A stretch of DNA of 63,891 nt, filler included, from an uncultured Methanoregulaceae archaeon (GTDB lineage: Archaea; Halobacteriota; Methanomicrobia; Methanomicrobiales; Methanospirillaceae), in NCBI GenBank assembly GCA_964530035.1. It is 8 parts of 8 records of this genome, joined end to end, with 100 filler letters (N's around TTAATTAATTAA, not from the genome) between each part and the next. Parts side by side here need not be neighbours in the genome. Positions count along the whole stretch, not along the records: positions 17,001 to 25,355 come from CAZGXZ010000116.1; 7 more parts are not named here. One strand, 5' to 3'. The first letter of the stretch is position 1. Each line of letters opens with the position of its first letter. Below the pieces are notes generated by a model that worked only from the letters and a program-made list of their open reading frames with translations, did no database searches and was not told the origin of the DNA. The translations under genes were made by a program, and so were the position numbers. Of the stretch, positions 1 through 63,891 are shown one piece after another.

Positions 1-37
1 AAAAAACCGATTTCCGAAAAATCTTGAAAAATTTTTT

Positions 38-214
38 TTATAATAAGCCGAAGAAGACTACCCCGGACATGGTGACCATGATGACCAGGATGACGGCCCC
101 GATCTTGGCCTGGCACTTCGAACAGATGCCGCTGGGTGTCTCTTCTTTCACATAATGCTGCTTGCAGAGTGGGCAGGTCGGGGCTGAAGCAGGTTCCTGG
201 TGCTTGGACCTCAT
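38..214 (-). CDS. 58-aa zinc-finger microprotein with C-terminal membrane anchor (not in ORF track)
   Basis: Hand translation: MRSKHQEPASAPTCPLCKQHYVKEETPSGICSKCQAKIGAVILVIMVTMSGVVFFGLL*; two CxxC motifs then a hydrophobic helix. Confidence 0.75.
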   Translation of the reverse strand: MRSKHQEPASAPTCPLCKQHYVKEETPSGICSKCQAKIGAVILVIMVTMSGVVFFGLL

Positions 215-461
215 ACCATCTCATTTGAAAGGAATGGTTATTAATATGCTCCCTTGAGGGGGTGATTGGGTCCACGGACAAAGTATTTTGGTTTTTTACC
301 CTTCCGGATGCAGGCAGGAGGAATACCGGAGGAGGGCGTCACGGGTATTGTTTCCGCGTTTCCTGGCATACCCTGAAAAGAGAGTCTCCCGGCCTTGCTT
401 TCCGGATGATCTCCATTAACAAATGCAAACATGCTCATAGGGAGGCATTGAAACAAAAACC

Positions 462-1508
462 ATGGAAGTGTCTGCTTGTAAACGTAACACGGGAATGTAC
501 CTCCTGTTTGCCGGAATTTTTTGTCTCCTTGTTGTCGCCTTCTGGCCGGTTATGAGTATCTTCGTGTGGGCGGTCGCCTTTGCAATCGTCCTGATGCCCC
601 TCCAGCGGAGGTTCCGGAGAGTCCTGTCACCCTCGCTTTCCGCGACCCTTATTACAAGCCTGATCGTCATCGGGCTCCTCGTATTTGTCCTGCTTGCCAC
701 AGGGATCCTTTACATGAATCTCGATCATATCGGCCTCATGGTATCCGGGGTGGTGCAGGGCTTCGACAAGACCGGGATCCAGTACCTGCTCCCGCCATTT
801 ACCCAGGAGCAGCTCGCCAATATGCCGGCCACCCTCGTCGGGATGGTCCTCCATGTCATCATCTCCCTTACGAGCAACATCGTGCTCGGGGCCATCCAGG
901 TCGTGGTCCTCTTTCTCTCGCTTTCCATGATACTCTACAAGGGGGACGAGGTCTGGGAGACGTTCACCTGCGGTCTTGCTCCCGTGACAAGGCGGGTCCT
1001 CGACCCGGTTACCACGATTGGCGGCAATACCGTGTACTCGCTCATCTTCGTCCAGGTATCTGCCGCTGTGATCGCCTTTCTCATCGCCGTCCCGTTCTTC
1101 TACCTGTTCGGACATGGCAACGTCATCCTGTACGCCACCCTGACCGGCCTTGCCACGCTGATCCCGATGGTCGGAGCCCAGCTCTTCATCCTGTTCTTCG
1201 TCCTGTACCTTGTCGCTACCGGCGACTTTACGGGAGCAGCCGTCCTGCTCTTTGCCGGCTATCCACTGCTCTCGGGTTGGATTGATTTTTACTACCGGCC
1301 GGTGATGATGGGGAAGAGGACGGCGGTCCACCCCGTGCTGATGATGATCGGGTTTTTCGTGGGGATCCCCTTCATGGGGCTTGTCGGGTTCATCCTCGGG
1401 CCGGTGCTGGTCGCGGTCGGAGCGACAGCCTACCGGATATACCGCGAGGATACCGTTTCTGGTTTCCAAAATTGCGGGGAAGTGCCGGCCCGTCTGAAGG
1501 GGGCGTGA
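462..1508 (+). CDS. AI-2E (UPF0118/PerM) family membrane transporter
   Basis: 348 aa multi-TM; typical C-terminal 'IDFYYRP..MGK...VHP.LMMIGFF.G...MGLVGFILGPV' signature. Confidence 0.9.
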   Translation: MEVSACKRNTGMYLLFAGIFCLLVVAFWPVMSIFVWAVAFAIVLMPLQRRFRRVLSPSLSATLITSLIVIGLLVFVLLATGILYMNLDHIGLMVSGVVQGFDKTGIQYLLPPFTQEQLANMPATLVGMVLHVIISLTSNIVLGAIQVVVLFLSLSMILYKGDEVWETFTCGLAPVTRRVLDPVTTIGGNTVYSLIFVQVSAAVIAFLIAVPFFYLFGHGNVILYATLTGLATLIPMVGAQLFILFFVLYLVATGDFTGAAVLLFAGYPLLSGWIDFYYRPVMMGKRTAVHPVLMMIGFFVGIPFMGLVGFILGPVLVAVGATAYRIYREDTVSGFQNCGEVPARLKGA

Positions 1509-1636
1509 TTCCGGCTGGATACGAAAGATCGAAGGAGAGCCCACCCTGAAAGGCAACCCTCATTTTTTAAGGAGGATCTGCCAGCATACATGGTTTTCAG
1601 GGTGTCTGTGTTTATACGTTGATCTGCAAATAGTAA

Positions 1637-2545
1637 TTGAGTCCTTTCAGCGATGGTGGATTATTGACCAGACTTGACGATTACCTTGGACCCCTCTCCC
1701 AGGGGGTATGGGAGGTCACGGTTCCGAAGCAGAAGGTGACCGATCCTCTTGATCCCGGCTGGGAGAAATCCCCGATTAATGTCCCTTCGCCCGGCACCGT
1801 AGCAAGTTACCGGAAGGGCCGGTTCCATGTGCATGAAACAATGAGTGAATGGAAGGTCCACCTCGACAATCATGACCCGAAACTCCACCCGTACCTCCAC
1901 CTCATCGACGACGCCCCGCTCCTCCTCATGATCGGGGATACCTTTGTCACCCTGGTTGCCGGCACCCGGAAAAAGAAGGGCGAGACCCCGGACGTCCTGG
2001 CCGGCCAGGAACGGGCATGGAAGCAGCAGGTACTCCTTGGTATCGTGACGGTGCTCGCAGGGCTGTTCATCATTCTTTCACCTCTCCTGTTTTTTGAAGG
2101 GATCTTTACCCTGGTCCTCCCCCTGGCCATAATCGCGATGGGATTCATCACCCTGTACCACGGGCTGAACCCGGGGCGGGAAAACAGGAGGGACCGGGAG
2201 GGAATCGTGCGGGGCGTTGGGATCGTCATAGCCGGAATAATCGCCGGGTTCCTTCCTGTGCAGTTCTGGGCCCTCATCGTCCTCATGGTCCTTGCCGGGT
2301 GGATGCTCGCAAGTGCGTTCTTCCTGTTCGGCCGTGCGGTCAAAGGCCGTGCAGCGATTCCCGAGGGTTTTTTCAGCCGGGTGGCTATTGCAGCCATATC
2401 CCTCATACTGGCAGCCCTTATCTTTATCGAGCCCCTCGGGATACTTGCACTGCTTATGCTCTTTGTTGGTGTTCTCGCCTTTCTCCTGGGTATCGTGCTT
2501 GCCGTCAATGGCCTAAGGCTCCGCGACAGGATGACTTCGGCATAA
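1637..2545 (+). CDS. HdeD/DUF308-like membrane protein with soluble His-rich N-terminal domain
   Basis: TTG start about 20 nt after a TATA-like TTTATACG; C-terminal six TM helices of DUF308 style. Confidence 0.7.
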   Translation: MSPFSDGGLLTRLDDYLGPLSQGVWEVTVPKQKVTDPLDPGWEKSPINVPSPGTVASYRKGRFHVHETMSEWKVHLDNHDPKLHPYLHLIDDAPLLLMIGDTFVTLVAGTRKKKGETPDVLAGQERAWKQQVLLGIVTVLAGLFIILSPLLFFEGIFTLVLPLAIIAMGFITLYHGLNPGRENRRDREGIVRGVGIVIAGIIAGFLPVQFWALIVLMVLAGWMLASAFFLFGRAVKGRAAIPEGFFSRVAIAAISLILAALIFIEPLGILALLMLFVGVLAFLLGIVLAVNGLRLRDRMTSA

Positions 2546-2798
2546 ATCCGGCTCCTTTTTTTCGCATTGGAATACAACCGGAGTTGCTTTCGTTAACAGA
2601 TATCTCCATTTAAGGCTCTGATACTGGAGAAACCACGCTAAACGAAGGAACCGGAACAGTGTCGCACACTACAGGAAGGCCTTTCAATCGAGGGGAAAAG
2701 GGTACAGGATTGGGCTGGTGCTCCGGACCCCGTCAAGCCGGGACTTGTTTATCCCTCGTTTTCCAGGAATAAAAATGGTGTTCCAGGCGGTCCTGGCG

Positions 2799-3785
2799 TT
2801 ATTTTTTCTTTTTGTCTTTTTTGTTTTTCTTTGACTTCTTTTTGCTGTCAGCACCATTATTGCCTTTTTCAGAAGGTTCTGCCGTCGGTGCTGTCCCGCC
2901 ATCCTCTTCGAGGAGCTGTTTCCTCGCAAGCTCAAGTTCCTTCTTCTTCTCGTCGTCAACCTCCGGGTAGGAGATGTCCAGGCTGGCGAGTGTATTGTAG
3001 ATTATCGCTGCGACCCCCAGCTGGGTCATCCACTTGTGATCGGCGGGCATGATGAACCAGGGGGCCCATTCTGTACTGGTATGGTTGATCAGTTCCTCGT
3101 AAGCATCGATATAATGGTCCCAGAACTGCCGTTCTTTCACATCGCCGGTCGAAAACTTCCAGTTCTTCTCAGGGAGGTCAAGCCGTTCCAGGAACCTTTT
3201 TTTCTGCTCATCCTTCGAGACGTACAGGAAGAACTTCAGCACGATGATGCCGTTGTTGACGAGGTACTTCTCAAAATTGTTGATCTCCTCGAACCGCTGG
3301 TTCCATATCTTTTTCATGTCGGTTTTCGGAGGCAGGTTCTGGTATTCCAGGAGCTCGGGGTGGACCCGTGTCACGAGGACCTCCTCGTAGTATGAACGGT
3401 TGAATATGCCTATCCGCCCTTTTTCAGGAAGAGCCTTCATATTGCGCCAGAGATAGTCATGGTCCAGTTCCTCAGACGAGGGCGCCTTGAAACTGGTGAC
3501 GTCCACCCCCTGCGGGTTGATCCCTGACATGACATGCTTGATTGTGCTGTCCTTTCCGGCTGCATCGAGGGCCTGGAAGATGATGAGCAGGGCGTAGGTA
3601 TTGTCAGCATACAGCTTGTCCTGCCATTCGGCCAGTTTGCTGATTCCTTCTGCAAGTTTCTGGTTTGCCTCCTCCTTGGACCACCCCTCGGCGGTCTTCC
3701 CGGGGTCAAAGTCCTTTCTCAAATCGATAGATTTCCCTGGTTGAACTCTCGAGTATTTCAGCAAATCATCATAGTCGGCTGCCAT
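2799..3785 (-). CDS. ppk2: polyphosphate kinase 2 family protein
   Basis: Walker A 'QALDAAGKDSTI', 'FKAPSSEEL.HDYLWR', 'FNRSYYEEVL', 'APW..MPADHKW'. Confidence 0.95.
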   Translation of the reverse strand: MAADYDDLLKYSRVQPGKSIDLRKDFDPGKTAEGWSKEEANQKLAEGISKLAEWQDKLYADNTYALLIIFQALDAAGKDSTIKHVMSGINPQGVDVTSFKAPSSEELDHDYLWRNMKALPEKGRIGIFNRSYYEEVLVTRVHPELLEYQNLPPKTDMKKIWNQRFEEINNFEKYLVNNGIIVLKFFLYVSKDEQKKRFLERLDLPEKNWKFSTGDVKERQFWDHYIDAYEELINHTSTEWAPWFIMPADHKWMTQLGVAAIIYNTLASLDISYPEVDDEKKKELELARKQLLEEDGGTAPTAEPSEKGNNGADSKKKSKKNKKDKKKK

Positions 3786-4022
3786 CTGGTATCACCGTCA
3801 GAAAGGGGGTGGCTCTCACTGCAAGACCGCCTTTAAGGCAGGTTCTCCGCCCGGCCTACTTAATGGTTTGGATGGACGAAACCCCTGAGGGTGACAAGAT
3901 AGTGAAATACGGATTTATTTAGGAGAGAGGGAGGACGTGGTCTGAGGGATAACCCGGAGGTGTAACCCCTGGCCGCCGACACCAGGGTGAGTCCGTCTCC
4001 CCAAAAAGAAATGCTGAAGGTA

Positions 4023-4919
4023 TCAGATGAAGGCGCCGAGGCAGATTGAGCCTGCATAGCAGATCATCGCCAGGTGAAACAGGGGCAATACCTTCAGGGC
4101 CGCATCGGGGGTTGGCTTTCTCAGGAGGGTCATGTTCGCGACAAGGACAAGCACGATTCCACCTGCCAGCCCGGCCTGTCCGACCCATGTCAACCGTCCC
4201 GCAAAGAGGAACGCCATGAATACATGGAAAACGGTGAAGAGAGCGATCCATAGTGTGGTCCCTTTCATTCCGTAGAGGAGAGGTATCGTGTTCATCCCCC
4301 GGGCCCGGTCGTTTTCAATGTCGACGAGGTCATTGACGCCCAGGTGTGCCATCGCAAAGGGATAGAAAAACACAAAGTACAAGGCCGTGGTCAGGTCCGC
4401 CATCCCTGCACAGAGATACCCGGCCACGGGGAAAAGGGCGAAATCAGTTCTCCCGATGAGCTGTGCCACGGGAAACCGCTCGTGTCTTTTCATGACCTGG
4501 TAAAACACCTCGGCGCCATAACAATAGACCATGATGATAAGGACATACCATGAATGCGGGGCTGGAAGGGTCAGGATGAGGACGGTTGCAGCTCCCGCGA
4601 GAAGTACAAAGACAAGAAGTGCAAGGCGGGGAGAAACAAGCCCGGAAGGGATAGGCCTCATCCCGAAGAGGCGCCAGTATTTTGTGAGGCGGTGCGACTC
4701 AACGTCCCTTCGGTCATAGTCCCGGTCGACATAATCGTTGAGCACCAGTCCCGCCTCGAACCCGAAAAAGCCTATCAGGGCAGCCACTAAGAGGCCGGTC
4801 CAGGAAAATCCGCCATAGGCAGTGGTAGCAAGGAGGTACCCGGAACAGAACAGCAATGGCCAGGCAAAGAAAAAATGAAGTCTCATGAGGTCAACAAAAG
4901 CCCTGGTGGTCTTGTTCAT
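4023..4919 (-). CDS. UbiA family prenyltransferase
   Basis: Asp-rich motifs 'NDYVDRDYD' and 'NDLVDIEND', 'RPIPSG', multi-TM. Confidence 0.9.
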   Translation of the reverse strand: MNKTTRAFVDLMRLHFFFAWPLLFCSGYLLATTAYGGFSWTGLLVAALIGFFGFEAGLVLNDYVDRDYDRRDVESHRLTKYWRLFGMRPIPSGLVSPRLALLVFVLLAGAATVLILTLPAPHSWYVLIIMVYCYGAEVFYQVMKRHERFPVAQLIGRTDFALFPVAGYLCAGMADLTTALYFVFFYPFAMAHLGVNDLVDIENDRARGMNTIPLLYGMKGTTLWIALFTVFHVFMAFLFAGRLTWVGQAGLAGGIVLVLVANMTLLRKPTPDAALKVLPLFHLAMICYAGSICLGAFI

Positions 4920-5347
4920 GGAAATCGCCTTTCAGGCACCTGGAAAAACATTTTCCCTGGTTTCCGGGTGCAGGGTATTTTTTTCCTATAAGAAGGTATA
5001 TGGCTTAAATAAGCCGGTTTGTCCTTGGGGTAGACTTCCTCCTGAAGTGAATGCCGTAGGTGCCAGGAAAATACCCATTTCCGATGGAGGTGTATCAGGA
5101 CATTACTCAGGGTCTGAACGTCAACCGGCTCAGGGGGCTATTCGGAGGTTTCCCAGGAAATATCCTTTGTCCTGTCAGCCCTGCCTTGACAAGCGGCAAA
5201 AATCTTTGTATGCAAAAACAACACCCCCTCCATATCGGACATCGCATACTTCCCTATCCCTGCTAAGAAGGTCGTCCGGGCCAGGGACCCCTTTTACACA
5301 ATCATCGAAGGTACCAAAAAGAGGAGGGTTGAGAACAGGGAATTCAT

Positions 5348-5740
5348 TCAGGACTGGACTCCGAATGCTTTCTTCGTGGACGGCAGGAGGCAGTATATCA
5401 GGATAATCCCGCTGATGAGGATGATCGGTGCCATCGCCTGCCAGGAAGACGCACCTAGCCATGATAACAGGGCGTATACGAGGTTTATTACTGATATTGC
5501 CACCATGAAGAACCATCCCTGCTGCTGTACTTCCCATAGGGACCAGAACACGGCAACCCAGATGAAGAACAACAGGCCCCAGAAGAATGCCCCGATGAGG
5601 CTGAAGGTAAAGAACATTACCGGCCCGTAAAACATCGGCAGGAGGTGGAGCATCTGTAGCGTGTAGATTAGAGCGTGCAACGCTCCGAGGATCGCAAGGA
5701 TTGCCAGAATGGTTATACCGAGTGGTCGTGTCTTCTTCAT
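5348..5740 (-). CDS. four-TM hypothetical membrane protein
   Basis: 130 aa, 'RPLGITILAIL' start, four hydrophobic segments. Confidence 0.75.
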   Translation of the reverse strand: MKKTRPLGITILAILAILGALHALIYTLQMLHLLPMFYGPVMFFTFSLIGAFFWGLLFFIWVAVFWSLWEVQQQGWFFMVAISVINLVYALLSWLGASSWQAMAPIILISGIILIYCLLPSTKKAFGVQS

Positions 5741-6116
5741 GGTGCTTTTCCCGGTACCTTCATTCCTTTTAACCCATTAATCAATATCGGAATTCTCCTC
5801 CTTGCCTGCAGGTATGATACTCACGTGGAATTCCCTTGGTACTTTCTCTTCTTTCCGTATGATTTCTTTTATTGCATTGCCGGCTATCCGGGTAAAACCT
5901 GGCTTTGCTGGAATTTTCCCGTTTGACTCTGGTCTGGCGAATCCTTTCTTCACGACCCCCCTCCCAGGGCAGATGGATCCAAAGGTCCTTGGGGGTTGTC
6001 CAGGGATCCAATACAGGGGCCGGTCATTTTTCCATCATCCTTTCTCATCAGGAAACCGGGAACCCGGGCAGGACCAGGCGGATGTAATGTCCGGGATGTA
6101 AAAAGGTAAAAAAAGT

Positions 6117-6689
6117 TCAGGCAGGAGCAGCCTCTTCAGGATGACCCTTGAGGTAGAGTGACCATACGATTGCGACGATCCCGCCGATGATCCCAAGTGC
6201 CCCGAGGATGAACGGGAGAAGGATTGTGCTTACCAGGGGGTTTGCCAGGAGTACACAGCCGAAGATGACAAGGAATATGCCGACGATCCCTGCACCCCAG
6301 TCGTGGCCCATGAATGCGGCGACCATGCTCATGAACCCCATGATGAGCCCCAGCACCCCGACGAGGATGACGAAGAGGTACGGGACGAGGAGGGCCGAGT
6401 AATACGGGTAGGCGAGGATTGCAATCCCGGCAATGATCCCGAGCACGCCAAAAAAGATCTTCCAGCCGAGGTTTGACCTGTCAACGGCAAGGGTAAACAG
6501 CCCAAGAAGTCCGCTGATGAACCAGTAGGCCCCGATGAAGGTCACGGCGAGCATCAGGGTGCCAAAGGGGAAGGTCACGAAGGCTATCCCGAGGAGAAAA
6601 GTTACAATGCCCCATATGAGGACGATCCACCACGGAAATAGCGGTATTTCCGGGGTGAAACACGCTGAAGGTATAAGTGTTTCAGACAT
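6117..6689 (-). CDS. HdeD/DUF308 family membrane protein
   Basis: 'WW.VLIWGI...LGI' start and two DUF308-like repeats. Confidence 0.85.
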   Translation of the reverse strand: MSETLIPSACFTPEIPLFPWWIVLIWGIVTFLLGIAFVTFPFGTLMLAVTFIGAYWFISGLLGLFTLAVDRSNLGWKIFFGVLGIIAGIAILAYPYYSALLVPYLFVILVGVLGLIMGFMSMVAAFMGHDWGAGIVGIFLVIFGCVLLANPLVSTILLPFILGALGIIGGIVAIVWSLYLKGHPEEAAPA

Positions 6690-6923
6690 GGGTGATCCAT
6701 GTCAGTACTCCACCATGGTGGGTATAGCATTTGCGGCAGGGATGCTGGTGTCTTCATCAGGAAATTGCACCAGGTCCACCTGCCTTGGGAGGGAGCCATT
6801 GGAGGTAGTCAGGAGCCCGGGGCTGATAACAAAATACAAACGGGATGTTGAGGGCCAAAATCTCCACATCCGGGATAAAAAGAAGATGAAGGGCGAAGCA
6901 GGGGCGGCCCACTGCCGCCCGGG

Positions 6924-8060
6924 TTATTTCGGAAACACCTCTTCGAGGTCGCCCAGGTGTTTCAGCCTGAGGAGGTTCTGCACGTTGATACCGATCGAGT
7001 AGGTGGGAAAGAGCTTGAACATCTGTCTCCGGTTGATGGCATAGAGCTCCGTTTCCCTGACAAGGGCAAGTGCATCGAACATACGGTCGCCTTCCGTACC
7101 TGGGTCATCCTGCGTCGTGTCTCCACCGGGGCTGGCCTTCCCGGAAGTCGTGTCCAGGAGCGTCACGGCATGGTCAAGCTTCTCCATGAGATCCCTGCAC
7201 AGGTCATGGGCGACCTTCCTGCTGAGTAGGTACTGCAGGAACTGGACGATGACGACCTGGGTCAGGAGGATGACGGGGATCCAGAGGTTCGTCCTGATGG
7301 TCAGGAACTCCGAGACGTTGATGAACTTCAGGAGCGTGAAGCCCGGGAGGAGGATGGCCAGGAGGAGCAGGATAACCGCGGCTGTTGCGACGAACAGGAA
7401 CATAAGACCGAGGAGTGCCAGCAGTAGGATCTTTTTTCTCCGCTCCCTGCCCTGTTGGAACACATAACGGGTGAAGTGGAGTATCCGTTCCCTGAAGAAG
7501 AAGATCTCGATGTAAAAGAGGATAATCCCGATGCACTGGACGGTGATGAACCCATACGTCTCCCCGGGAAGGACCCCTGAACGGCAAAGAAAGGCCGAAT
7601 AGGCCAGGGAGAGAAGATAGATGCAGATCATCCCGGTGGTAAGCGGGAGGAGGCTGGCGATGAAAAATCTCCAGAACAACCTGAACCCCACCCGCTTGTT
7701 CCTGAAGATGTGAGCCCTCCGTGCCCAGGCAAATGCCGAGGGTTTATCAGTCCCTTCATCGGGTTTCTGGTCGGGTTTCAGGAAATAGCGGAATGGAAAC
7801 AGGAAAAGGGGGAGCAGGGGGTAGAAGATGTAGAAGTACAGGCTGGCCGATATCCAGAACAGCATGTACGATGTTGTCAGGGTAAGAAAAGCCCACAGGT
7901 TGATGCCAAGGGCCAGGACGAGTGCCACGAGAGGTGGCCAGCCGGCACGGTCCTGCCTGATGCCCGCCTGTATCGTTAAAAAACGTTCCCGTTCATCCCG
8001 GACTCTCCGGAGAAGATGATCTCGTGCGACCTCATCGGAAGAAACAGTATTCCCGGTCAC
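6924..8060 (-). CDS. hypothetical multi-pass membrane protein
   Basis: 378-aa ORF, about six TM segments, GGAGGTG ribosome-binding site upstream of GTG. Confidence 0.75.
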   Translation of the reverse strand: MTGNTVSSDEVARDHLLRRVRDERERFLTIQAGIRQDRAGWPPLVALVLALGINLWAFLTLTTSYMLFWISASLYFYIFYPLLPLFLFPFRYFLKPDQKPDEGTDKPSAFAWARRAHIFRNKRVGFRLFWRFFIASLLPLTTGMICIYLLSLAYSAFLCRSGVLPGETYGFITVQCIGIILFYIEIFFFRERILHFTRYVFQQGRERRKKILLLALLGLMFLFVATAAVILLLLAILLPGFTLLKFINVSEFLTIRTNLWIPVILLTQVVIVQFLQYLLSRKVAHDLCRDLMEKLDHAVTLLDTTSGKASPGGDTTQDDPGTEGDRMFDALALVRETELYAINRRQMFKLFPTYSIGINVQNLLRLKHLGDLEEVFPK

Positions 8061-8414
8061 GGCTTATCGCACCTCCCATTCAGGTGGTCTGGATTTCCTT
8101 GAATACATATCGATGGCGGTCCGAATTGTTCGGGGGTTCAGGGGCCCGGATTCATTACACGATAAGAATAGGTATAGTCCGGGTATGAGCCCGGACCCAG
8201 GAAATTTGCTGTATGGTCAGGAACGTCGATCTAAAAAGAAGCTATCGCCTCTGTTGAATCCATTGGCTGGAATTGCATCTGATGGAGATCTCTTATGAGG
8301 GGTGAATAAAATTGAAGATAGATGGAGTCAACAGAGCAAAAAATCTCAATTTTAAGGAATAATTCTTCCCTGCCTGATATAATTGCCAGGTAATCTGCAT
8401 GATTGAAGAAACGG

Positions 8415-8514
8415 NNNNNNNNNNNNNNNNNNNNNNNNNNNNNNNNNNNNNNNNNNNNTTAATTAATTAANNNNNNNNNNNNNNNNNNNNNNNNNNNNNN
8501 NNNNNNNNNNNNNN
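8415..8514. other. artificial contig linker
   Basis: N44-TTAATTAATTAA-N44 (stops in all six frames). Confidence 0.99.
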
Positions 8515-8515
8515 C

Positions 8516-9991
8516 TATGACAACCCTGACCGGATGTACTCCGTAAGGGAGGCGGGCAAGGCATTTATCAACGAGATGGCGAGCACAAGGGACCAGATAG
8601 GGGTCGTTACCTTTGGAAGAAAAGGCTCCATCAGCCGTCCGGGATACAACTCAGGGATCTCCACCTCAGAAATCAACAATGTCTACATCTACCCGAGGAG
8701 CTATGCGGACTATGCCACTATCGATAAATCCCTGACCAATAACTTTGCCGACGTCAGGAACGAGCTGGACAAGATCCTCCCGGACCATGGAACCCCGATG
8801 AGGTATGCTGTTTATAAATCCATCAAGGATATCGTTGCAAATGGGAGAGGGAACTCGGTAAGGGCAATAATCGTCCTGTCTGACGGGGATTACAACTGGT
8901 ACGGCGATCCTCTTGCCCGGGGATCCGGATCGACAACGACAGACCCGACCAGTTATGGAACGTTAACCACAAATTATCGTAAATTTACAGATATAAGCCA
9001 GCAAAACCTGACGAATTACGCGAAAGACAACGATATTAAGATCTTTTCCATCGGGTTTGCGGATGATATATCTGATGGTGGCCGGAATACTCTCCGGGTT
9101 CTCGCCGAAGGGACTGGTGGCAAGTATTACGACGGCAATGCAGCGAACATCAACCAGATTTACGAGGACATCGCGGGTGAGCTGCAGACTGAGGCCGGGG
9201 CCGATATCACCATTGCCATGGACTTCGGCACCATCACGGTGGACGGCACGGCTGTTGACAATACGGGCAACCAGGTCCTTGAATACCAGTATGCACCCAA
9301 TCCCCCGTACGAGTCCACGAAAACCATCAGGTATTTCTCCGGAAATACAACCCAGATAAACTATCCCATAAGTGACGACCGGACGATGTGGAACCTCCAC
9401 CACACCCTGTCATTCTCCGTGGGAAAGATCAATCTCGGTGACTACTGGCAGACCCAGTTCAGGTTGAAGGTCAACAGGAATGGTGTCGTCGACATCTTCG
9501 GGCCGAACTCCGGGGTCGACTATACCCTGGACGGTGTCGCCCAGCCACGGCTTGAACTCCCGAAAATTACCGTATATGGGAACCCGAACCTCCAGGGAGG
9601 GATATCAAGCTGTAGTGCGGAAATTACCCAGATAAAATACACCCCTGAAGCAGGGGCGAATGCCGCTCCCTATGTACTTCCAAGAGGGACGAAGTCAGTT
9701 TCTGCGTCCTGGAACCTCAACTCAACCTGTGGTGGGAATATTACCGAGATCATCGAGTACCGGCTGGTCGACCGCGATACCGGGTGGAACACGATGATTA
9801 CACAACCGGTTGACTCGTACGGAACGCACAACGCGGTCCTTGATCTCAGTGACGTCCGACCTGGCGAAGTCGTTTCATTCCGCCTGAAGGTCAAGGTACC
9901 TGAAGGAACCTCGTTATCGGGTTATCAGCCTGACAGCGAAATACGATCTTATGTTATTCAGCCACCCAAGCCTGCCATACGGCTTGAGTAA
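8516..9991 (+). CDS. vWA-domain surface protein/adhesin, 5'-truncated at contig edge
   Basis: vWA elements 'DQIGVVTF', 'GTPMRYAV', 'IIVLSDG', 'IFSIGF', 'LAEGTGGKYY'; beta-rich C-terminus; frame open to the gap. Confidence 0.85.
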   Translation, partial: YDNPDRMYSVREAGKAFINEMASTRDQIGVVTFGRKGSISRPGYNSGISTSEINNVYIYPRSYADYATIDKSLTNNFADVRNELDKILPDHGTPMRYAVYKSIKDIVANGRGNSVRAIIVLSDGDYNWYGDPLARGSGSTTTDPTSYGTLTTNYRKFTDISQQNLTNYAKDNDIKIFSIGFADDISDGGRNTLRVLAEGTGGKYYDGNAANINQIYEDIAGELQTEAGADITIAMDFGTITVDGTAVDNTGNQVLEYQYAPNPPYESTKTIRYFSGNTTQINYPISDDRTMWNLHHTLSFSVGKINLGDYWQTQFRLKVNRNGVVDIFGPNSGVDYTLDGVAQPRLELPKITVYGNPNLQGGISSCSAEITQIKYTPEAGANAAPYVLPRGTKSVSASWNLNSTCGGNITEIIEYRLVDRDTGWNTMITQPVDSYGTHNAVLDLSDVRPGEVVSFRLKVKVPEGTSLSGYQPDSEIRSYVIQPPKPAIRLE

Positions 9992-10138
9992 TCTTTTTTT
10001 GAGATTTGGTGTTCACTCTGAACCTGCTTTTTAATTTGCATTTTAATTCCACGAAGCAGAATAAACTCAGGGGAAGTCAGTCGGGATTCACACCTTGAAA
10101 TGCCCATTTTCGGGATATAATAATGGATAAGGGTTAAA

Positions 10139-10951
10139 TTAAAGAGAAGAGAATTTTATCGTATAGGTCTTAATTATCACGTTTTCTATAGGTGGGTTGG
10201 TCTGGATATCAAATGAAACGGTAGATGTGCCTGCACCACTCTCTGAAACCGGAGCAAGGGTCGACTGGATGAAATTCGTCCAGGCGTCCTTGTACTTAAT
10301 GGGAAGGTCAATGTCCTCATGGTATTGTATCCGTACTCCGTTTCCAATGAATGCGGCATCTCCCGGCATTGAGTAGGTAGTTGTCTGGGGTGGGTCCATG
10401 TGCATCTTCACGGTCCCGAGGGACGTCTGGGAGAGGGAGCCCCCTTCGGGTGCCAGTTGTATCAGGTTGATGACAAGAGTCCGGGAGGGTGTGTCAATAT
10501 ACCAGCGGGGTTCGGAAAGCATCACTGAGCCGTTCGCCCCTTCAAATCCACCGATGACGGCGCCATTCTGTATGACGGTATGGACACCTTTATCGGACTG
10601 ATAATGCAGCTCCCCGGGATAAAACCGTGTAACTAAAGGGGGAGTGTCTGGCAAGGGCGGAACTGGGATGAATTCAAAGTAACGCGAACCTTCGGGTGCA
10701 TTTAATGAAAGACTTCCGCCAGCAACCTGTATCCCCATCTCACGGTACGGGACCGATTTGTAGGCAAGGCTTTTTATCTCGTTTTGCAGGACAATTAAGG
10801 TCTGCTCCATGTTCTTAGAATCGGCGTTGGCTTTTGCCTGCATGAGAACGGGATAGCCGTACATCGTAACCATGCCGATACCAGCCATTACTATGGCAAA
10901 GATCAATACGAACCCGATGACTTCGGATACTGCTGCGTCTGATGGTTTCAT
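10139..10951 (-). CDS. archaeal type IV pilin-like protein
   Basis: class III signal peptide 'DAA|VSEVIGFVLIFAIV'. Confidence 0.85.
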   Translation of the reverse strand: MKPSDAAVSEVIGFVLIFAIVMAGIGMVTMYGYPVLMQAKANADSKNMEQTLIVLQNEIKSLAYKSVPYREMGIQVAGGSLSLNAPEGSRYFEFIPVPPLPDTPPLVTRFYPGELHYQSDKGVHTVIQNGAVIGGFEGANGSVMLSEPRWYIDTPSRTLVINLIQLAPEGGSLSQTSLGTVKMHMDPPQTTTYSMPGDAAFIGNGVRIQYHEDIDLPIKYKDAWTNFIQSTLAPVSESGAGTSTVSFDIQTNPPIENVIIKTYTIKFSSL

Positions 10952-10953
10952 CT

Positions 10954-11394
10954 CTACTCCTCTGTTGAGATGTAGGTGATCTTCCTGAGCGAGTTGCTGG
11001 CGATATCTCCGGTTATTCCTTCTCCACCAAGTGAAATACCCGGGAGCGGGGTGAACGTGCTGATGCTCCCCTGGGACAGCTTGATGTCAGACCCCCCTCC
11101 AAGGATCTGGATCCGGAAGTTCCGGTTGATGATCTCCCTTGGAAAATCAATTTTCGACGAGATATCTCCCGTGGATGGTCGAATGCTGTGGACATCAACT
11201 ATCCGCGTACTAATCCCGTTCCCGATGTCGGTAAAAGCATTTGAAATCAACTGGTCAGACGGGCTTTTAGTAATAAGGGAAGGGATCGTAAGCATGATTA
11301 GGACGGTGAAGGTGACGAGGATAGCGCTGAACACAATATATGAGATGAGGTGACTGACGGCGGGATCCTTGGCAGGTTTGGTCAGATGAGTCAT
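10954..11394 (-). CDS. archaeal minor pilin-like protein
   Basis: 'DPA|VSHLISYIVFSAILV'. Confidence 0.8.
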   Translation of the reverse strand: MTHLTKPAKDPAVSHLISYIVFSAILVTFTVLIMLTIPSLITKSPSDQLISNAFTDIGNGISTRIVDVHSIRPSTGDISSKIDFPREIINRNFRIQILGGGSDIKLSQGSISTFTPLPGISLGGEGITGDIASNSLRKITYISTEE

Positions 11395-11771
11395 AAATAG
11401 GTCCTCGTACTGTTCAGCAGGGTCGAGTTATAGGCAATCAGCCCGTTGTTCATATGAATGGTAATCGAACTGGGATCCGGGTCGACTCCAACAACCATGT
11501 TGATCCTGTTCATGGCAATAGAATCGAGTTTGTCGATATATGTCTGGTTAATTGTTTCGACGTAATCTGAATCGCGGTAGAGCTGAGAGTGCTGAACGAT
11601 TGCATGCTGGGTGCTCAGTATTTCAGACTTCGGAAAGTCGAGGATGCTCTCGGCACTGGTCTGACCGACAAGCATCGAGTTATTTGCGACAATTGCAAGC
11701 ATAAGGAGGGAAACACTGACAATGAATCCCAGGATGATGAGCCATTGACCGGAATCTTTCATGCCCGCCAT
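11391..11771 (-). CDS. archaeal minor pilin-like protein
   Basis: 'KDSG|QWLIILGFIVSV'. Confidence 0.8.
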   Translation of the reverse strand: MAGMKDSGQWLIILGFIVSVSLLMLAIVANNSMLVGQTSAESILDFPKSEILSTQHAIVQHSQLYRDSDYVETINQTYIDKLDSIAMNRINMVVGVDPDPSSITIHMNNGLIAYNSTLLNSTRTYL

Positions 11772-12271
11772 AAGTACAACTCCACAAGTACGGGTTCATA
11801 CCCCCCGGAACCGTCCGGGATGTTCACGAAACGTGTAGCCCTGACCATCCGTTCTTTTCCAGTTACTATGGATGAGCTGCTGACGGAACGGGTGAAGCCG
11901 CTGTCCGTGATCTTCATCTGGTACTCGACTTTTGCAGGGCTGAAAACGGTCCTGTTGGTGAGGGTGGTGACGTTTTCAAACACCCACTCCTCTACTGCAG
12001 GATTACCAGCATAACTCTGGATAACGATGTCCTGCAGGGGACTGAGCCGGGACTGGTACAGATCAGCCGCAGAATAGTTTATCCTTGGACTGGTGTCCAA
12101 GGTAGTGAGGGTATCGCTTGCCATCTGCTCAAGCTGCATGTCGGAAACATGGATATCCGCAGGAGTGTAGAGGGTCGTTGATGTTACAATGACATATGCG
12201 GTCCCGATCATTATCAGTGCGGCAACGATCCCTTCTATCGTGAAGAGCTGGGCGGAGTCCCGTTCTACCAT
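11759..12271 (-). CDS. archaeal minor pilin-like protein
   Basis: 'RDSA|QLFTIEGIVAALIMI'. Confidence 0.8.
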   Translation of the reverse strand: MVERDSAQLFTIEGIVAALIMIGTAYVIVTSTTLYTPADIHVSDMQLEQMASDTLTTLDTSPRINYSAADLYQSRLSPLQDIVIQSYAGNPAVEEWVFENVTTLTNRTVFSPAKVEYQMKITDSGFTRSVSSSSIVTGKERMVRATRFVNIPDGSGGYEPVLVELYLWRA

Positions 12272-13434
12272 ATCTTGACCTCCAGGACCCCGTCAACAAG
12301 TTTGATGGGGGTAACATTTACATAATTGAATTCTTCAACACCACCTGCACCGGGTGTGCTGAAGGTTAAATTAATGTAGATATCATTTTTTGCGTTCGGA
12401 TAGAAGTAGGTTTCATCAGAAAAGAACGTTTTCGGGAAAGTGAACCATACATTCTTGTCCTGGACATCGTCAGGGAGGTTGATATCTCCAACGACGTTGA
12501 TTACCCCTGGTTTCTGAATGCCCTCAACAAAGAGACCGATCTCTGAATAGTCAAGAGCCGGGGGAGCCCCGTCAGAAGTTAATGCAATATTCGTGAGTGT
12601 TGGGGCGTTGGGATCTGAAAGGTTTATGTAAAAAGGTGAATTTCTGATATCAAGCCAGTAGTTCTGGCCGTAGGTATCATTGTATACAGCGGTTAAGGGC
12701 AGGTGAAGACTGAGGATGGTATCAGACCCTGCATGATTTGACCCGTTAATGGTAATTCCTGGCCCGAAACCAGGATTTTCGTTTGACTTTATTTTCACGA
12801 TCCTCTTGATATAGCCGGTATTATCCGGGGGTACCTGCCCGACAGACCTCGTACTCCAGGAACCATCCTCATTCCTGGTACTGAGTGCAATATTGAAGCC
12901 ATACTTTATCTGACCCCAGTCAACCGGGGTTTCTCCGAACATGGAAACAGTCTTGTTCACCCGGTATGTCCCGAATATTGCGTTGTTATAATAGTCCTGG
13001 TCGGTGAATATTCCCGTATCAAAAAATTTATCCGTTTTTTCCTGGGACAACACCCACGACCCGTCACGGTTTGGTTTTTTAAGTGAACCCTCAATCGAAT
13101 TGTAGAGGCCAAACCGCTTGATGTACTGGCGCAATGCCGGGTCATCAGCAAGGAGTTCCCATTCGGAACCATTGTAATACTTCGAGCCTATCCAGGCAGG
13201 ATTAGCAGGACAGTTCGATTCGCACTCCCAGAACCCCGGGTCCTCAACCAGGATGACCCCCGTCCGGTAGGCTACCGCATCGTAATCGATGGTCTTGCCC
13301 TGGATATGGGCAAGGATTCCTGAAACCATCGAGATGACGATGATGAGGCCGAGCATGAATATCGCTATGCCTACGAGGAAGTCCATCGATAACTGTCCGC
13401 TGTCGGTATCCTTTGCATTATTTCTGGAATTCAT
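12265..13434 (-). CDS. large archaeal pilin-like protein
   Basis: 'DSG|QLSMDFLVGIAIF', 'AYRTGVILVEDPG'. Confidence 0.8.
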   Translation of the reverse strand: MNSRNNAKDTDSGQLSMDFLVGIAIFMLGLIIVISMVSGILAHIQGKTIDYDAVAYRTGVILVEDPGFWECESNCPANPAWIGSKYYNGSEWELLADDPALRQYIKRFGLYNSIEGSLKKPNRDGSWVLSQEKTDKFFDTGIFTDQDYYNNAIFGTYRVNKTVSMFGETPVDWGQIKYGFNIALSTRNEDGSWSTRSVGQVPPDNTGYIKRIVKIKSNENPGFGPGITINGSNHAGSDTILSLHLPLTAVYNDTYGQNYWLDIRNSPFYINLSDPNAPTLTNIALTSDGAPPALDYSEIGLFVEGIQKPGVINVVGDINLPDDVQDKNVWFTFPKTFFSDETYFYPNAKNDIYINLTFSTPGAGGVEEFNYVNVTPIKLVDGVLEVKIW

Positions 13435-14009
13435 GGCGAATGGATCAACTCACCTGATTTGGCATCGAACTGGTAGGTCGAGGTCCCTCCCTTGCCGGAT
13501 GTGGTCAGGGAATACACTCTTCCGACAAGTTCCAGTGTTGTTTCTCCTGAAGTCTGTTCTGGGAGAAAACCTTTGATCAGTGCGGCACGGCGGGTGAAAA
13601 GGTCCTTTGGTAGGACTATTGAATCGAGGGAGATCTCACTGTCAGGCAACGTCCCTGTCCAGGCCTGGATATCAGGTGAAGATCCCCTGGTAAAGACGAT
13701 GAGTTTGTTTTCCACCCCTGATTTCACACCAAACACCCAGCTTCGGGCGTCACTGTTGATATCGACCTGGTTTCCCCGGATTGAATGGATTTTATATGAA
13801 GGATCCAGGCCCCCTCCTGATGAAACCATATGCAGCTGCTCGACGGCCTCACTGAATGGGAGATTGATGCTGTCCTGGGTCTCTGATGAGACCTGAAGGG
13901 TTTTCTGCTGGTCAACGGGCGGGGAAAAAATGGTGCAGCCAGTCGAAAAAATGACAAGAAGGACAAGACCTGTAAGGAGGTAACCCTTGCCTGCTGGCAG
14001 AGATCCCAT
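13431..14009 (-). CDS. putative lipoprotein heading the pilin operon
   Basis: hydrophobic stretch ending in lipobox-like 'FSTGC'; stop overlaps the next ATG; start placed at MGSLP. Confidence 0.7.
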   Translation of the reverse strand: MGSLPAGKGYLLTGLVLLVIFSTGCTIFSPPVDQQKTLQVSSETQDSINLPFSEAVEQLHMVSSGGGLDPSYKIHSIRGNQVDINSDARSWVFGVKSGVENKLIVFTRGSSPDIQAWTGTLPDSEISLDSIVLPKDLFTRRAALIKGFLPEQTSGETTLELVGRVYSLTTSGKGGTSTYQFDAKSGELIHSP

Positions 14010-14396
14010 GATATGAAGTATATATTCTTTTGTGTATTTATAGCGCGTGATCACGGAAGATGAAGCGAAGATTTAGCCGAATCTACGATGTTTTATGGTT
14101 CGATTAGTGTCCCGTGAAGATGCCTTGCCATCCGGTCGTACGGGGCGGGAATTCCAGCTACCCTTGAATGCAATGCAAAGGCTGCAATAAAGAAATCCCC
14201 TGGTCCAAGGTGGTTCAACATCCTCATCTCAATGAGTACTAATCAGGATGAGGATATCGTTTTAAGGGTAGGGGTCCTGGAATCATCGATCAATTCGCCG
14301 TCTGATTTCCCTACTCCCCGCCAGATCCGCCCCTGTCAATGAACCCCCCCGACCCAACCCCGCAACCTTTTCCCAGAGGAAACCCCACCCCCTGTG

Positions 14397-14843
14397 ATGA
14401 CATCCCCCACCGCCAGGGAACTTGACCCCGAAGAGTTCCCACTTGCCGAGGCCCTGTGGACCCGCTACCGCGGCCAGAAGGCTGACAGGAAACATGACCG
14501 GATTTTTGGAACATTCGACGAATCAGGGAGGCTGGTTGCCCTGGCCCGGTGCAAGCGGCACGCAGACGGTCTCGAGGTGGACGCGGTCTTTACGCCCGAC
14601 GAGTACCGGGGGAAGGGATATGCCCGGCACGCCGTCCAGGCTCTCGTGGACGCTTGTGGCGGTGAAACGATGTACATGCACTCGACCCTGGCCCTGAGGA
14701 GGTTCTACCCGCAGTTCGGCTTTTCACCAATACCCGAAACAGAGCTCCCTCCTACCATCAAAGAACGGCTAATTTTTTGTCTCGGCGAGATGGAGGGCTG
14801 CAACGCCATACCCATGCGAAGGGAGGCATCAGCCGGGACCTGA
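14397..14843 (+). CDS. GNAT family N-acetyltransferase
   Basis: 'VFTPDEYRGKGYA' acetyl-CoA motif and 'FYPQFGF'. Confidence 0.9.
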   Translation: MTSPTARELDPEEFPLAEALWTRYRGQKADRKHDRIFGTFDESGRLVALARCKRHADGLEVDAVFTPDEYRGKGYARHAVQALVDACGGETMYMHSTLALRRFYPQFGFSPIPETELPPTIKERLIFCLGEMEGCNAIPMRREASAGT

Positions 14844-14911
14844 AAAAGGGGGTTTTTAAGGGGAGAAATCGTGGCAGACTTCGAAGAGTTTGCCGTGGTG
14901 CGCCTGTATCT

Positions 14912-15463
14912 TCAGATTTCAAGGTCGAAGGAGCTGCCTGAAGGTGAGATGTCGTCCCAGGGGAGGGTACTTCCCGACGGAGAGAAGTCTTCGAACACTG
15001 TGGTACTCCCGGAACCGCTCACGTCTTCGAACGGCTCAAGACTTCCCGAGGGCCCGATATCCTCAAACAGAAACGCACTGCCCGAGGGTGAGATGTCTTC
15101 AAAGGCAGTGATGTTCCCTGACCCGGTCAGGTTTGCAAAGGGTGTGTACATGGTACTGTCAGGCGTGAACATCGTCAGGGAGAACCTGTTCATGTCGGGC
15201 GCCGTGATGACCGGCAGGGAAAAAACCCCCTTGCCGAAGACCAGTGCGTTAAATACTGCCGTGGTGGAGTTCCGGTTCAAAGGAACGGCATCCTTGGCCT
15301 CGGCAGCCGGCAGGGGCGAACCCAGGCAGGACTTCAGGGAGGGATACGCCCCGGTGGGAGTACTTCCGGGGGCAGCCATGGCCGCGGTTATCATGAGGGC
15401 GGTTCCAAGCAGCATGCCCATGGCTGTCAACGGCATGTGCGGTATTCGTGGTGAACTGGCCAT
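14912..15463 (-). CDS. secreted protein with six 12-aa tandem repeats
   Basis: signal-peptide-like N-terminus; AT-rich promoter upstream; repeats of consensus xFEDISPSGSxx. Confidence 0.7.
   Translation of the reverse strand: MASSPRIPHMPLTAMGMLLGTALMITAAMAAPGSTPTGAYPSLKSCLGSPLPAAEAKDAVPLNRNSTTAVFNALVFGKGVFSLPVITAPDMNRFSLTMFTPDSTMYTPFANLTGSGNITAFEDISPSGSAFLFEDIGPSGSLEPFEDVSGSGSTTVFEDFSPSGSTLPWDDISPSGSSFDLEI
14927..15142 (-). repeat. degenerate 36-bp coding tandem repeat, six units
   Basis: PFANLTGSGNIT/AFEDISPSGSAF/LFEDIGPSGSLE/PFEDVSGSGSTT/VFEDFSPSGSTL/PWDDISPSGSSF. Confidence 0.85.
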
Positions 15464-15754
15464 AATATTATCTTTTTATATTTTTTTAATAATTGGTAAG
15501 ATAAATTGTCCATTATGTTATAATAACACCAATAAAGGAAGGAATTCCCCTGGATCTTTATTTAAGATCCATATCTTCGATTTTATTCACCCCGGTATGA
15601 GAGATCTCTTTCTGCTGTAATTCCGATCAAACGATTCGACAGGGCCGTTTCTTCGACTAGTCCGCTGGTAAATCCTGACGAACAGTGAAAATTCAGCATT
15701 CCCGGACATGACCGTCCGCTTCAAAAAATGTTGAGAAGCCCCTGGGTTGCCTCT

Positions 15755-16627
15755 TTACCGCACGATCTTCGTGATCGGGATTTCGAGGATATCGACCGCC
15801 CCGGCGCCTTTCAGCTCCGGGATGAGGCGGTTGACCTGTTTCTTGTCAACAACCGTTTCTATCGAGAAGAAGTCAATCCCGTGGAGTCGTGCAATCGTCG
15901 GCCTCTTCAGCGCGGGAAGAGTCGCTATCACCGCGTCCACCCGGTCCGCCGGGACGTTCATGGAGAGGAGGACCTGCCGCCGGGCCTCGAGAACGCCGAG
16001 AAGGAGGGTGACAACCTCGTCGATGGCTTTCCGCTTCTCCGGGTCGGCATAACTGCCCTTGTTCGCGATGATCGTGGTATATGACTCCATGATCTGCCCG
16101 ATGATTTTAAGTCCGTTCTTCCGGAGCGTCGTCCCGGTCTCGGTCAGGTCGACGACGACGTCCATCAGGTCGGGAACCTTTGCTTCCGAGGCCCCGTAAC
16201 TGGGGAAGAGCCTGATCGGGATGGCGAGGTCTGAGAAGAACCTGCGGGTCAGTTCCGGGTACTCGGTCGTCACGCGACTGTCCGGCCTGATCTGGCCCGG
16301 GGATTCAACTGGCTCGCTCTGGTGGACGGCAATGACGATCCTGACGTTACCCTCGCCGGTCTTGCTGTAGTGCAGGCTGGCGACCTCGATGACCGAGGCA
16401 CCACTTTCGCGGACCCAGTCAAGACCGGATATCCCGAGGTCGAAGGCTCCCATCTCGACGTAGACCGGGATCTCCTGGGGCCGGAGGATCTTCACCTTGT
16501 CGATCCGGTCATCGTCGATCCTGGGGTTGTAGTCCCGGTCGGTCCGCTTGACGGCAAGGTCGGCCTCCCTGAACAACTGGAGGGTCTGCTCCTCAAGGCT
16601 CCCCTTCGGGAGTGCCAGCGATAGCAT
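15755..16627 (-). CDS. hisG: ATP phosphoribosyltransferase (long form)
   Basis: 'LALPKGSL', 'RPQEIP', 'GASEAK', 'VVDLTETGTTLRKNGL'; start moved to MLSLALP, downstream of GGAGG. Confidence 0.95.
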   Translation of the reverse strand: MLSLALPKGSLEEQTLQLFREADLAVKRTDRDYNPRIDDDRIDKVKILRPQEIPVYVEMGAFDLGISGLDWVRESGASVIEVASLHYSKTGEGNVRIVIAVHQSEPVESPGQIRPDSRVTTEYPELTRRFFSDLAIPIRLFPSYGASEAKVPDLMDVVVDLTETGTTLRKNGLKIIGQIMESYTTIIANKGSYADPEKRKAIDEVVTLLLGVLEARRQVLLSMNVPADRVDAVIATLPALKRPTIARLHGIDFFSIETVVDKKQVNRLIPELKGAGAVDILEIPITKIVR

Positions 16628-16667
16628 GCCTCCATACTTGGATGTGAAAGGACAAGAAACGTCCGGG

Positions 16668-16900
16668 TCAGAAGGTGTGGATAAGGAGCCCGGAGAGGAG
16701 TTTTGGTTCGAACCAGGTCGATTTCGGCGGCATGATGCCACCGGCGTCCGCAATGGCGATCACCTCGCCGACCTTCACCGGCTGCATGGCAATCGCCGCG
16801 ATGTAGGCACCCCCGTCAACCTTTGCGACAAGGTCGGCAAGTGGCCGTGCCCCGCCGAGGTACTGGAGACGCGGGTCCCCCCGTGGGTCAGCAATGCCCA
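16668..16900 (-). CDS. DUF1015 family protein, C-terminal part (5'-truncated; not in ORF track)
   Basis: Hand translation ends 'IADAGGIMPPKSTWFEPKLLSGLLIHTF*', the DUF1015 C-terminal signature. Confidence 0.85.
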
Positions 16901-17000
16901 NNNNNNNNNNNNNNNNNNNNNNNNNNNNNNNNNNNNNNNNNNNNTTAATTAATTAANNNNNNNNNNNNNNNNNNNNNNNNNNNNNNNNNNNNNNNNNNNN
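16901..17000. other. artificial contig linker
   Basis: N44-TTAATTAATTAA-N44. Confidence 0.99.
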
Positions 17001-17548
17001 CGTGTTCGCGCTGATGGCGCGGTGATCCGGGGCAGCGGGGATATCTGGCGGGTTGTCAAGGACCCGGGCGGCTGAGCTCCACCCGGTGGCCGGTCGAAAG
17101 GTCAGTTTTGGTTACATTCCGGAAACCCATGCAACAAGCCGGAACGTTGAGGCTGTGGAGGTACCCTCCCTGTCTGACGTTTGTGAGGAGGTGGGCATCT
17201 GCCGGGGGCTTCGCAGGGCTGGACGGTTCCGGAATCATCTGAAGGGGAGGGGGTGGCAGGTACCCCCCCTGGCCGGAGCAGGAGGTGCAGGGTTCTTTTC
17301 ACGTCCATCCCCGGCAGAAGCATGGCCGCCGCCAGTCGGGCAGGCTTTCCCGCTCTTTTCCTTCAGCCGCCTCCGGCCCGGCAGGGTAACGTCGGCAGGC
17401 ACATCTGTGGTGACGGGTGGGTGGGGTATTGGGATCAATCAGCGGCAACAGGGGGCAGGAACCGTGGGTTGGGACAGCGTACCTGGAGACTCTGACCATA
17501 AACACCTTCATTCCCGACTGCAAACCTCATCAGGAAGGTCAGATTTTT

Positions 17549-18643
17549 ATGACTCCTCCTTCGTCGGAATGCATACCAGTGCATCACTATACATTACAAC
17601 AGCTTGGGTGGACAGAAGAATACGCAGACGCTTTTTCAAAATACTCCGGGGCCTACCTGCCCGGCCGTGTTGCCTGCCGGCAGAAGACCGTCTGGGACGT
17701 GCTGACTGAAGAAGGGGCCGTTACAACGGGAATTTCCGGTGCGCTGAAAAAACTCGGCCGTTATCCTGCTGTAGGCGATTTTGTCGTGCTGCATAGCCCC
17801 CCGGGATCCAACGCCATGGTGATTGTGGATATCCTTGCCCGGAAGACATGGTTTACCAGGGGCAGTTCAGGACGTGAAGGAACCGACCAGGTCATCGCAG
17901 CGAACGCTGACATCGTGTTTATCGTCACGGCAGCCGGCCATGACCTGAATGCCCGCCGTGTCGAACGGTACCTCTCTATTGTTCACGCTTCCGGGGCACG
18001 ACCGGTAATCCTGATCAACAAGGCCGATCTCTCCGATGACCCGGACCGGTTGCGTGACGAGATCCTCCCGGTCTCTGCCGGGATTCCGGTCATCTCCCTG
18101 AGCGCGAAAAGCGGCGATGGGATCGGGCAGCTCGACCCGTATCTCGCTCCGGGCACAACGATCGTCCTTATCGGTTCTTCCGGGGTCGGCAAGTCGACCC
18201 TCATCAACCGGCTGCTCGAAAATCCCGTGCAGGACACATCAGGTACCCGGAATTATGACGGGAAAGGCCGGCATACGACGACCGTCCGGCAGCTCTTTAT
18301 CCTGAAGGGAGGGGCACTCATGATTGATAATCCCGGGCTCCGCGAGGTCGGTATCGGCACAGCATCCGGGGGCATTGCCGGAACATTCCCTGATATCCTT
18401 GCACTGGCCGGAAGGTGCAGGTTCTCCGACTGCAGGCACGACCAGGAGCCGGGCTGTGCCGTGAAGGAGGCTGTTGAGCGAGGGGAACTCTCTCAGGAAC
18501 GGATCGGGAACTACCACCGGCTGATGCTGGAACTCGCGTTCGAGCAGGACAAAGCAGAGATCGGCCTGGTCCGGTCTGAAAGAAAACGGTGGAAAGCCAT
18601 CAGCAAGCTCGGAAAAGAGATCCAGAAGGGAACAAGCGAATGA
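17549..18643 (+). CDS. rsgA: ribosome small subunit-dependent GTPase A
   Basis: circularly permuted GTPase: NKAD, GSSGVGKS, GRHTTT, DNPG; Zn motif CRFSDCRHDQEPGC. Confidence 0.93.
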   Translation: MTPPSSECIPVHHYTLQQLGWTEEYADAFSKYSGAYLPGRVACRQKTVWDVLTEEGAVTTGISGALKKLGRYPAVGDFVVLHSPPGSNAMVIVDILARKTWFTRGSSGREGTDQVIAANADIVFIVTAAGHDLNARRVERYLSIVHASGARPVILINKADLSDDPDRLRDEILPVSAGIPVISLSAKSGDGIGQLDPYLAPGTTIVLIGSSGVGKSTLINRLLENPVQDTSGTRNYDGKGRHTTTVRQLFILKGGALMIDNPGLREVGIGTASGGIAGTFPDILALAGRCRFSDCRHDQEPGCAVKEAVERGELSQERIGNYHRLMLELAFEQDKAEIGLVRSERKRWKAISKLGKEIQKGTSE

Positions 18644-18862
18644 CCGGGACCTCCATGATGAATAAAGGCAGCGGAGACGGCTGGAGCCGGGGCGGTGCTG
18701 GCCAGCGGGGTCTTGTCCCGCTCCTGCGAACCGGCCATCCAGCCGTTTCCCCTTCCCGGCCCATCACCGCGAGCCGGATCACCTCCTTCTCCTGCTGACA
18801 TTTTTGTCCCTAATCCCTTTTTGTATCCGTACGATCTTCGTTCGTAGTGGAAAGGTGAGAAA

Positions 18863-20020
18863 ATGCTGTACAGGAAGTTCCCACGGTGCGGTCACGGTCT
18901 CTCGATCCTCGGCTTCGGGTGCATGCGGCTGCCGCCCAGAGACGGTCAGCCGGCTGGAGGAGAGATCGATGAGCCGAAGGCAATTGATATGATCCGGACC
19001 GCCATTGACGCCGGGGTCAATTACATCGATACGGCCTACCCGTACCACAACGGGGAGAGCGAGGTGGTCGTCGGGAGGGCGCTTGGCGACGGCTACCGCG
19101 ACCGGGTATTCCTTGCCACCAAGCTCCCCAGCTGGCTCGTCACCAGCCGGGGAGACATGGACAGGTACCTGGACGAACAGCTCGCAAAACTCGGCACGGA
19201 CCACATTGATTTCTATCTCCTCCACGGGCTTGGCGCCGAAACGTGGGAGAACCTTTCCCGGCTGGGCGTCCTTGAATTCCTGGACAGTGCCCGGGAGGAC
19301 GGCCGGATCCGGCACCCGGCGTTCTCCTTCCATGACGAGTTTCCGGTCTTCCGGGAGATCGTCGATGCCTACGAGTGGACCTTTGCCCAGGTCCAGTACA
19401 ACTACATGGACGAGCAGTACCAGGCCGGCACGCAGGGGTTGAGGTACGCAGCGGAACGGGGCCTTGGCATCGTAGTCATGGAACCGCTCCGGGGCGGTCT
19501 CCTGTCCGGGGACGTCCAGGCGATCCACCAGCACCTCCTTGATGCCCCGGTCCGGCGCACGCCGTCGGAGTGGGGGCTCCGCTGGGTCTGGGACCACCCG
19601 GAGGTCACGGTCGTGCTCTCCGGCATGTCTTCGATGGAACAGGTCAGGGAAAACCTTTCCAGTGCAACGCAGGGCCTGCCGGGTTCTCTCTCCCCCGGTG
19701 AGCTTGCCGTCGTCGGGAAGATGCGGGACACGTTTGCCTCCCGGGTGAAGATCCCGTGCACCGGCTGCCGCTACTGCATGCCGTGCGAAAACGGCGTCGA
19801 CATCCCTGGTTGCTTCATGTATTACAACCAGGCGTATACCTTCGATGCAAAGGAGAAAGCGGAGGGCGTGTACCTCTGGGCCCTCAACGGTTCGTTTTCC
19901 GGGGGAATACCGGGGTACGCCTCCTGTTGTGTCCAGTGCGGAGAGTGCGAGGAAAAATGTCCGCAGAAGTTTCCCATACGGGAATATTTGCAGGACGTTG
20001 CAGGATTTTTCGGAAAATAA
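18863..20020 (+). CDS. aldo/keto reductase with C-terminal 4Fe-4S domain
   Basis: 'LGFGCMRLP', 'DTAYPYH.GESE', 'CTGCRYCMPC', 'CVQCGECEEKCP'. Confidence 0.93.
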   Translation: MLYRKFPRCGHGLSILGFGCMRLPPRDGQPAGGEIDEPKAIDMIRTAIDAGVNYIDTAYPYHNGESEVVVGRALGDGYRDRVFLATKLPSWLVTSRGDMDRYLDEQLAKLGTDHIDFYLLHGLGAETWENLSRLGVLEFLDSAREDGRIRHPAFSFHDEFPVFREIVDAYEWTFAQVQYNYMDEQYQAGTQGLRYAAERGLGIVVMEPLRGGLLSGDVQAIHQHLLDAPVRRTPSEWGLRWVWDHPEVTVVLSGMSSMEQVRENLSSATQGLPGSLSPGELAVVGKMRDTFASRVKIPCTGCRYCMPCENGVDIPGCFMYYNQAYTFDAKEKAEGVYLWALNGSFSGGIPGYASCCVQCGECEEKCPQKFPIREYLQDVAGFFGK

Positions 20021-20038
20021 AAAAGACGAGATACCACG

Positions 20039-20257
20039 ATGCCAGTAATTACGATTGATCTCAGGAAAGTTAGCCCTGAAACGAAAGCAGACCTGATCGA
20101 GAACCTGACGAAGACCGCGTCAGAGGTCACAAAACTGCCGCCGCAGGCATTTTTTGTGTGTGTCCGGGAGTACCCGCTTGATGCTATTGGTACGGGTGGA
20201 GTCCCGCTCTCGCAGCAGGTCCCAGGTACGGTGACTCCTCCCAGGCAGGAACCCTGA
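20039..20257 (+). CDS. 4-oxalocrotonate tautomerase family protein
   Basis: catalytic Pro1 'MPVITI', 'IGTGG', 72 aa. Confidence 0.9.
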   Translation: MPVITIDLRKVSPETKADLIENLTKTASEVTKLPPQAFFVCVREYPLDAIGTGGVPLSQQVPGTVTPPRQEP

Positions 20258-20526
20258 TCCCGATCTCACTGATCAGGGGCGAGGTGTGGAGTATTCCCCG
20301 CCTGCCTCATCTTCTCCGATGGTAGTGTCGGCCATGGCCCATCATCATCCTTGGGAAGATATCTGAAAAGCCAGGTGAACCGGAACCGTTGGTACCTGAA
20401 CCCGGATCCCTAACGGATTGGAAAATGCGGGTCCGGCATATCCGGCAGGCATTGCGACCGGTACCGGAAGGGGATTACATAGTTAGTATCACAGCCAGAA
20501 ATGCCCCGCAGCAGGCCAGGGCCACG

Positions 20527-21273
20527 TTAAAAAACATATCTCCACTCGTTTTTCTTCAGTTCCTCTTTTCTCTGTTTGTAATCAGGCATATGGGCCCGGA
20601 CCAGGTCCCAGAAAACCGGTGAATGGTCCTTGTGAACGATATGGCACAGTTCATGGAGGACGATGTAGTCGATGGTGTCCAGGGGGGCCATGAGCAGCCG
20701 GACATTGATTGAAACGGTGTTGTTCGGGGAACAACTCCCCCATTTGGACTTCTGGTTCCTGACAGAAAACGGGGGCGGTGAAACACCGAGCTGTCTGGCC
20801 CAGTACCCGATCCTTTCCCGTACCACTTCCCTCGCCCGGGCCAGGTACCAGGAGTACAGCTGGTCTTTGATCAGTTCTTCAAAAGGAGAGGAGATCCTGT
20901 CCTGCGGAAGAACAACAACGAGGTCCTGTTCCCGCATAAAGACGGCGGGATTCCGGCCCTCTTCCACGACGAGGCGGTACTCCCGGCCAAGGTAGAGAAG
21001 GGTTTCTCCGGTGACATACTCCTTTTTTGGCCTCGAAAGGATGCGTTCCTGCATCATCATGACTTTCTCGGAGATCCAGGAACGCTTTTCTTCCACAAAC
21101 CGCACGACATCACCCGTGGGAGTCCCCGCCGGGGCCCTGACATCGACAATCCCCGGGGGCCTGACCCGGATGGCAAGAGTCTTCCGGCCGGAGCTGGTGG
21201 TGATGGTATAGGGGATGGTGGCCGGGCCAACCACGAGAGACCGGTGGACAACGCCTTCTTTCTTGTGTTTCAT
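20527..21273 (-). CDS. M48/YgjP-like (DUF45) zinc metallopeptidase
   Basis: 'KWGSCS', 'DYIVLHELCH..HKDHSPVFW'. Confidence 0.92.
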   Translation of the reverse strand: MKHKKEGVVHRSLVVGPATIPYTITTSSGRKTLAIRVRPPGIVDVRAPAGTPTGDVVRFVEEKRSWISEKVMMMQERILSRPKKEYVTGETLLYLGREYRLVVEEGRNPAVFMREQDLVVVLPQDRISSPFEELIKDQLYSWYLARAREVVRERIGYWARQLGVSPPPFSVRNQKSKWGSCSPNNTVSINVRLLMAPLDTIDYIVLHELCHIVHKDHSPVFWDLVRAHMPDYKQRKEELKKNEWRYVF

Positions 21274-21514
21274 GCACTACTCCAGCTGATAGATGCTTCC
21301 GGGTGACCACCGGCGGTCTTCATGACCCGCGAAGATGGACCCGCACGCCTGTTCCTTTGCGGTTGGTCGTTTTCTCCCGGCCCTGGCCCCTGTGCCCGGG
21401 CGGTTCTACGAAGACGATGTGGGACATCCGCCCTATCGACCGTTGGGGATTTTGGATGTTTCCGCTCCAGGACCCGTGCTGAAGGGTGTCTGTTCCTGAT
21501 AGGAGTCCTGGTAT

Positions 21515-21701
21515 GGGTCGCATGGGTGGTGCCAGCCGGAGTATTCAATTCGAAACACAGGGCAATGAGGGTGCCGGTTTTATGGCAGGGATCCCTGTAT
21601 TTTAAGGACTACGCATTCCGGTCCGGCCGGGAGGACCCATAGGGAAGGTCGTGAACGGTATGCCGATCTTCCTCGCTGCGATTACCCCCCAGGTGGAATA
21701 G
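21515..21701. repeat. 187-bp direct repeat, copy 1
   Basis: aligns without gaps to 23358-23544 with 17 mismatches by hand count (about 91%). Confidence 0.95.
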
Positions 21702-22086
21702 GTACGGTTTTTTTTTAATTACCGCGTTTTTGTGACCGGACCATACATGTATCAGGGATAATTGTCGGCCTCGATCCATTGCCCGGGAGGTCTCCATGGG
21801 TCTCATCACCTGAATAACGGACATACATTTTTGGGGAGCAGGAAAGGGACGGTATTAAGACCGTGCGGGTTTGAGACAGGGGCATCTGGAACGGGAGCAA
21901 CGAGGGGGCGGCGAGGCCTTTTCGCCCCAGCCATCTGCCGAAGAAAACGGGTGATGTTAATCGACCATGCCCTGAGGTCCATCGTGCCCGGACCGGTCCG
22001 TTCAACTACTTTAAAATTTAAGTAAATAATAAAGTAACTATTCAAGGCAGGAAAACCCTCATGAACGAACCAGGGAGTGATACCGT

Positions 22087-22413
22087 ATGCAGGATGATAT
22101 CCTCTCCGTCCTGAACGGGTCTATAGGACTCAATGCAAAAATCTTCTCGCTCGTCCGGTTAAAACTGCTCGCAAGCCTTGTTTCCCTTGGACCGGATGGC
22201 GCAACCTATCGTGAGCTCAAAGCAGCCCTGAACATGAATGACGGGGTGTTGTTTGCCAATCTCAAGGTCCTGGAAGACATGGGGTATCTTACCTCCGGGA
22301 AAATCACTTCGGAAGAAAAAGAACTCGAACTCTATACGATAACCCCGGAAGGGCAGGACGAATGGGAGAGGACGCGGGCCTGGCTCTGCAGGTTTCTCAG
22401 GTGCGGGGTCTGA
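22087..22413 (+). CDS. winged-helix transcriptional regulator (ArsR/HTH_34-like)
   Basis: 'VRLKLLASL', 'TYRELK..LNMNDGVL..NLKVLEDMGYL', 'YTITPEG'. Confidence 0.85.
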   Translation: MQDDILSVLNGSIGLNAKIFSLVRLKLLASLVSLGPDGATYRELKAALNMNDGVLFANLKVLEDMGYLTSGKITSEEKELELYTITPEGQDEWERTRAWLCRFLRCGV

Positions 22414-22415
22414 TC

Positions 22416-22946
22416 ATGAAAAACCGGAAAAAGGTAATCGCCTTCTTCAGGGAACTCGGCTTTCATTTCACTATCTCGCAGTTTGACGACCGGCTGGTTG
22501 CCCAGAAGCTGGTCTGCCTCCTTGAACTGAAGGGCGTGGACCTTGGATACCCATGCGGCCTGTACGTGAGGGGTCCCTATTCCCCTGACCTTACGCGGGA
22601 CCTCTTTGCGTTCACCCGTGAGTTCGTGGACCTGGACACCACGTCAAAGCTGAGCCTAAAAGAAAAAGAGGTCGCTTCAGACCTCCGACGCATCTTCGGC
22701 CTCAGGCCGGCCCACCTCGAGATCGGGGCAACCTATGGCTATTATACCGTACGGCAGAACTGTGACCCGCTTGAAGCGCTCCGGCAGGTCAGGCGGCTGA
22801 AGCCGTTCTATTCTGAAGCCCTGGTCGCCCTTGGGATCTCCAAGGCCAAGCAGTTCCTCTTCAAGCCCACCCTGCAGGACCTCGATGACCTGAAAAAGGA
22901 AACCGGTATCTGGCAGAGGGCATCACTCAGGTCACTGGACCGATAA
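22416..22946 (+). CDS. Panacea/SocA (YwgA-like) putative antitoxin
   Basis: 'RLVAQKLVCLL...GY...YVRGPYSPDL' motif; lies directly upstream of MazF. Confidence 0.7.
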   Translation: MKNRKKVIAFFRELGFHFTISQFDDRLVAQKLVCLLELKGVDLGYPCGLYVRGPYSPDLTRDLFAFTREFVDLDTTSKLSLKEKEVASDLRRIFGLRPAHLEIGATYGYYTVRQNCDPLEALRQVRRLKPFYSEALVALGISKAKQFLFKPTLQDLDDLKKETGIWQRASLRSLDR

Positions 22947-22949
22947 CTG

Positions 22950-23276
22950 ATGAGAAAAGGCGACATCTGGTTAGTAGACCTCTCCGATGCTAAAGGGCAT
23001 GAGCAGCGGGGAGTACGGCCGGCGGTCATCGTCGGCGGTGCAAACGGGCTCGTCCTCGTTGTCCCGCTGACCAGCAGGATGGCCAGCGCCAGGTTCTCTC
23101 ATACTCACATAATCTCTCCCGATACGCTCAATGGCCTCGATACTGACAGTGTTGCCCTTGTATTCCAGATCGTCGCCCTGGACCGGGAGAGGTTCTCCCA
23201 CCGCATCGGGACCGTCGGTGAACAGCACCGTCTCGCGATCACTGCCCTTATCCGGGACCTGATGGACCTCGGTTAA
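22950..23276 (+). CDS. mazF: PemK/MazF family mRNA interferase toxin
   Basis: 'KGDIWLVDL....GHEQRGVRPAVIV', 'VVPLTS', 'SVALVFQIVALDRER'. Confidence 0.92.
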   Translation: MRKGDIWLVDLSDAKGHEQRGVRPAVIVGGANGLVLVVPLTSRMASARFSHTHIISPDTLNGLDTDSVALVFQIVALDRERFSHRIGTVGEQHRLAITALIRDLMDLG

Positions 23277-23357
23277 GGGGAGGACAAAGGAAAAGAGCGG
23301 AAACCCATACCAGGAGCTGCACCTGGGGCCACGTAATCAGAGGGTAGATTTCATCGC

Positions 23358-23544
23358 GGGTCGCATGGGGGGTGCCAGCCGGAGTATTCAATTCGAAACA
23401 CAGGGCAATGAGGGTGCCGGTGTTACGGCAGGGATCCCGGTATTTTAAGGACTACGCATTCCGGTCCGGTCGGGAGGACTCATAGGGAAAGACGTGAACA
23501 GTATGCCGATCTTTCCCCCTGTGATTTGCCACCAGGTTGAATAG
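23358..23544. repeat. 187-bp direct repeat, copy 2
   Basis: matches 21515-21701 at offset 1843. Confidence 0.95.
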
Positions 23545-23557
23545 CGACAACTGGTGG
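23529..23557. terminator. hairpin immediately after the minus-strand mazF stop
   Basis: CCACCAG(G)TTG...CAACTGGTGG inverted repeat between two convergent toxin genes. Confidence 0.45.
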
Positions 23558-23559
23558 TT

Positions 23560-23892
23560 CTATGACGTGATTATCTGAATGATGGAATTCGTCACCTTGT
23601 CCAGGGTTGACGGCACCAGGTGTGCAACCGACTTTTCCACCATCTGTGAATCGCCGGTGAAAAGTTTGTCTGGCCGTGCAAAACTGAGCATTTTTAATCC
23701 ACCTGTTTCATAGTCCGCATGATCCAGGGGGATTGAATAGGTGCGATCATAGGGTTGACTGGTTATCTGGCAGAGAATGAGATCATCGCCCGGAAGATGT
23801 GCAACAACAAGCGCCGGACGCTTTTTACTGCCAGATAAATCAGAAAAAGGAAACGGGACCACGACAATGTCGCCTTTTATAAATAGCTCCAG
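23560..23892 (-). CDS. mazF: PemK/MazF family toxin, probable CTG start
   Basis: '(L)ELFIKGDIVVVPFPFSDLSGSKKRPALVV', 'LILCQITS', 'SFARPDKLFT'. Confidence 0.88.
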   Translation of the reverse strand: MELFIKGDIVVVPFPFSDLSGSKKRPALVVAHLPGDDLILCQITSQPYDRTYSIPLDHADYETGGLKMLSFARPDKLFTGDSQMVEKSVAHLVPSTLDKVTNSIIQIITS

Positions 23893-24521
23893 GCTTCGTC
23901 CTCCTCCGGCCTGAGCCAGTCTTTTGAAAGGGCCCGTTCACTTATGAGAGCCGTGTCAGGGAATGCATGGATACTTTGGACCGGGTCCCCGCTTCCTGTT
24001 TCATATTCGCATGGAGTTTCGCCTGTCATTGCCTGTTCCGGTTGTACACCGGTCAGTTCTTCCTCCCTGAGTTTAAACAGGTCGGGAGGGATCCTGTACC
24101 CGTGCCCCACATTTTTCCAGAGGTCATATTGATGGGTAATGGTGCTTATGGCGACTGCCGTATTCGTTTTCAGGAGGTCGATCACTTTATTGAATATCAT
24201 TTTTTCCTCGTCATCGAACACCTCCCGGTCACATTTCTGCAGGGGGGTGAACCGGAATTCGTTAAACCCGGCTCCCTGGTAATCGACCTGGACGTGTCGG
24301 ACTTTTAGAAATTCATTCGAGCAGGAAGTGAGTGCGAATGCATACGGTGGCACAGGTCCGTACGGCATTCGTACATATTCATCTTCAAGAAGGGTGGTCC
24401 CTCTCCGGTTGAAAACCACCAGGTCGACAAAGAAAATGAACTTCATCAGTTTCGTCCTTCCGATATCGGGATATTCCTCTATTGCGTACAGGATTGCATT
24501 CACCTGTTTCTTCATCTTCAT
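23877..24521 (-). CDS. Panacea (SocA/DUF4065) antitoxin with C-terminal MazF-partner-like tail
   Basis: 'TKLMKFIFFVD...Y.RMPYGPVP' Panacea motif; tail 'SERALSKDWLRPEEDEAWSYL' overlaps the toxin start. Confidence 0.85.
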   Translation of the reverse strand: MKMKKQVNAILYAIEEYPDIGRTKLMKFIFFVDLVVFNRRGTTLLEDEYVRMPYGPVPPYAFALTSCSNEFLKVRHVQVDYQGAGFNEFRFTPLQKCDREVFDDEEKMIFNKVIDLLKTNTAVAISTITHQYDLWKNVGHGYRIPPDLFKLREEELTGVQPEQAMTGETPCEYETGSGDPVQSIHAFPDTALISERALSKDWLRPEEDEAWSYL

Positions 24522-25355
24522 ACCTGACCCCGACTCCTCCCAACGAGAATACCTGAGAATGAACCTGCGAGTGTATCTGCGATTATATATGGTGTAATTT
24601 TATAAATGCACGGTAGATGGTGTGAACGTATCACAAGGTCCTTTGCCATTATAACCGCCATTCCCCCGGAAAACGCCTTCCCAAGCAGTGAAGAAAACAG
24701 CCAGGTGATTTCTTCATCAGGTTTACCACAGGATTTCAGGGAAGGATTTCCCGGAAGAATTTTGCAGAGGGCTGTTGCTGAGGGCTTCCATATGCCCGAT
24801 GATTCCGGTGTATTCCTGCCGAAGGGGCGATGGAAGACGCCATTTCCCATTTCTTCCTCAACCAGAACAGGTGCCGGTTCAGACAGGGACTTGGGCAGAG
24901 GGGCCCGGGGCGGACGGCTCCGGGGGGTACTCCCGGTCACCAGGCGTCCTCCATTCCTCCAGGGGAAAAACCCTGTCCCCAGGCAGAAAATGGAGGACAG
25001 GGATCTGCCTCTGCGGGCCCTGATCCGCAAAATACCGGTACTAAGAACCACTTAGATCAGAGAGATCCCCTGTCCTCCGGCAAAAGTGAGATCACAGAGC
25101 AGGGGGTGAGACAGGCCCCCTGTACTCCACCCTGTGTATGTGATCCCGGGACGGCTGGAGGACAGGACACGAAAACCGATCTACCGTCCCTGATGGCGGA
25201 TCAAACAACGGAAACTGCCCCAAACACCCTCCATCAGCCATGTCTCCCGACTTCGGGACACCTGGCGGAGTCCATCCTGAATGCAAGGGGTGAGCCTCGT
25301 TCAGGGAACCAGGGCACGGGAGCCGGAAATGGTCTGCTCCATGCACCATCCGTGC

Positions 25356-25455
25356 NNNNNNNNNNNNNNNNNNNNNNNNNNNNNNNNNNNNNNNNNNNNT
25401 TAATTAATTAANNNNNNNNNNNNNNNNNNNNNNNNNNNNNNNNNNNNNNNNNNNN
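25356..25455. other. artificial contig linker
   Basis: N44-TTAATTAATTAA-N44. Confidence 0.99.
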
Positions 25456-25456
25456 G

Positions 25457-26755
25457 TCACCTGACGAGGTACGGGGGACGACGTTCGCCGATAATCCAAA
25501 CACCGACCGTGATCTGCTCAAGGAAGTCGCTGGTGACCAGGGAAGGTTTCATTACGAAACCGAGTATGATTTCGATCTTGTCAGGCAGACTGGCTGTCAC
25601 CCAACCTCGAAAAAAGGGAAGGTCCTCCTGGAAGTCTATGTATGTCCGATATGCAAGGACTGCGGCCCTGGTGTTGAGGGGGTCCTCGTCCAGATGCTTG
25701 ACATCACCGACCGGAAACGTGCCGAGGAAGCGCTCAGAAAGAGTGAACTGCGGTTTCGAAAATTCCACGAGGCCGGCCTGTTCGGCGTGATTTTCTGGGA
25801 CACCGACGGGACGATCACCGATGCCAACAACAGGTTCCTCGAGATGACCGGGTATTCCCGCGAAGATTTGATGGCAGGGCGGGTGAACGGGTTTGACATT
25901 ACCCCTCCGGAATATGCCCATATCGATGAACAGTCCATACAGGAACTCCTGGCAACGGGTGTCAACAGGGGGGCCTTCGAGAAGGAGTACGTCAGGAAGG
26001 ACGGTTCCCGGGTTCCCGTCCTCCTTGCCGGTGTGATGCTCGACGAAGAGAGAACCCGCGGTGTAGCCTTCGTAGTAGATATTACTGGCAGGAAACAGGC
26101 TGAAAAAGCCCTTGTCAGGGCAAACCGGCAGCTCAACCTCCTCACCGGGATCACGCGGCATGACATCCTGAACCAGGTCTCCGTCATCCTCGGTTACCTG
26201 AGTCTCACCGACAAGGAGTGCACCACTCCGCTTGCCCGGGAATACCTGGGGAAGGTGAGGGAGTGCGCCCAGCTCATCAATTCTCATATCCTGTTCACCC
26301 GGGTCTACCAGGACCTTGGCTCCCGTGGACCGGAATGGCAGGACCTTTCAGTCGTTATCTCCCGCATTCCCGTCCCCCGTTCTCTCCATTTTCATGTTTC
26401 CCTTGGTGGAGTGTCTCTGTTCGCGGATACCATGATCCAGAAGGTATTCGAGATCCTCACCGACAACTCGGTGCGGCACGGCCAGCACGTCTCTGAAATC
26501 AATATTTCAGCCGTCCGTTCAGGAGAAGACCTGGTCGTGCTGTTCGAGGACAACGGCACAGGAATCCCGGAGAAGGAGAAGTCACTGATCTTTGAGCGTG
26601 GATATGGAAACAACACCGGTTTCGGCCTGTTCCTCGCGAGGGAGATCCTGGCCCTCACCGGTATCCGGATCAACGAGACGGGAACGCCCGGGAAGGGGGC
26701 CCGTTTCGAGATAACGGTGCCAAAGGGAGGGTTTAAGGACCTGATATCTCCCTGA
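25457..26755 (+). CDS. PAS-domain sensor histidine kinase, 5'-truncated
   Basis: PAS/PAC 'DITGRK', H-box 'TRHDILN', 'DNSVRHG', 'EDNGTGI', 'GFGLFL', 'GARFEI'; frame open to the gap. Confidence 0.93.
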   Translation, partial: SPDEVRGTTFADNPNTDRDLLKEVAGDQGRFHYETEYDFDLVRQTGCHPTSKKGKVLLEVYVCPICKDCGPGVEGVLVQMLDITDRKRAEEALRKSELRFRKFHEAGLFGVIFWDTDGTITDANNRFLEMTGYSREDLMAGRVNGFDITPPEYAHIDEQSIQELLATGVNRGAFEKEYVRKDGSRVPVLLAGVMLDEERTRGVAFVVDITGRKQAEKALVRANRQLNLLTGITRHDILNQVSVILGYLSLTDKECTTPLAREYLGKVRECAQLINSHILFTRVYQDLGSRGPEWQDLSVVISRIPVPRSLHFHVSLGGVSLFADTMIQKVFEILTDNSVRHGQHVSEINISAVRSGEDLVVLFEDNGTGIPEKEKSLIFERGYGNNTGFGLFLAREILALTGIRINETGTPGKGARFEITVPKGGFKDLISP

Positions 26756-26838
26756 AAATCCCTGACCCCGCCCCGGCCTGGCACCTCGGTATACGTCAAC
26801 AATCCTTTGAATCAACGTAATAAGCATAACTCGAATAA

Positions 26839-27489
26839 ATGACTACATTTAAAACCTCTTCATTGATGGAAACCAAAAAAAACCCCGAAGGAACACCACC
26901 CTTACCCGGAGGTACGATTTTGTTTTGGCCCGGAACGGTTCCCCGTTTTGCTCCGGTGAGAGAAGGAGGGCCCGGGACGGTTTTGTCTCTCACAGTCCTG
27001 GTCATTATTAGTTGTTTTCTCCTGTTTCTTGGAATCAGGAATACTGAATCAGCAGGGATAGGTTCAGGTGGCCCGTTCCTTCTCTTTTCTGGGCTACTTC
27101 TTTTTGGTTTCCTGGTCATCTGGATTCTTATCAAGGGTATTCTGCGGCACAGGGATGTTACTTTTATCATTCACGAGAAAGGTATCAGGATCATCCCATC
27201 TGGATTTCAGAGTTCTCTTGATACCTGGATGGCAATAATTTCCCGGATCCTGTTCTGGATAACAAGGAAAGGGGGCCAATGGTCGGCCTGGGCACCCTGT
27301 ACTCCCTGGAGTTCGATGCGGAGCATTATCATTGCCAACAAAAGAAAAGAGATCATCATATTAGGAGGGAACTGGGATATCAGACTCGCATGTAATTCAG
27401 AGGTATTTGGATCTGCAGTTTCAATAATTCAGGAACGAAAGCCTGAACGTGCAACGGTACTTTTCAAAAATAATCCGTACTTGACATAA
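26839..27489 (+). CDS. hypothetical membrane protein
   Basis: 216 aa, two TM helices plus a soluble domain. Confidence 0.65.
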   Translation: MTTFKTSSLMETKKNPEGTPPLPGGTILFWPGTVPRFAPVREGGPGTVLSLTVLVIISCFLLFLGIRNTESAGIGSGGPFLLFSGLLLFGFLVIWILIKGILRHRDVTFIIHEKGIRIIPSGFQSSLDTWMAIISRILFWITRKGGQWSAWAPCTPWSSMRSIIIANKRKEIIILGGNWDIRLACNSEVFGSAVSIIQERKPERATVLFKNNPYLT

Positions 27490-27583
27490 ATGCACTTTCT
27501 TAATGGGAAATGAGGCGCTCATGCAATAAAAAAATGGTGCTCCGTATTTCAACCTGGAAATAACCGCTTTAATAAGGAAAACG

Positions 27584-27778
27584 ATGGCAAAAATTACCGG
27601 TTCTTTTCACTTCAAGATCAACTGGGCAACCTTAAGGTACATTGTAGTCTGTGCAGTAGCTTTAGTTGGGGCCCTTTTTGGCCAATTCGTACTGGGAGAT
27701 TATGAGCTGGCCATTCTTCTGGCATTTGGAGGATATATTGTCGCCAGGGTGCTTCTTTGGGTAATCTACAAGGAGTAG
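27584..27778 (+). CDS. small two-TM protein
   Basis: 64 aa, AAGGA upstream, hydrophobic hairpin. Confidence 0.7.
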   Translation: MAKITGSFHFKINWATLRYIVVCAVALVGALFGQFVLGDYELAILLAFGGYIVARVLLWVIYKE

Positions 27779-27831
27779 GGAAATTAATTCGTTACTGCTT
27801 TTCAATCACCAGGAAAAAAGGGCAGGCACGT

Positions 27832-29088
27832 TCATTTCCTGAACGTGAACGAAGACAACATGGTCGTGAAGATCGTGGATTTTTGTTTGAACAGGGATTC
27901 GGCGGTCGGAGGGACCGAAATAATATACATCCGGTCCCTGTACATCGTCCCGGCATCAATGCCCTGCATTGCTTCACCGCTCTTTGTGCCAGAATACGTG
28001 AGATAATACCCTGAACGGGAGCCTATCTTTTTTGTCAGGGAGCTGGTAACCTTGTAGCCCTCTGATTCGATGTATTCCCTGTTTACCTCTTCCTGTTCAG
28101 AAAGGGGAATATTCGTCCGCTGTTTCCACTCGTTTTCTCCGATCAGGACGGTGAACCCCGTTGCCGGGTCCTGGAATATGTACTGAGTAGATGTATCAGA
28201 AAGCGTATTCACCTTTACATCAAAGGATTTCGGGTACTTGACCGAGAACCATGTACTGGTGTAGGTACGCCACTCAATCTTTTGAGTGACCGTGGGAGAG
28301 GCTTTTTTCGTCGGTGTCTTTCCTGGAGCCTTCATTTTCGTCGGCGTCTTTACCGGGGCAATGGTTGTCCGGGTCACCGGTGTAAATGCCATGGTGTCGA
28401 GGATTGCCTGCCCCTGTTCGTTATCAGGGCCAAGAGCCGGGTTTGTGTTGTATGACAGGATGACGAACCTGTCCTGGCTTTCGATACAGATGTTCATCGA
28501 ACGGGCACGTACTCCGTTGGCATCATTGAACTCGAGCAGGAACCAGCTGGCTGGCTCTCCGGAGACATATTTCTCTCCTGAATCGACAACCGTGGCCTGT
28601 TTGAATGTTTTCAGGAGCATTTGCTCCCATGAATCCCTGAAGGATGAAAGGGTAATGCCGGAATCAGTTTTTTTCGAGATGAGGACCGTGAACAGCCCAA
28701 GTGACCCGGTACCTTTCAGGGCGTAATACAGGAAACTGTTGTCCTGGGTCGATGTCAGGGCCATGCCGGAGGGATATGAGAATGTCAGGTAAGGCGTCTG
28801 TAAAGGAACCCAGGTCACCTCGAGGGGTTCTTTAGAGAAACCGTGGAAATTTGCGTCCCCTTCGGGGACCGCCATGTCCTGATGACCTGTTCCCCTGTCC
28901 AAAGGTATTGAGGGTGTACCAGTCCTGAAAGGAGAAACCGTGGAAGGATCCGGGTACACCGTCCCCGAACCGGCTCCCCATGACATCACCACCATGAGTA
29001 CGACACAGAGCATTCCGATGACTCTCAATACCATGGTGGTGAGTATGCAGGAAAACCGGGATATACCTATCCTCCTCCCTGGCATCAT
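27832..29088 (-). CDS. secreted protein with two PsbP/DcrB-like domains (true start probably further downstream)
   Basis: signal peptide; duplicated 'F(S/T)x.YP..' domains each ending '(I/M)L.(T/S)..F'; T/P/K-rich linker. Confidence 0.7.
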   Translation of the reverse strand: MMPGRRIGISRFSCILTTMVLRVIGMLCVVLMVVMSWGAGSGTVYPDPSTVSPFRTGTPSIPLDRGTGHQDMAVPEGDANFHGFSKEPLEVTWVPLQTPYLTFSYPSGMALTSTQDNSFLYYALKGTGSLGLFTVLISKKTDSGITLSSFRDSWEQMLLKTFKQATVVDSGEKYVSGEPASWFLLEFNDANGVRARSMNICIESQDRFVILSYNTNPALGPDNEQGQAILDTMAFTPVTRTTIAPVKTPTKMKAPGKTPTKKASPTVTQKIEWRTYTSTWFSVKYPKSFDVKVNTLSDTSTQYIFQDPATGFTVLIGENEWKQRTNIPLSEQEEVNREYIESEGYKVTSSLTKKIGSRSGYYLTYSGTKSGEAMQGIDAGTMYRDRMYIISVPPTAESLFKQKSTIFTTMLSSFTFRK

Positions 29089-29503
29089 GGTTCTGTCCTG
29101 GCAGGAAGTGCCGGCTGTCCATGAAAAGTCTCTTTAAAAAACGGAATTGTTCTGCATAGGCCGTCAATAAAAAGACTTTCCCTTGGGGCGACAGCAGGAG
29201 ATGATGAAGACCTGGCATCACGGAACAGACTTCGAAGGTACCTTTATAATAAGCGCGGATATCTCCTATAAACCTTAAAGGAACTATATAAATCGCATCT
29301 CCAGTGGAAACAAAGGGGTTAAATACCCCCGGCAATGCATTACATCAATCCATGATGGGAAGGGTTCACGTCATTCTGAACCCCCTCCCACCGGGCATGA
29401 AGTTACACAGGGAGGAGCCGTCCAACAGGACATTTCTGTACTCCTCTCCCCTCCGTGGCAGGTCTGGCTGGGCAGTCGTGGTCTTTTCCCGGGTGCTTCC
29501 GTC

Positions 29504-30286
29504 CTACTGGACGAGAGTTATGCCAAGAGGGATCTCGATATTATTACCCTTTGCATTCCTTCCATAGTAAGTAAATGTCGCCTGCCCGTTACAGAGCTCG
29601 CACCCGTAGGAATTTCCTGTCGAGATGATTGAGCCGCTGTCCGTGTATGTCCCGTAAGCCCCGATGTCCCGGTTGATTGACGTCCGGGAAGGGTAATACA
29701 CGTAGCTGCGTCCGGACGATGGCACATAATACTCACGCATCAGGGAGTTTAAAGTGAAACCCTGGCCTGAGGTGTCCCTGAATGTGATCGTATACTTCCA
29801 TTTGTACGAGACCGCTCCACCTGAACCCGTGCTGGTCGATGATCGGATTTTTTTCGGATACGTGACTTCAATGGACGATGATCGTTTCGTGTAAAGGAGG
29901 ACCGCCGTATCCCTGGAGGGGGTGATGGTCGGCAGGGTAGTCGGACGAGCAGTGGTGACCATAGCCCTGACGAGGTTTACAGAAACGGTCTTCGTGGTCC
30001 CGGCAGACACTTTTACAATCCTTGAGGAATCCTGGTATCCTGTCATTTTAAGGACAAGCCGGTGGTTCCCAGCGGCAATACCGGATAATACGGCTGGAGA
30101 TGTCCCCATGGGTATACCGTCAAGGGTTATGGCAGCTCCCGACGGTGTCGTACTGATGGAGATTTTTCCTGGTGACTGGCCGGTCGTCGCAGCCTCGACA
30201 AAAAAAGACCCGCTCACGATGAGGAGTGCGGTGAGAAGGGTCACGATAAAGGATAACCTCATGAAAGATCCATCAGGGTTTGTCAA
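29504..30286 (-). CDS. PEGA-domain surface protein
   Basis: 'ISISTTPSGAAITLDG..MGTSP...AGNHRLVLKMTGY'. Confidence 0.88.
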   Translation of the reverse strand: MTNPDGSFMRLSFIVTLLTALLIVSGSFFVEAATTGQSPGKISISTTPSGAAITLDGIPMGTSPAVLSGIAAGNHRLVLKMTGYQDSSRIVKVSAGTTKTVSVNLVRAMVTTARPTTLPTITPSRDTAVLLYTKRSSSIEVTYPKKIRSSTSTGSGGAVSYKWKYTITFRDTSGQGFTLNSLMREYYVPSSGRSYVYYPSRTSINRDIGAYGTYTDSGSIISTGNSYGCELCNGQATFTYYGRNAKGNNIEIPLGITLVQ

Positions 30287-30466
30287 GAAAAAAATAACTG
30301 ATACCGGGAACTCTGTTCAGTGGGGGTGTTTGTCCTACCCGGCAAACCAGTCCGGGTCCGTTTTCCCGGGACCATGGAGCAGTCCGATCGGCTGATGATG
30401 AACGCTGGACACCTGTTTCCGGTGTATCGAAAGTGAAGAGGGTCGCCGGGAACAAGGACCTCTCCT

Positions 30467-31960
30467 TCACACCATGACCGGTGCCCCCTCGGACAACTCA
30501 TCTCCGGTCTGGTAGTCGGGATGAATCTCCTGGCGGACAATACATGCAAGGACGAGGATGATGATGCCGACAAGGCATGCTACGAGGAATGCCACGTCGA
30601 AACCGGCCGTTAGGACCTCCTTCTGGATATTCACAGGTGCTTCCGAGGTCACGCCAAAGTGATTGGCGATCGAGATGACCCCCTGGATGAAGACCAGGTT
30701 GAAGAACGCGATGCCGATGGTCATCGGGGCGAACCGTTCGAGACTGGTGAGGCTTGAGACCATCCCCTGGTATTTCTTCGCGACGGAGTTCATGATCATG
30801 TTCGAGACCGGGGTGATGATCAGGCCGAGCCCGAACCCGATGAGGAAGAGACAGATTATAACGAAACCGGTTGTCGTGGTAACCCTGATGAGGGTCAGGA
30901 GGAAGTACCCGGCGACCAGGAACAGACCCGCGATGATGCTGAGTTTCTTCCCGCCCATCCGGTTGAAGAGCATCCCGCTGACGATCCCGCCGACCATCAT
31001 CGCGACCGAGAGAGCCGTCAGGATAAGCCCGGCGTCAGACGGGTTGTAATCGTGCACGTACTGCAGGTAGAAGGGGAGGAGGTAGTTGATCCCGGCAAGG
31101 CTGAAAAACACCAGGGCGAGAATTGCGTTCGTGAACAGGAAGTTCCGGTTTTTGAACAACCGGAGTTCGAGGAGCGGGTCTTTCGACCGGAGTTCGCACA
31201 CCACGAAGCTTCCGATGGTGATTGCCGCCAGGGCAAGGGTGCCGATGATTACCGGGCTGGTCCAGCCGAGTGTCTGGCCTTCGGACATCGCAAAGAGAAG
31301 GGACGCAAGGCCGGTAAAGATGAGGACCGCCCCCACCCGGTCGAACTTCCCGGAAGGCTCGTTCGGCGTTGATGCCGGGATGACCTTTGCACCAAGGAGA
31401 ATGGCACAGATACCGATCGGGACGTTGATGAAGAAGATCCAGGTCCAGGAGAGGTACTGGGTAAGGATACCTCCGACACTCGGGCCGATTGCCGTCCCCA
31501 GCGCTGCAAAGGTCATGATGATGCCCATGGCCTTGCCCTTCTGCTCCATCGGGACATAGGCCGTGATCATGGCCGGGCCGATTGCCGTGATCATGGCTCC
31601 TCCGACCCCCTGGAACGCCCGCGATCCTATGAGGATCCGAAAGGAATAGATGAAGTCAGGGAGGAACCCGCAGAAGAACGACCCAAGGGTGAAGATGATG
31701 AACCCGGTCAGAAAAACCTTTTTAAACCCGATCACGTCAGAGACCTTGCCGAAGATCAGGACGCAGCCTGACATCACGAGCAGGTAGATGGTCGAGACCC
31801 AGCTCACCGTGCTCGAGGAAACGTTGAACGATTCCGAGATCGTCGGCAGTGCAATATTGACAATCGTCCCATCGAGGGACGACATGAACGTGGCGAGCGA
31901 TATGGAGACGATGAGGAGCGTGAGACTCCCGGTGATCTTACCGGACCGGTCCGATGCCAT
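30467..31960 (-). CDS. MFS drug efflux transporter, DHA2 (EmrB/QacA) family
   Basis: 'LDGTIVNIALPTI', 'GKVSDVIG', 'W.WIFFINVPIG', 14-TM layout. Confidence 0.93.
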   Translation of the reverse strand: MASDRSGKITGSLTLLIVSISLATFMSSLDGTIVNIALPTISESFNVSSSTVSWVSTIYLLVMSGCVLIFGKVSDVIGFKKVFLTGFIIFTLGSFFCGFLPDFIYSFRILIGSRAFQGVGGAMITAIGPAMITAYVPMEQKGKAMGIIMTFAALGTAIGPSVGGILTQYLSWTWIFFINVPIGICAILLGAKVIPASTPNEPSGKFDRVGAVLIFTGLASLLFAMSEGQTLGWTSPVIIGTLALAAITIGSFVVCELRSKDPLLELRLFKNRNFLFTNAILALVFFSLAGINYLLPFYLQYVHDYNPSDAGLILTALSVAMMVGGIVSGMLFNRMGGKKLSIIAGLFLVAGYFLLTLIRVTTTTGFVIICLFLIGFGLGLIITPVSNMIMNSVAKKYQGMVSSLTSLERFAPMTIGIAFFNLVFIQGVISIANHFGVTSEAPVNIQKEVLTAGFDVAFLVACLVGIIILVLACIVRQEIHPDYQTGDELSEGAPVMV

Positions 31961-32166
31961 GTATAAGCCTGTGGGGAGCCAAGGTACAAGACAATTGCGT
32001 TTTTTTCCGGGTTCAACCGGGGATCCGGGTACCCTCGAATTCCGGACGGTCTGGAAGAAATGGATGAACCGCTTCCACCAGGTCCTTCAATGGTGCGCTC
32101 ATCCTACCAAATCGTTAACAATGTCCACGACAAAACTGAACCAGTCTTTCCCGGAGGCGTCACGAA

Positions 32167-33381
32167 TTGGACCAGGTCAGCCGCTGGCTATCACATCAGG
32201 CCCGGAATATCACCTCTCTCCCGGTCCCGTACACGTTCACCATCATCATGATCGTGGTACTGGCCCTCTACCTGCTCTCAAAAGGGCAGTCCTCTGAGCA
32301 GAACCATTTTGTCTACCTGGCCGACGCCTTTCTCCACGGCTCCCTGAGCCTCTCGGGCCATGGGATCACGCTCAACGAGGTCGTCCCCTACCATGGCAGC
32401 TACTATGTCGTGTACCCGCCGATGCCTGCCGTTCTGCTCATCCCGTTCGTAGCTGCCTATGGTACCGCCTTCGACCAGGCGCTGCTTTCCACTCTCCTTG
32501 CCAGCATCGCCGTCCCATGTACGTGGCTCATGCTCAGAAAAACCGGTTCGAACCCTGAAAAGGCCCTCTGGCTCACGGCACTGTTCGGTTTCGGAACCTG
32601 TCTCTGGTTCACGGCAGTGGTCGGCTCGTCATGGTACATCGAACACGTTTCGGCAGTCCTGTTCCTCACGACCGCCATACTCCTCACCCTGTACCGGAAA
32701 AACAACTTCATTATCGGCCTGGTCCTGGGGTTTGCTGCCCTCTCCCGGCTCCCGGTGGTCCTGTCCCTCCCGTTCTTCCTGCTCATGATATACGACCAGC
32801 AGGATGCATGGAGGCCTCGGATACGTGAATTCGCCTGCCTCCTCGCAGGACTCGCCATCCCCCTCGCCCTGAACGAGGTCTATAACTATCTCCGGTACGG
32901 GGTATTCTACGACATCGGGTACACCCTGATACCCGGTATCGAGTCGGACCCCTACTACACGCTCGGCATCTTTGATATCAGCTACATCCCGAGACACATC
33001 TATGCCATATTTTTCCAGGGCCCGACACTCCTCAACTCCTTTCCCTACTTTGAGCCGTCCTGGATGGGCCTCGGTCTGTTCTTCACAACACCCGCCTTCA
33101 TCTATATCTTCATGGGAAAGTGGGACCGCCTCAGTATCAAGGCGGGGATTGCCGTCCTGTGCATCCTGCCCGTCCTGATCACCCACGGCACGGTCGGCTT
33201 CACCCAGTTCGGCTACCGGTTCAGCCTCGACTTTATTCCGTTCCTGATGCTCCTGACCGCAAAAGGCATGAAGGAAATCCTCGACTGGAAGGAAAAGAGC
33301 CTGATTATCCTGAGTATCCTCATCAACCTCTGGGGCGTAATGATGCTCCTCCACGGGGGCCTGTACGGGTTTCCGTTCTAA
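32167..33381 (+). CDS. GT-C-type membrane glycosyltransferase-like protein
   Basis: multi-TM, 'LADAFLHG', 'VYPPMPA', 'FGYRFSLD'. Confidence 0.6.
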   Translation: MDQVSRWLSHQARNITSLPVPYTFTIIMIVVLALYLLSKGQSSEQNHFVYLADAFLHGSLSLSGHGITLNEVVPYHGSYYVVYPPMPAVLLIPFVAAYGTAFDQALLSTLLASIAVPCTWLMLRKTGSNPEKALWLTALFGFGTCLWFTAVVGSSWYIEHVSAVLFLTTAILLTLYRKNNFIIGLVLGFAALSRLPVVLSLPFFLLMIYDQQDAWRPRIREFACLLAGLAIPLALNEVYNYLRYGVFYDIGYTLIPGIESDPYYTLGIFDISYIPRHIYAIFFQGPTLLNSFPYFEPSWMGLGLFFTTPAFIYIFMGKWDRLSIKAGIAVLCILPVLITHGTVGFTQFGYRFSLDFIPFLMLLTAKGMKEILDWKEKSLIILSILINLWGVMMLLHGGLYGFPF

Positions 33382-33434
33382 GAAAAGCCGGACCAGGAAG
33401 GCCCCCTGAATCCCCTGCTCCGGGGAGAAGCCGG

Positions 33435-33762
33435 TTATCCTTGCGTTTTTTCAGTTTGGTTCCCGGGGTGCGGTCCCGTTCCGGTCCGGCGCTCCCACTC
33501 CCTGCCGTACACATATCCGTTCCGAAACGCAGGACCGAGCACTGCAATGAAGAGGACCGTCCCGAGGGTCAGGGCCCAGGCGAGGTTGTTTGAGATATAT
33601 CCCGTGAACTTGCTTTCAAAGGGCCGGCCGAACAGGAGCGTCCCGCACCCGGCGAGGAGCAGCATACAGGCGATGGTTGCGACCAGGGCGACGACGAGGT
33701 AGGTCGCCGTGGAATGAAGGTCCACCCTGATATCCCTGCTCCCCATCATCCGGTGCCAGAGG
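33435..33762 (-). CDS. C-terminal part of a membrane protein, probably 5'-truncated
   Basis: two TM segments; runs to the contig edge. Confidence 0.5.
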
Positions 33763-33862
33763 NNNNNNNNNNNNNNNNNNNNNNNNNNNNNNNNNNNNNN
33801 NNNNNNTTAATTAATTAANNNNNNNNNNNNNNNNNNNNNNNNNNNNNNNNNNNNNNNNNNNN
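33763..33862. other. artificial contig linker
   Basis: N44-TTAATTAATTAA-N44. Confidence 0.99.
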
Positions 33863-33864
33863 AG

Positions 33865-35025
33865 ATCCGGCCCCAGGGGCATGACATCATCAGGACATGG
33901 GCTTTTTATACCATCCTCAGATCCGTGGCATTAACCGGAAAGAGGCCCTGGGACAAGATCCTCGTAAACGGCATGGTCCTTGGCGAAGACGGGTTCAAGA
34001 TGTCCAAGAGCAGGGGGAACATCATCGTGCCCGAGGAGATCCTCTCCAAGTACGGTGCCGATGCCCTGAGGCAGTGGTCGGCGGCGGGAGCTGCGACTGG
34101 CTCAGACATAACGTTCAGCTGGAACGATGTCGTAGCGGCGTCCCGCTTCCAGACCAAGATGTGGAACATAGTACGGTTCGCCTTGATGCAGTTGGACCGC
34201 GCCCCCTATCCGGCCGGTGCGGTGGTCACCCATGTAATTGACCGGTGGCTCCTGTCCCGCCTCCATGCCACGGTTGCCGAAGTGACCGTGGCGATGGACG
34301 CCTGCCAGTTTGACCGGGCTCTTAAAGCTATCCGGGAGTTCGCCTGGGAGACCCTTGCCGACAATTACATCGAGCTGGTCAAGGGACGGCTCTATGCTGA
34401 CGGCCCGGGAAGGGAATCGGCCTGCAATGCTCTCGCCGAAACCATTGACACCCTTTGCCGGCTCCTCGCACCGTTCGTCCCCCATTTTGCAGAGGAGTGT
34501 TATGCCCACCTCGGCAGGGGCAGCGTACACCGGCAGTCGTGGCCTTCAGCAGGTCCCGTGGACGCAGCAGCAGAATCGGAAGGGGCTCTCGTTACCGACG
34601 TTGCGGCAGCCGTCCGCCGGCATAAACATGAGAAAGGCATGGCCCTCAACGCTCACCTCTCCCATGTCACCGTGTACGCACCCCGGGTTGTAAAGGACGA
34701 CGGGGACCTCTCCCGGGCGGTGAATGCCCCTGTTGACTGGCGTAGCGGTGAACCGCATCTTGAACGGCTGATCACCGGCGTCACGTTCAACCATAGTGTT
34801 ATCGGGCCCGTCCTCAGGGGAAAGGCGAAGGCGTTCATGGCGGCGGTCCGGGAACTGCCGGTAAAAACCCTTGAAAACCCTCCGTCCAGCATTACCGTCG
34901 GAGGCGAAGAGATCACCGTCCCGGAAGGGGCCTTCACACCCCAGGTTGCCTACACCGAGGGTGGTTCGCAGGTGGACGTCCTTACGGTCGGCGACGTGGT
35001 CGTTGCCGTACAGCAAGATCCCTGA
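33865..35025 (+). CDS. valS: valyl-tRNA synthetase, 5'-truncated
   Basis: 'RPQGHDIIRTWAFYT', KMSKS, 'YGADALR', 'DNYIELVK'. Confidence 0.95.
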   Translation: MRPQGHDIIRTWAFYTILRSVALTGKRPWDKILVNGMVLGEDGFKMSKSRGNIIVPEEILSKYGADALRQWSAAGAATGSDITFSWNDVVAASRFQTKMWNIVRFALMQLDRAPYPAGAVVTHVIDRWLLSRLHATVAEVTVAMDACQFDRALKAIREFAWETLADNYIELVKGRLYADGPGRESACNALAETIDTLCRLLAPFVPHFAEECYAHLGRGSVHRQSWPSAGPVDAAAESEGALVTDVAAAVRRHKHEKGMALNAHLSHVTVYAPRVVKDDGDLSRAVNAPVDWRSGEPHLERLITGVTFNHSVIGPVLRGKAKAFMAAVRELPVKTLENPPSSITVGGEEITVPEGAFTPQVAYTEGGSQVDVLTVGDVVVAVQQDP

Positions 35026-35599
35026 TCATTTTTTCAACACCCTGAGCGAGGGTTTCCCGCGCGAGGAGGCCGTCAAGCAGGACGAAGCGGGCGGGGTCGT
35101 CGAGGGCGAGTTTAAGGTACATGTCCTGGACCTCCTTTAAAAACACGGGGTCCTCGAAATGGTCCGTCTTTCCTGTCGCACGTCGTCGTTCGACCGCGGT
35201 CTCCGGGGGGACGGTCATGAGAAATGTCATATCAGGGACGATGGACCAGCCCGAATGAAGTGCCTTGAGCCATTCAAGCGGGTTGTCCAGGACTCCCCTG
35301 AGTGTCACGCTCTGGTAGGAATACCTGCTGTCGGTATAACGGTCCGAGATGACAAGCCGTCCCTCCTGGAGGGCCGGCCTGACCACCGTCGCGAGGTGCT
35401 CGGCATGGTCGGCGGCAAAGAGGAGGGCCTCGGTCAGGGGGTGGCTTTCCCTGGAAATTGCGGTCCTTACCGGTTCTCCCACCCAGGTCGCCCCGGGTTC
35501 CCTGGTGAAGACAGGGCCGAGATCGGCAAGGGAGTCCTCTAGAAGGCGTATCAGTGTTGATTTTCCCGAACCATCTATCCCTTCGAGGGTGATCAGCAG
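34982..35599 (-). CDS. tmk: thymidylate kinase, probable CTG start
   Basis: 'LITLEGIDGSGKST', 'TREPG', 'ISDRY.DS..SYQ'; ORF track misses the P-loop. Confidence 0.92.
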   Translation of the reverse strand: MLITLEGIDGSGKSTLIRLLEDSLADLGPVFTREPGATWVGEPVRTAISRESHPLTEALLFAADHAEHLATVVRPALQEGRLVISDRYTDSRYSYQSVTLRGVLDNPLEWLKALHSGWSIVPDMTFLMTVPPETAVERRRATGKTDHFEDPVFLKEVQDMYLKLALDDPARFVLLDGLLARETLAQGVEKMIRDLAVRQRPRRRP

Positions 35600-36258
35600 A
35601 ATGACCCACTCCTTACGTATTCAACCGGGATCCGCCCCTGGTGTACGGCGGTGGATATGATTGCCCCGTCGAAGCCCGAACCGGCAAGCCTTGACAGGTC
35701 GGCACAGGAACCAACACCTCCACCCCAGTACAACGGCTTTTCCGTGGCCTTTCGCATGCGGGCAAGGATTTTCACAGGCAGCCCGCGCTTCGTACCGACG
35801 CCGCTGATATCAAGGAGGATAATCCCTTCGAATGCTGACCCGTCTGCCTCGCAGAGCACCTCGACAGGGTCGCGACCTGTGGGAATAGTCCGCCCTCCCA
35901 CCATGTCAACCGAGAGGAACCCGCTTTTGTACTGTGAAAGGTCACCCGCGGTCTCGGTCCCGATGACATCGGTGACCGGTCCGCCGAGGAGTTCTTTGAT
36001 GGAATGCGCACCGCGGTCGACAAAAATTCGGTCCACCCGGGTCGCCAGGGACATGATGTGACCAGTCTCACTCCCTGATCCGGTGATCCGTGAGAGGTCT
36101 GCAACATAGAGAAAGCGCGGTCGTACCGCCCGGATGTATCCCAAAGGTTCTGCTGTCGGTGATATGCCCCAGTCCAGGGGCCGGTAGGTGTCGCGATCAC
36201 CGCTCCTCCCCCACACGACCTTTCCGAAGCGTAAATCGACCGCCAGAACGATATCCAT
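35593..36258 (-). CDS. HisA/HisF-related TIM-barrel protein of methanogens
   Basis: 'AVDLRFGKVV.G.SGDRDTYRP', 'LYVADL', 'VGTKRG', 'GGGV'. Confidence 0.85.
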   Translation of the reverse strand: MDIVLAVDLRFGKVVWGRSGDRDTYRPLDWGISPTAEPLGYIRAVRPRFLYVADLSRITGSGSETGHIMSLATRVDRIFVDRGAHSIKELLGGPVTDVIGTETAGDLSQYKSGFLSVDMVGGRTIPTGRDPVEVLCEADGSAFEGIILLDISGVGTKRGLPVKILARMRKATEKPLYWGGGVGSCADLSRLAGSGFDGAIISTAVHQGRIPVEYVRSGSFC

Positions 36259-36303
36259 TGGTAAAACGCAATCACTATTAGTCTTCGTGTTCACATAAAT
36301 CAT

Positions 36304-36990
36304 ATGCAGCTGCTCGTCAGCCCAAGAGACCTGAAAGAAGCGAGAAAATCTCTTGCTGCTGATATTATTGATGTCAAGCGGCCGGCCGAAGGGTCGCTCG
36401 GGGCGAACTACCCCTGGGTCATCAGGTCCATCAGGGACATGACTGATAAACCTGTGTCAGCCGCGATCGGGGACTTTCCTTACAAACCGGGCGGAGCGGC
36501 ACTTGCAGCCTACGGGGCCGCATGCGCCGGGGCGGACTATGTCAAGATCGGCCTCTTTTTTGACGGAGTGCAGCAGGCCGAGGACATGGTGACCGCTGTT
36601 GTCAAGGCCGTGAAGGACGATTTCCCTGAAAAAAAGGTCGTGATAGCGGCATACTCCGATTATATCCGGTTGAAAACCATCTCCCCCTTCGTGATGGCAC
36701 CGGTTGCAGCAGCAGCCGGAGCGGATGTTCTCATGGTGGACACCGGCCTGAAGGACGGTAAGAGTACATTTTCCTTCATGACCGAAGAGGACCTCGAACG
36801 GTTCACGACCGGAAACCGGAAGCTGGGAGTTGAGACCGCCCTGGCCGGCTCGCTGACATTTGCGGACCTTCCCGCCCTCAAGCGGATAGGTCCGGAGATC
36901 ATCGGCGTCCGTGGAATGGTGTGCGGAGGGGACCGTGCAGCCTCCATCCAGGAGGAGCTCGTGGAACGTGCCGTTGCCCTGGTGAGGTAG
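36304..36990 (+). CDS. mfnB: (5-formylfuran-3-yl)methyl phosphate synthase
   Basis: 'LLVSP', 'ADIIDVK.P.EGSLGA', 'DYVKIG', 'ALAGSL', 'IIGVRG.VC'. Confidence 0.93.
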   Translation: MQLLVSPRDLKEARKSLAADIIDVKRPAEGSLGANYPWVIRSIRDMTDKPVSAAIGDFPYKPGGAALAAYGAACAGADYVKIGLFFDGVQQAEDMVTAVVKAVKDDFPEKKVVIAAYSDYIRLKTISPFVMAPVAAAAGADVLMVDTGLKDGKSTFSFMTEEDLERFTTGNRKLGVETALAGSLTFADLPALKRIGPEIIGVRGMVCGGDRAASIQEELVERAVALVR

Positions 36991-38457
36991 ATGTTTTCCG
37001 ACAAGCTGAACGCACCCCTCGGGATTACCTTCGATGATGTCCTGCTCGTCCCTGCCGAGTCCCACATCGAGCCAGACCAGGCTGACACCCGGGCCCGTTT
37101 CACCAGGAAAATCCTGTTGAACATTCCCCTGGTCTCTGCCGCAATGGACACGGTGACCGAGTCAGCCATGGCGATCGCACTGGCCCGGGCGGGGGGCATC
37201 GGGGTAATCCACCGGAACATGTCCGCCGAACGGGAACGGGACGAGGTTGTCCAGGTCAAGCGCGAGGAGGAGCTGATCGAGCGGGACGTCCTTTCTGTTG
37301 GAACGGAAGCAACCGTGATGGACGTCGAACAATTGATGAACCGTCACGGGATATCCGGTGTCCCGGTCGTCACGGACGGGGTCATCGTCGGGATCGTGAG
37401 CCGTCGCGACGTCCGGGCAATCGTCTCGAAGCGTGGAGGGGAGTCCATTGAGAGCATCATGACCCGCACGCCAATTACTGCCGACGAACGCATCACGATG
37501 GAGGAAGCACTCGAGACCATGTATACCAACAAGGTCGAACGGCTCCCTGTCGTCAACCAGGAAAAACAGCTGATCGGCATCATCACTATGCAGGACCTCC
37601 TCGAAAAAAAGCAGTACCCCCAGGCGACGCGGGATAAAAACGGGAACCTGAGGGTTGCCGCGGCCGTCGGGCCGTTTGATTTCCAGAGGGCGATGATGCT
37701 CGACGAAGCGGGTGCTGATGCCCTTGTCGTCGACTGTGCTCACGGTCACAACATGAATGTCGTCAGGGCGGTCAAAGACATCAAGGGGAGCGCGGCCGCT
37801 GAGGTCATCGCCGGCAACATCGCCACTGAAAAGGCTGCAAAGACTCTTGTAGATTGTGTCGATGCTCTCAAGGTGGGGATTGGGCCAGGTTCGATCTGCA
37901 CGACCAGGATTGTTGCAGGAGTCGGGATCCCCCAGATCACCGCCGTTTCAACGGTCGCCGATGTTGCCGTGAAGACCGGTGTCCCGGTCATTGCAGACGG
38001 AGGGATACGGTACAGTGGTGATGTTGCAAAGGCGCTCGCCGCAGGGGCGAACACGGTCATGATCGGCAACCTTTTCGCCGGGACAGACGAGGCACCGGGG
38101 CGCATCATCAGCATCAAGGGAAGGCGGTACAAGCAGTACCGCGGGATGGGATCGCTTGGCGTCATGAGTGGCGGGGAGTCCTCGGACCGGTATTTCCAGA
38201 AAAAGGATATAGGCAGGACAAAGTTCGTCCCCGAAGGTGTGGAAGGGGTCGCACCCTATGTCGGCGAGGTATCCGAGATCATCTACCAGCTCGTCGGCGG
38301 CCTGAAATCCGCGATGGGATACACGGGTGCAAAGGATATTGCGAACCTGCACTCCAGGGCCGAGTTCATCAGGATCACGAGTGCAGCCTATCACGAGAGC
38401 CACCCCCACAACATCATGATCACCGACGAGGCGCCGAATTACCGCCTGTCAGACTGA
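36991..38457 (+). CDS. guaB: IMP dehydrogenase
   Basis: 'TFDDVLLVP', CBS pair, '[13 protein letters not shown]', 'YRGMGS', 'PEGVEG'. Confidence 0.97.
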
Positions 38458-38464
38458 GCACGGG

Positions 38465-39715
38465 ATGGCTGCCAGGAGAAGAAAGTACGACCGAGTCAAG
38501 CGGGAAGGGAGGGAATACCTTGCCATACCCGTTGACCCCGGCCGGCCTCTCCTCGACCAGGAACGCGCCGCCATCCGGGATATCAACGCAGCCAGTTCCC
38601 CAAAAGAAATTTTCCTGGCAGAGGAAAATGGAGTCCTTGCCTGTTTTGTCAATACCATCTCTCCTGAAGAATTACAGCAGGTTGTCCGGGATGCCATTGC
38701 AGGCCGCGGCCTGGACGAGCTCTATACCACGAAAGGAGTATCAGACCCTTTTTCAACATTTCTTGCCCGGCTGGATGAGATAGGTTCGTACGGCATCAGG
38801 AACGGGCGAAGGATTTACGCGGGCTATGATGGAGAGCGGAAGGTCGAAGACCGTGCAGGAAAGGCAGGGCTGAGGGGTGCGGTGTATTATACGAGGGGGC
38901 ATTCTTTCACCCGGGAGAAAAATGATCTCCCCTTTGATTTTTCAGGCAGGGTCATGTGCGGTGACGCCGAGGAGGTCCTGAGAAAACTTCCTGACAACTG
39001 CATCGACCTTGTCTTCACGTCGCCACCGTACAACTTCGGGCTGGCCTATGGATCCACCGGTGACGAGGACATGTGGGAGCGGTATTTCGACAAGCTGTTC
39101 GCCGTGTTCGATGAATGCATACGGGTCCTGTGCTGGGGGGGGAGGATCGTGGTGAATGTCCAACCCCTGTTTTCCGATTACATCCCGAGTCACCATGTGA
39201 TATCGCAGCACTTCATGAAGCGGCACCTGATCTGGAAGGGTGAGGTGCTGTGGGAAAAAAACAACTACAACTGCAAGTACACGTCGTGGGGCTCCTGGAA
39301 AAGCCCTTCAAGCCCGTACCTGAAGTATACCTGGGAATTTCTTGAAATATTCGCCAAGGGTGACCTGAAAAAGACGGGGTCCCCGGAAAACGCTGATATA
39401 TCCGGCGATGAGTTCAAGGAGTGGGTGGTCGCACGGTGGGCGATAGCCCCGGAACGCCGCATGAAGGAACTCGACCACCCGGCGGTATTTCCCGAAGCCC
39501 TGGCCGAACGGGTGATCAAGCTCTTCAGCTTTTCCGGGGATGCCGTGCTTGACCCCTTTAACGGTGTCGGGACGACGACGGCAGTTGCAACAAGGTTACA
39601 CCGTCGTACCCTCGGCATTGACATTGATCCGGGGTATTGCAGGACTGCGACGGAACGAATGGAGAAGGAACACAAGGCAGCAAGGAATGGTCGGCAGGCA
39701 ACCCTTCCTGAGTAG
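38465..39715 (+). CDS. beta-class DNA methyltransferase (probably N4-cytosine) with long N-terminal extension
   Basis: motif IV 'TSPPY' precedes 'HPAVFP' and motif I 'LDPFNGVGTT'. Confidence 0.9.
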   Translation: MAARRRKYDRVKREGREYLAIPVDPGRPLLDQERAAIRDINAASSPKEIFLAEENGVLACFVNTISPEELQQVVRDAIAGRGLDELYTTKGVSDPFSTFLARLDEIGSYGIRNGRRIYAGYDGERKVEDRAGKAGLRGAVYYTRGHSFTREKNDLPFDFSGRVMCGDAEEVLRKLPDNCIDLVFTSPPYNFGLAYGSTGDEDMWERYFDKLFAVFDECIRVLCWGGRIVVNVQPLFSDYIPSHHVISQHFMKRHLIWKGEVLWEKNNYNCKYTSWGSWKSPSSPYLKYTWEFLEIFAKGDLKKTGSPENADISGDEFKEWVVARWAIAPERRMKELDHPAVFPEALAERVIKLFSFSGDAVLDPFNGVGTTTAVATRLHRRTLGIDIDPGYCRTATERMEKEHKAARNGRQATLPE

Positions 39716-39797
39716 TCCTCAGTTCCCTCTTAACCCCGGCCTGCAACACCATATTCATCCTGGTGACTTCCCATCCGGTCGTGCCGGTATAGGACAA

Positions 39798-39830
39798 TAT
39801 TTAAGTCATCCTTTACTAACCATGGGTGAG
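39798..39830 (+). promoter_or_regulatory. TATA box plus HSR1-like heat-shock operator
   Basis: TATTTAAG at 39798; CTAAC-N5-GTGAG at 39816-39830 versus Archaeoglobus HSR1 site CTAAC-N5-GTTAG. Confidence 0.65.
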
Positions 39831-39832
39831 CC

Positions 39833-40450
39833 ATGCTCGACCCTGTGGAGGTAGCTGAGCTCCTGGATATCCTCGGGAACCGTAACCGGAGGAGGATTAT
39901 CGAGCTGCTGCGCCAGAAACCCTGTTTCGTCACCGAGATCTCGGACCGGCTCACTATCAGCCCGAAAGCGGTGATCGACCACCTGCAGATGCTCGAGGAG
40001 GCAGAGATCCTTGCCTGCCGCATGGACGAACGGCGAAGAAAATACTACTACCTTGCAAATGACATCATCATCGCCGTAAGCCGCCGGCAGCCGGCCGGTG
40101 CACTGCCCTCTCCGGCGGTGGAGGAGAAGAAGCGGTTTTTCAGGGAACTGCGGACACTGCGCCAGATGATCCGGACCAGGGACGAGATGCTGGACAGTGT
40201 TGAACACCTTGAGAGGGATATCGAACGGCAGATCAGTACCGTCATGCAGCAGGGCCGCGAGATCATCCCTGATGACGGGGAACTGCGGCTTGCGGTTGCC
40301 CTCGGCCATTACAACCTCTCACAAGAGGACCTGGCCCACATGACCGGGATGAGCAGGGCTGACCTGGAGCCACGGCTTGCATCGCTGGTTGAAAAAGGGA
40401 TCGCCGACAGGGACGGCGATGCGTTCATGTTGAGGACCCATGCAGGGTGA
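39833..40450 (+). CDS. ArsR-family regulator, HSR1/Phr-like
   Basis: 'LDILGNRNRRRII.LL..KPCFVTEIS..L.ISPKAVIDHL', coiled coil, second HTH. Confidence 0.85.
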   Translation: MLDPVEVAELLDILGNRNRRRIIELLRQKPCFVTEISDRLTISPKAVIDHLQMLEEAEILACRMDERRRKYYYLANDIIIAVSRRQPAGALPSPAVEEKKRFFRELRTLRQMIRTRDEMLDSVEHLERDIERQISTVMQQGREIIPDDGELRLAVALGHYNLSQEDLAHMTGMSRADLEPRLASLVEKGIADRDGDAFMLRTHAG

Positions 40451-40847
40451 ACCCTATGACGAACTGGTGACGAGAATCTCGGGGATCATAGCCGACCTCA
40501 TCGCCGGAGCCGCACGGGAGGACATGTGCGGGGAAGTCAGGTGTATCATGATCACAAGCTCTCCGGAAGCGGGAGGAGGTGGAGGCACAGGAGAGGACGA
40601 GCCAGCTCCAATCGAGTATGAACTGGTTGAGTCAGGCGAGTACTGGTACGTGACCGCCCGGCTTCCCACCTCCACTGACAGGGCTGCATATGTCGACATC
40701 CAGAAGGACCGGGTCAGGATATGTGTGGGAAGGACGGAAACGGTCGTCCCCCTGAACGGAAAGGCCGACCTGCCACGGAGTTTCTATGATGTACGGCACG
40801 GCATCGTGGATGTAACCGTGCATAAATGCCCGAAAAAGGAAGTCTGA
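40440..40847 (+). CDS. Hsp20/CS-like small protein
   Basis: alpha-crystallin-like strands ending 'HGIVDVTV'; coupled to the regulator. Confidence 0.6.
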   Translation: MQGEPYDELVTRISGIIADLIAGAAREDMCGEVRCIMITSSPEAGGGGGTGEDEPAPIEYELVESGEYWYVTARLPTSTDRAAYVDIQKDRVRICVGRTETVVPLNGKADLPRSFYDVRHGIVDVTVHKCPKKEV

Positions 40848-40888
40848 CCCTTCTTTTTTTCAGAGGTGCCGGAGCCGGCCCGCTCCTG

Positions 40889-42114
40889 TCATGGCCTGGT
40901 GACGGCAGGGGTCATCCACATCGCCTTCTGTTCCCGCTGGGGACGGTATTCCTTGAACTCGCGGAGCGATATGGTCAGGTCGCGGGTGAATGCGAAGTAC
41001 CCTATCTGGGTCTCCCGGCAGAGCTTGAACGCCATCTCCATGAGTCCGCGGGGGTCAGGACGCGCCTCGCCAAGCCAGATATGGAAGATGTTCCCGCCAT
41101 CGATTATCGGGAAAAAGATGTGCTCAATGGAAGCCCGGTGTGAAAGGCTGACATTTGCACCAGGTGCCACGTGGGTACCGTTCGTGTAATAGATCGGGAG
41201 GTCTCTTGTTGTCCCGAGACGTTCAAGGGAGCCTTCAAGGTCTCCCTTTGCGACCGCCAGGGCAGCGTCCCTGAACCGCCGGTTGAGGAGGTCGGATACC
41301 ACGAACCGCTGGCCTGTCGTCTCGGCCGGGGTGCGTGCCAGGGCAATTGTCATCCCATGCCTTCTGGAGAGTTCTGCTCCGTACAGCTCCATCGCGGTCA
41401 TCGCCTTTACTGCGAGACGAAATGCAGCCTGGCCCTCATGGAGCTGATGCCCGGTCATATGCTGGACCATCTCGTTGATGCCCACGACACCGATGGTATA
41501 GACCAGTCCCTCGAGATCGACAGCAACCGCTCCCCTCTCGCCCGTTGAAGGGTCCTTGGGACGCTGCATCGCAAAGGGCATGCGGCCGGTCGCACGGATA
41601 AGGTCCATCCACCGCCGCTTGATCCGGAAGACCTCGACAGCGACGTCCATCAGGGACCTGAGCTCGGCAAAGAGCCGCTCCTCGTCACCTTCGGCCTTGT
41701 AGGCCGCCCTGGGGCAGTTGACCGAGACGACCTGCCAGGAGCCCATCGAGAAGTGCTTTCCATCCTCGAAGAGCAGTTTGCGGTTGAAATCGGAGTCCTT
41801 ATCGGCTACCGCGGAAAACTGGTACGCACAGCACTGGTAGCAGGAGATCCCTTCCCCGGCACCCCGGTACTCAGGGAGCTGGTTGTCATAGTAGGGCGTC
41901 CCATACTTCGAAGCCAGCTCAAAGGTCATGAGGTAGAGGTCCTCGTAGGTCGGGAGGTCCGGGTGCTCCCTGTTGAACTCCTCCCTCTCGTGGATGAAAT
42001 CAGGTTCTATGCTTATTTCGGGTTTTGGAAAGTTAAAGGGCTTGCCCCAGTAGTCCCCTTCGAGCATGACCTCCATCAGGGCCTTGAAAAGAAGGCGGAC
42101 CTCACGCTCGAATT
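40889..42114 (-). CDS. nrdD: class III ribonucleoside-triphosphate reductase, 5'-truncated
   Basis: 'PFNFPKP', 'CYQCCAY', 'TIGVVGINE', 'TPAET', 'YYTNGTH', 'GGNIFHIWLGE'. Confidence 0.92.
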
Positions 42115-42214
42115 NNNNNNNNNNNNNNNNNNNNNNNNNNNNNNNNNNNNNNNNNNNNTTAATTAATTAANNNNNNNNNNNNNNNNNNNNNNNNNNNNNN
42201 NNNNNNNNNNNNNN
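42115..42214. other. artificial contig linker
   Basis: N44-TTAATTAATTAA-N44. Confidence 0.99.
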
Positions 42215-42687
42215 AGGAATTTAACCGCAAGCGTCGGGCACTGGTCAGCGATCTCATCAATCTTTGATGAGTTGTCGAGGTTCGTGACAATCATCTTGAA
42301 ATGCCCGGCGTTTATCCTGTAAAGGATGTCCTTGCCAGTAAGCATGGTCGGGCACGGGCAGTACACCGCACCCAGCTTGATGAGTGCTACTGCAAAGATC
42401 CACCACTCCGGGACCCGCGGAAGGAGCAGCATAACCCGGTCTCCTTTCATGATCCCGTATTTCAGGAGAATGTTTGCTGCCTGGTTGGACAGGTTCTTGA
42501 TATCACGGAATGAATACTTACGCTCGTTTCCCCCCTGGTCAACCCAGATCATGGCGAGCTTGTTCCTGTCGGTTTTTGCCCAGCGGTCGATAACATCAAA
42601 CCCGAAGTTGAAATACTCAGGCACGTCGATTGAAAAATCCCTGATACACTCCTCGTAGGTGTGCATGTTCGGTCCTGTCTGCTCCAT
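42215..42687 (-). CDS. acyl-CoA synthetase (AMP-forming), 3'-truncated
   Basis: 'VPEYFNFGFDVID.WA', 'KGDRVMLLLPRVPEWW...KLGAV'. Confidence 0.88.
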
Positions 42688-42819
42688 GTATGTCCTGTAC
42701 CTTCTGCCCCAGATGGTAAAAGGGCTGTTGCCCGCGAGGGATACCCCTCCATGTCCGTATAATGACCCTCCGGGACAGGTGCAGTAGTATTATGCTCTTT
42801 AAAAGTCCACCTCATTCTA

Positions 42820-43374
42820 ATGGACGATAGCAAGTACGAGTCCCTGAAGATCGAGAATATCGTGGCGTCCGGGGCAATCGCTGACTCGATCGACCTTACA
42901 GAGATCTCGCAGAAGATACCCAACTGCGAACTCAATACGAAAAGGTTTCCAGGCGCTGTCTTCCGGATTGATGACCCGAAGATAGCATCTCTCATATTCT
43001 CCTCGGGAAAAGTCGTCCTTACCGGCATCCGGGATAAGAACGCCCTCGATGAGGGACTGAAACTGATCATCGGTGCGATGCAGGGTGCAGGTGTCCAGAC
43101 CTACGACGAACCGCGGGTCGCGATAACGAATATCGTGTGCAGTTACGATATCGGGAAATACATCAACCTGAACAAGGTTGTCATAACCCTCAACCTGGAG
43201 AATATCGAATACGAACCCGAACAGTTCCCAGGCCTGGTCTACCGGATCAAGGACCCGAAGATCGTGGCACTCCTCTTTTCATCAGGAAAAATCATCCTCA
43301 CCGGCGGAAAAAACCTCGATGATATCAAACGGGGCCTTGCATTCCTCGAGCAGAAACTCGGAAGCATCATGTGA
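42820..43374 (+). CDS. tbp: TATA-box binding protein
   Basis: two repeats 'IENIVAS'/'ITNIVCS', 'FPG.V.R', 'LIFSSGK'. Confidence 0.97.
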   Translation: MDDSKYESLKIENIVASGAIADSIDLTEISQKIPNCELNTKRFPGAVFRIDDPKIASLIFSSGKVVLTGIRDKNALDEGLKLIIGAMQGAGVQTYDEPRVAITNIVCSYDIGKYINLNKVVITLNLENIEYEPEQFPGLVYRIKDPKIVALLFSSGKIILTGGKNLDDIKRGLAFLEQKLGSIM

Positions 43375-43555
43375 AGGGCAATTTCCACCCTGTTTCATTT
43401 TTAGGGGTCTTTTTTATAAGGCACCCACAGTTTTTTTCCTGCACGGGCAGGTGCAGGGTCACCTGGCCCGGACGTCCCAGGGAAGACCAAACAGCCAGAG
43501 TCATAATATGGCGCCAGTTCACAAATGAAGCCATTGGTACCCTTTCACCAGGTCA

Positions 43556-46249
43556 CTATTGCCAGAACTTGTGGGTGCGTATGAAATTTCGTTCCGCCTT
43601 GATAATCTCGCGGTAGAAAGCATCTCCTTCGGTGAGGGTCGCGAGTATCCGCGAAGCGTTTTCCGGCCCGACCCCACGGGCTGCGAGGGCGGTTACTGCC
43701 TTTTTTCCACTTGACAGAACGATGTTGGCGTTTCTTAAAAGCCGGAGTTCGAGGTTCCTTTCCTCCTCGGTCTTCTTTTTCTTTGAGGCAAGGTCAAACA
43801 GGTGCTCCTCGTAGGGCTTGAGGGCTGCGACAAGTCGTGCCCCGCACTTCGGGCACCGGGGGGGATCGGGGACGCGGGAGACCTGGGTCTTCGAACGCCA
43901 TTCCCTGCAGTTCATGCACGCCAGGATGACATGGTCATTCTCGAGCCGTTGCCGGACCGCGTTTAAAACCGCCTGGTCGGCCGTCGGCGGGGGTATCTGG
44001 TCACGTGACGAAAAAAGACCTGCAGCCCCCATAAGGCTTATTTTCTGTATTGTCACCCCGATTCCGCCATCGCGTATCCTCCCGACGATTGTGGACGCAC
44101 ATTCCACATCCATGTAACCGGAGAACAGCTCCCGGTATGCCTCCCTCTGGACCACGGTCATCTCAAACAGCTCGGACAACTTGTGAAGGGAGAGCCGTTC
44201 ATAATCGGCATCAGGGTCGATGGCCCCGAATTTTTTTGCGATCTGGACGAGCTTCCACCGGAACAGCGAGGTGCGTTTCAGGGCAAGCTCGAGTATCCCC
44301 TGGAGGTGGGCGGGGTCAAGGGAATCAAGGGTCTCTTTGACATCAACTGCCCCTACGGTTGAGGGGAGCCTGAAAAAAACACGATATGCATCTATCTCGA
44401 TGCCTACGGTCGTTCCGAACCGTGCCGAGAGGAGCACCGAAACCACCCGTCCGAGGGCTTCATTTGCCTTGTGGCCACCACAGACGTTCATCACCACCCC
44501 TTCATCGGTATATTCGAGCGTGATTTCAGTGTCTGTCGGGACGATTGACCGGTTCCGGTCCATCTCATCAAGGAAACGCCTGAAAAATGCCACTGAATCA
44601 GGATCATGAGTATATGACCCGATATCACGGGTCCTCCGGAGCCGGCCCGCCTCCTGCGCCACCTCGTACGGGACCGGTATCTGTTCACCCTCCCACGAGG
44701 GGAGCTCCCCTTTCGCGTGGCGGGCAGGTTCGACGGTTATCCTTCCGTCCTCGATATCAAGGACCCGCCAGAGCTGCCCCTTCGTGATGAAAACGACGCC
44801 TGTGTGAATGAAGCCGACAACGAATGATTCGTCAAGAGTCCCCACCGTCCGCCGTGAGATCATGTCGAACACAGGCAGTTTCCTTTCATCATGGATCATG
44901 GAAAGCGTTGACGCAAGGTACCGGCGTGCCCTTGCCGTTGTTATCACCGAGTCATCCCTGACCCTGATTAGCCGGTGCTGTTCCATCTGCCTGCTGACCT
45001 CAGGGATAAGGCTGCATTCCTGTGAAAAAACCGAGGCCCCCGAGATGATGTCTTCCATCCGTTTCAGCTGGATCTCACCATACTCGACCGCCATTGCTGC
45101 GACCTGGTTTGCGAGCACGTCCGCTGCCCCCCGGTGGGGGACGACGGCTTCCACGGCACCTTCCCGGGCACGCCTGGTGATGACGAGTGACTCGACAAGG
45201 TCGTCGAATCCGGCGGCAAGGATCGTCCCTGAGGAAACCGTGTTCAGCTGGTGCCCGGCCCTGCCTACCCTCTGGACAAGACGCGACACCTCGCGGGGAG
45301 ACCCGAACTGGATGACATACTCCACGTGGCCGATGTCGATCCCGAGTTCCATGGAGGAGGTGCAGATCAAGGCCCGTACCTCCCCTCGCTTGAACCGTTC
45401 CTCGGCTTCGATACGCACGTCCCGTGAAAGGGATCCATGATGGACCTCGATATCCCCACGCCTGAACAGCTGGTGCCCGAGGGCTTCGGCGGTCACGCGC
45501 GTATTGGTGAAGATCAGGACCGAGGCATGGTCTTCGATGATCTTCTCGACCGTGCGTGCCTGTCGGCCAAAATCATCCCCGACACAGGAGACGGATATAT
45601 CCAGCTGCTTGGCCACGGGGACGTTCACGATTGAACAGGGCCGTTTTCCGGCCAGGAACCGGGCAACCTCTTCCGGGTTTCCCACGGTTGCAGAAAGCCC
45701 GATCCTCTGGAAATCGCCCGCATAGGCGGTAAGGCGCTCGAGGGCGACCGCGAGCTGCGCCCCTCGTTTTGTCCCTGCCAGGTCATGGATTTCGTCAACG
45801 ACGACACACCTGACCTGTTTCAGGTGCGAACGAAGACGTTTTCCCATGAACAGGGCCTGGAGCGTTTCCGGGGTGGTGATGAGGAGTTGCGGAGGGTTGA
45901 GCGCCTGTTTTCTCCGTTCTGAAAGAGGAGTGTCCCCGTGACGGACGCCGACGGTCATGCCGAGCTCCCTGCACCACCATTCCATCCTGGAAAGGATGTC
46001 GCGGTTGAGGGAACGGAGCGGGGTGATGTACACCGTAGAAAAACCTGCCTGGGGGCAGGACAACATCCGGTTGAACACGGGGAGCATCGCCGACTCGGTC
46101 TTGCCCGTCCCGGTGGGAGCTATGAGAAGGAGGTGCGCTCCGTCAAGGACCGCAGGGATCGCCTGTTCCTGGACGTCGGAAAGAGCGGTAAACCCTCTCT
46201 TCCGTATGCACCCCAGGACACGCGGGTCAAGTCCCAGCATCGCGCTCAT
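43556..46249 (-). CDS. lhr: Lhr-core SF2 helicase with C-terminal Zn finger
   Basis: 'APTGTGKT', 'DEIH', 'GLSAT', 'HHGSL', 'QRVGRAGH'; CMNC..CPKC. Confidence 0.92.
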   Translation of the reverse strand: MSAMLGLDPRVLGCIRKRGFTALSDVQEQAIPAVLDGAHLLLIAPTGTGKTESAMLPVFNRMLSCPQAGFSTVYITPLRSLNRDILSRMEWWCRELGMTVGVRHGDTPLSERRKQALNPPQLLITTPETLQALFMGKRLRSHLKQVRCVVVDEIHDLAGTKRGAQLAVALERLTAYAGDFQRIGLSATVGNPEEVARFLAGKRPCSIVNVPVAKQLDISVSCVGDDFGRQARTVEKIIEDHASVLIFTNTRVTAEALGHQLFRRGDIEVHHGSLSRDVRIEAEERFKRGEVRALICTSSMELGIDIGHVEYVIQFGSPREVSRLVQRVGRAGHQLNTVSSGTILAAGFDDLVESLVITRRAREGAVEAVVPHRGAADVLANQVAAMAVEYGEIQLKRMEDIISGASVFSQECSLIPEVSRQMEQHRLIRVRDDSVITTARARRYLASTLSMIHDERKLPVFDMISRRTVGTLDESFVVGFIHTGVVFITKGQLWRVLDIEDGRITVEPARHAKGELPSWEGEQIPVPYEVAQEAGRLRRTRDIGSYTHDPDSVAFFRRFLDEMDRNRSIVPTDTEITLEYTDEGVVMNVCGGHKANEALGRVVSVLLSARFGTTVGIEIDAYRVFFRLPSTVGAVDVKETLDSLDPAHLQGILELALKRTSLFRWKLVQIAKKFGAIDPDADYERLSLHKLSELFEMTVVQREAYRELFSGYMDVECASTIVGRIRDGGIGVTIQKISLMGAAGLFSSRDQIPPPTADQAVLNAVRQRLENDHVILACMNCREWRSKTQVSRVPDPPRCPKCGARLVAALKPYEEHLFDLASKKKKTEEERNLELRLLRNANIVLSSGKKAVTALAARGVGPENASRILATLTEGDAFYREIIKAERNFIRTHKFWQ

Positions 46250-46994
46250 CAGGCACCAGCTCCTCCAGCCGGCAGACATATGTGCCGTCTGCAAGGAATA
46301 CCTCGGCGGACTCTTTCCTTATGCACCGTGAAAGAGGTGAAAACGGTTTCTTCATCGTAAGGAGAAGGTCATATCCCGCATACTCGTTAAAGGCCGGAAC
46401 CAGCAGAACCCGGGTATCCCCCTGCCCGGACTGATCATTCCTGCCTATGCCAAGGGCCTGTTCATCGACCTCCCCGAGAAGATATGCGGGAGCCCGGAGC
46501 GAGCACCCGACAGAGTCGCGGAGGGATGCCACCGGGTGGTGGTGACCGGCAACGACGAGCCGGCCGAGTGCCTCCGCAGCCGGGGCTGCATGGCCATGGA
46601 GATAGGCAACCCCGTCGATGACCGTCCCGGCAGCAGGCAACAATTCCCGGTCATCGAGAAATCGCGCGATCCCGGGGTCGTGGTTTCCTGGAATGACCCT
46701 GACAACCGTCTCCGAGCGGAGTGCATCAAGGATGCCGGGGAGCTCCCGAAACTCCTGCCGTGTCGTGCCGGGGACCGTGTGCTTGACATCTCCCAGCAGG
46801 AGGAGCAGGTCGGGCCTGGCAGACCCCACGCAGGTCATCACCCTCTCGAGGCGTTCCTCGGATCGGCTCGGTACATGAATGCCATGCCGGTCGAGGTCAG
46901 ACTCAATCCCAAAATGGAGGTCGGCAATGACCAGGACCCGCTCATCACCGCTGATAACGACTGCCGGCCCGTTTTCCAGAAATTCAAGGTCCAT
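46227..46994 (-). CDS. Lhr-associated metallophosphoesterase (MPE)
   Basis: 'ADLHFG', 'GDVKH', 'GNHD', 'HGH', 'GHHHP', 'PAFN'. Confidence 0.88.
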   Translation of the reverse strand: MDLEFLENGPAVVISGDERVLVIADLHFGIESDLDRHGIHVPSRSEERLERVMTCVGSARPDLLLLLGDVKHTVPGTTRQEFRELPGILDALRSETVVRVIPGNHDPGIARFLDDRELLPAAGTVIDGVAYLHGHAAPAAEALGRLVVAGHHHPVASLRDSVGCSLRAPAYLLGEVDEQALGIGRNDQSGQGDTRVLLVPAFNEYAGYDLLLTMKKPFSPLSRCIRKESAEVFLADGTYVCRLEELVPDERDAGT

Positions 46995-47001
46995 TCGGGG
47001 A

Positions 47002-47754
47002 TCAGAGTATCTTGACGTACCCCTTCTGGGGCTGGTAGAGTTCATCCTCTGCGATGAGCCCACGGACGACATCGAGCACGGCGTTGTCCGGCAGTCCTTG
47101 ACCGGCAAAATGGCGCAGGAGTTCCTCGACAGGCACACCCTTCGGGCCCGAAAGGTCGGCTACAGTACCCAATACGGCTGATCGGAGGTCGATATCAGGG
47201 ATGGCTGCAACAGGCTGCGCTCTGACAAGTTCAAGGGCGCCCAGGGCTGCTTTCGCAATATCGGCAAGGTCATGCAGAGAGGGTCTCACAATTCTCAGTA
47301 CCTGCCCTTCCTCAAAGGATCCCGGCCTTCCCGATTGAATCGCCGCTTCCATTGCGCTGATCCTGGAAAGGGTTATTTCCGCGGTCTTTCCAATCCAGAC
47401 ATCGCGTATCCCCCGGTTCGCAGGGTAGAGGTAAAACGGCCGGATGGATACCCGGGCCCTGGGGCCGGGACCCGTTATCTCGACCCTTCCTGAACAGGTC
47501 ACGAATGCAGGGGGTTCAAGGGCTTCACAGGCCTCCCTGGCAACCTGGTCCTGTCTTCCCATGCGGAGGGTTACTGCTCCCGTCGGATCTGCAAGCCTGG
47601 CGAAAAGATACTCGCCCTTCTCTGAAAACTCGGTCAGGACACCGCAGGAGAAAAGTACCCTGCAGGCCGCACCTCCGGGAGTATATAGGATATGAGCGGA
47701 GGACTTTGATGTATCGGCGACTGCCCCGGGGTGGAGCAGCTCGGCAGCGAACAC
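47002..47754 (-). CDS. RPA-like OB-fold protein with C-terminal winged helix
   Basis: 'VFAAEL', 'TPGGA', 'ADPTG', 'ELYQPQKG'; start uncertain. Confidence 0.7.
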   Translation of the reverse strand: MFAAELLHPGAVADTSKSSAHILYTPGGAACRVLFSCGVLTEFSEKGEYLFARLADPTGAVTLRMGRQDQVAREACEALEPPAFVTCSGRVEITGPGPRARVSIRPFYLYPANRGIRDVWIGKTAEITLSRISAMEAAIQSGRPGSFEEGQVLRIVRPSLHDLADIAKAALGALELVRAQPVAAIPDIDLRSAVLGTVADLSGPKGVPVEELLRHFAGQGLPDNAVLDVVRGLIAEDELYQPQKGYVKIL

Positions 47755-48087
47755 CCTTGCCTCTGCGTCGTTGTCCCTGGCGCGAGGGAGGGTCTGGGTG
47801 GAATTCCGGGGTTGAGGGTTCGTATCCTCATATATGGCCCATGAAGGTATATGGATTGTCAGATAGGGTTCATGAAGGGTGCTGTCTCAAAAAATTATAT
47901 TCAATAGAGGAATTCCTGCCTGACCGGAGCAGAGAACCGGGAAATACAAGCTTCTGTTTTTATCTTTCCAGCGCCATACATACCATAGATATCTCCGGCC
48001 CGATCATGGATGCTTTCGGCAGAAAACAGTAACAACGGCTGATTATCTCATCCAGGCATCGCCCGGGAGGTCAGGGGAGGCCACCCT

Positions 48088-49065
48088 ATGGAAGAGGAGC
48101 ATACTATATGGATTGAGAAGTACCGCCCGCAGCGGCTCACGGATATCATCGGGCAGGACGAGATTACCGAGCGGCTTATCAGTTATGTCAAAAACGGCAA
48201 CCTGCCGCACCTCCTCTTCACGGGTTCTGCCGGAGTCGGGAAGACCACCGCGGCGGTTGCCCTCGCCCGCGAGTTCTATGGTGAAAACTGGCAGATGAAC
48301 TTTCGTGAGCTGAACGCGTCAGATGAACGGGGTATCGATGTCGTCAGGAACCAGATAAAACAGTTCGCCCGCACGACCACGTTCGGCGGGGCCGAGTTCA
48401 AGATCCTGTTCCTTGACGAGGCGGACGCATTGACTCCGGATGCCCAGGCGGCCCTCCGCAGGACGATGGAATCGTACGCAATGACCTGCAGGTTCATCCT
48501 CTCCTGCAATTATTCGTCGAAGATAATCGACCCGATCCAGTCCAGGTGTGCCATCTACCGTTTCAGGCCGTTGCAAAAGCAGGCCATAGTCACGATGGTA
48601 CAACGGATCGCAACGAAGGAAGGGCTCACCCTCACTCCGGCCGCTGTTGATGCAGTGGTATATGTAGCCCAGGGAGACATGCGCAAGGCGATCAATGCGG
48701 TGCAGGGAGCGGCAATAATCAGTCCTATGATCGAGGATAGGATGGTATACGCGATAACGGCCACGGCACGGCCGGAGGAAATCACCAGGCTTCTCGATCT
48801 CGCCCTGAAAGAGGACTTTGATGGTGCGGGACGGCTCCTTGGAGAACTTCTCCATGAACGCGGCATCGCACCCCAGGAACTCATCTCGCAACTCTACCGT
48901 GCGGTCATCAAGACCGACCTTGACCGCGGGGTCAAGGCGACCATCATTGACCACCTTGGGGAAACCGATTTCAGGATATCAGAGGGCGCCAACAGTGATA
49001 TCCAGATGGAGGCGCTGATCGCGAACCTGGTCATCAGCAGGGGACGGATAAAGAATGGAGGGTGA
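48088..49065 (+). CDS. rfcS: replication factor C small subunit
   Basis: 'WIEKYRP', 'GVGKTT', '[11 protein letters not shown]', 'LDEAD', 'IQSRC'. Confidence 0.96.
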
Positions 49066-50452
49066 AATAGAGGTTGAGGTAACCGACCGGGATGCAGAAT
49101 GGAGCCGGTTTTTAAAGACCCGGTACAAAAAGCAACTCCTCGAGCTGACCCGGGAATACCCGTACAAACGTTCACTGTATATCAACTACAGGGACCTCGA
49201 GGGGTTCGGCAGGCAGGGGATACGGCTCGCCGACGAACTCCTTGCCAACCCGGGAAAAATCCTGGCCGAGATCCGCGATACCATAACCAACCACAGGCTG
49301 GTGAAGGCAAAGGAGGGCAAGGAAGCCCCGAAGATCAACATACGGTTCACCAATCTCCCCAGAAAAATCGGCGTAAGGCACATCCGTGCCGAGGACATCA
49401 ACACCTTCATCAGTGTCGAAGGGATCCTCAGGAAGACCACCGAGGTGAGGCCCCGGATCACCCAGGCGGTATTCCGGTGTGCTGCCGGCCATAAAACAGA
49501 AAAGGAACAGGGTTACGGGCAGTTCAGGGAACCTGAAACATGCAGGACGGAAGGATGCACCAACAAGAAGTTCGACCTGATCATCAGGCTCTCGGAGTTC
49601 ACCGACTCCCAGAAACTCAGGATCCAGGAGTCCCCGGAGGGCCTCCGGGGTGGTGAACAGCCCCAGACCCTCGACGTGGATGCCACCGATGACCTGACCG
49701 GCATGGTGACCCCGGGAGACCGGGTGATCATGAACGGGATTTTAAGGTCCATCCAGCGGGTGACCCAGGGGACAAAAAGTACCATCTTCGATATCTACCT
49801 TGAGTGCAACTCGATCGAAGTCGCGGAGAAGGAGTTTGAAGAGGTCGAGATCGACGAGAAGGACGAGGAGACGATACGGAACCTGTCAAGGGACGGCCAG
49901 GTGTACCAGAAGATATCCCACTCGATAGCTCCCACCATCTATGGAAACGAGGATGTAAAGGAGGCTATCGCCCTCCAGCTCTTCGGCGGGATCATGAAGG
50001 AGATGCCTGACGGAAGCCACCTCCGTGGCGACATCCATGTCCTCCTGATAGGTGACCCCGGTATTGCGAAGAGCCAGCTGCTCCGGTACGTCGTCCGCTT
50101 GTCTCCAAGGGGTATCTATACGAGCGGTCAGTCGTCCACTTCAGCCGGCCTCACCGCGACTGCGGTCAAGGACGAGTTCGGCGATGGGAGGTGGACGCTT
50201 GAAGCGGGAGCCCTGGTCCTCGCCGACATGGGTGTCGCATGTGTCGACGAGATGGACAAGATGCACAAGGAGGACCGTTCGGCACTCCACGAGGCGATGG
50301 AACAACAGTCAATCAGCGTTGCCAAGGCGGGCATCACGGCGACCCTGAAGTCACGGTGCGCCCTCCTCGGTGCAGCAAATCCGAAGTACGGGAGGTTTGA
50401 TGATTTCGCGCCGATTGCCGAGCAGATAAACATGCCCCCATCGCTCCTCTCC
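49055..50452 (+). CDS. mcm: MCM replicative helicase, 3'-truncated
   Basis: 'GDPGIAKSQ', 'GLTATAVKD', 'VDEMDKM', 'EAMEQQ', 'AANP'. Confidence 0.96.
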
Positions 50453-50552
50453 NNNNNNNNNNNNNNNNNNNNNNNNNNNNNNNNNNNNNNNNNNNNTTAA
50501 TTAATTAANNNNNNNNNNNNNNNNNNNNNNNNNNNNNNNNNNNNNNNNNNNN
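50453..50552. other. artificial contig linker
   Basis: N44-TTAATTAATTAA-N44. Confidence 0.99.
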
Positions 50553-50651
50553 CGCTCTTTTTCCCATTTTCCAGGACGACTGCTTCCGTATACCTCCCGT
50601 TGGTTCCAAGGAAACCGTTTCATTTATCCCCGGACGGCCTGATAGCTCTTC

Positions 50652-51155
50652 ATGGACCTCATGGCATTTCTCTGGCCTCTTGCCCTCCCTATCCTTGCCC
50701 TGGTCATCGCGTTCGTACATATACGCCTGAAAAAAATCTCCGGATGGCAGGCTGTCGGTTCCGTGCTGATGTGGCAGCTCGGGATCGGGCTCGGCATCGG
50801 CCTCATCTTCGGCGGGCTCGGCCACCTCCTCTTCCCCGACCAGGTCGCCGCGTCGATCGGCTGGCCGGCCGGGAACCCGTTCCAGCGCGAAGTAGGCCTG
50901 TGGGACCTCTCGCTCGGCGTCGTCGCGGTCCTCTGCCTGGTCTTCAGGTCGGAGGGGTTCTGGACGGCGACCGTCATCGGGACCGGGATCTTCTATGTCG
51001 GCGCCGGGATCTGCCACGTCTACGAGCTCGTCGCCCACGGGGACACCTCGCCGGGCAACGCCGGGATGGTCATGTACATTGACCTCTTCTACCCGCTCCT
51101 CCTCGCCGCCCTGCTCGTCCTGTACCACGTACAGAAACGGAAGGCGCTGGGGTAG
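50652..51155 (+). CDS. DUF6790-like membrane protein
   Basis: 'H...PDQVA.SIGW..GNPFQ.EVG', 'PGNAG'. Confidence 0.75.
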   Translation: MDLMAFLWPLALPILALVIAFVHIRLKKISGWQAVGSVLMWQLGIGLGIGLIFGGLGHLLFPDQVAASIGWPAGNPFQREVGLWDLSLGVVAVLCLVFRSEGFWTATVIGTGIFYVGAGICHVYELVAHGDTSPGNAGMVMYIDLFYPLLLAALLVLYHVQKRKALG

Positions 51156-51429
51156 CTCACGGGTGCATCAACCCGACGTCTTCCGACCTTTTTTTATCCT
51201 TCACAACGCACAGGCCCTGATAGTTTTCTCGGGTCGGTCTCCCCGGGGACTGCCCCGGGACAGCTGAAACACCCCGCTGCAGTCCAGGGGACGCGGCCCG
51301 GCGGGCTATGCTCCATCTGACCCTCCTCCAATCCATTTCGATATCGTTTTCAGGGCTGCCCGGAATTGCTAAACATACTAAATATACTCATGAGAATCAC
51401 TTCAAGGAAGTCCACGCCCCTGATCGTGT

Positions 51430-51957
51430 ATGACATTTTCCCTGCTTCCAAGGGCGTTGTCTGACCGTCCCGCCCCCAGCCGTCCCGGTATGACCAGGGC
51501 GTCCCGTAGTGTGCCGGACGGGACGGGTGGGGAGGCCCGGAAAGAACAGAAGGGCGACAGGTCCTCCCGGCAGGTCCATCTCCCAGGCAGGGATGAAACA
51601 AAAGAGAAAGAGACCGGCCCGGACAGCCCCTCCCAGGACCCGGCTACCGGTCCCGAGGCACGGCAGGGGCTGCAGCCGAAAGACAGCCCTGCCAGGGAGA
51701 CCGGCCGGGTCAGCCGGGAGTGGCTCATACGAAACGCCCTCTTCGTGGAGTACGAGGACCGGAACATCCTCGGGGAGATCGACTCCTGGCCCGAGCCCGA
51801 GGGTGGGTTCGAGGTCGGGCTGTCCCGCGAGGACATCCTTGCGGCCGGGCGGGACAGGGTGATCCGTGACTCCTGGATCGCCATCGAGCCGGAAAAACAC
51901 GGGATAGGGGGCTTCTGCACGAGGTCCTGCGATGATCCTGGCGGAAACGCCCGGTGA
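51430..51957 (+). CDS. hypothetical protein (start uncertain)
   Basis: C-terminal half has the genome's codon style; N-terminus is low-complexity. Confidence 0.45.
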   Translation: MTFSLLPRALSDRPAPSRPGMTRASRSVPDGTGGEARKEQKGDRSSRQVHLPGRDETKEKETGPDSPSQDPATGPEARQGLQPKDSPARETGRVSREWLIRNALFVEYEDRNILGEIDSWPEPEGGFEVGLSREDILAAGRDRVIRDSWIAIEPEKHGIGGFCTRSCDDPGGNAR

Positions 51958-52389
51958 GCACTCTGGTACCGTGCGGCCTTCCCGGAACGACCGGGCGGGA
52001 GTGGCCGGAACAATGGTTGTGGTTTGTTGCTTTCGTTGTTGGTTTCACCTATCGGCGCTCCGGGGGGCCGGTCTCCCCACGATACCATACTCCTTTGCGG
52101 GATTTTTAGATAAGGTTTCACGGTTGTTTACCGGCTGAAAAGGAACGGGAAGGACAATCTGCCATCCCGTCGTTGACCACACTCCGGGTCGGGACATTGT
52201 GAAACAGGTAAACAACCTGGAAATTTCGGTTTTTATTACGAGGGTTGCCGGGAACGGAAGGATATTTTTACATTCGTCATTCCCTTCCCACATAAGGGTG
52301 GATCACTCCGATGAACCGTTTATCGCGATATATTCCGGCTTCCCCCCGATCCTTCGTTCCCGCCTCTTCGAAAGACCTATGTCCCTTGC

Positions 52390-54267
52390 TTGCAAGATAC
52401 ACTCAATACCGTGGAGAAGAAGAAGGTCCTGTACGTCGACGACGAGCCGGCGCTCTGTTCCCTTACCAAGATCTTTCTAGAAAAAACGGGCTACTTCTCC
52501 GTGAAGACCGCGATCTCCGCCAAGGAGGGCTACCTGTACATCGGCATGGAGGAGTTCGACGCCATCGTTTCGGACTACCAGATGCCCGAGGTCAACGGGA
52601 TCGAGTTCCTCCAGGAGGTCAGGGCAAAGGCGGCCGACCTCCCGTTCATCCTCTTCACCGGTAAAGGACGCGAGGAGGTCGCCATCCAGGCCATCAATAA
52701 CGGCGCCGACTTCTACCTCCAGAAGGGGGGCGACCCGGTCTCGCAGTTCGCCGAGCTCGCCCACAAGATCGGGATGGCCATCGAGCGCAAACACGCCATC
52801 GAGGCCCTGAAGGACTCCGAGCAGCAGCTTGCGGATATCATCAACTTCCTCCCGGACGCTACCTTCGCCATCGGCCGTGACGGCCGTGTGATCGCCTGGA
52901 ACCACGCCATCGAGGAGATGACCGGCATACCGGCCTCCGGGATGATCGGGAAGGGCGACCACGAGTACGCCCTCCCCTTCTATGGTGACCGGCGCCCGAT
53001 GCTCATAGACCTCGTCTCCGCTCCGGACAGCGAGATAGAACGGCATTACCCAATGTTCGTCCACCGGAAGGCCGCTATCGTCGCGGCTGACTCCACCCGT
53101 CTCCCGGGAAAACCCTGGCTGGTGCTCATGGCAAGCGCCGGCCCCCTCTTTGACCGGAACGGCGATGTTAAGGGGGCGATCGAGTCGATCAGGGATGTTA
53201 CCGACCTTAAAAACGTCGAAAACGACCTCGCCCGGGCGAAGAAGGACTGGGAGACGATATTCCGGGCTGTGGGCCACCCTGCGATGGTCCTTGACATGGA
53301 CAACCGGGTCATCGATGCGAACGACGCGACGCTCAGGGTGACCGGGATGAGCCTCGAGGGGCTCATTGGAAGGCGCTGCTACGAGGTTTTCCATGCCGGA
53401 AAGAACTCGAGGCCACCTGAAAAATGTCCGTTCGAACGGCTGAAGCAGGGCGGTCCGACCGGGGCCTTCGAGACTGAGGTCGCAGCCCTGGACGGGTACT
53501 ACTCGGTCTCCTGTACGCCGGTGTACGGTGACAACGGGGAGCTCGAAAAGGTCATCCACATCGCCCTCGACATTACGGCGAGGAAGCGGGCAGAGGACGA
53601 ACTGAAGGCCGCATACGAGCAGCTGGCGGCATCGCAGGAGGAGCTGCAGGAGCAGTTCCAGGAACTCTCGCGGAACGAACAGCGGATCCGCGAGAACGAG
53701 TCCCGGCTCCTCTACCACCTCAGCTTCTACGACATGGCAAAAGAGCCGGAAAAGGAGATCCTCGACTGTGCCGTCGAGGGAGCGGGCGTCATCACCGGGA
53801 GCCCCCTCGCCTACCTCGCGTTTTTAAACGAGGACGAGAGCGAGCTGACGATGTATGCCTGGTCGCAGACCGCCATGAAGGAGTGTGCGATGCGGGAGAA
53901 GCCTGCTGTATACAGGACGGAGCAGACCGGTCTGTGGGGCGAGGCGGTCAGGCAGCGTCAGCCGGTCATCACGAACGACTACCAGGCCGGGAACCCGATG
54001 AAAAAGGGGTACCCGAAGGGACACCCCCACATCACGAGGCACATGAACATCCCGGTCATGGACGGGGACCATGTCGTGATCGTGGCCGGCGTCGCCAACA
54101 AGTACATCGATTACAACGACGAGGACGTCAAGCAGCTCTCTCTCCTCATGCACGGCCTCTGGGAGGTCCTCAAGCGGAGGAGGGCCGAGGAGGCGCTCGC
54201 CGTTAGCGAGGAAAAGTACCGGCGGCTCGCGTCGGACGGACCGGGGAGTCAGGGAACACAGGGATAG
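52390..54267 (+). CDS. receiver-PAS-PAS-GAF signalling protein with no kinase domain
   Basis: 'VLYVDDE', 'SDYQMP', 'FTGKG', 'YLQKG'; two PAS/PAC; GAF 'GLWGEAVRQR.PVITNDY'. Confidence 0.9.
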   Translation: MQDTLNTVEKKKVLYVDDEPALCSLTKIFLEKTGYFSVKTAISAKEGYLYIGMEEFDAIVSDYQMPEVNGIEFLQEVRAKAADLPFILFTGKGREEVAIQAINNGADFYLQKGGDPVSQFAELAHKIGMAIERKHAIEALKDSEQQLADIINFLPDATFAIGRDGRVIAWNHAIEEMTGIPASGMIGKGDHEYALPFYGDRRPMLIDLVSAPDSEIERHYPMFVHRKAAIVAADSTRLPGKPWLVLMASAGPLFDRNGDVKGAIESIRDVTDLKNVENDLARAKKDWETIFRAVGHPAMVLDMDNRVIDANDATLRVTGMSLEGLIGRRCYEVFHAGKNSRPPEKCPFERLKQGGPTGAFETEVAALDGYYSVSCTPVYGDNGELEKVIHIALDITARKRAEDELKAAYEQLAASQEELQEQFQELSRNEQRIRENESRLLYHLSFYDMAKEPEKEILDCAVEGAGVITGSPLAYLAFLNEDESELTMYAWSQTAMKECAMREKPAVYRTEQTGLWGEAVRQRQPVITNDYQAGNPMKKGYPKGHPHITRHMNIPVMDGDHVVIVAGVANKYIDYNDEDVKQLSLLMHGLWEVLKRRRAEEALAVSEEKYRRLASDGPGSQGTQG

Positions 54268-54380
54268 CGGTGCAGGAACCTCAGGGAGCTGTACCAGGGC
54301 CCGGGAATCAGGGAAAGAGGATGACGGGCAGGGTATCCTGGCGGAGCTGAACGCTCCTCCAGGCACAGGGCTTGATGAAA

Positions 54381-55676
54381 TCAGTCACTTTTCTCCATTA
54401 AGAGCCATTTCCACAACGGGACCACCGTTACCGCTCCCCTGACCTCATCCCTGTCCCGGGTAAGAAGGAGGAGTTCCTTCACCCGGTCCCCGAACTCCTC
54501 CGCAAACTCCACGAGCCCCTCCACCTCCCGCGAAGGGACGGTGTCCGTATAGGTAACATTGATGGCGGTCAGGAGGTTGTCAGGGTGTTTCACGACAAAA
54601 TCGACCTCCTTCACCTTTTTCCAGTAAAAAAGGTCTGCACCGGACCGGAGGAGTTCGACACACACCAGGTTTTCGGCTAATTTACCCTCGTCTTCAGAGA
54701 AGCGGAATGCCACCGCGTTCCTAAGACCGTTGTCTATGCAGTAGGGCTTCCGGTTCGACCGTTTCTGAACCTGCAGTGAATAGGCAAAGTGATGGACTTC
54801 GACTAGGACTTTGGCCATTTCGGCAAAATGAACATAGTCCCGGACAGCAGATAGGTCAATTCCAAGGAGGGCGCCAAGCCTCCGGTACGAATAGGGGGCG
54901 GTAAAATTGGTGAACAGGTAGTGGAGCAACCCGGCGAGGGCCTTCTGGTTCCTGACCTCGTTGATCCGGACGATGTCACGGTAGACGATGCTGTCATAGT
55001 ATGCCTTCAGATAATCACGTTTTGTCCGCTCGTCCCCCTGCAGCACGACGACCGGGAAGCCACCTTCCCGGAGGTACCGCTTCAGGTTATGCAGCAGTTC
55101 GTATTTCCCGGATGCGAGCCCGACCGGGTCCCCGGATACTTCAATCCCCTGAAACGAGAGGTATTCAGAAAAGTCCAGGGGATAGACAGGTACGGTGAAA
55201 TACCGCCCGGACAACCGGGTTGAAATCTCAGAGTCCAGCAGGTACGAGGAGGACCCGGATATGAGTATCCGGTATTCCTTCCGGTCATAGAGCGACTTGA
55301 GGGACTGCTCCCATCCGGGTACACCCTGAATCTCATCAAAAATAAGGTACAGCGTACCCCTGGCCGGGACTTCTTTCCTGTAGACATCGACAATCGTCAG
55401 GACTGGACTCTCGAGGCTGGAGACCTCGGGCTCGTCGCAGTTCACGAACAGGATGTTCCGGGGAGGTACGTGGTGGTCTTCGATAAGGGACCGGACGGTC
55501 TGGAAAAGGAGGGTCGTCTTTCCTGAACGCCTGACACCGCTCAGGACCACCACTTCTCCGGTCCCGGTGTACCGCATGATCCGGGATATATAGGCCGGCC
55601 GGAGTTTTCCGGTATCATAGTCCCGGCCTGTCCACCAGGGGTTCAGGGTGGTGAGCAGGTCGAGGAGGGGTGGCAT
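54381..55676 (-). CDS. AAA+ ATPase (AAA_14/DUF4143 type)
   Basis: 'GVRRSGKT', 'FDEIQ', 'SGSSS', 'LSGR', 'GGFP', 'EVDFV'. Confidence 0.92.
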   Translation of the reverse strand: MPPLLDLLTTLNPWWTGRDYDTGKLRPAYISRIMRYTGTGEVVVLSGVRRSGKTTLLFQTVRSLIEDHHVPPRNILFVNCDEPEVSSLESPVLTIVDVYRKEVPARGTLYLIFDEIQGVPGWEQSLKSLYDRKEYRILISGSSSYLLDSEISTRLSGRYFTVPVYPLDFSEYLSFQGIEVSGDPVGLASGKYELLHNLKRYLREGGFPVVVLQGDERTKRDYLKAYYDSIVYRDIVRINEVRNQKALAGLLHYLFTNFTAPYSYRRLGALLGIDLSAVRDYVHFAEMAKVLVEVHHFAYSLQVQKRSNRKPYCIDNGLRNAVAFRFSEDEGKLAENLVCVELLRSGADLFYWKKVKEVDFVVKHPDNLLTAINVTYTDTVPSREVEGLVEFAEEFGDRVKELLLLTRDRDEVRGAVTVVPLWKWLLMEKSD

Positions 55677-55680
55677 GCCA

Positions 55681-55763
55681 TTATGTATTGTTATAACATA
55701 TTATAAATCTTTATTTTGTAGTATTATAATTTGACATAAAATAATTTTATGTATGGTTATAAC
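55681..55763. promoter_or_regulatory. AT-rich promoter with direct and inverted repeats
   Basis: TTATGTAT(T/G)GTTATAAC at 55681 and 55747; ACATAAAAT-A-ATTTTATGT at 55734-55752. Confidence 0.6.
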
Positions 55764-56096
55764 CTAACATAACCGTTTTTCCATCTGCTCCGGCCATAGG
55801 GATCTCCTTTCTACCAGGCAGAAACCTGCAAAGCGATGACGCCATTTCGGACAGGGTTGAACAGTCCAGATATGCATGGACCGTCTACACCAGGAAAATA
55901 CTGGATTTGCCGCCACCAGGATCACCGGGATTGTCCCTGTACGTATCGAAAAGTCGTCATCGGATCTACCCGGGCCCCCGCAGTCCGGGCTGCAGGCATT
56001 CCTGTCTGCGCCCAAGGGGCCGCCGGAGGCACCGGACATGGCAGAAGCGGGTGTGAAAACTGGAGTATTCATAAGCTACGCGGTTCGAGTACGATC

Positions 56097-56270
56097 ATGG
56101 ACCAGCGGATCATCAACGCCATCCTCATCCTCCTCGGTCTCTATCTCACGGCAACCGGCGGCCTCGCCCTCGCGGGAAAACCGGGATTCTTCGACTACCT
56201 GTCGGTCGTCATAGGCATCGTCCTGGTCGTCACCGGGGCGGTCGGCCTGAGGAAAGGAAAAGTGCTCTAA
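56097..56270 (+). CDS. 57-aa two-TM protein
   Basis: MDQRIINAILILLG...; internal ATG of the longer tracked ORF. Confidence 0.7.
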   Translation: MDQRIINAILILLGLYLTATGGLALAGKPGFFDYLSVVIGIVLVVTGAVGLRKGKVL

Positions 56271-56434
56271 GTATTTCCCGGGCCTCCACCTCTTTTTCAC
56301 ATCCATGAAACCGGGAGCAGGGACACCATCCGCGGAAAAACGCCCCGGTCAGGGCGGAAACAGGTCTCATGCTCCCGGCCAGGTACCTCTACCCCAGAGG
56401 CTTTATCCTCTTGGAAAAGGAGGTGTATCATATC

Positions 56435-56923
56435 ATGGCCACAAAGGAAGTCTTCCATGGAGTACCCGGCATCCTCCGCCCGTTCAAGGAATACCTCGTG
56501 AAGTCAGGATTTACCAAGGGCGACCAGGTCGTCTATTACGGTGTCCCGGGCACCTGCACGCCTTTTGTCGAGCTGCTGGCGTTCGCCGTCAGGTCGATGG
56601 AGCTTGACCAGGTCTTCGTCCCGTTCATCGACGAAAAAAAGGCACGGAAGGTCGTCCTCGTCGACGGGGTCGGCATGCAGGCCGGGGACCCGGCCGGTCA
56701 GCTCAGCCCGAAGACCGTCGTGGTCATGGGCGGCCTGTCCATGCCGGACGTCCCGGTGGAGGCGGCGCAGATGAAGGCAGCCATTGACCGCCACCCCGGT
56801 ACGAAGGTCGTCGGGGTCTGCTTCATGCACATGTTTGAAAAGGCCGGGTGGCTCCCGGTCGTGCCGTTCGACTGCCTCATCGACGCGAACATCGACCCGG
56901 TCGAGGTCGAAAAGCAGGGATGA
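56435..56923 (+). CDS. DUF2124 family protein
   Basis: 'GTCTPFVELLAF', 'GGLSMP', 'GVCFMHMFEKAGW'; GGAGGTG upstream. Confidence 0.85.
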   Translation: MATKEVFHGVPGILRPFKEYLVKSGFTKGDQVVYYGVPGTCTPFVELLAFAVRSMELDQVFVPFIDEKKARKVVLVDGVGMQAGDPAGQLSPKTVVVMGGLSMPDVPVEAAQMKAAIDRHPGTKVVGVCFMHMFEKAGWLPVVPFDCLIDANIDPVEVEKQG

Positions 56924-57302
56924 GCCCGGGCTTCCTGCCCGGAAAGCTCTTTTTAAAAATCATCTGAGTGAGAAACGGGTTTTTCTGACCAGGGGCCGCC
57001 CTGGTGTTCATCGCGGCAGGGCTCTACCTGACCTTCACGGTATACCGGAGCGGGACAGGGTAAAACGAAGACATTCCGGAGGAAAATACCCTGACATGCC
57101 CGGGGACCAGGGTACTGTCCAGGGGTGCTGCGAGTGCCCGGTATATGAATGTTTCAGGTAACCGTGTTCATTATCGCCTGCATTGTCCTGAACAGATAAA
57201 ATATCGCATTTTTTTATAAACCCTCCGGAAAAATGCTATGATCTGCGTACCTGCGGTGCCATGGGGTGACATGGCGGTGCAGGACGGAGGAAGGTCCGAT
57301 TA

Positions 57303-58751
57303 ATGGCTGAATGGTCCCGAAATAACTGGTTGAAAGTCTCGTTTGTACTATTCATGGTCCTCTGTATGATACCCGTGGTCCCGCCGGCACTGGCAGAGGA
57401 CCCCGCAGGCTCCGTCCAGGACCCCGGTCCTGCCGCTCCCGAAACAATACCGGCACCCATTGAAGCACCGGCCGGGACCTCGCCGGTTGTGGCAGAAGAA
57501 CTCGTCAGTTCCGGCCCGGACCCCGGCCCTGCCACGTCCGAAATGATATTGGCACCGACTGAAGCACCAACCCAGGCCCCGCCGGCCGGTTCACAGCCGG
57601 TTGAAGTCCCGGCAACCGTTCCCGGAGAGGGGCCGGTGCCCCCGGAGGTCACGCCGGGACCCACCGATACGCCGGGACCCATGCCTGGTACTGAACCGGC
57701 TGCCGTGGAAACAACCCCAGGACCCACCGTGGAGCCGACAACCCTTCCCACCCCGGAACCTTCAATCTCCCTGACCGGACCGGTATCTACAGTCCCGACA
57801 ACTCCTCCGGATAACCAGACCTGCGAGGGGCAGCCAGCAGGAATGTCATCATCTCCTGCATTTGACCTGTCGTTCACCAGTGGCCTTTCCGATCCACCCC
57901 TGAATACAACGAACCTCCAGGGTGAGGGCGACAGTCGCTACTGGGAGATCAACGCTACAACAGGCTCGGGGGGGTATTATCCCCTCGACCTTGGCGGGCT
58001 TATTACCAAATCACTCGTCGGGATATGGATCCACGACGTTTCCAATATCGTCCTCGATGGGAAAGGCCAGACCCTCGAGTACACCGGCCAACCTGACCAG
58101 GGTGCAACAGGCGTGGTCATCAACGGGACATCGTCCAGCAACATCCAGATCGTCAACCTGAAGTTCCTGAACTGGGACACCGCGATCTCGATCCTGAACG
58201 GCAATAACATCTACGTGATGGACAATGTCGCGGTGACCGGGAACAGGGCCAGCGGCGGGACTACCGGGTCGGGTATCGTTGCCACGGACTCCACCGGGGT
58301 CTTCATCGCGTCGAACCTGTCGGCCGGTTCAGTAAGCATACAGGATACCGCCCGGGACGGGATCGTGTTTGACAGGGTCACCGGGGGGCTGATCAACAAC
58401 ACGCTCATATCCAACTCCCTGCAGGAAGGTGTGAACCTGACCTCCTCGCACCAGGTAACCGTCCAGAATGTCACTGCGAACGGGAACCGTGCCGGTATCG
58501 CCCTTCACTCCTCGGATGACAACACCCTTTCCGGGAACACTGCACGGGGCGACAACAACCCGTCCACGATGGACTACGGGTTCTACCTCGACGCTTCGAA
58601 TAATAACAAGCTCACGGGCAACGCGGCGTCCGACAACGTCATTGGCTACGCCCTGTACCACTCAGACAACAACGAGCTGACCGGGAATTCCGGGACAAAC
58701 AACCATTATACGGAGTGGGGTGACGGCCGTGGAGGGGACTTCTACCTCTTT
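57303..58751 (+). CDS. surface protein with Pro/Thr-rich stalk and NosD/CASH beta-helix, 3'-truncated
   Basis: signal peptide, PT-rich region, 'GI.L..S..N.L.GN' repeats. Confidence 0.85.
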
Positions 58752-58851
58752 NNNNNNNNNNNNNNNNNNNNNNNNNNNNNNNNNNNNNNNNNNNNTTAAT
58801 TAATTAANNNNNNNNNNNNNNNNNNNNNNNNNNNNNNNNNNNNNNNNNNNN
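58752..58851. other. artificial contig linker
   Basis: N44-TTAATTAATTAA-N44. Confidence 0.99.
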
Positions 58852-58852
58852 C

Positions 58853-61306
58853 GAAGGCATCCTCAGGGACATCACCGGGCGCAAGCAGGCCGAGGATGAA
58901 CTACGCAAGAGCGAAAAACGCGCCAGTATGCAGAGGACTGCAATCGCCGGCCTTGTCCTCGACCAGGTTATCGCCGGCGGTGAAACCTCAGAGGCCCTCA
59001 GGCGTGTCGCAGAAACAGTATCTGTCGCCCTTGGCGTTGCACGCGCCAGCATCTGGACCCTGGAGAAGGACGGGTCGGAACTACTGTGTCGCTCGCTGTA
59101 TGAAGCCGATACAAAGACGCACAGCAGCGGTATGGCAATTAAGACATCTGACTTTCCGCGCTACTTTGAAGCCCTCATGTCTGAAAACCGCATCTATGCC
59201 GGCGACGCACAAAGCGATCCACGGACCAGAGAACTGGCGGAATTCTATCTCAAGGTGCTGGGAATCACGTCCATGCTCGACGCAGGGGTATTCATTGAAG
59301 GCAGACTGGTCGGCGTTGTCTGTAGCGAACACATAGGGGCCCTGCGGACATGGCACCCCGATGAAGAGTCCTTCATCTCCACGGTTGCCGCAATCGTTTC
59401 CCAGATTTTCCTCAATAATGAGCGCAAGAAGGCCGAACAGGCGCTTTCGGAGAGTGAGGCCAGCCTCCAGGCCATCATGACCAACACGAGTGACATCATC
59501 GCCTCGTACGACCGCGATGTCCGCCTGATTGCCTATAACCGCTCCTGCAGCGAGGTCTACCGTGAGCTCTTCGGCGTCGAGATCCACCCGGGCCTCTTCA
59601 CCCTGGACCTCTTTCCCGAGTCCCAGCGGGATTTCTGGACCGCCAACAACGCGAGGGCACTTGCAGGGGAATCATTCCGGGCGGAGTTTGAGATAACGGC
59701 CCCTGACGGGAACAGGCGGTTCTTCGAGTCTTCCTTCAACCCTATCCGGCAAAACGCGGAGGTGGTCGGGTTTTCGACCATGACCCGGGACATCACGGAA
59801 CGTAAAAAGGCTGAGGCCACACTCCACGCTGCCTGTGGGCAGATCGCAGCATCTGAGGAGGAATTGCGCAGGCACTACGAGGAGATCAGGCTGAGCGAAC
59901 AAAGGTTACGCGAGAGCGAGGAGCGGTTCCGCCATATCGTCGAGGCGTCCCCGGACATGATCTGGGAAATTGACCTTTGCGGTAACTTCCGGTATATAAG
60001 CCCTCAGATCGAACCAATTCTCGGTTTTTCACCGGAAGAAATCACAGGGCAGTCCGTCCTCATCCTGATACCGGAGTTTGCCCACGCATTCGTGACGCAG
60101 GAACTGGGCCGTGCGGCATCCGGGGCCGGCCTGTTTACGGTTGAGGTACCGGCCCTGCATAAGGACGGACGAAACCGTTTTATCGAGATCCGCTCCGTTC
60201 CTGTCCGTGGTGGCGATGGGAAGACAACCGGGTTCCAGGGAGTTGCTCATGACATTACCGAGCGGAAGAAGGCAATTTCCGCCCTTGCCGAGAGTGAGGA
60301 GCTGTACAGGAAGCTGGTCAGCACGGTACCTGACATCGTGCTCCGGACTGACCTTACCGGAAAAATCGTATTTATCAATGAGACCGGGGTAACGATGAGC
60401 GGCAACGCGAAAGCGGAGGATATGACAGGCCAGTCGGTCTTCGACTTTTTTTCCCCTGAAGACCTCCCCCGGGCTATTGCAAATACAAAAGAGATGTTTA
60501 AGCGTCGGCTCGGACCTGTCGAGTATGTATTCGTATCAAGCGAGGGGAACCGGTTCACACTCGAAATCAATGGCGATGTTCTCCGCACCCCGGGCGGAGA
60601 GCCATATGGGATGGTCTATGTCGGCCGGGATGTCACCGGACGGAGGAAGGCCGAGGAGGCGATCCGTATAGCCCACCGGCAGCTCACCCTGCTCAGCGGC
60701 ATCACACGGCATGACATCCTCAACCTGGTCACCGTCATGCTCGGGTACCTTTCCCTGGCTGAAACAAGGTCTGAAAATCAGGAAATGCGTTCATTCATCC
60801 ACACTATCAGGGAGAAGACCCGGCAGGTAGAGGACCTGATCGAGTTCACCCGGGTCTACGAGGATCTTGGGAGTATCACACCGCAGTGGCTGGACCTCCA
60901 TGAAGTCCTGAGGGAAAATCCTGCTCCACAGGGAGTTTGTCTGTCTGATGAATGCGCAGATGTTGAGATCTATGCCGACGTCATGCTGGGGAGGGTTTTT
61001 TGCAACCTGGTCGATAACTCGGTCCGTCACGGCGGGGACGTGTCGGAGATCCAGGTGACCACCAGGGAGAGCAAAGACCTTCTCACCATCCTGTACGAGG
61101 ACAACGGCACCGGGATCCCTGCCAGGGAGAAGGAAAGGATCTTCGACCGTGGCTACGGCAAAAACACGGGTCTTGGACTTTTCCTCGCCCGCGAAATCCT
61201 GTCGGTTACCGGGATCACGATCAAAGAGACCGGCGAGCCGGGAAAGGGGGCGAGGTTCGAGGTCGTCGTCCCCAGGGGTTATTGGCGGAAAGCCGCCAAG
61301 AAATAG
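58853..61306 (+). CDS. GAF/multi-PAS sensor histidine kinase, 5'-truncated
   Basis: GAF, three PAS, 'TRHDILN', 'DNSVRHG', 'GLGLFL'. Confidence 0.93.
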   Translation, partial: EGILRDITGRKQAEDELRKSEKRASMQRTAIAGLVLDQVIAGGETSEALRRVAETVSVALGVARASIWTLEKDGSELLCRSLYEADTKTHSSGMAIKTSDFPRYFEALMSENRIYAGDAQSDPRTRELAEFYLKVLGITSMLDAGVFIEGRLVGVVCSEHIGALRTWHPDEESFISTVAAIVSQIFLNNERKKAEQALSESEASLQAIMTNTSDIIASYDRDVRLIAYNRSCSEVYRELFGVEIHPGLFTLDLFPESQRDFWTANNARALAGESFRAEFEITAPDGNRRFFESSFNPIRQNAEVVGFSTMTRDITERKKAEATLHAACGQIAASEEELRRHYEEIRLSEQRLRESEERFRHIVEASPDMIWEIDLCGNFRYISPQIEPILGFSPEEITGQSVLILIPEFAHAFVTQELGRAASGAGLFTVEVPALHKDGRNRFIEIRSVPVRGGDGKTTGFQGVAHDITERKKAISALAESEELYRKLVSTVPDIVLRTDLTGKIVFINETGVTMSGNAKAEDMTGQSVFDFFSPEDLPRAIANTKEMFKRRLGPVEYVFVSSEGNRFTLEINGDVLRTPGGEPYGMVYVGRDVTGRRKAEEAIRIAHRQLTLLSGITRHDILNLVTVMLGYLSLAETRSENQEMRSFIHTIREKTRQVEDLIEFTRVYEDLGSITPQWLDLHEVLRENPAPQGVCLSDECADVEIYADVMLGRVFCNLVDNSVRHGGDVSEIQVTTRESKDLLTILYEDNGTGIPAREKERIFDRGYGKNTGLGLFLAREILSVTGITIKETGEPGKGARFEVVVPRGYWRKAAKK

Positions 61307-61730
61307 TTGCTATCTTATTCCACCCCCACTATCCTGCCAACCCGGTCGTTTTAAAGGACTAAATCACCGGGACGTCAGTCTCCTGCGGTTGAGCTTTCGT
61401 ATCGCAGATGAGCGTACATCCCCTGAATGTCGCCCGGGGCGGCAGGCTTCCTCCCCCTTCGTCTGCCACTCTGTGAAACCGTGAAAACCTGACCAAGGGA
61501 CCTGTGAAGTCCATGCACACGTATCGCAGTTTTTTTCCCAGTCCCCGTGAGAACGACATCCGGGTGGTTCAACCTGTATTTCTCCAGGGGAACGGGTACT
61601 CCTGGCAGTTCATACCAGGGAGATTCCCAGGGATTCCCACGCGGCCCTTATATCTTCACATCGGCCTGAAAACAGGGTCGCGGGACAGGGATTGCATTAA
61701 ACTGCCCTTGGGTTCCCTGTCCTCCCGGTT

Positions 61731-61862
61731 CCGGACATCATCACCCCGATAAGCACCAGGATGGCATACGTCCCGGTGAACTGAGGAACGGTGAACAGGG
61801 ATGCCCCGGGGAGGATGGCGAAGACGAGGATGATAGAGGCCTGTACGAGGCTACGGACCGTG
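61731..61862 (-). pseudogene. degenerate 132-bp duplicate of an ABC-2 permease segment
   Basis: collinear with 62926-63057; TVRSLVQASIILVFA versus TVRGLVQASIILVFA. Confidence 0.85.
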
Positions 61863-61927
61863 TTATTGAGGACCTCCTTCATGGGGCGTTCACGCTCTCC
61901 GTGAGGTCCGGGTGGGTTTTTCCCGGG

Positions 61928-62623
61928 CTATCGCGGCGGACGCCACCTGAGGACATTTTCCGTCCAGTACGGGTCGGCCTGGTAATCCTGCGGGGCCCTT
62001 GTCCGTTTTCTCCCCCTTAAACGGCCCGTTGCATGGTCCTTCCTCCAGTACACCGGTTCCGAGCTGGTGGTGTCCATGGATTTGATCCGGTCGATACCAA
62101 GCGAGAGGACCCAGTCGAGGTCGACTGGGGTATAGCCGGCCAGCTCGCAACTGACATTGATATTGCGGTTCTTACCGTCTATGAACGGGAACCGGGGGAG
62201 CATCCGGTGATGATGTCCGTGGATGGCCCACCCGCCCCACCAGGGCGGTATGTCCTCGGGCCGGTGGACGAGGAGGAAGTCCTGTTTCCTGTGCGTCAGG
62301 ATGGTGATCAGGGGATATCCGGCATTTTCATGGGGTGGCTGCTTCTTCCAGACCCGGTCCCCCTCGAAGTCGTGGTTCCCCAGGATGAAGTGGACCGTGC
62401 CGTTCAGCCGCCCTGCGTACTTGTCCATCTCCTCCTTTGTCCAGGCGAAATCACCGAGCGAGTACACAGTATCTTCAGGACGGACCACCCGGTTCCAGTT
62501 CCTGACCATGGCCCCGTTCATCGCCTGTGAATCCGGGAATGGCCTGTTAAAGAAGACGATGATATTTCCCGGGCCGTCATAGTCGCTGAAATGGTTGTCA
62601 CTTATCACGAAGGTCCTGGCCAC
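61928..62623 (-). CDS. calcineurin-like metallophosphoesterase
   Basis: 'ISDNHF', 'NWN.VV', 'LGDF', 'GNHD', 'HGHHH', 'INVSCE'. Confidence 0.88.
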   Translation of the reverse strand: MARTFVISDNHFSDYDGPGNIIVFFNRPFPDSQAMNGAMVRNWNRVVRPEDTVYSLGDFAWTKEEMDKYAGRLNGTVHFILGNHDFEGDRVWKKQPPHENAGYPLITILTHRKQDFLLVHRPEDIPPWWGGWAIHGHHHRMLPRFPFIDGKNRNINVSCELAGYTPVDLDWVLSLGIDRIKSMDTTSSEPVYWRKDHATGRLRGRKRTRAPQDYQADPYWTENVLRWRPPR

Positions 62624-62636
62624 GTCCCACGTCCTC

Positions 62637-63362
62637 CTAGATCTTCACCCGCCTGAACCGGTGTACGCTGACCCCGAGGACAACGACGCAGAGGATGGCG
62701 AGCCCGGCGAGCTTGTCCCAGGCGATGACGCCCACCTGGAGGAGCCTGATCGCATCGATGGCAAAGCTCAGCGGGTTGATCATGGCCGGTACCTTCAGCC
62801 ATTCAGGCATGAGGGCATAGGGCATGAGCGCACTGGACGTGAAGAAGATCGGCAGGCTGATCATTGCCGTGACCGCCGCGTACCCGTCGTGGTCCATGAC
62901 ATGGAGGGCGATGGTCGTCCCGAACCCGGACATCATCACGCCGAAGAGCACCAGGATGGCGTACGTCCCGGCCAGCTGGGGCAGGGTGTAGAGGGACGCC
63001 CCGAGGAAAAAGGCGAAGACGAGGATGATGGATGCCTGTACGAGGCCACGGACCGTGATGAAGAGGATCTTGCCGAAGAGGATGCTCTCCCGCGACGAGG
63101 GCATGGCCAGGAACTTGTTCAGGAACCCGAGCATGCGGTCGAATATGAGGAGCGCCCCGCCCTGGAGGGACCCGTTTAAGATGCTCATGGCGAGGATCCC
63201 GGGCGTGATGAAATCGATGTAGTTGTCAGTGAACCGGATCGGCATGGCCAGCCCGACGAACACGAGCTACGCCGCCGGCATCACGAGGGCCGAGACCACC
63301 CCGACCCTCCCGCGGGTCCACTTGATGAAGTCGCGCCTGAAGTAGGCGAACACGGCGTCCAT
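62637..63362 (-). pseudogene. ABC-2 type permease with in-frame TAG at codon 32
   Basis: MDAVFAYFRRDFIKWTRGRVGVVSALVMPAA*LVFVG; TAG at 63267-63269; 'INPLSFAIDAIR'. Confidence 0.8.
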
Positions 63363-63891
63363 CACCGCCTCCTCATGACGTTGCGGAACGAGCCGAGGTT
63401 GAAGGGCGTCCTGTCCTCGCCCTCCGAGACGCAGTCCAGGAAGACATCGTCGAGGGCGGGTTTCCGAACCGCGATCGAGGTCACATGGAGCCCTGCCACT
63501 TTCAGAGCCTCGTGGATCCGCGGGACGGCGGCCTCCCCGTCGGGGACGTGGAAATGGAGGCTGTCCTCCTCCCTGCCGGCGAACCGCACCCCCGGGATGT
63601 TTATCTCCCCCGCTTCACCTTCAACCTCGGCGATGACGACGTCCTGCGAGATCCGGGTCTTGAGCTCCCCGGGTGTCCCCTCGGCCATCACGGTGCCGTG
63701 GTCGATGATGGCCACGCGGTCGCAGTAGCGGTCGGCCTCGTCCATGTAGTGCGTCGTGACGAAGACCGCCATCCCGTTCCTGCGGAGCCTCGAGATATGG
63801 TCCCAGATCTTCTTCCGTGCCGCGACATCGAGGCCGATCGTCGGTTCGTCGAGGAACAGGACCTCGGGTTCGTGGACGAGCGCCTGGGCGA
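63362..63891 (-). CDS. ABC exporter ATP-binding subunit (DrrA-like), 5' part outside the window
   Basis: 'EVLFLDEPTIGLD', 'TTHYMDEA', 'KPALDDVF'. Confidence 0.92.
   Translation of the reverse strand, partial: AQALVHEPEVLFLDEPTIGLDVAARKKIWDHISRLRRNGMAVFVTTHYMDEADRYCDRVAIIDHGTVMAEGTPGELKTRISQDVVIAEVEGEAGEINIPGVRFAGREEDSLHFHVPDGEAAVPRIHEALKVAGLHVTSIAVRKPALDDVFLDCVSEGEDRTPFNLGSFRNVMRRR

Follow-up and report, generated by a model that had tools for sequence, protein, structure and literature searches.

A toxin-antitoxin operon between long direct repeats in a methanogenic archaeon fits insertion with long target duplication

The repeat-flanked operon and its neighbors

The window analyzed here, a stretch of 63,891 nucleotides, consists of 8 contigs joined with N spacers and taken from the genome of a methanogenic archaeon (G000, assigned to the order Methanomicrobiales; 2.36 Mb in 229 contigs, 86% complete). 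The locus lies on contig C116 (CAZGXZ010000116.1), which occupies positions 17001 to 25355. Three genes on the plus strand form an operon: a winged-helix regulator of the HTH_34 family (22087 to 22413; PF13601, E = 1e-18), a 176-aa protein from an unnamed archaeal family (22416 to 22946), and a MazF/PemK toxin (22950 to 23276; PF02452, E = 2e-21). Upstream, on the same strand, is an AT-rich palindromic promoter/operator (22006 to 22045) that is conserved across 39 aligned upstream regions. As stated in a preliminary description of this DNA, the enclosed genes run opposite to the neighbors on both sides, all of which are on the minus strand. On the left is a YgjP-like metallopeptidase (20527 to 21273; PF01863, E = 3e-60), placed directly after a remnant of the restriction-modification gene hsdM; on the right, the resident neighbors are a second PemK/MazF gene (23560 to 23862; PF02452, E = 3e-8) and a Panacea/SocA antitoxin (23877 to 24521; PF13274, E = 2e-14).

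The middle gene of the operon had been called an antitoxin. Its position between the regulator and MazF agrees with this call and makes the 176-aa protein the likely antitoxin, but searches of Pfam, NCBIfam, PADLOC, and PDB gave no family match, so that the prediction rests on gene order. The protein falls into unnamed Atlas clusters (0.96 to 0.98), the nearest named family being PF13274 (0.82); an hhalign comparison with the Panacea protein of the window was not significant, and a Panacea-like character is only a lead. The gene is present in 100 of the 401 genomes of the order that were searched, G000 included, and a second copy of the operon was not found in G000. In the 29 best operon loci, homology to the window is limited to positions 21985 to 23277 (starting at about 21985 to 22009), and the flanks differ: the operon occupies different places in relatives. 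The relatives' operon loci do not carry the repeat described below, and no conserved downstream end of the operon was apparent across 40 loci. Three mobility-gene queries detected no tyrosine recombinase or IS66 element within up to 20 kb at the same number of loci. At the present locus, neither the insert nor the neighboring genes include a mobility gene, apart from a remnant IS66 end within the repeat.

The operon is bracketed by two direct repeats, copy 1 (21515 to 21701) and copy 2 (23358 to 23544), separated by an insert of 1656 bp. The reported properties of this pair were reproduced: both copies are 187 bp long, align without gaps, and differ at 17 positions, of which 4 lie among the first 112; their spacing is 1843 bp. 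The mismatches are unevenly distributed (4/112 versus 13/75; Fisher p = 0.003, uncorrected for the choice of the split point), a pattern that fits a conserved leader joined to a neutral remnant, or later conversion. A search of the assembly and of related genomes, as had been proposed, recovered two full copies in the assembly but none in 60 relatives, among which there was no real match and one 29-nt match at chance level. Elsewhere in the assembly, only the last 50 nt of the repeat are matched, by the starts of three other contigs. The surrounding island was sought in the genomes G001 (77% complete), G002, and G020 and was not found.

Composition of the repeat

The repeat itself is ordinary local DNA, made up of the leader and start of hsdM, a broken gene here, and, likely, a decayed IS66 end. 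The left part overlaps a decayed hsdM 5′ end (type I restriction-modification; 21274 to 21523, minus strand), which matches 23 of 29 hsdM loci with a best E value of 1.4e-24; the relative used as the hsdM query is a type I methyltransferase (E = 1.8e-52). The ATG of hsdM falls at repeat positions 7 to 9, and the repeat thus opens with the hsdM start and its leader. The remainder of the hsdM operon, up to YgjP, is missing. A tentative promoter-like motif is located 41 nt before the ATG on the minus strand (21565 to 21580; 23408 to 23423 in copy 2). By eye, it is identical at 15 of 16 positions to the leader of locus L261, at the same distance from the ATG. A hidden Markov model (HMM) built from 19 hsdM leaders detected neither the repeat nor this motif. 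Repeat positions of about 70 to 137 received no assignment from the hsdM or IS66 comparison.

A collinear arrangement is present in a related genome, G014 (L259/L318), where Panacea, MazF, and hsdM follow each other in the same order and direction in the absence of the three-gene operon. The similarity of G014 to the window is only about 65%, and the repeat itself is missing there. Given this collinearity, the window minus the operon and one repeat copy corresponds to an arrangement seen elsewhere, and Panacea-MazF-hsdM was probably the resident gene order before the insertion.

The last ∼54 bp of the repeat are likely a decayed right end of the genome's own IS66 element, comprising the last transposase codons and the terminal inverted repeat. 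On the plus strand, this similarity covers 21652 to 21705 in copy 1 (41/54 identical) and 23495 to 23548 in copy 2 (42/54 identical), thus passing the originally described ends of the repeat by 4 nt. One gap is needed in each alignment, and 45 of 54 positions match when either copy is allowed. Both copies score 56 against the IS66 right end, a value reached by none of 2000 shuffles (maximum, 35), and the next-best tile of the genome scores 34. The three contig ends that match the repeat have 50 to 55 nt in common, without differences, before they diverge; a different 54- to 55-mer with the same 12-bp terminus is shared by three additional contig ends; and two flank pairs (C44/C12 and C121/C217) show 8-bp duplications. 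Translation of the 55-mer from the first three ends gives the C-terminal 12 residues of the IS66 transposase P0038 without a mismatch. In four sequencing runs, the depth of the IS66 end is 3 to 4 times single-copy, corresponding to about four IS66 copies in the organism. A further copy of the end differs by 4 letters and has one base missing at place 40; both repeat copies show a one-base gap close to the one in this fourth IS66 copy. The interior of IS66 is absent from the assembly, except for a 5′ fragment on C221, two metagenome pattern scans for it returned nothing, and a comparison of IS66 with the repeat at 80% gave no placement.

IS66 elements in relatives are bounded by the same terminus and by 8-bp duplications, and homologs of the IS66 transposase are annotated from Methanolinea and Methanoregula. 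Profile HMMs built from 64 and 22 right ends of relatives' IS66 elements detected neither repeat copy, and pairwise comparison with the same sets was not significant, so that the evidence for an IS66 origin comes from 55 nt of the element in this genome. The closest known element is IS66 of the ISBst12 group (PMC12898284): the final 54 bp of the repeat are similar to the right end of the single-ORF IS66 found here, which has a terminal repeat starting with GTAA and an 8-bp target duplication. Unlike a complete IS66, the locus has a decayed right end only, with no left end, transposase, or target duplication, and an 8-bp duplication sought around each repeat copy was not found. An IS66-derived miniature inverted-repeat transposable element (MITE) was rejected, the left-end score (14) being below the shuffle mean when the right end scores 56; a MITE present in many copies was rejected as well, given two copies 1.8 kb apart. 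A target preference built from 110 IS66 flanks was applied to the sequence next to each copy. The 8-mer after copy 1 is AT-rich, of the IS66-target type, and ranks among the best 1.5% of 8-mers in the genome; the 8-mer after copy 2 is not IS66-like, its score being reached by 29% of 8-mers.

The preliminary description had proposed a different identity for the repeat, namely an integron attC-like or otherwise dedicated new recombination site, a MITE, or a structured RNA. The two core motifs of attC sites, R″ (RYYYAAC) and R′ (GTTRRRY), are required on the same strand. Copy 2 does end in the GTTRRRY-type 7-mer that had been noted, readable as R′ on the plus strand or R″ on the minus strand, but it has no partner core, and copy 1 has neither. 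The arms reported for copy 2 (23385, 23396, 23517, and 23537) and the inner stem were found where they had been placed, and the outer arms of copy 2 indeed pair as DNA (pairing probability, 0.89), but those of copy 1 do not (0.05 to 0.07); the inner stem overlaps the promoter-like hsdM motif. By the same test as that applied to the repeat, a 7-bp terminal inverted repeat occurs in 1169 of 11714 genome tiles. As RNA, the whole repeats are no more structured than expected by chance (z = 0.07 and 0.94), contrary to the earlier characterization. A structured RNA was rejected on these z values near 0, an Rfam scan with nothing at E up to 5, and the lack of homologs in 60 relatives that could show covariation. 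The concern that the repeat is long for attC was justified, the distance from arm to arm being ∼159 nt (23385 to 23543), compared with a reported attC range of 57 to 141 bp (PMC5371416). No cluster of further attC-like sites was seen, the whole assembly having two repeat copies. The suggested search for a tyrosine recombinase elsewhere gave three PF00589 matches in the 86% complete genome; the stronger two, which were scanned, scored 87 and 42 bits on TIGR02249, far under the IntI cutoff of 265.

Archaeal integrons are known, mostly from one clade, and archaeal attC sites and toxin-antitoxin (TA) cassettes have been described (10.1101/2022.02.06.479319). The locus is similar to integron cassettes in that a TA unit in inverted orientation, equipped with its own promoter, lies between two related sequences, and copy 2 forms a hairpin, end to end as DNA when trimmed to the arms (z = -1.6 and -2.1). 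It differs from attC, as characterized in PMC5371416, in the missing core pair, the structure confined to one copy while copy 1 folds otherwise, the excessive length, and the absence of an array and of IntI. The sequence is, moreover, already accounted for by the hsdM leader and the IS66 end, and with the core motif, structure, copy number, homolog, and integrase tests all failing, an attC site, a MITE, a structured RNA, or a new dedicated recombination site is now very improbable. For the repeat sequence, the results are largely those that the preliminary description had itself named as pointing to a one-off local duplication (a copy number of two, and neither covariation nor an excised allele). 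The architecture is nevertheless not unique, since unrelated repeats in the same arrangement occur at other TA loci in relatives.

Toxin-antitoxin loci in relatives are enriched for locus-specific brackets

Loci of the three-gene operon in related genomes were compared with random windows of G000 for repeats that bracket the genes. Direct brackets were present at 9 of 29 operon loci and inverted brackets at none, compared with 3/150 and 2/150 random windows, respectively. With larger loci, of which 40 were fetched and 7 dropped for short flanks, brackets were found at 11/33 operon loci versus 51/1349 neighboring windows. Three other genes were examined at loci with full flanks: HicA (22 of 30 loci), the second MazF (MazF2; 13 of 17), and YgjP (24 of 29). 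Under the symmetric bracket rule, they yielded 1/22, 0/13, and 0/24, respectively. Under a looser rule (any repeat that has copies to the left and to the right of the gene), which was adopted after the output had been seen, the counts were 8/22, 3/13, and 0/24; control windows, then recomputed in the same geometry, gave 90/1496 in neighboring DNA and 42/2066 in G000. Bracketing specific to the three-gene operon is ruled out by the HicA and MazF2 loci.

Repeats of at least 100 nt bracket 14 of 68 TA loci (5 operon loci, assessed with 1.1-kb flanks, 7 HicA loci, and 2 MazF2 loci) and none of 24 YgjP loci (Fisher p = 0.017); the controls yielded 38/1496 neighboring and 21/2066 G000 windows. Thus, unrelated long repeats occur at roughly one in five of the TA loci checked in related methanogens, a rate that is only approximate because some brackets are paralogs or probable multicopy repeats rather than insertion scars, the loci are best hits, and the relatives are not independent. 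The first of these limits concerns L220, where a second hicAB is present, and the doubtful cases L218, L193, L283, and L286.

Among 34 bracket sequences, two pairs are related to each other, none is like the repeat of the window, and none contains IS66 sequence. Many brackets are gap-free and 90 to 98% identical, with repeats of 100 to 270 bp, and many consist of the 3′ end of a host gene or of a 5′ end with its promoter, the genes being named from translations. Two brackets were checked in sister species and proved to be single-copy in 17/17 and 24/24 loci. These observations show that TA loci in the relatives are enriched for locus-specific brackets.

Possible origin of the second copy

Insertion with long target duplication of restriction-modification (R-M) genes was reportedly described by Nobusato et al. 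in 2000. The original paper on long target duplication is cited in PMC2654758, and a later survey (Furuta, Abe, and Kobayashi 2010, PMC2853133) defines it by a repeat of >30 bp flanking an insert of <20 kb with R-M genes. The present locus fits such an insertion rather than a new recombination site: the repeats are 187 bp long, the insert is 1656 bp, there is no mobility gene, and the repeat is not multicopy. An empty site for this locus was not found in the genomes and contigs searched; G014 provides a distant collinear analog, and two other TA loci have single-copy counterparts in sister species. As with the R-M insertions in that survey, a small addiction-type module without a mobility gene is flanked by long, imperfect, locus-specific direct repeats of variable length, and flanking repeats are overrepresented in this class of module (PMC2853133). 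The cargo differs, being type II TA operons with no DNA-cutting enzyme, and so does the host, a methanogenic archaeon; in the account of that survey, no archaeal R-M case survived the screen (PMC2853133). In the open-access literature, no report of this footprint at archaeal TA loci was found.

Other recombinase-free systems offer partial parallels. Unconventional circularizable structures also lack a recombinase, and the long direct repeats here would likewise permit a circle with one repeat; those structures, as described, concern bacterial resistance genes with circles detected by PCR, and the present repeats are shorter and 9% diverged in comparison (PMC7843796). The TA-only islets of Photorhabdus are similarly small and free of mobility genes, and one of them, a ParE/RelE system, is bordered by two copies of a 24-bp site, of which a relative has one. 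That site resembles a Tn3 res site, however, whereas the brackets here are 100 to 270 bp of arbitrary local sequence (PMC13617665). The same study describes the entry of TA-only islets into chromosomes as still unclear and reports that TA systems do not stabilize their neighborhood over long times (PMC13617665).

For the present locus, we give about an even chance to the explanation that both repeats are local DNA and that the operon entered the Panacea-MazF-hsdM island by a single crossover with a donor that carried its own diverged copy. The incoming DNA, presumably a circular donor, would have brought the operon together with a slightly diverged copy of the target; a single homologous crossover into the resident defense island would then leave two repeat copies, with host (RadA-type) recombination as the catalyst, and the insertion, although prone to pop out, would be kept by toxin addiction. 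The circular donor, the RadA-type recombination, and the retention by addiction are all inferred. The IS66-type flank of copy 1 lies inside the insert, which suggests a single-crossover entry of DNA that already contained a copy of the repeat. This flank is, conversely, an obstacle to a process in which insertion itself duplicated the 187 bp of the chromosome, through break repair or template switching, so that the two copies started out identical and the present 9% difference is later drift. Such copying would require an insert that happened to open with an almost intact IS66 terminus and a target of the IS66 type, and the uneven differences (4/112 versus 13/75) do not favor it either. Copying of the target is nevertheless how the footprint is read in the R-M survey, where double-strand breaks are suspected (PMC2853133), and the many gap-free brackets with 90 to 98% identity agree with it. 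A hand tally over eight coding brackets (49 synonymous and 37 nonsynonymous differences) is compatible with duplication followed by decay with transition bias (0.5; p = 0.24) and rejects the fraction of 0.78 assumed for two selected orthologs (p = 1e-5). Under these assumed rates, the tally argues against a pure donor origin, but it does not tell a donor copy apart from duplication followed by decay. Target copying retains a minor but real chance of being correct.

Two further scenarios are less likely. In one, a unit of repeat and operon was tandemly duplicated and most of the second unit was then deleted, with copy 2 left behind. This would explain the native-looking IS66 junction of copy 1 and the poorer end and flank of copy 2, and it suits an island that is decaying, as the deletion of the hsdM operon indicates; amplification of repeat-flanked addiction modules has been described (PMC2853133). 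Two additional events would be needed, however, and with a single operon in G000 and the collinear Panacea-MazF-hsdM of G014 lacking it, we regard tandem duplication as improbable. In the other, an active IS66 transposase acting in trans joined the remnant right end and about 140 bp of adjoining DNA to the AT-rich upstream region of the operon by one-ended transposition, which produced the second copy. In its favor are a repeat boundary no more than 4 nt from the IS66 terminus, some four copies of IS66 in the organism, and a copy 1 flank that fits the IS66 target preference. Yet both copies have a degenerate terminus, a left end and an 8-bp duplication are lacking, and the brackets at other TA loci are free of IS66 sequence, which leaves one-ended transposition with a slim chance.

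In bacteria, the footprint is known for R-M genes, and breaks made by the enzymes are the suspected cause (PMC2853133). Modules with RNase toxins cannot make DNA breaks, so that the same footprint at TA loci would point to host recombination and addiction. TA modules in these archaea show it far more often than neighboring DNA. A broader proposal, which we consider possible but doubtful, is that, in this methanogen family, several unrelated kinds of type II TA modules are routinely mobile without a recombinase, as small circles with an arm of 100 to 270 bp, captured at an earlier site, that integrate by host recombination at a matching gene end or promoter and are kept by addiction. If true, this would extend the virus-like cycle proposed for R-M genes to archaea and to cargo without a DNA-cutting enzyme, and it would provide many natural loci for testing the mechanism of long target duplication.

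The preliminary description had also suggested that the repeats let TA modules be gained or excised. In a looser sense this holds: the repeats record that a TA module was gained, and ordinary homologous recombination between them, rather than a dedicated site, could remove it again. The check for excision that had been proposed revealed neither a circle joint nor an empty, single-repeat allele in the contigs of four runs (X6, X14, X15, and X17), of which X15 and X17 are patchy and in all of which contig assembly drops rare variants. In X6, the depth is flat across the locus (32.6, 30.6, and 32.8), and the unitig shared by the two repeats has a depth of 70, twice single-copy.

The wHTH-MazF operon and its flanks

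The three-gene operon (window 22087-23276), which encodes a wHTH protein, a 176-aa protein, and MazF, has a conserved palindromic operator and was found in 100 of 401 genomes searched within the order. The protein in the middle falls into an archaeal family that has no name (scores of 0.96 to 0.98 in the Atlas protein-cluster resource) and is a candidate for a MazF antitoxin not described before. Its likeness to Panacea, the antitoxin family PF13274, is taken only as a lead.

Among the relatives, a 3′ fragment of a ferredoxin-like gene follows the operon in four genomes (loci L176, L178, L179, and L184). A matching copy of this fragment is located within 1.1 kb upstream in two genomes; in a third (L211), the upstream distance is 1.6 kb. 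This arrangement suggests that the flank is shared or was carried along. In the window, a type I R-M operon has been deleted except for a 5′ fragment of hsdM (21274-21523) that adjoins the YgjP metallopeptidase gene.

Operon and repeat copies in sequencing runs

In sequencing run X6, a 970-nt contig carries another, diverged version of the wHTH gene and the middle gene, corresponding to window positions 22129-22613. This contig is absent from the assembly of this genome, and its depth, 28.7, is the same as that of the organism (30.6). Relatives of the contig are abundant in runs X15 and X17. In run X14, the unitig common to both copies of the 187-bp repeat (window 23371-23421) reached a depth of 21.5, compared with 5 to 7 for its flanks. 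This excess, which is greater than the expected two-fold, may be low-depth noise or may reflect a further copy in that sample.

IS66 and other repeats of the genome

About four copies of an ISBst12-group IS66, with a transposase in the P0038 cluster, are present in this genome, unassembled. This IS occurs at the ends of contigs C121, C44, C157, C108, C12, and C217 (L007 to L012), as a 5′ fragment at C221:75-455, and as a decayed left end on C5 near position 214. At locus L030, an 82-bp element (1734-1815) lies between two IS66 terminal repeats, adjoining a full IS66; it is probably an IS66-derived MITE.

Many contigs of the genome are broken by a large family of multipart, partly GC-rich palindromic repeats (55 contig ends, for example, C114_R, C139, C3, and C6). 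The apparent 111-nt repeat family D1 was rejected as the artificial N spacer between joined contigs (window 8415-8514 and six others). Further two-copy repeats, at window positions 61719-61875 and 62914-63070 and at C129:3160-4721 and C67:7802-9499, resemble segments of paralogous genes in tandem more than they do insertion scars.
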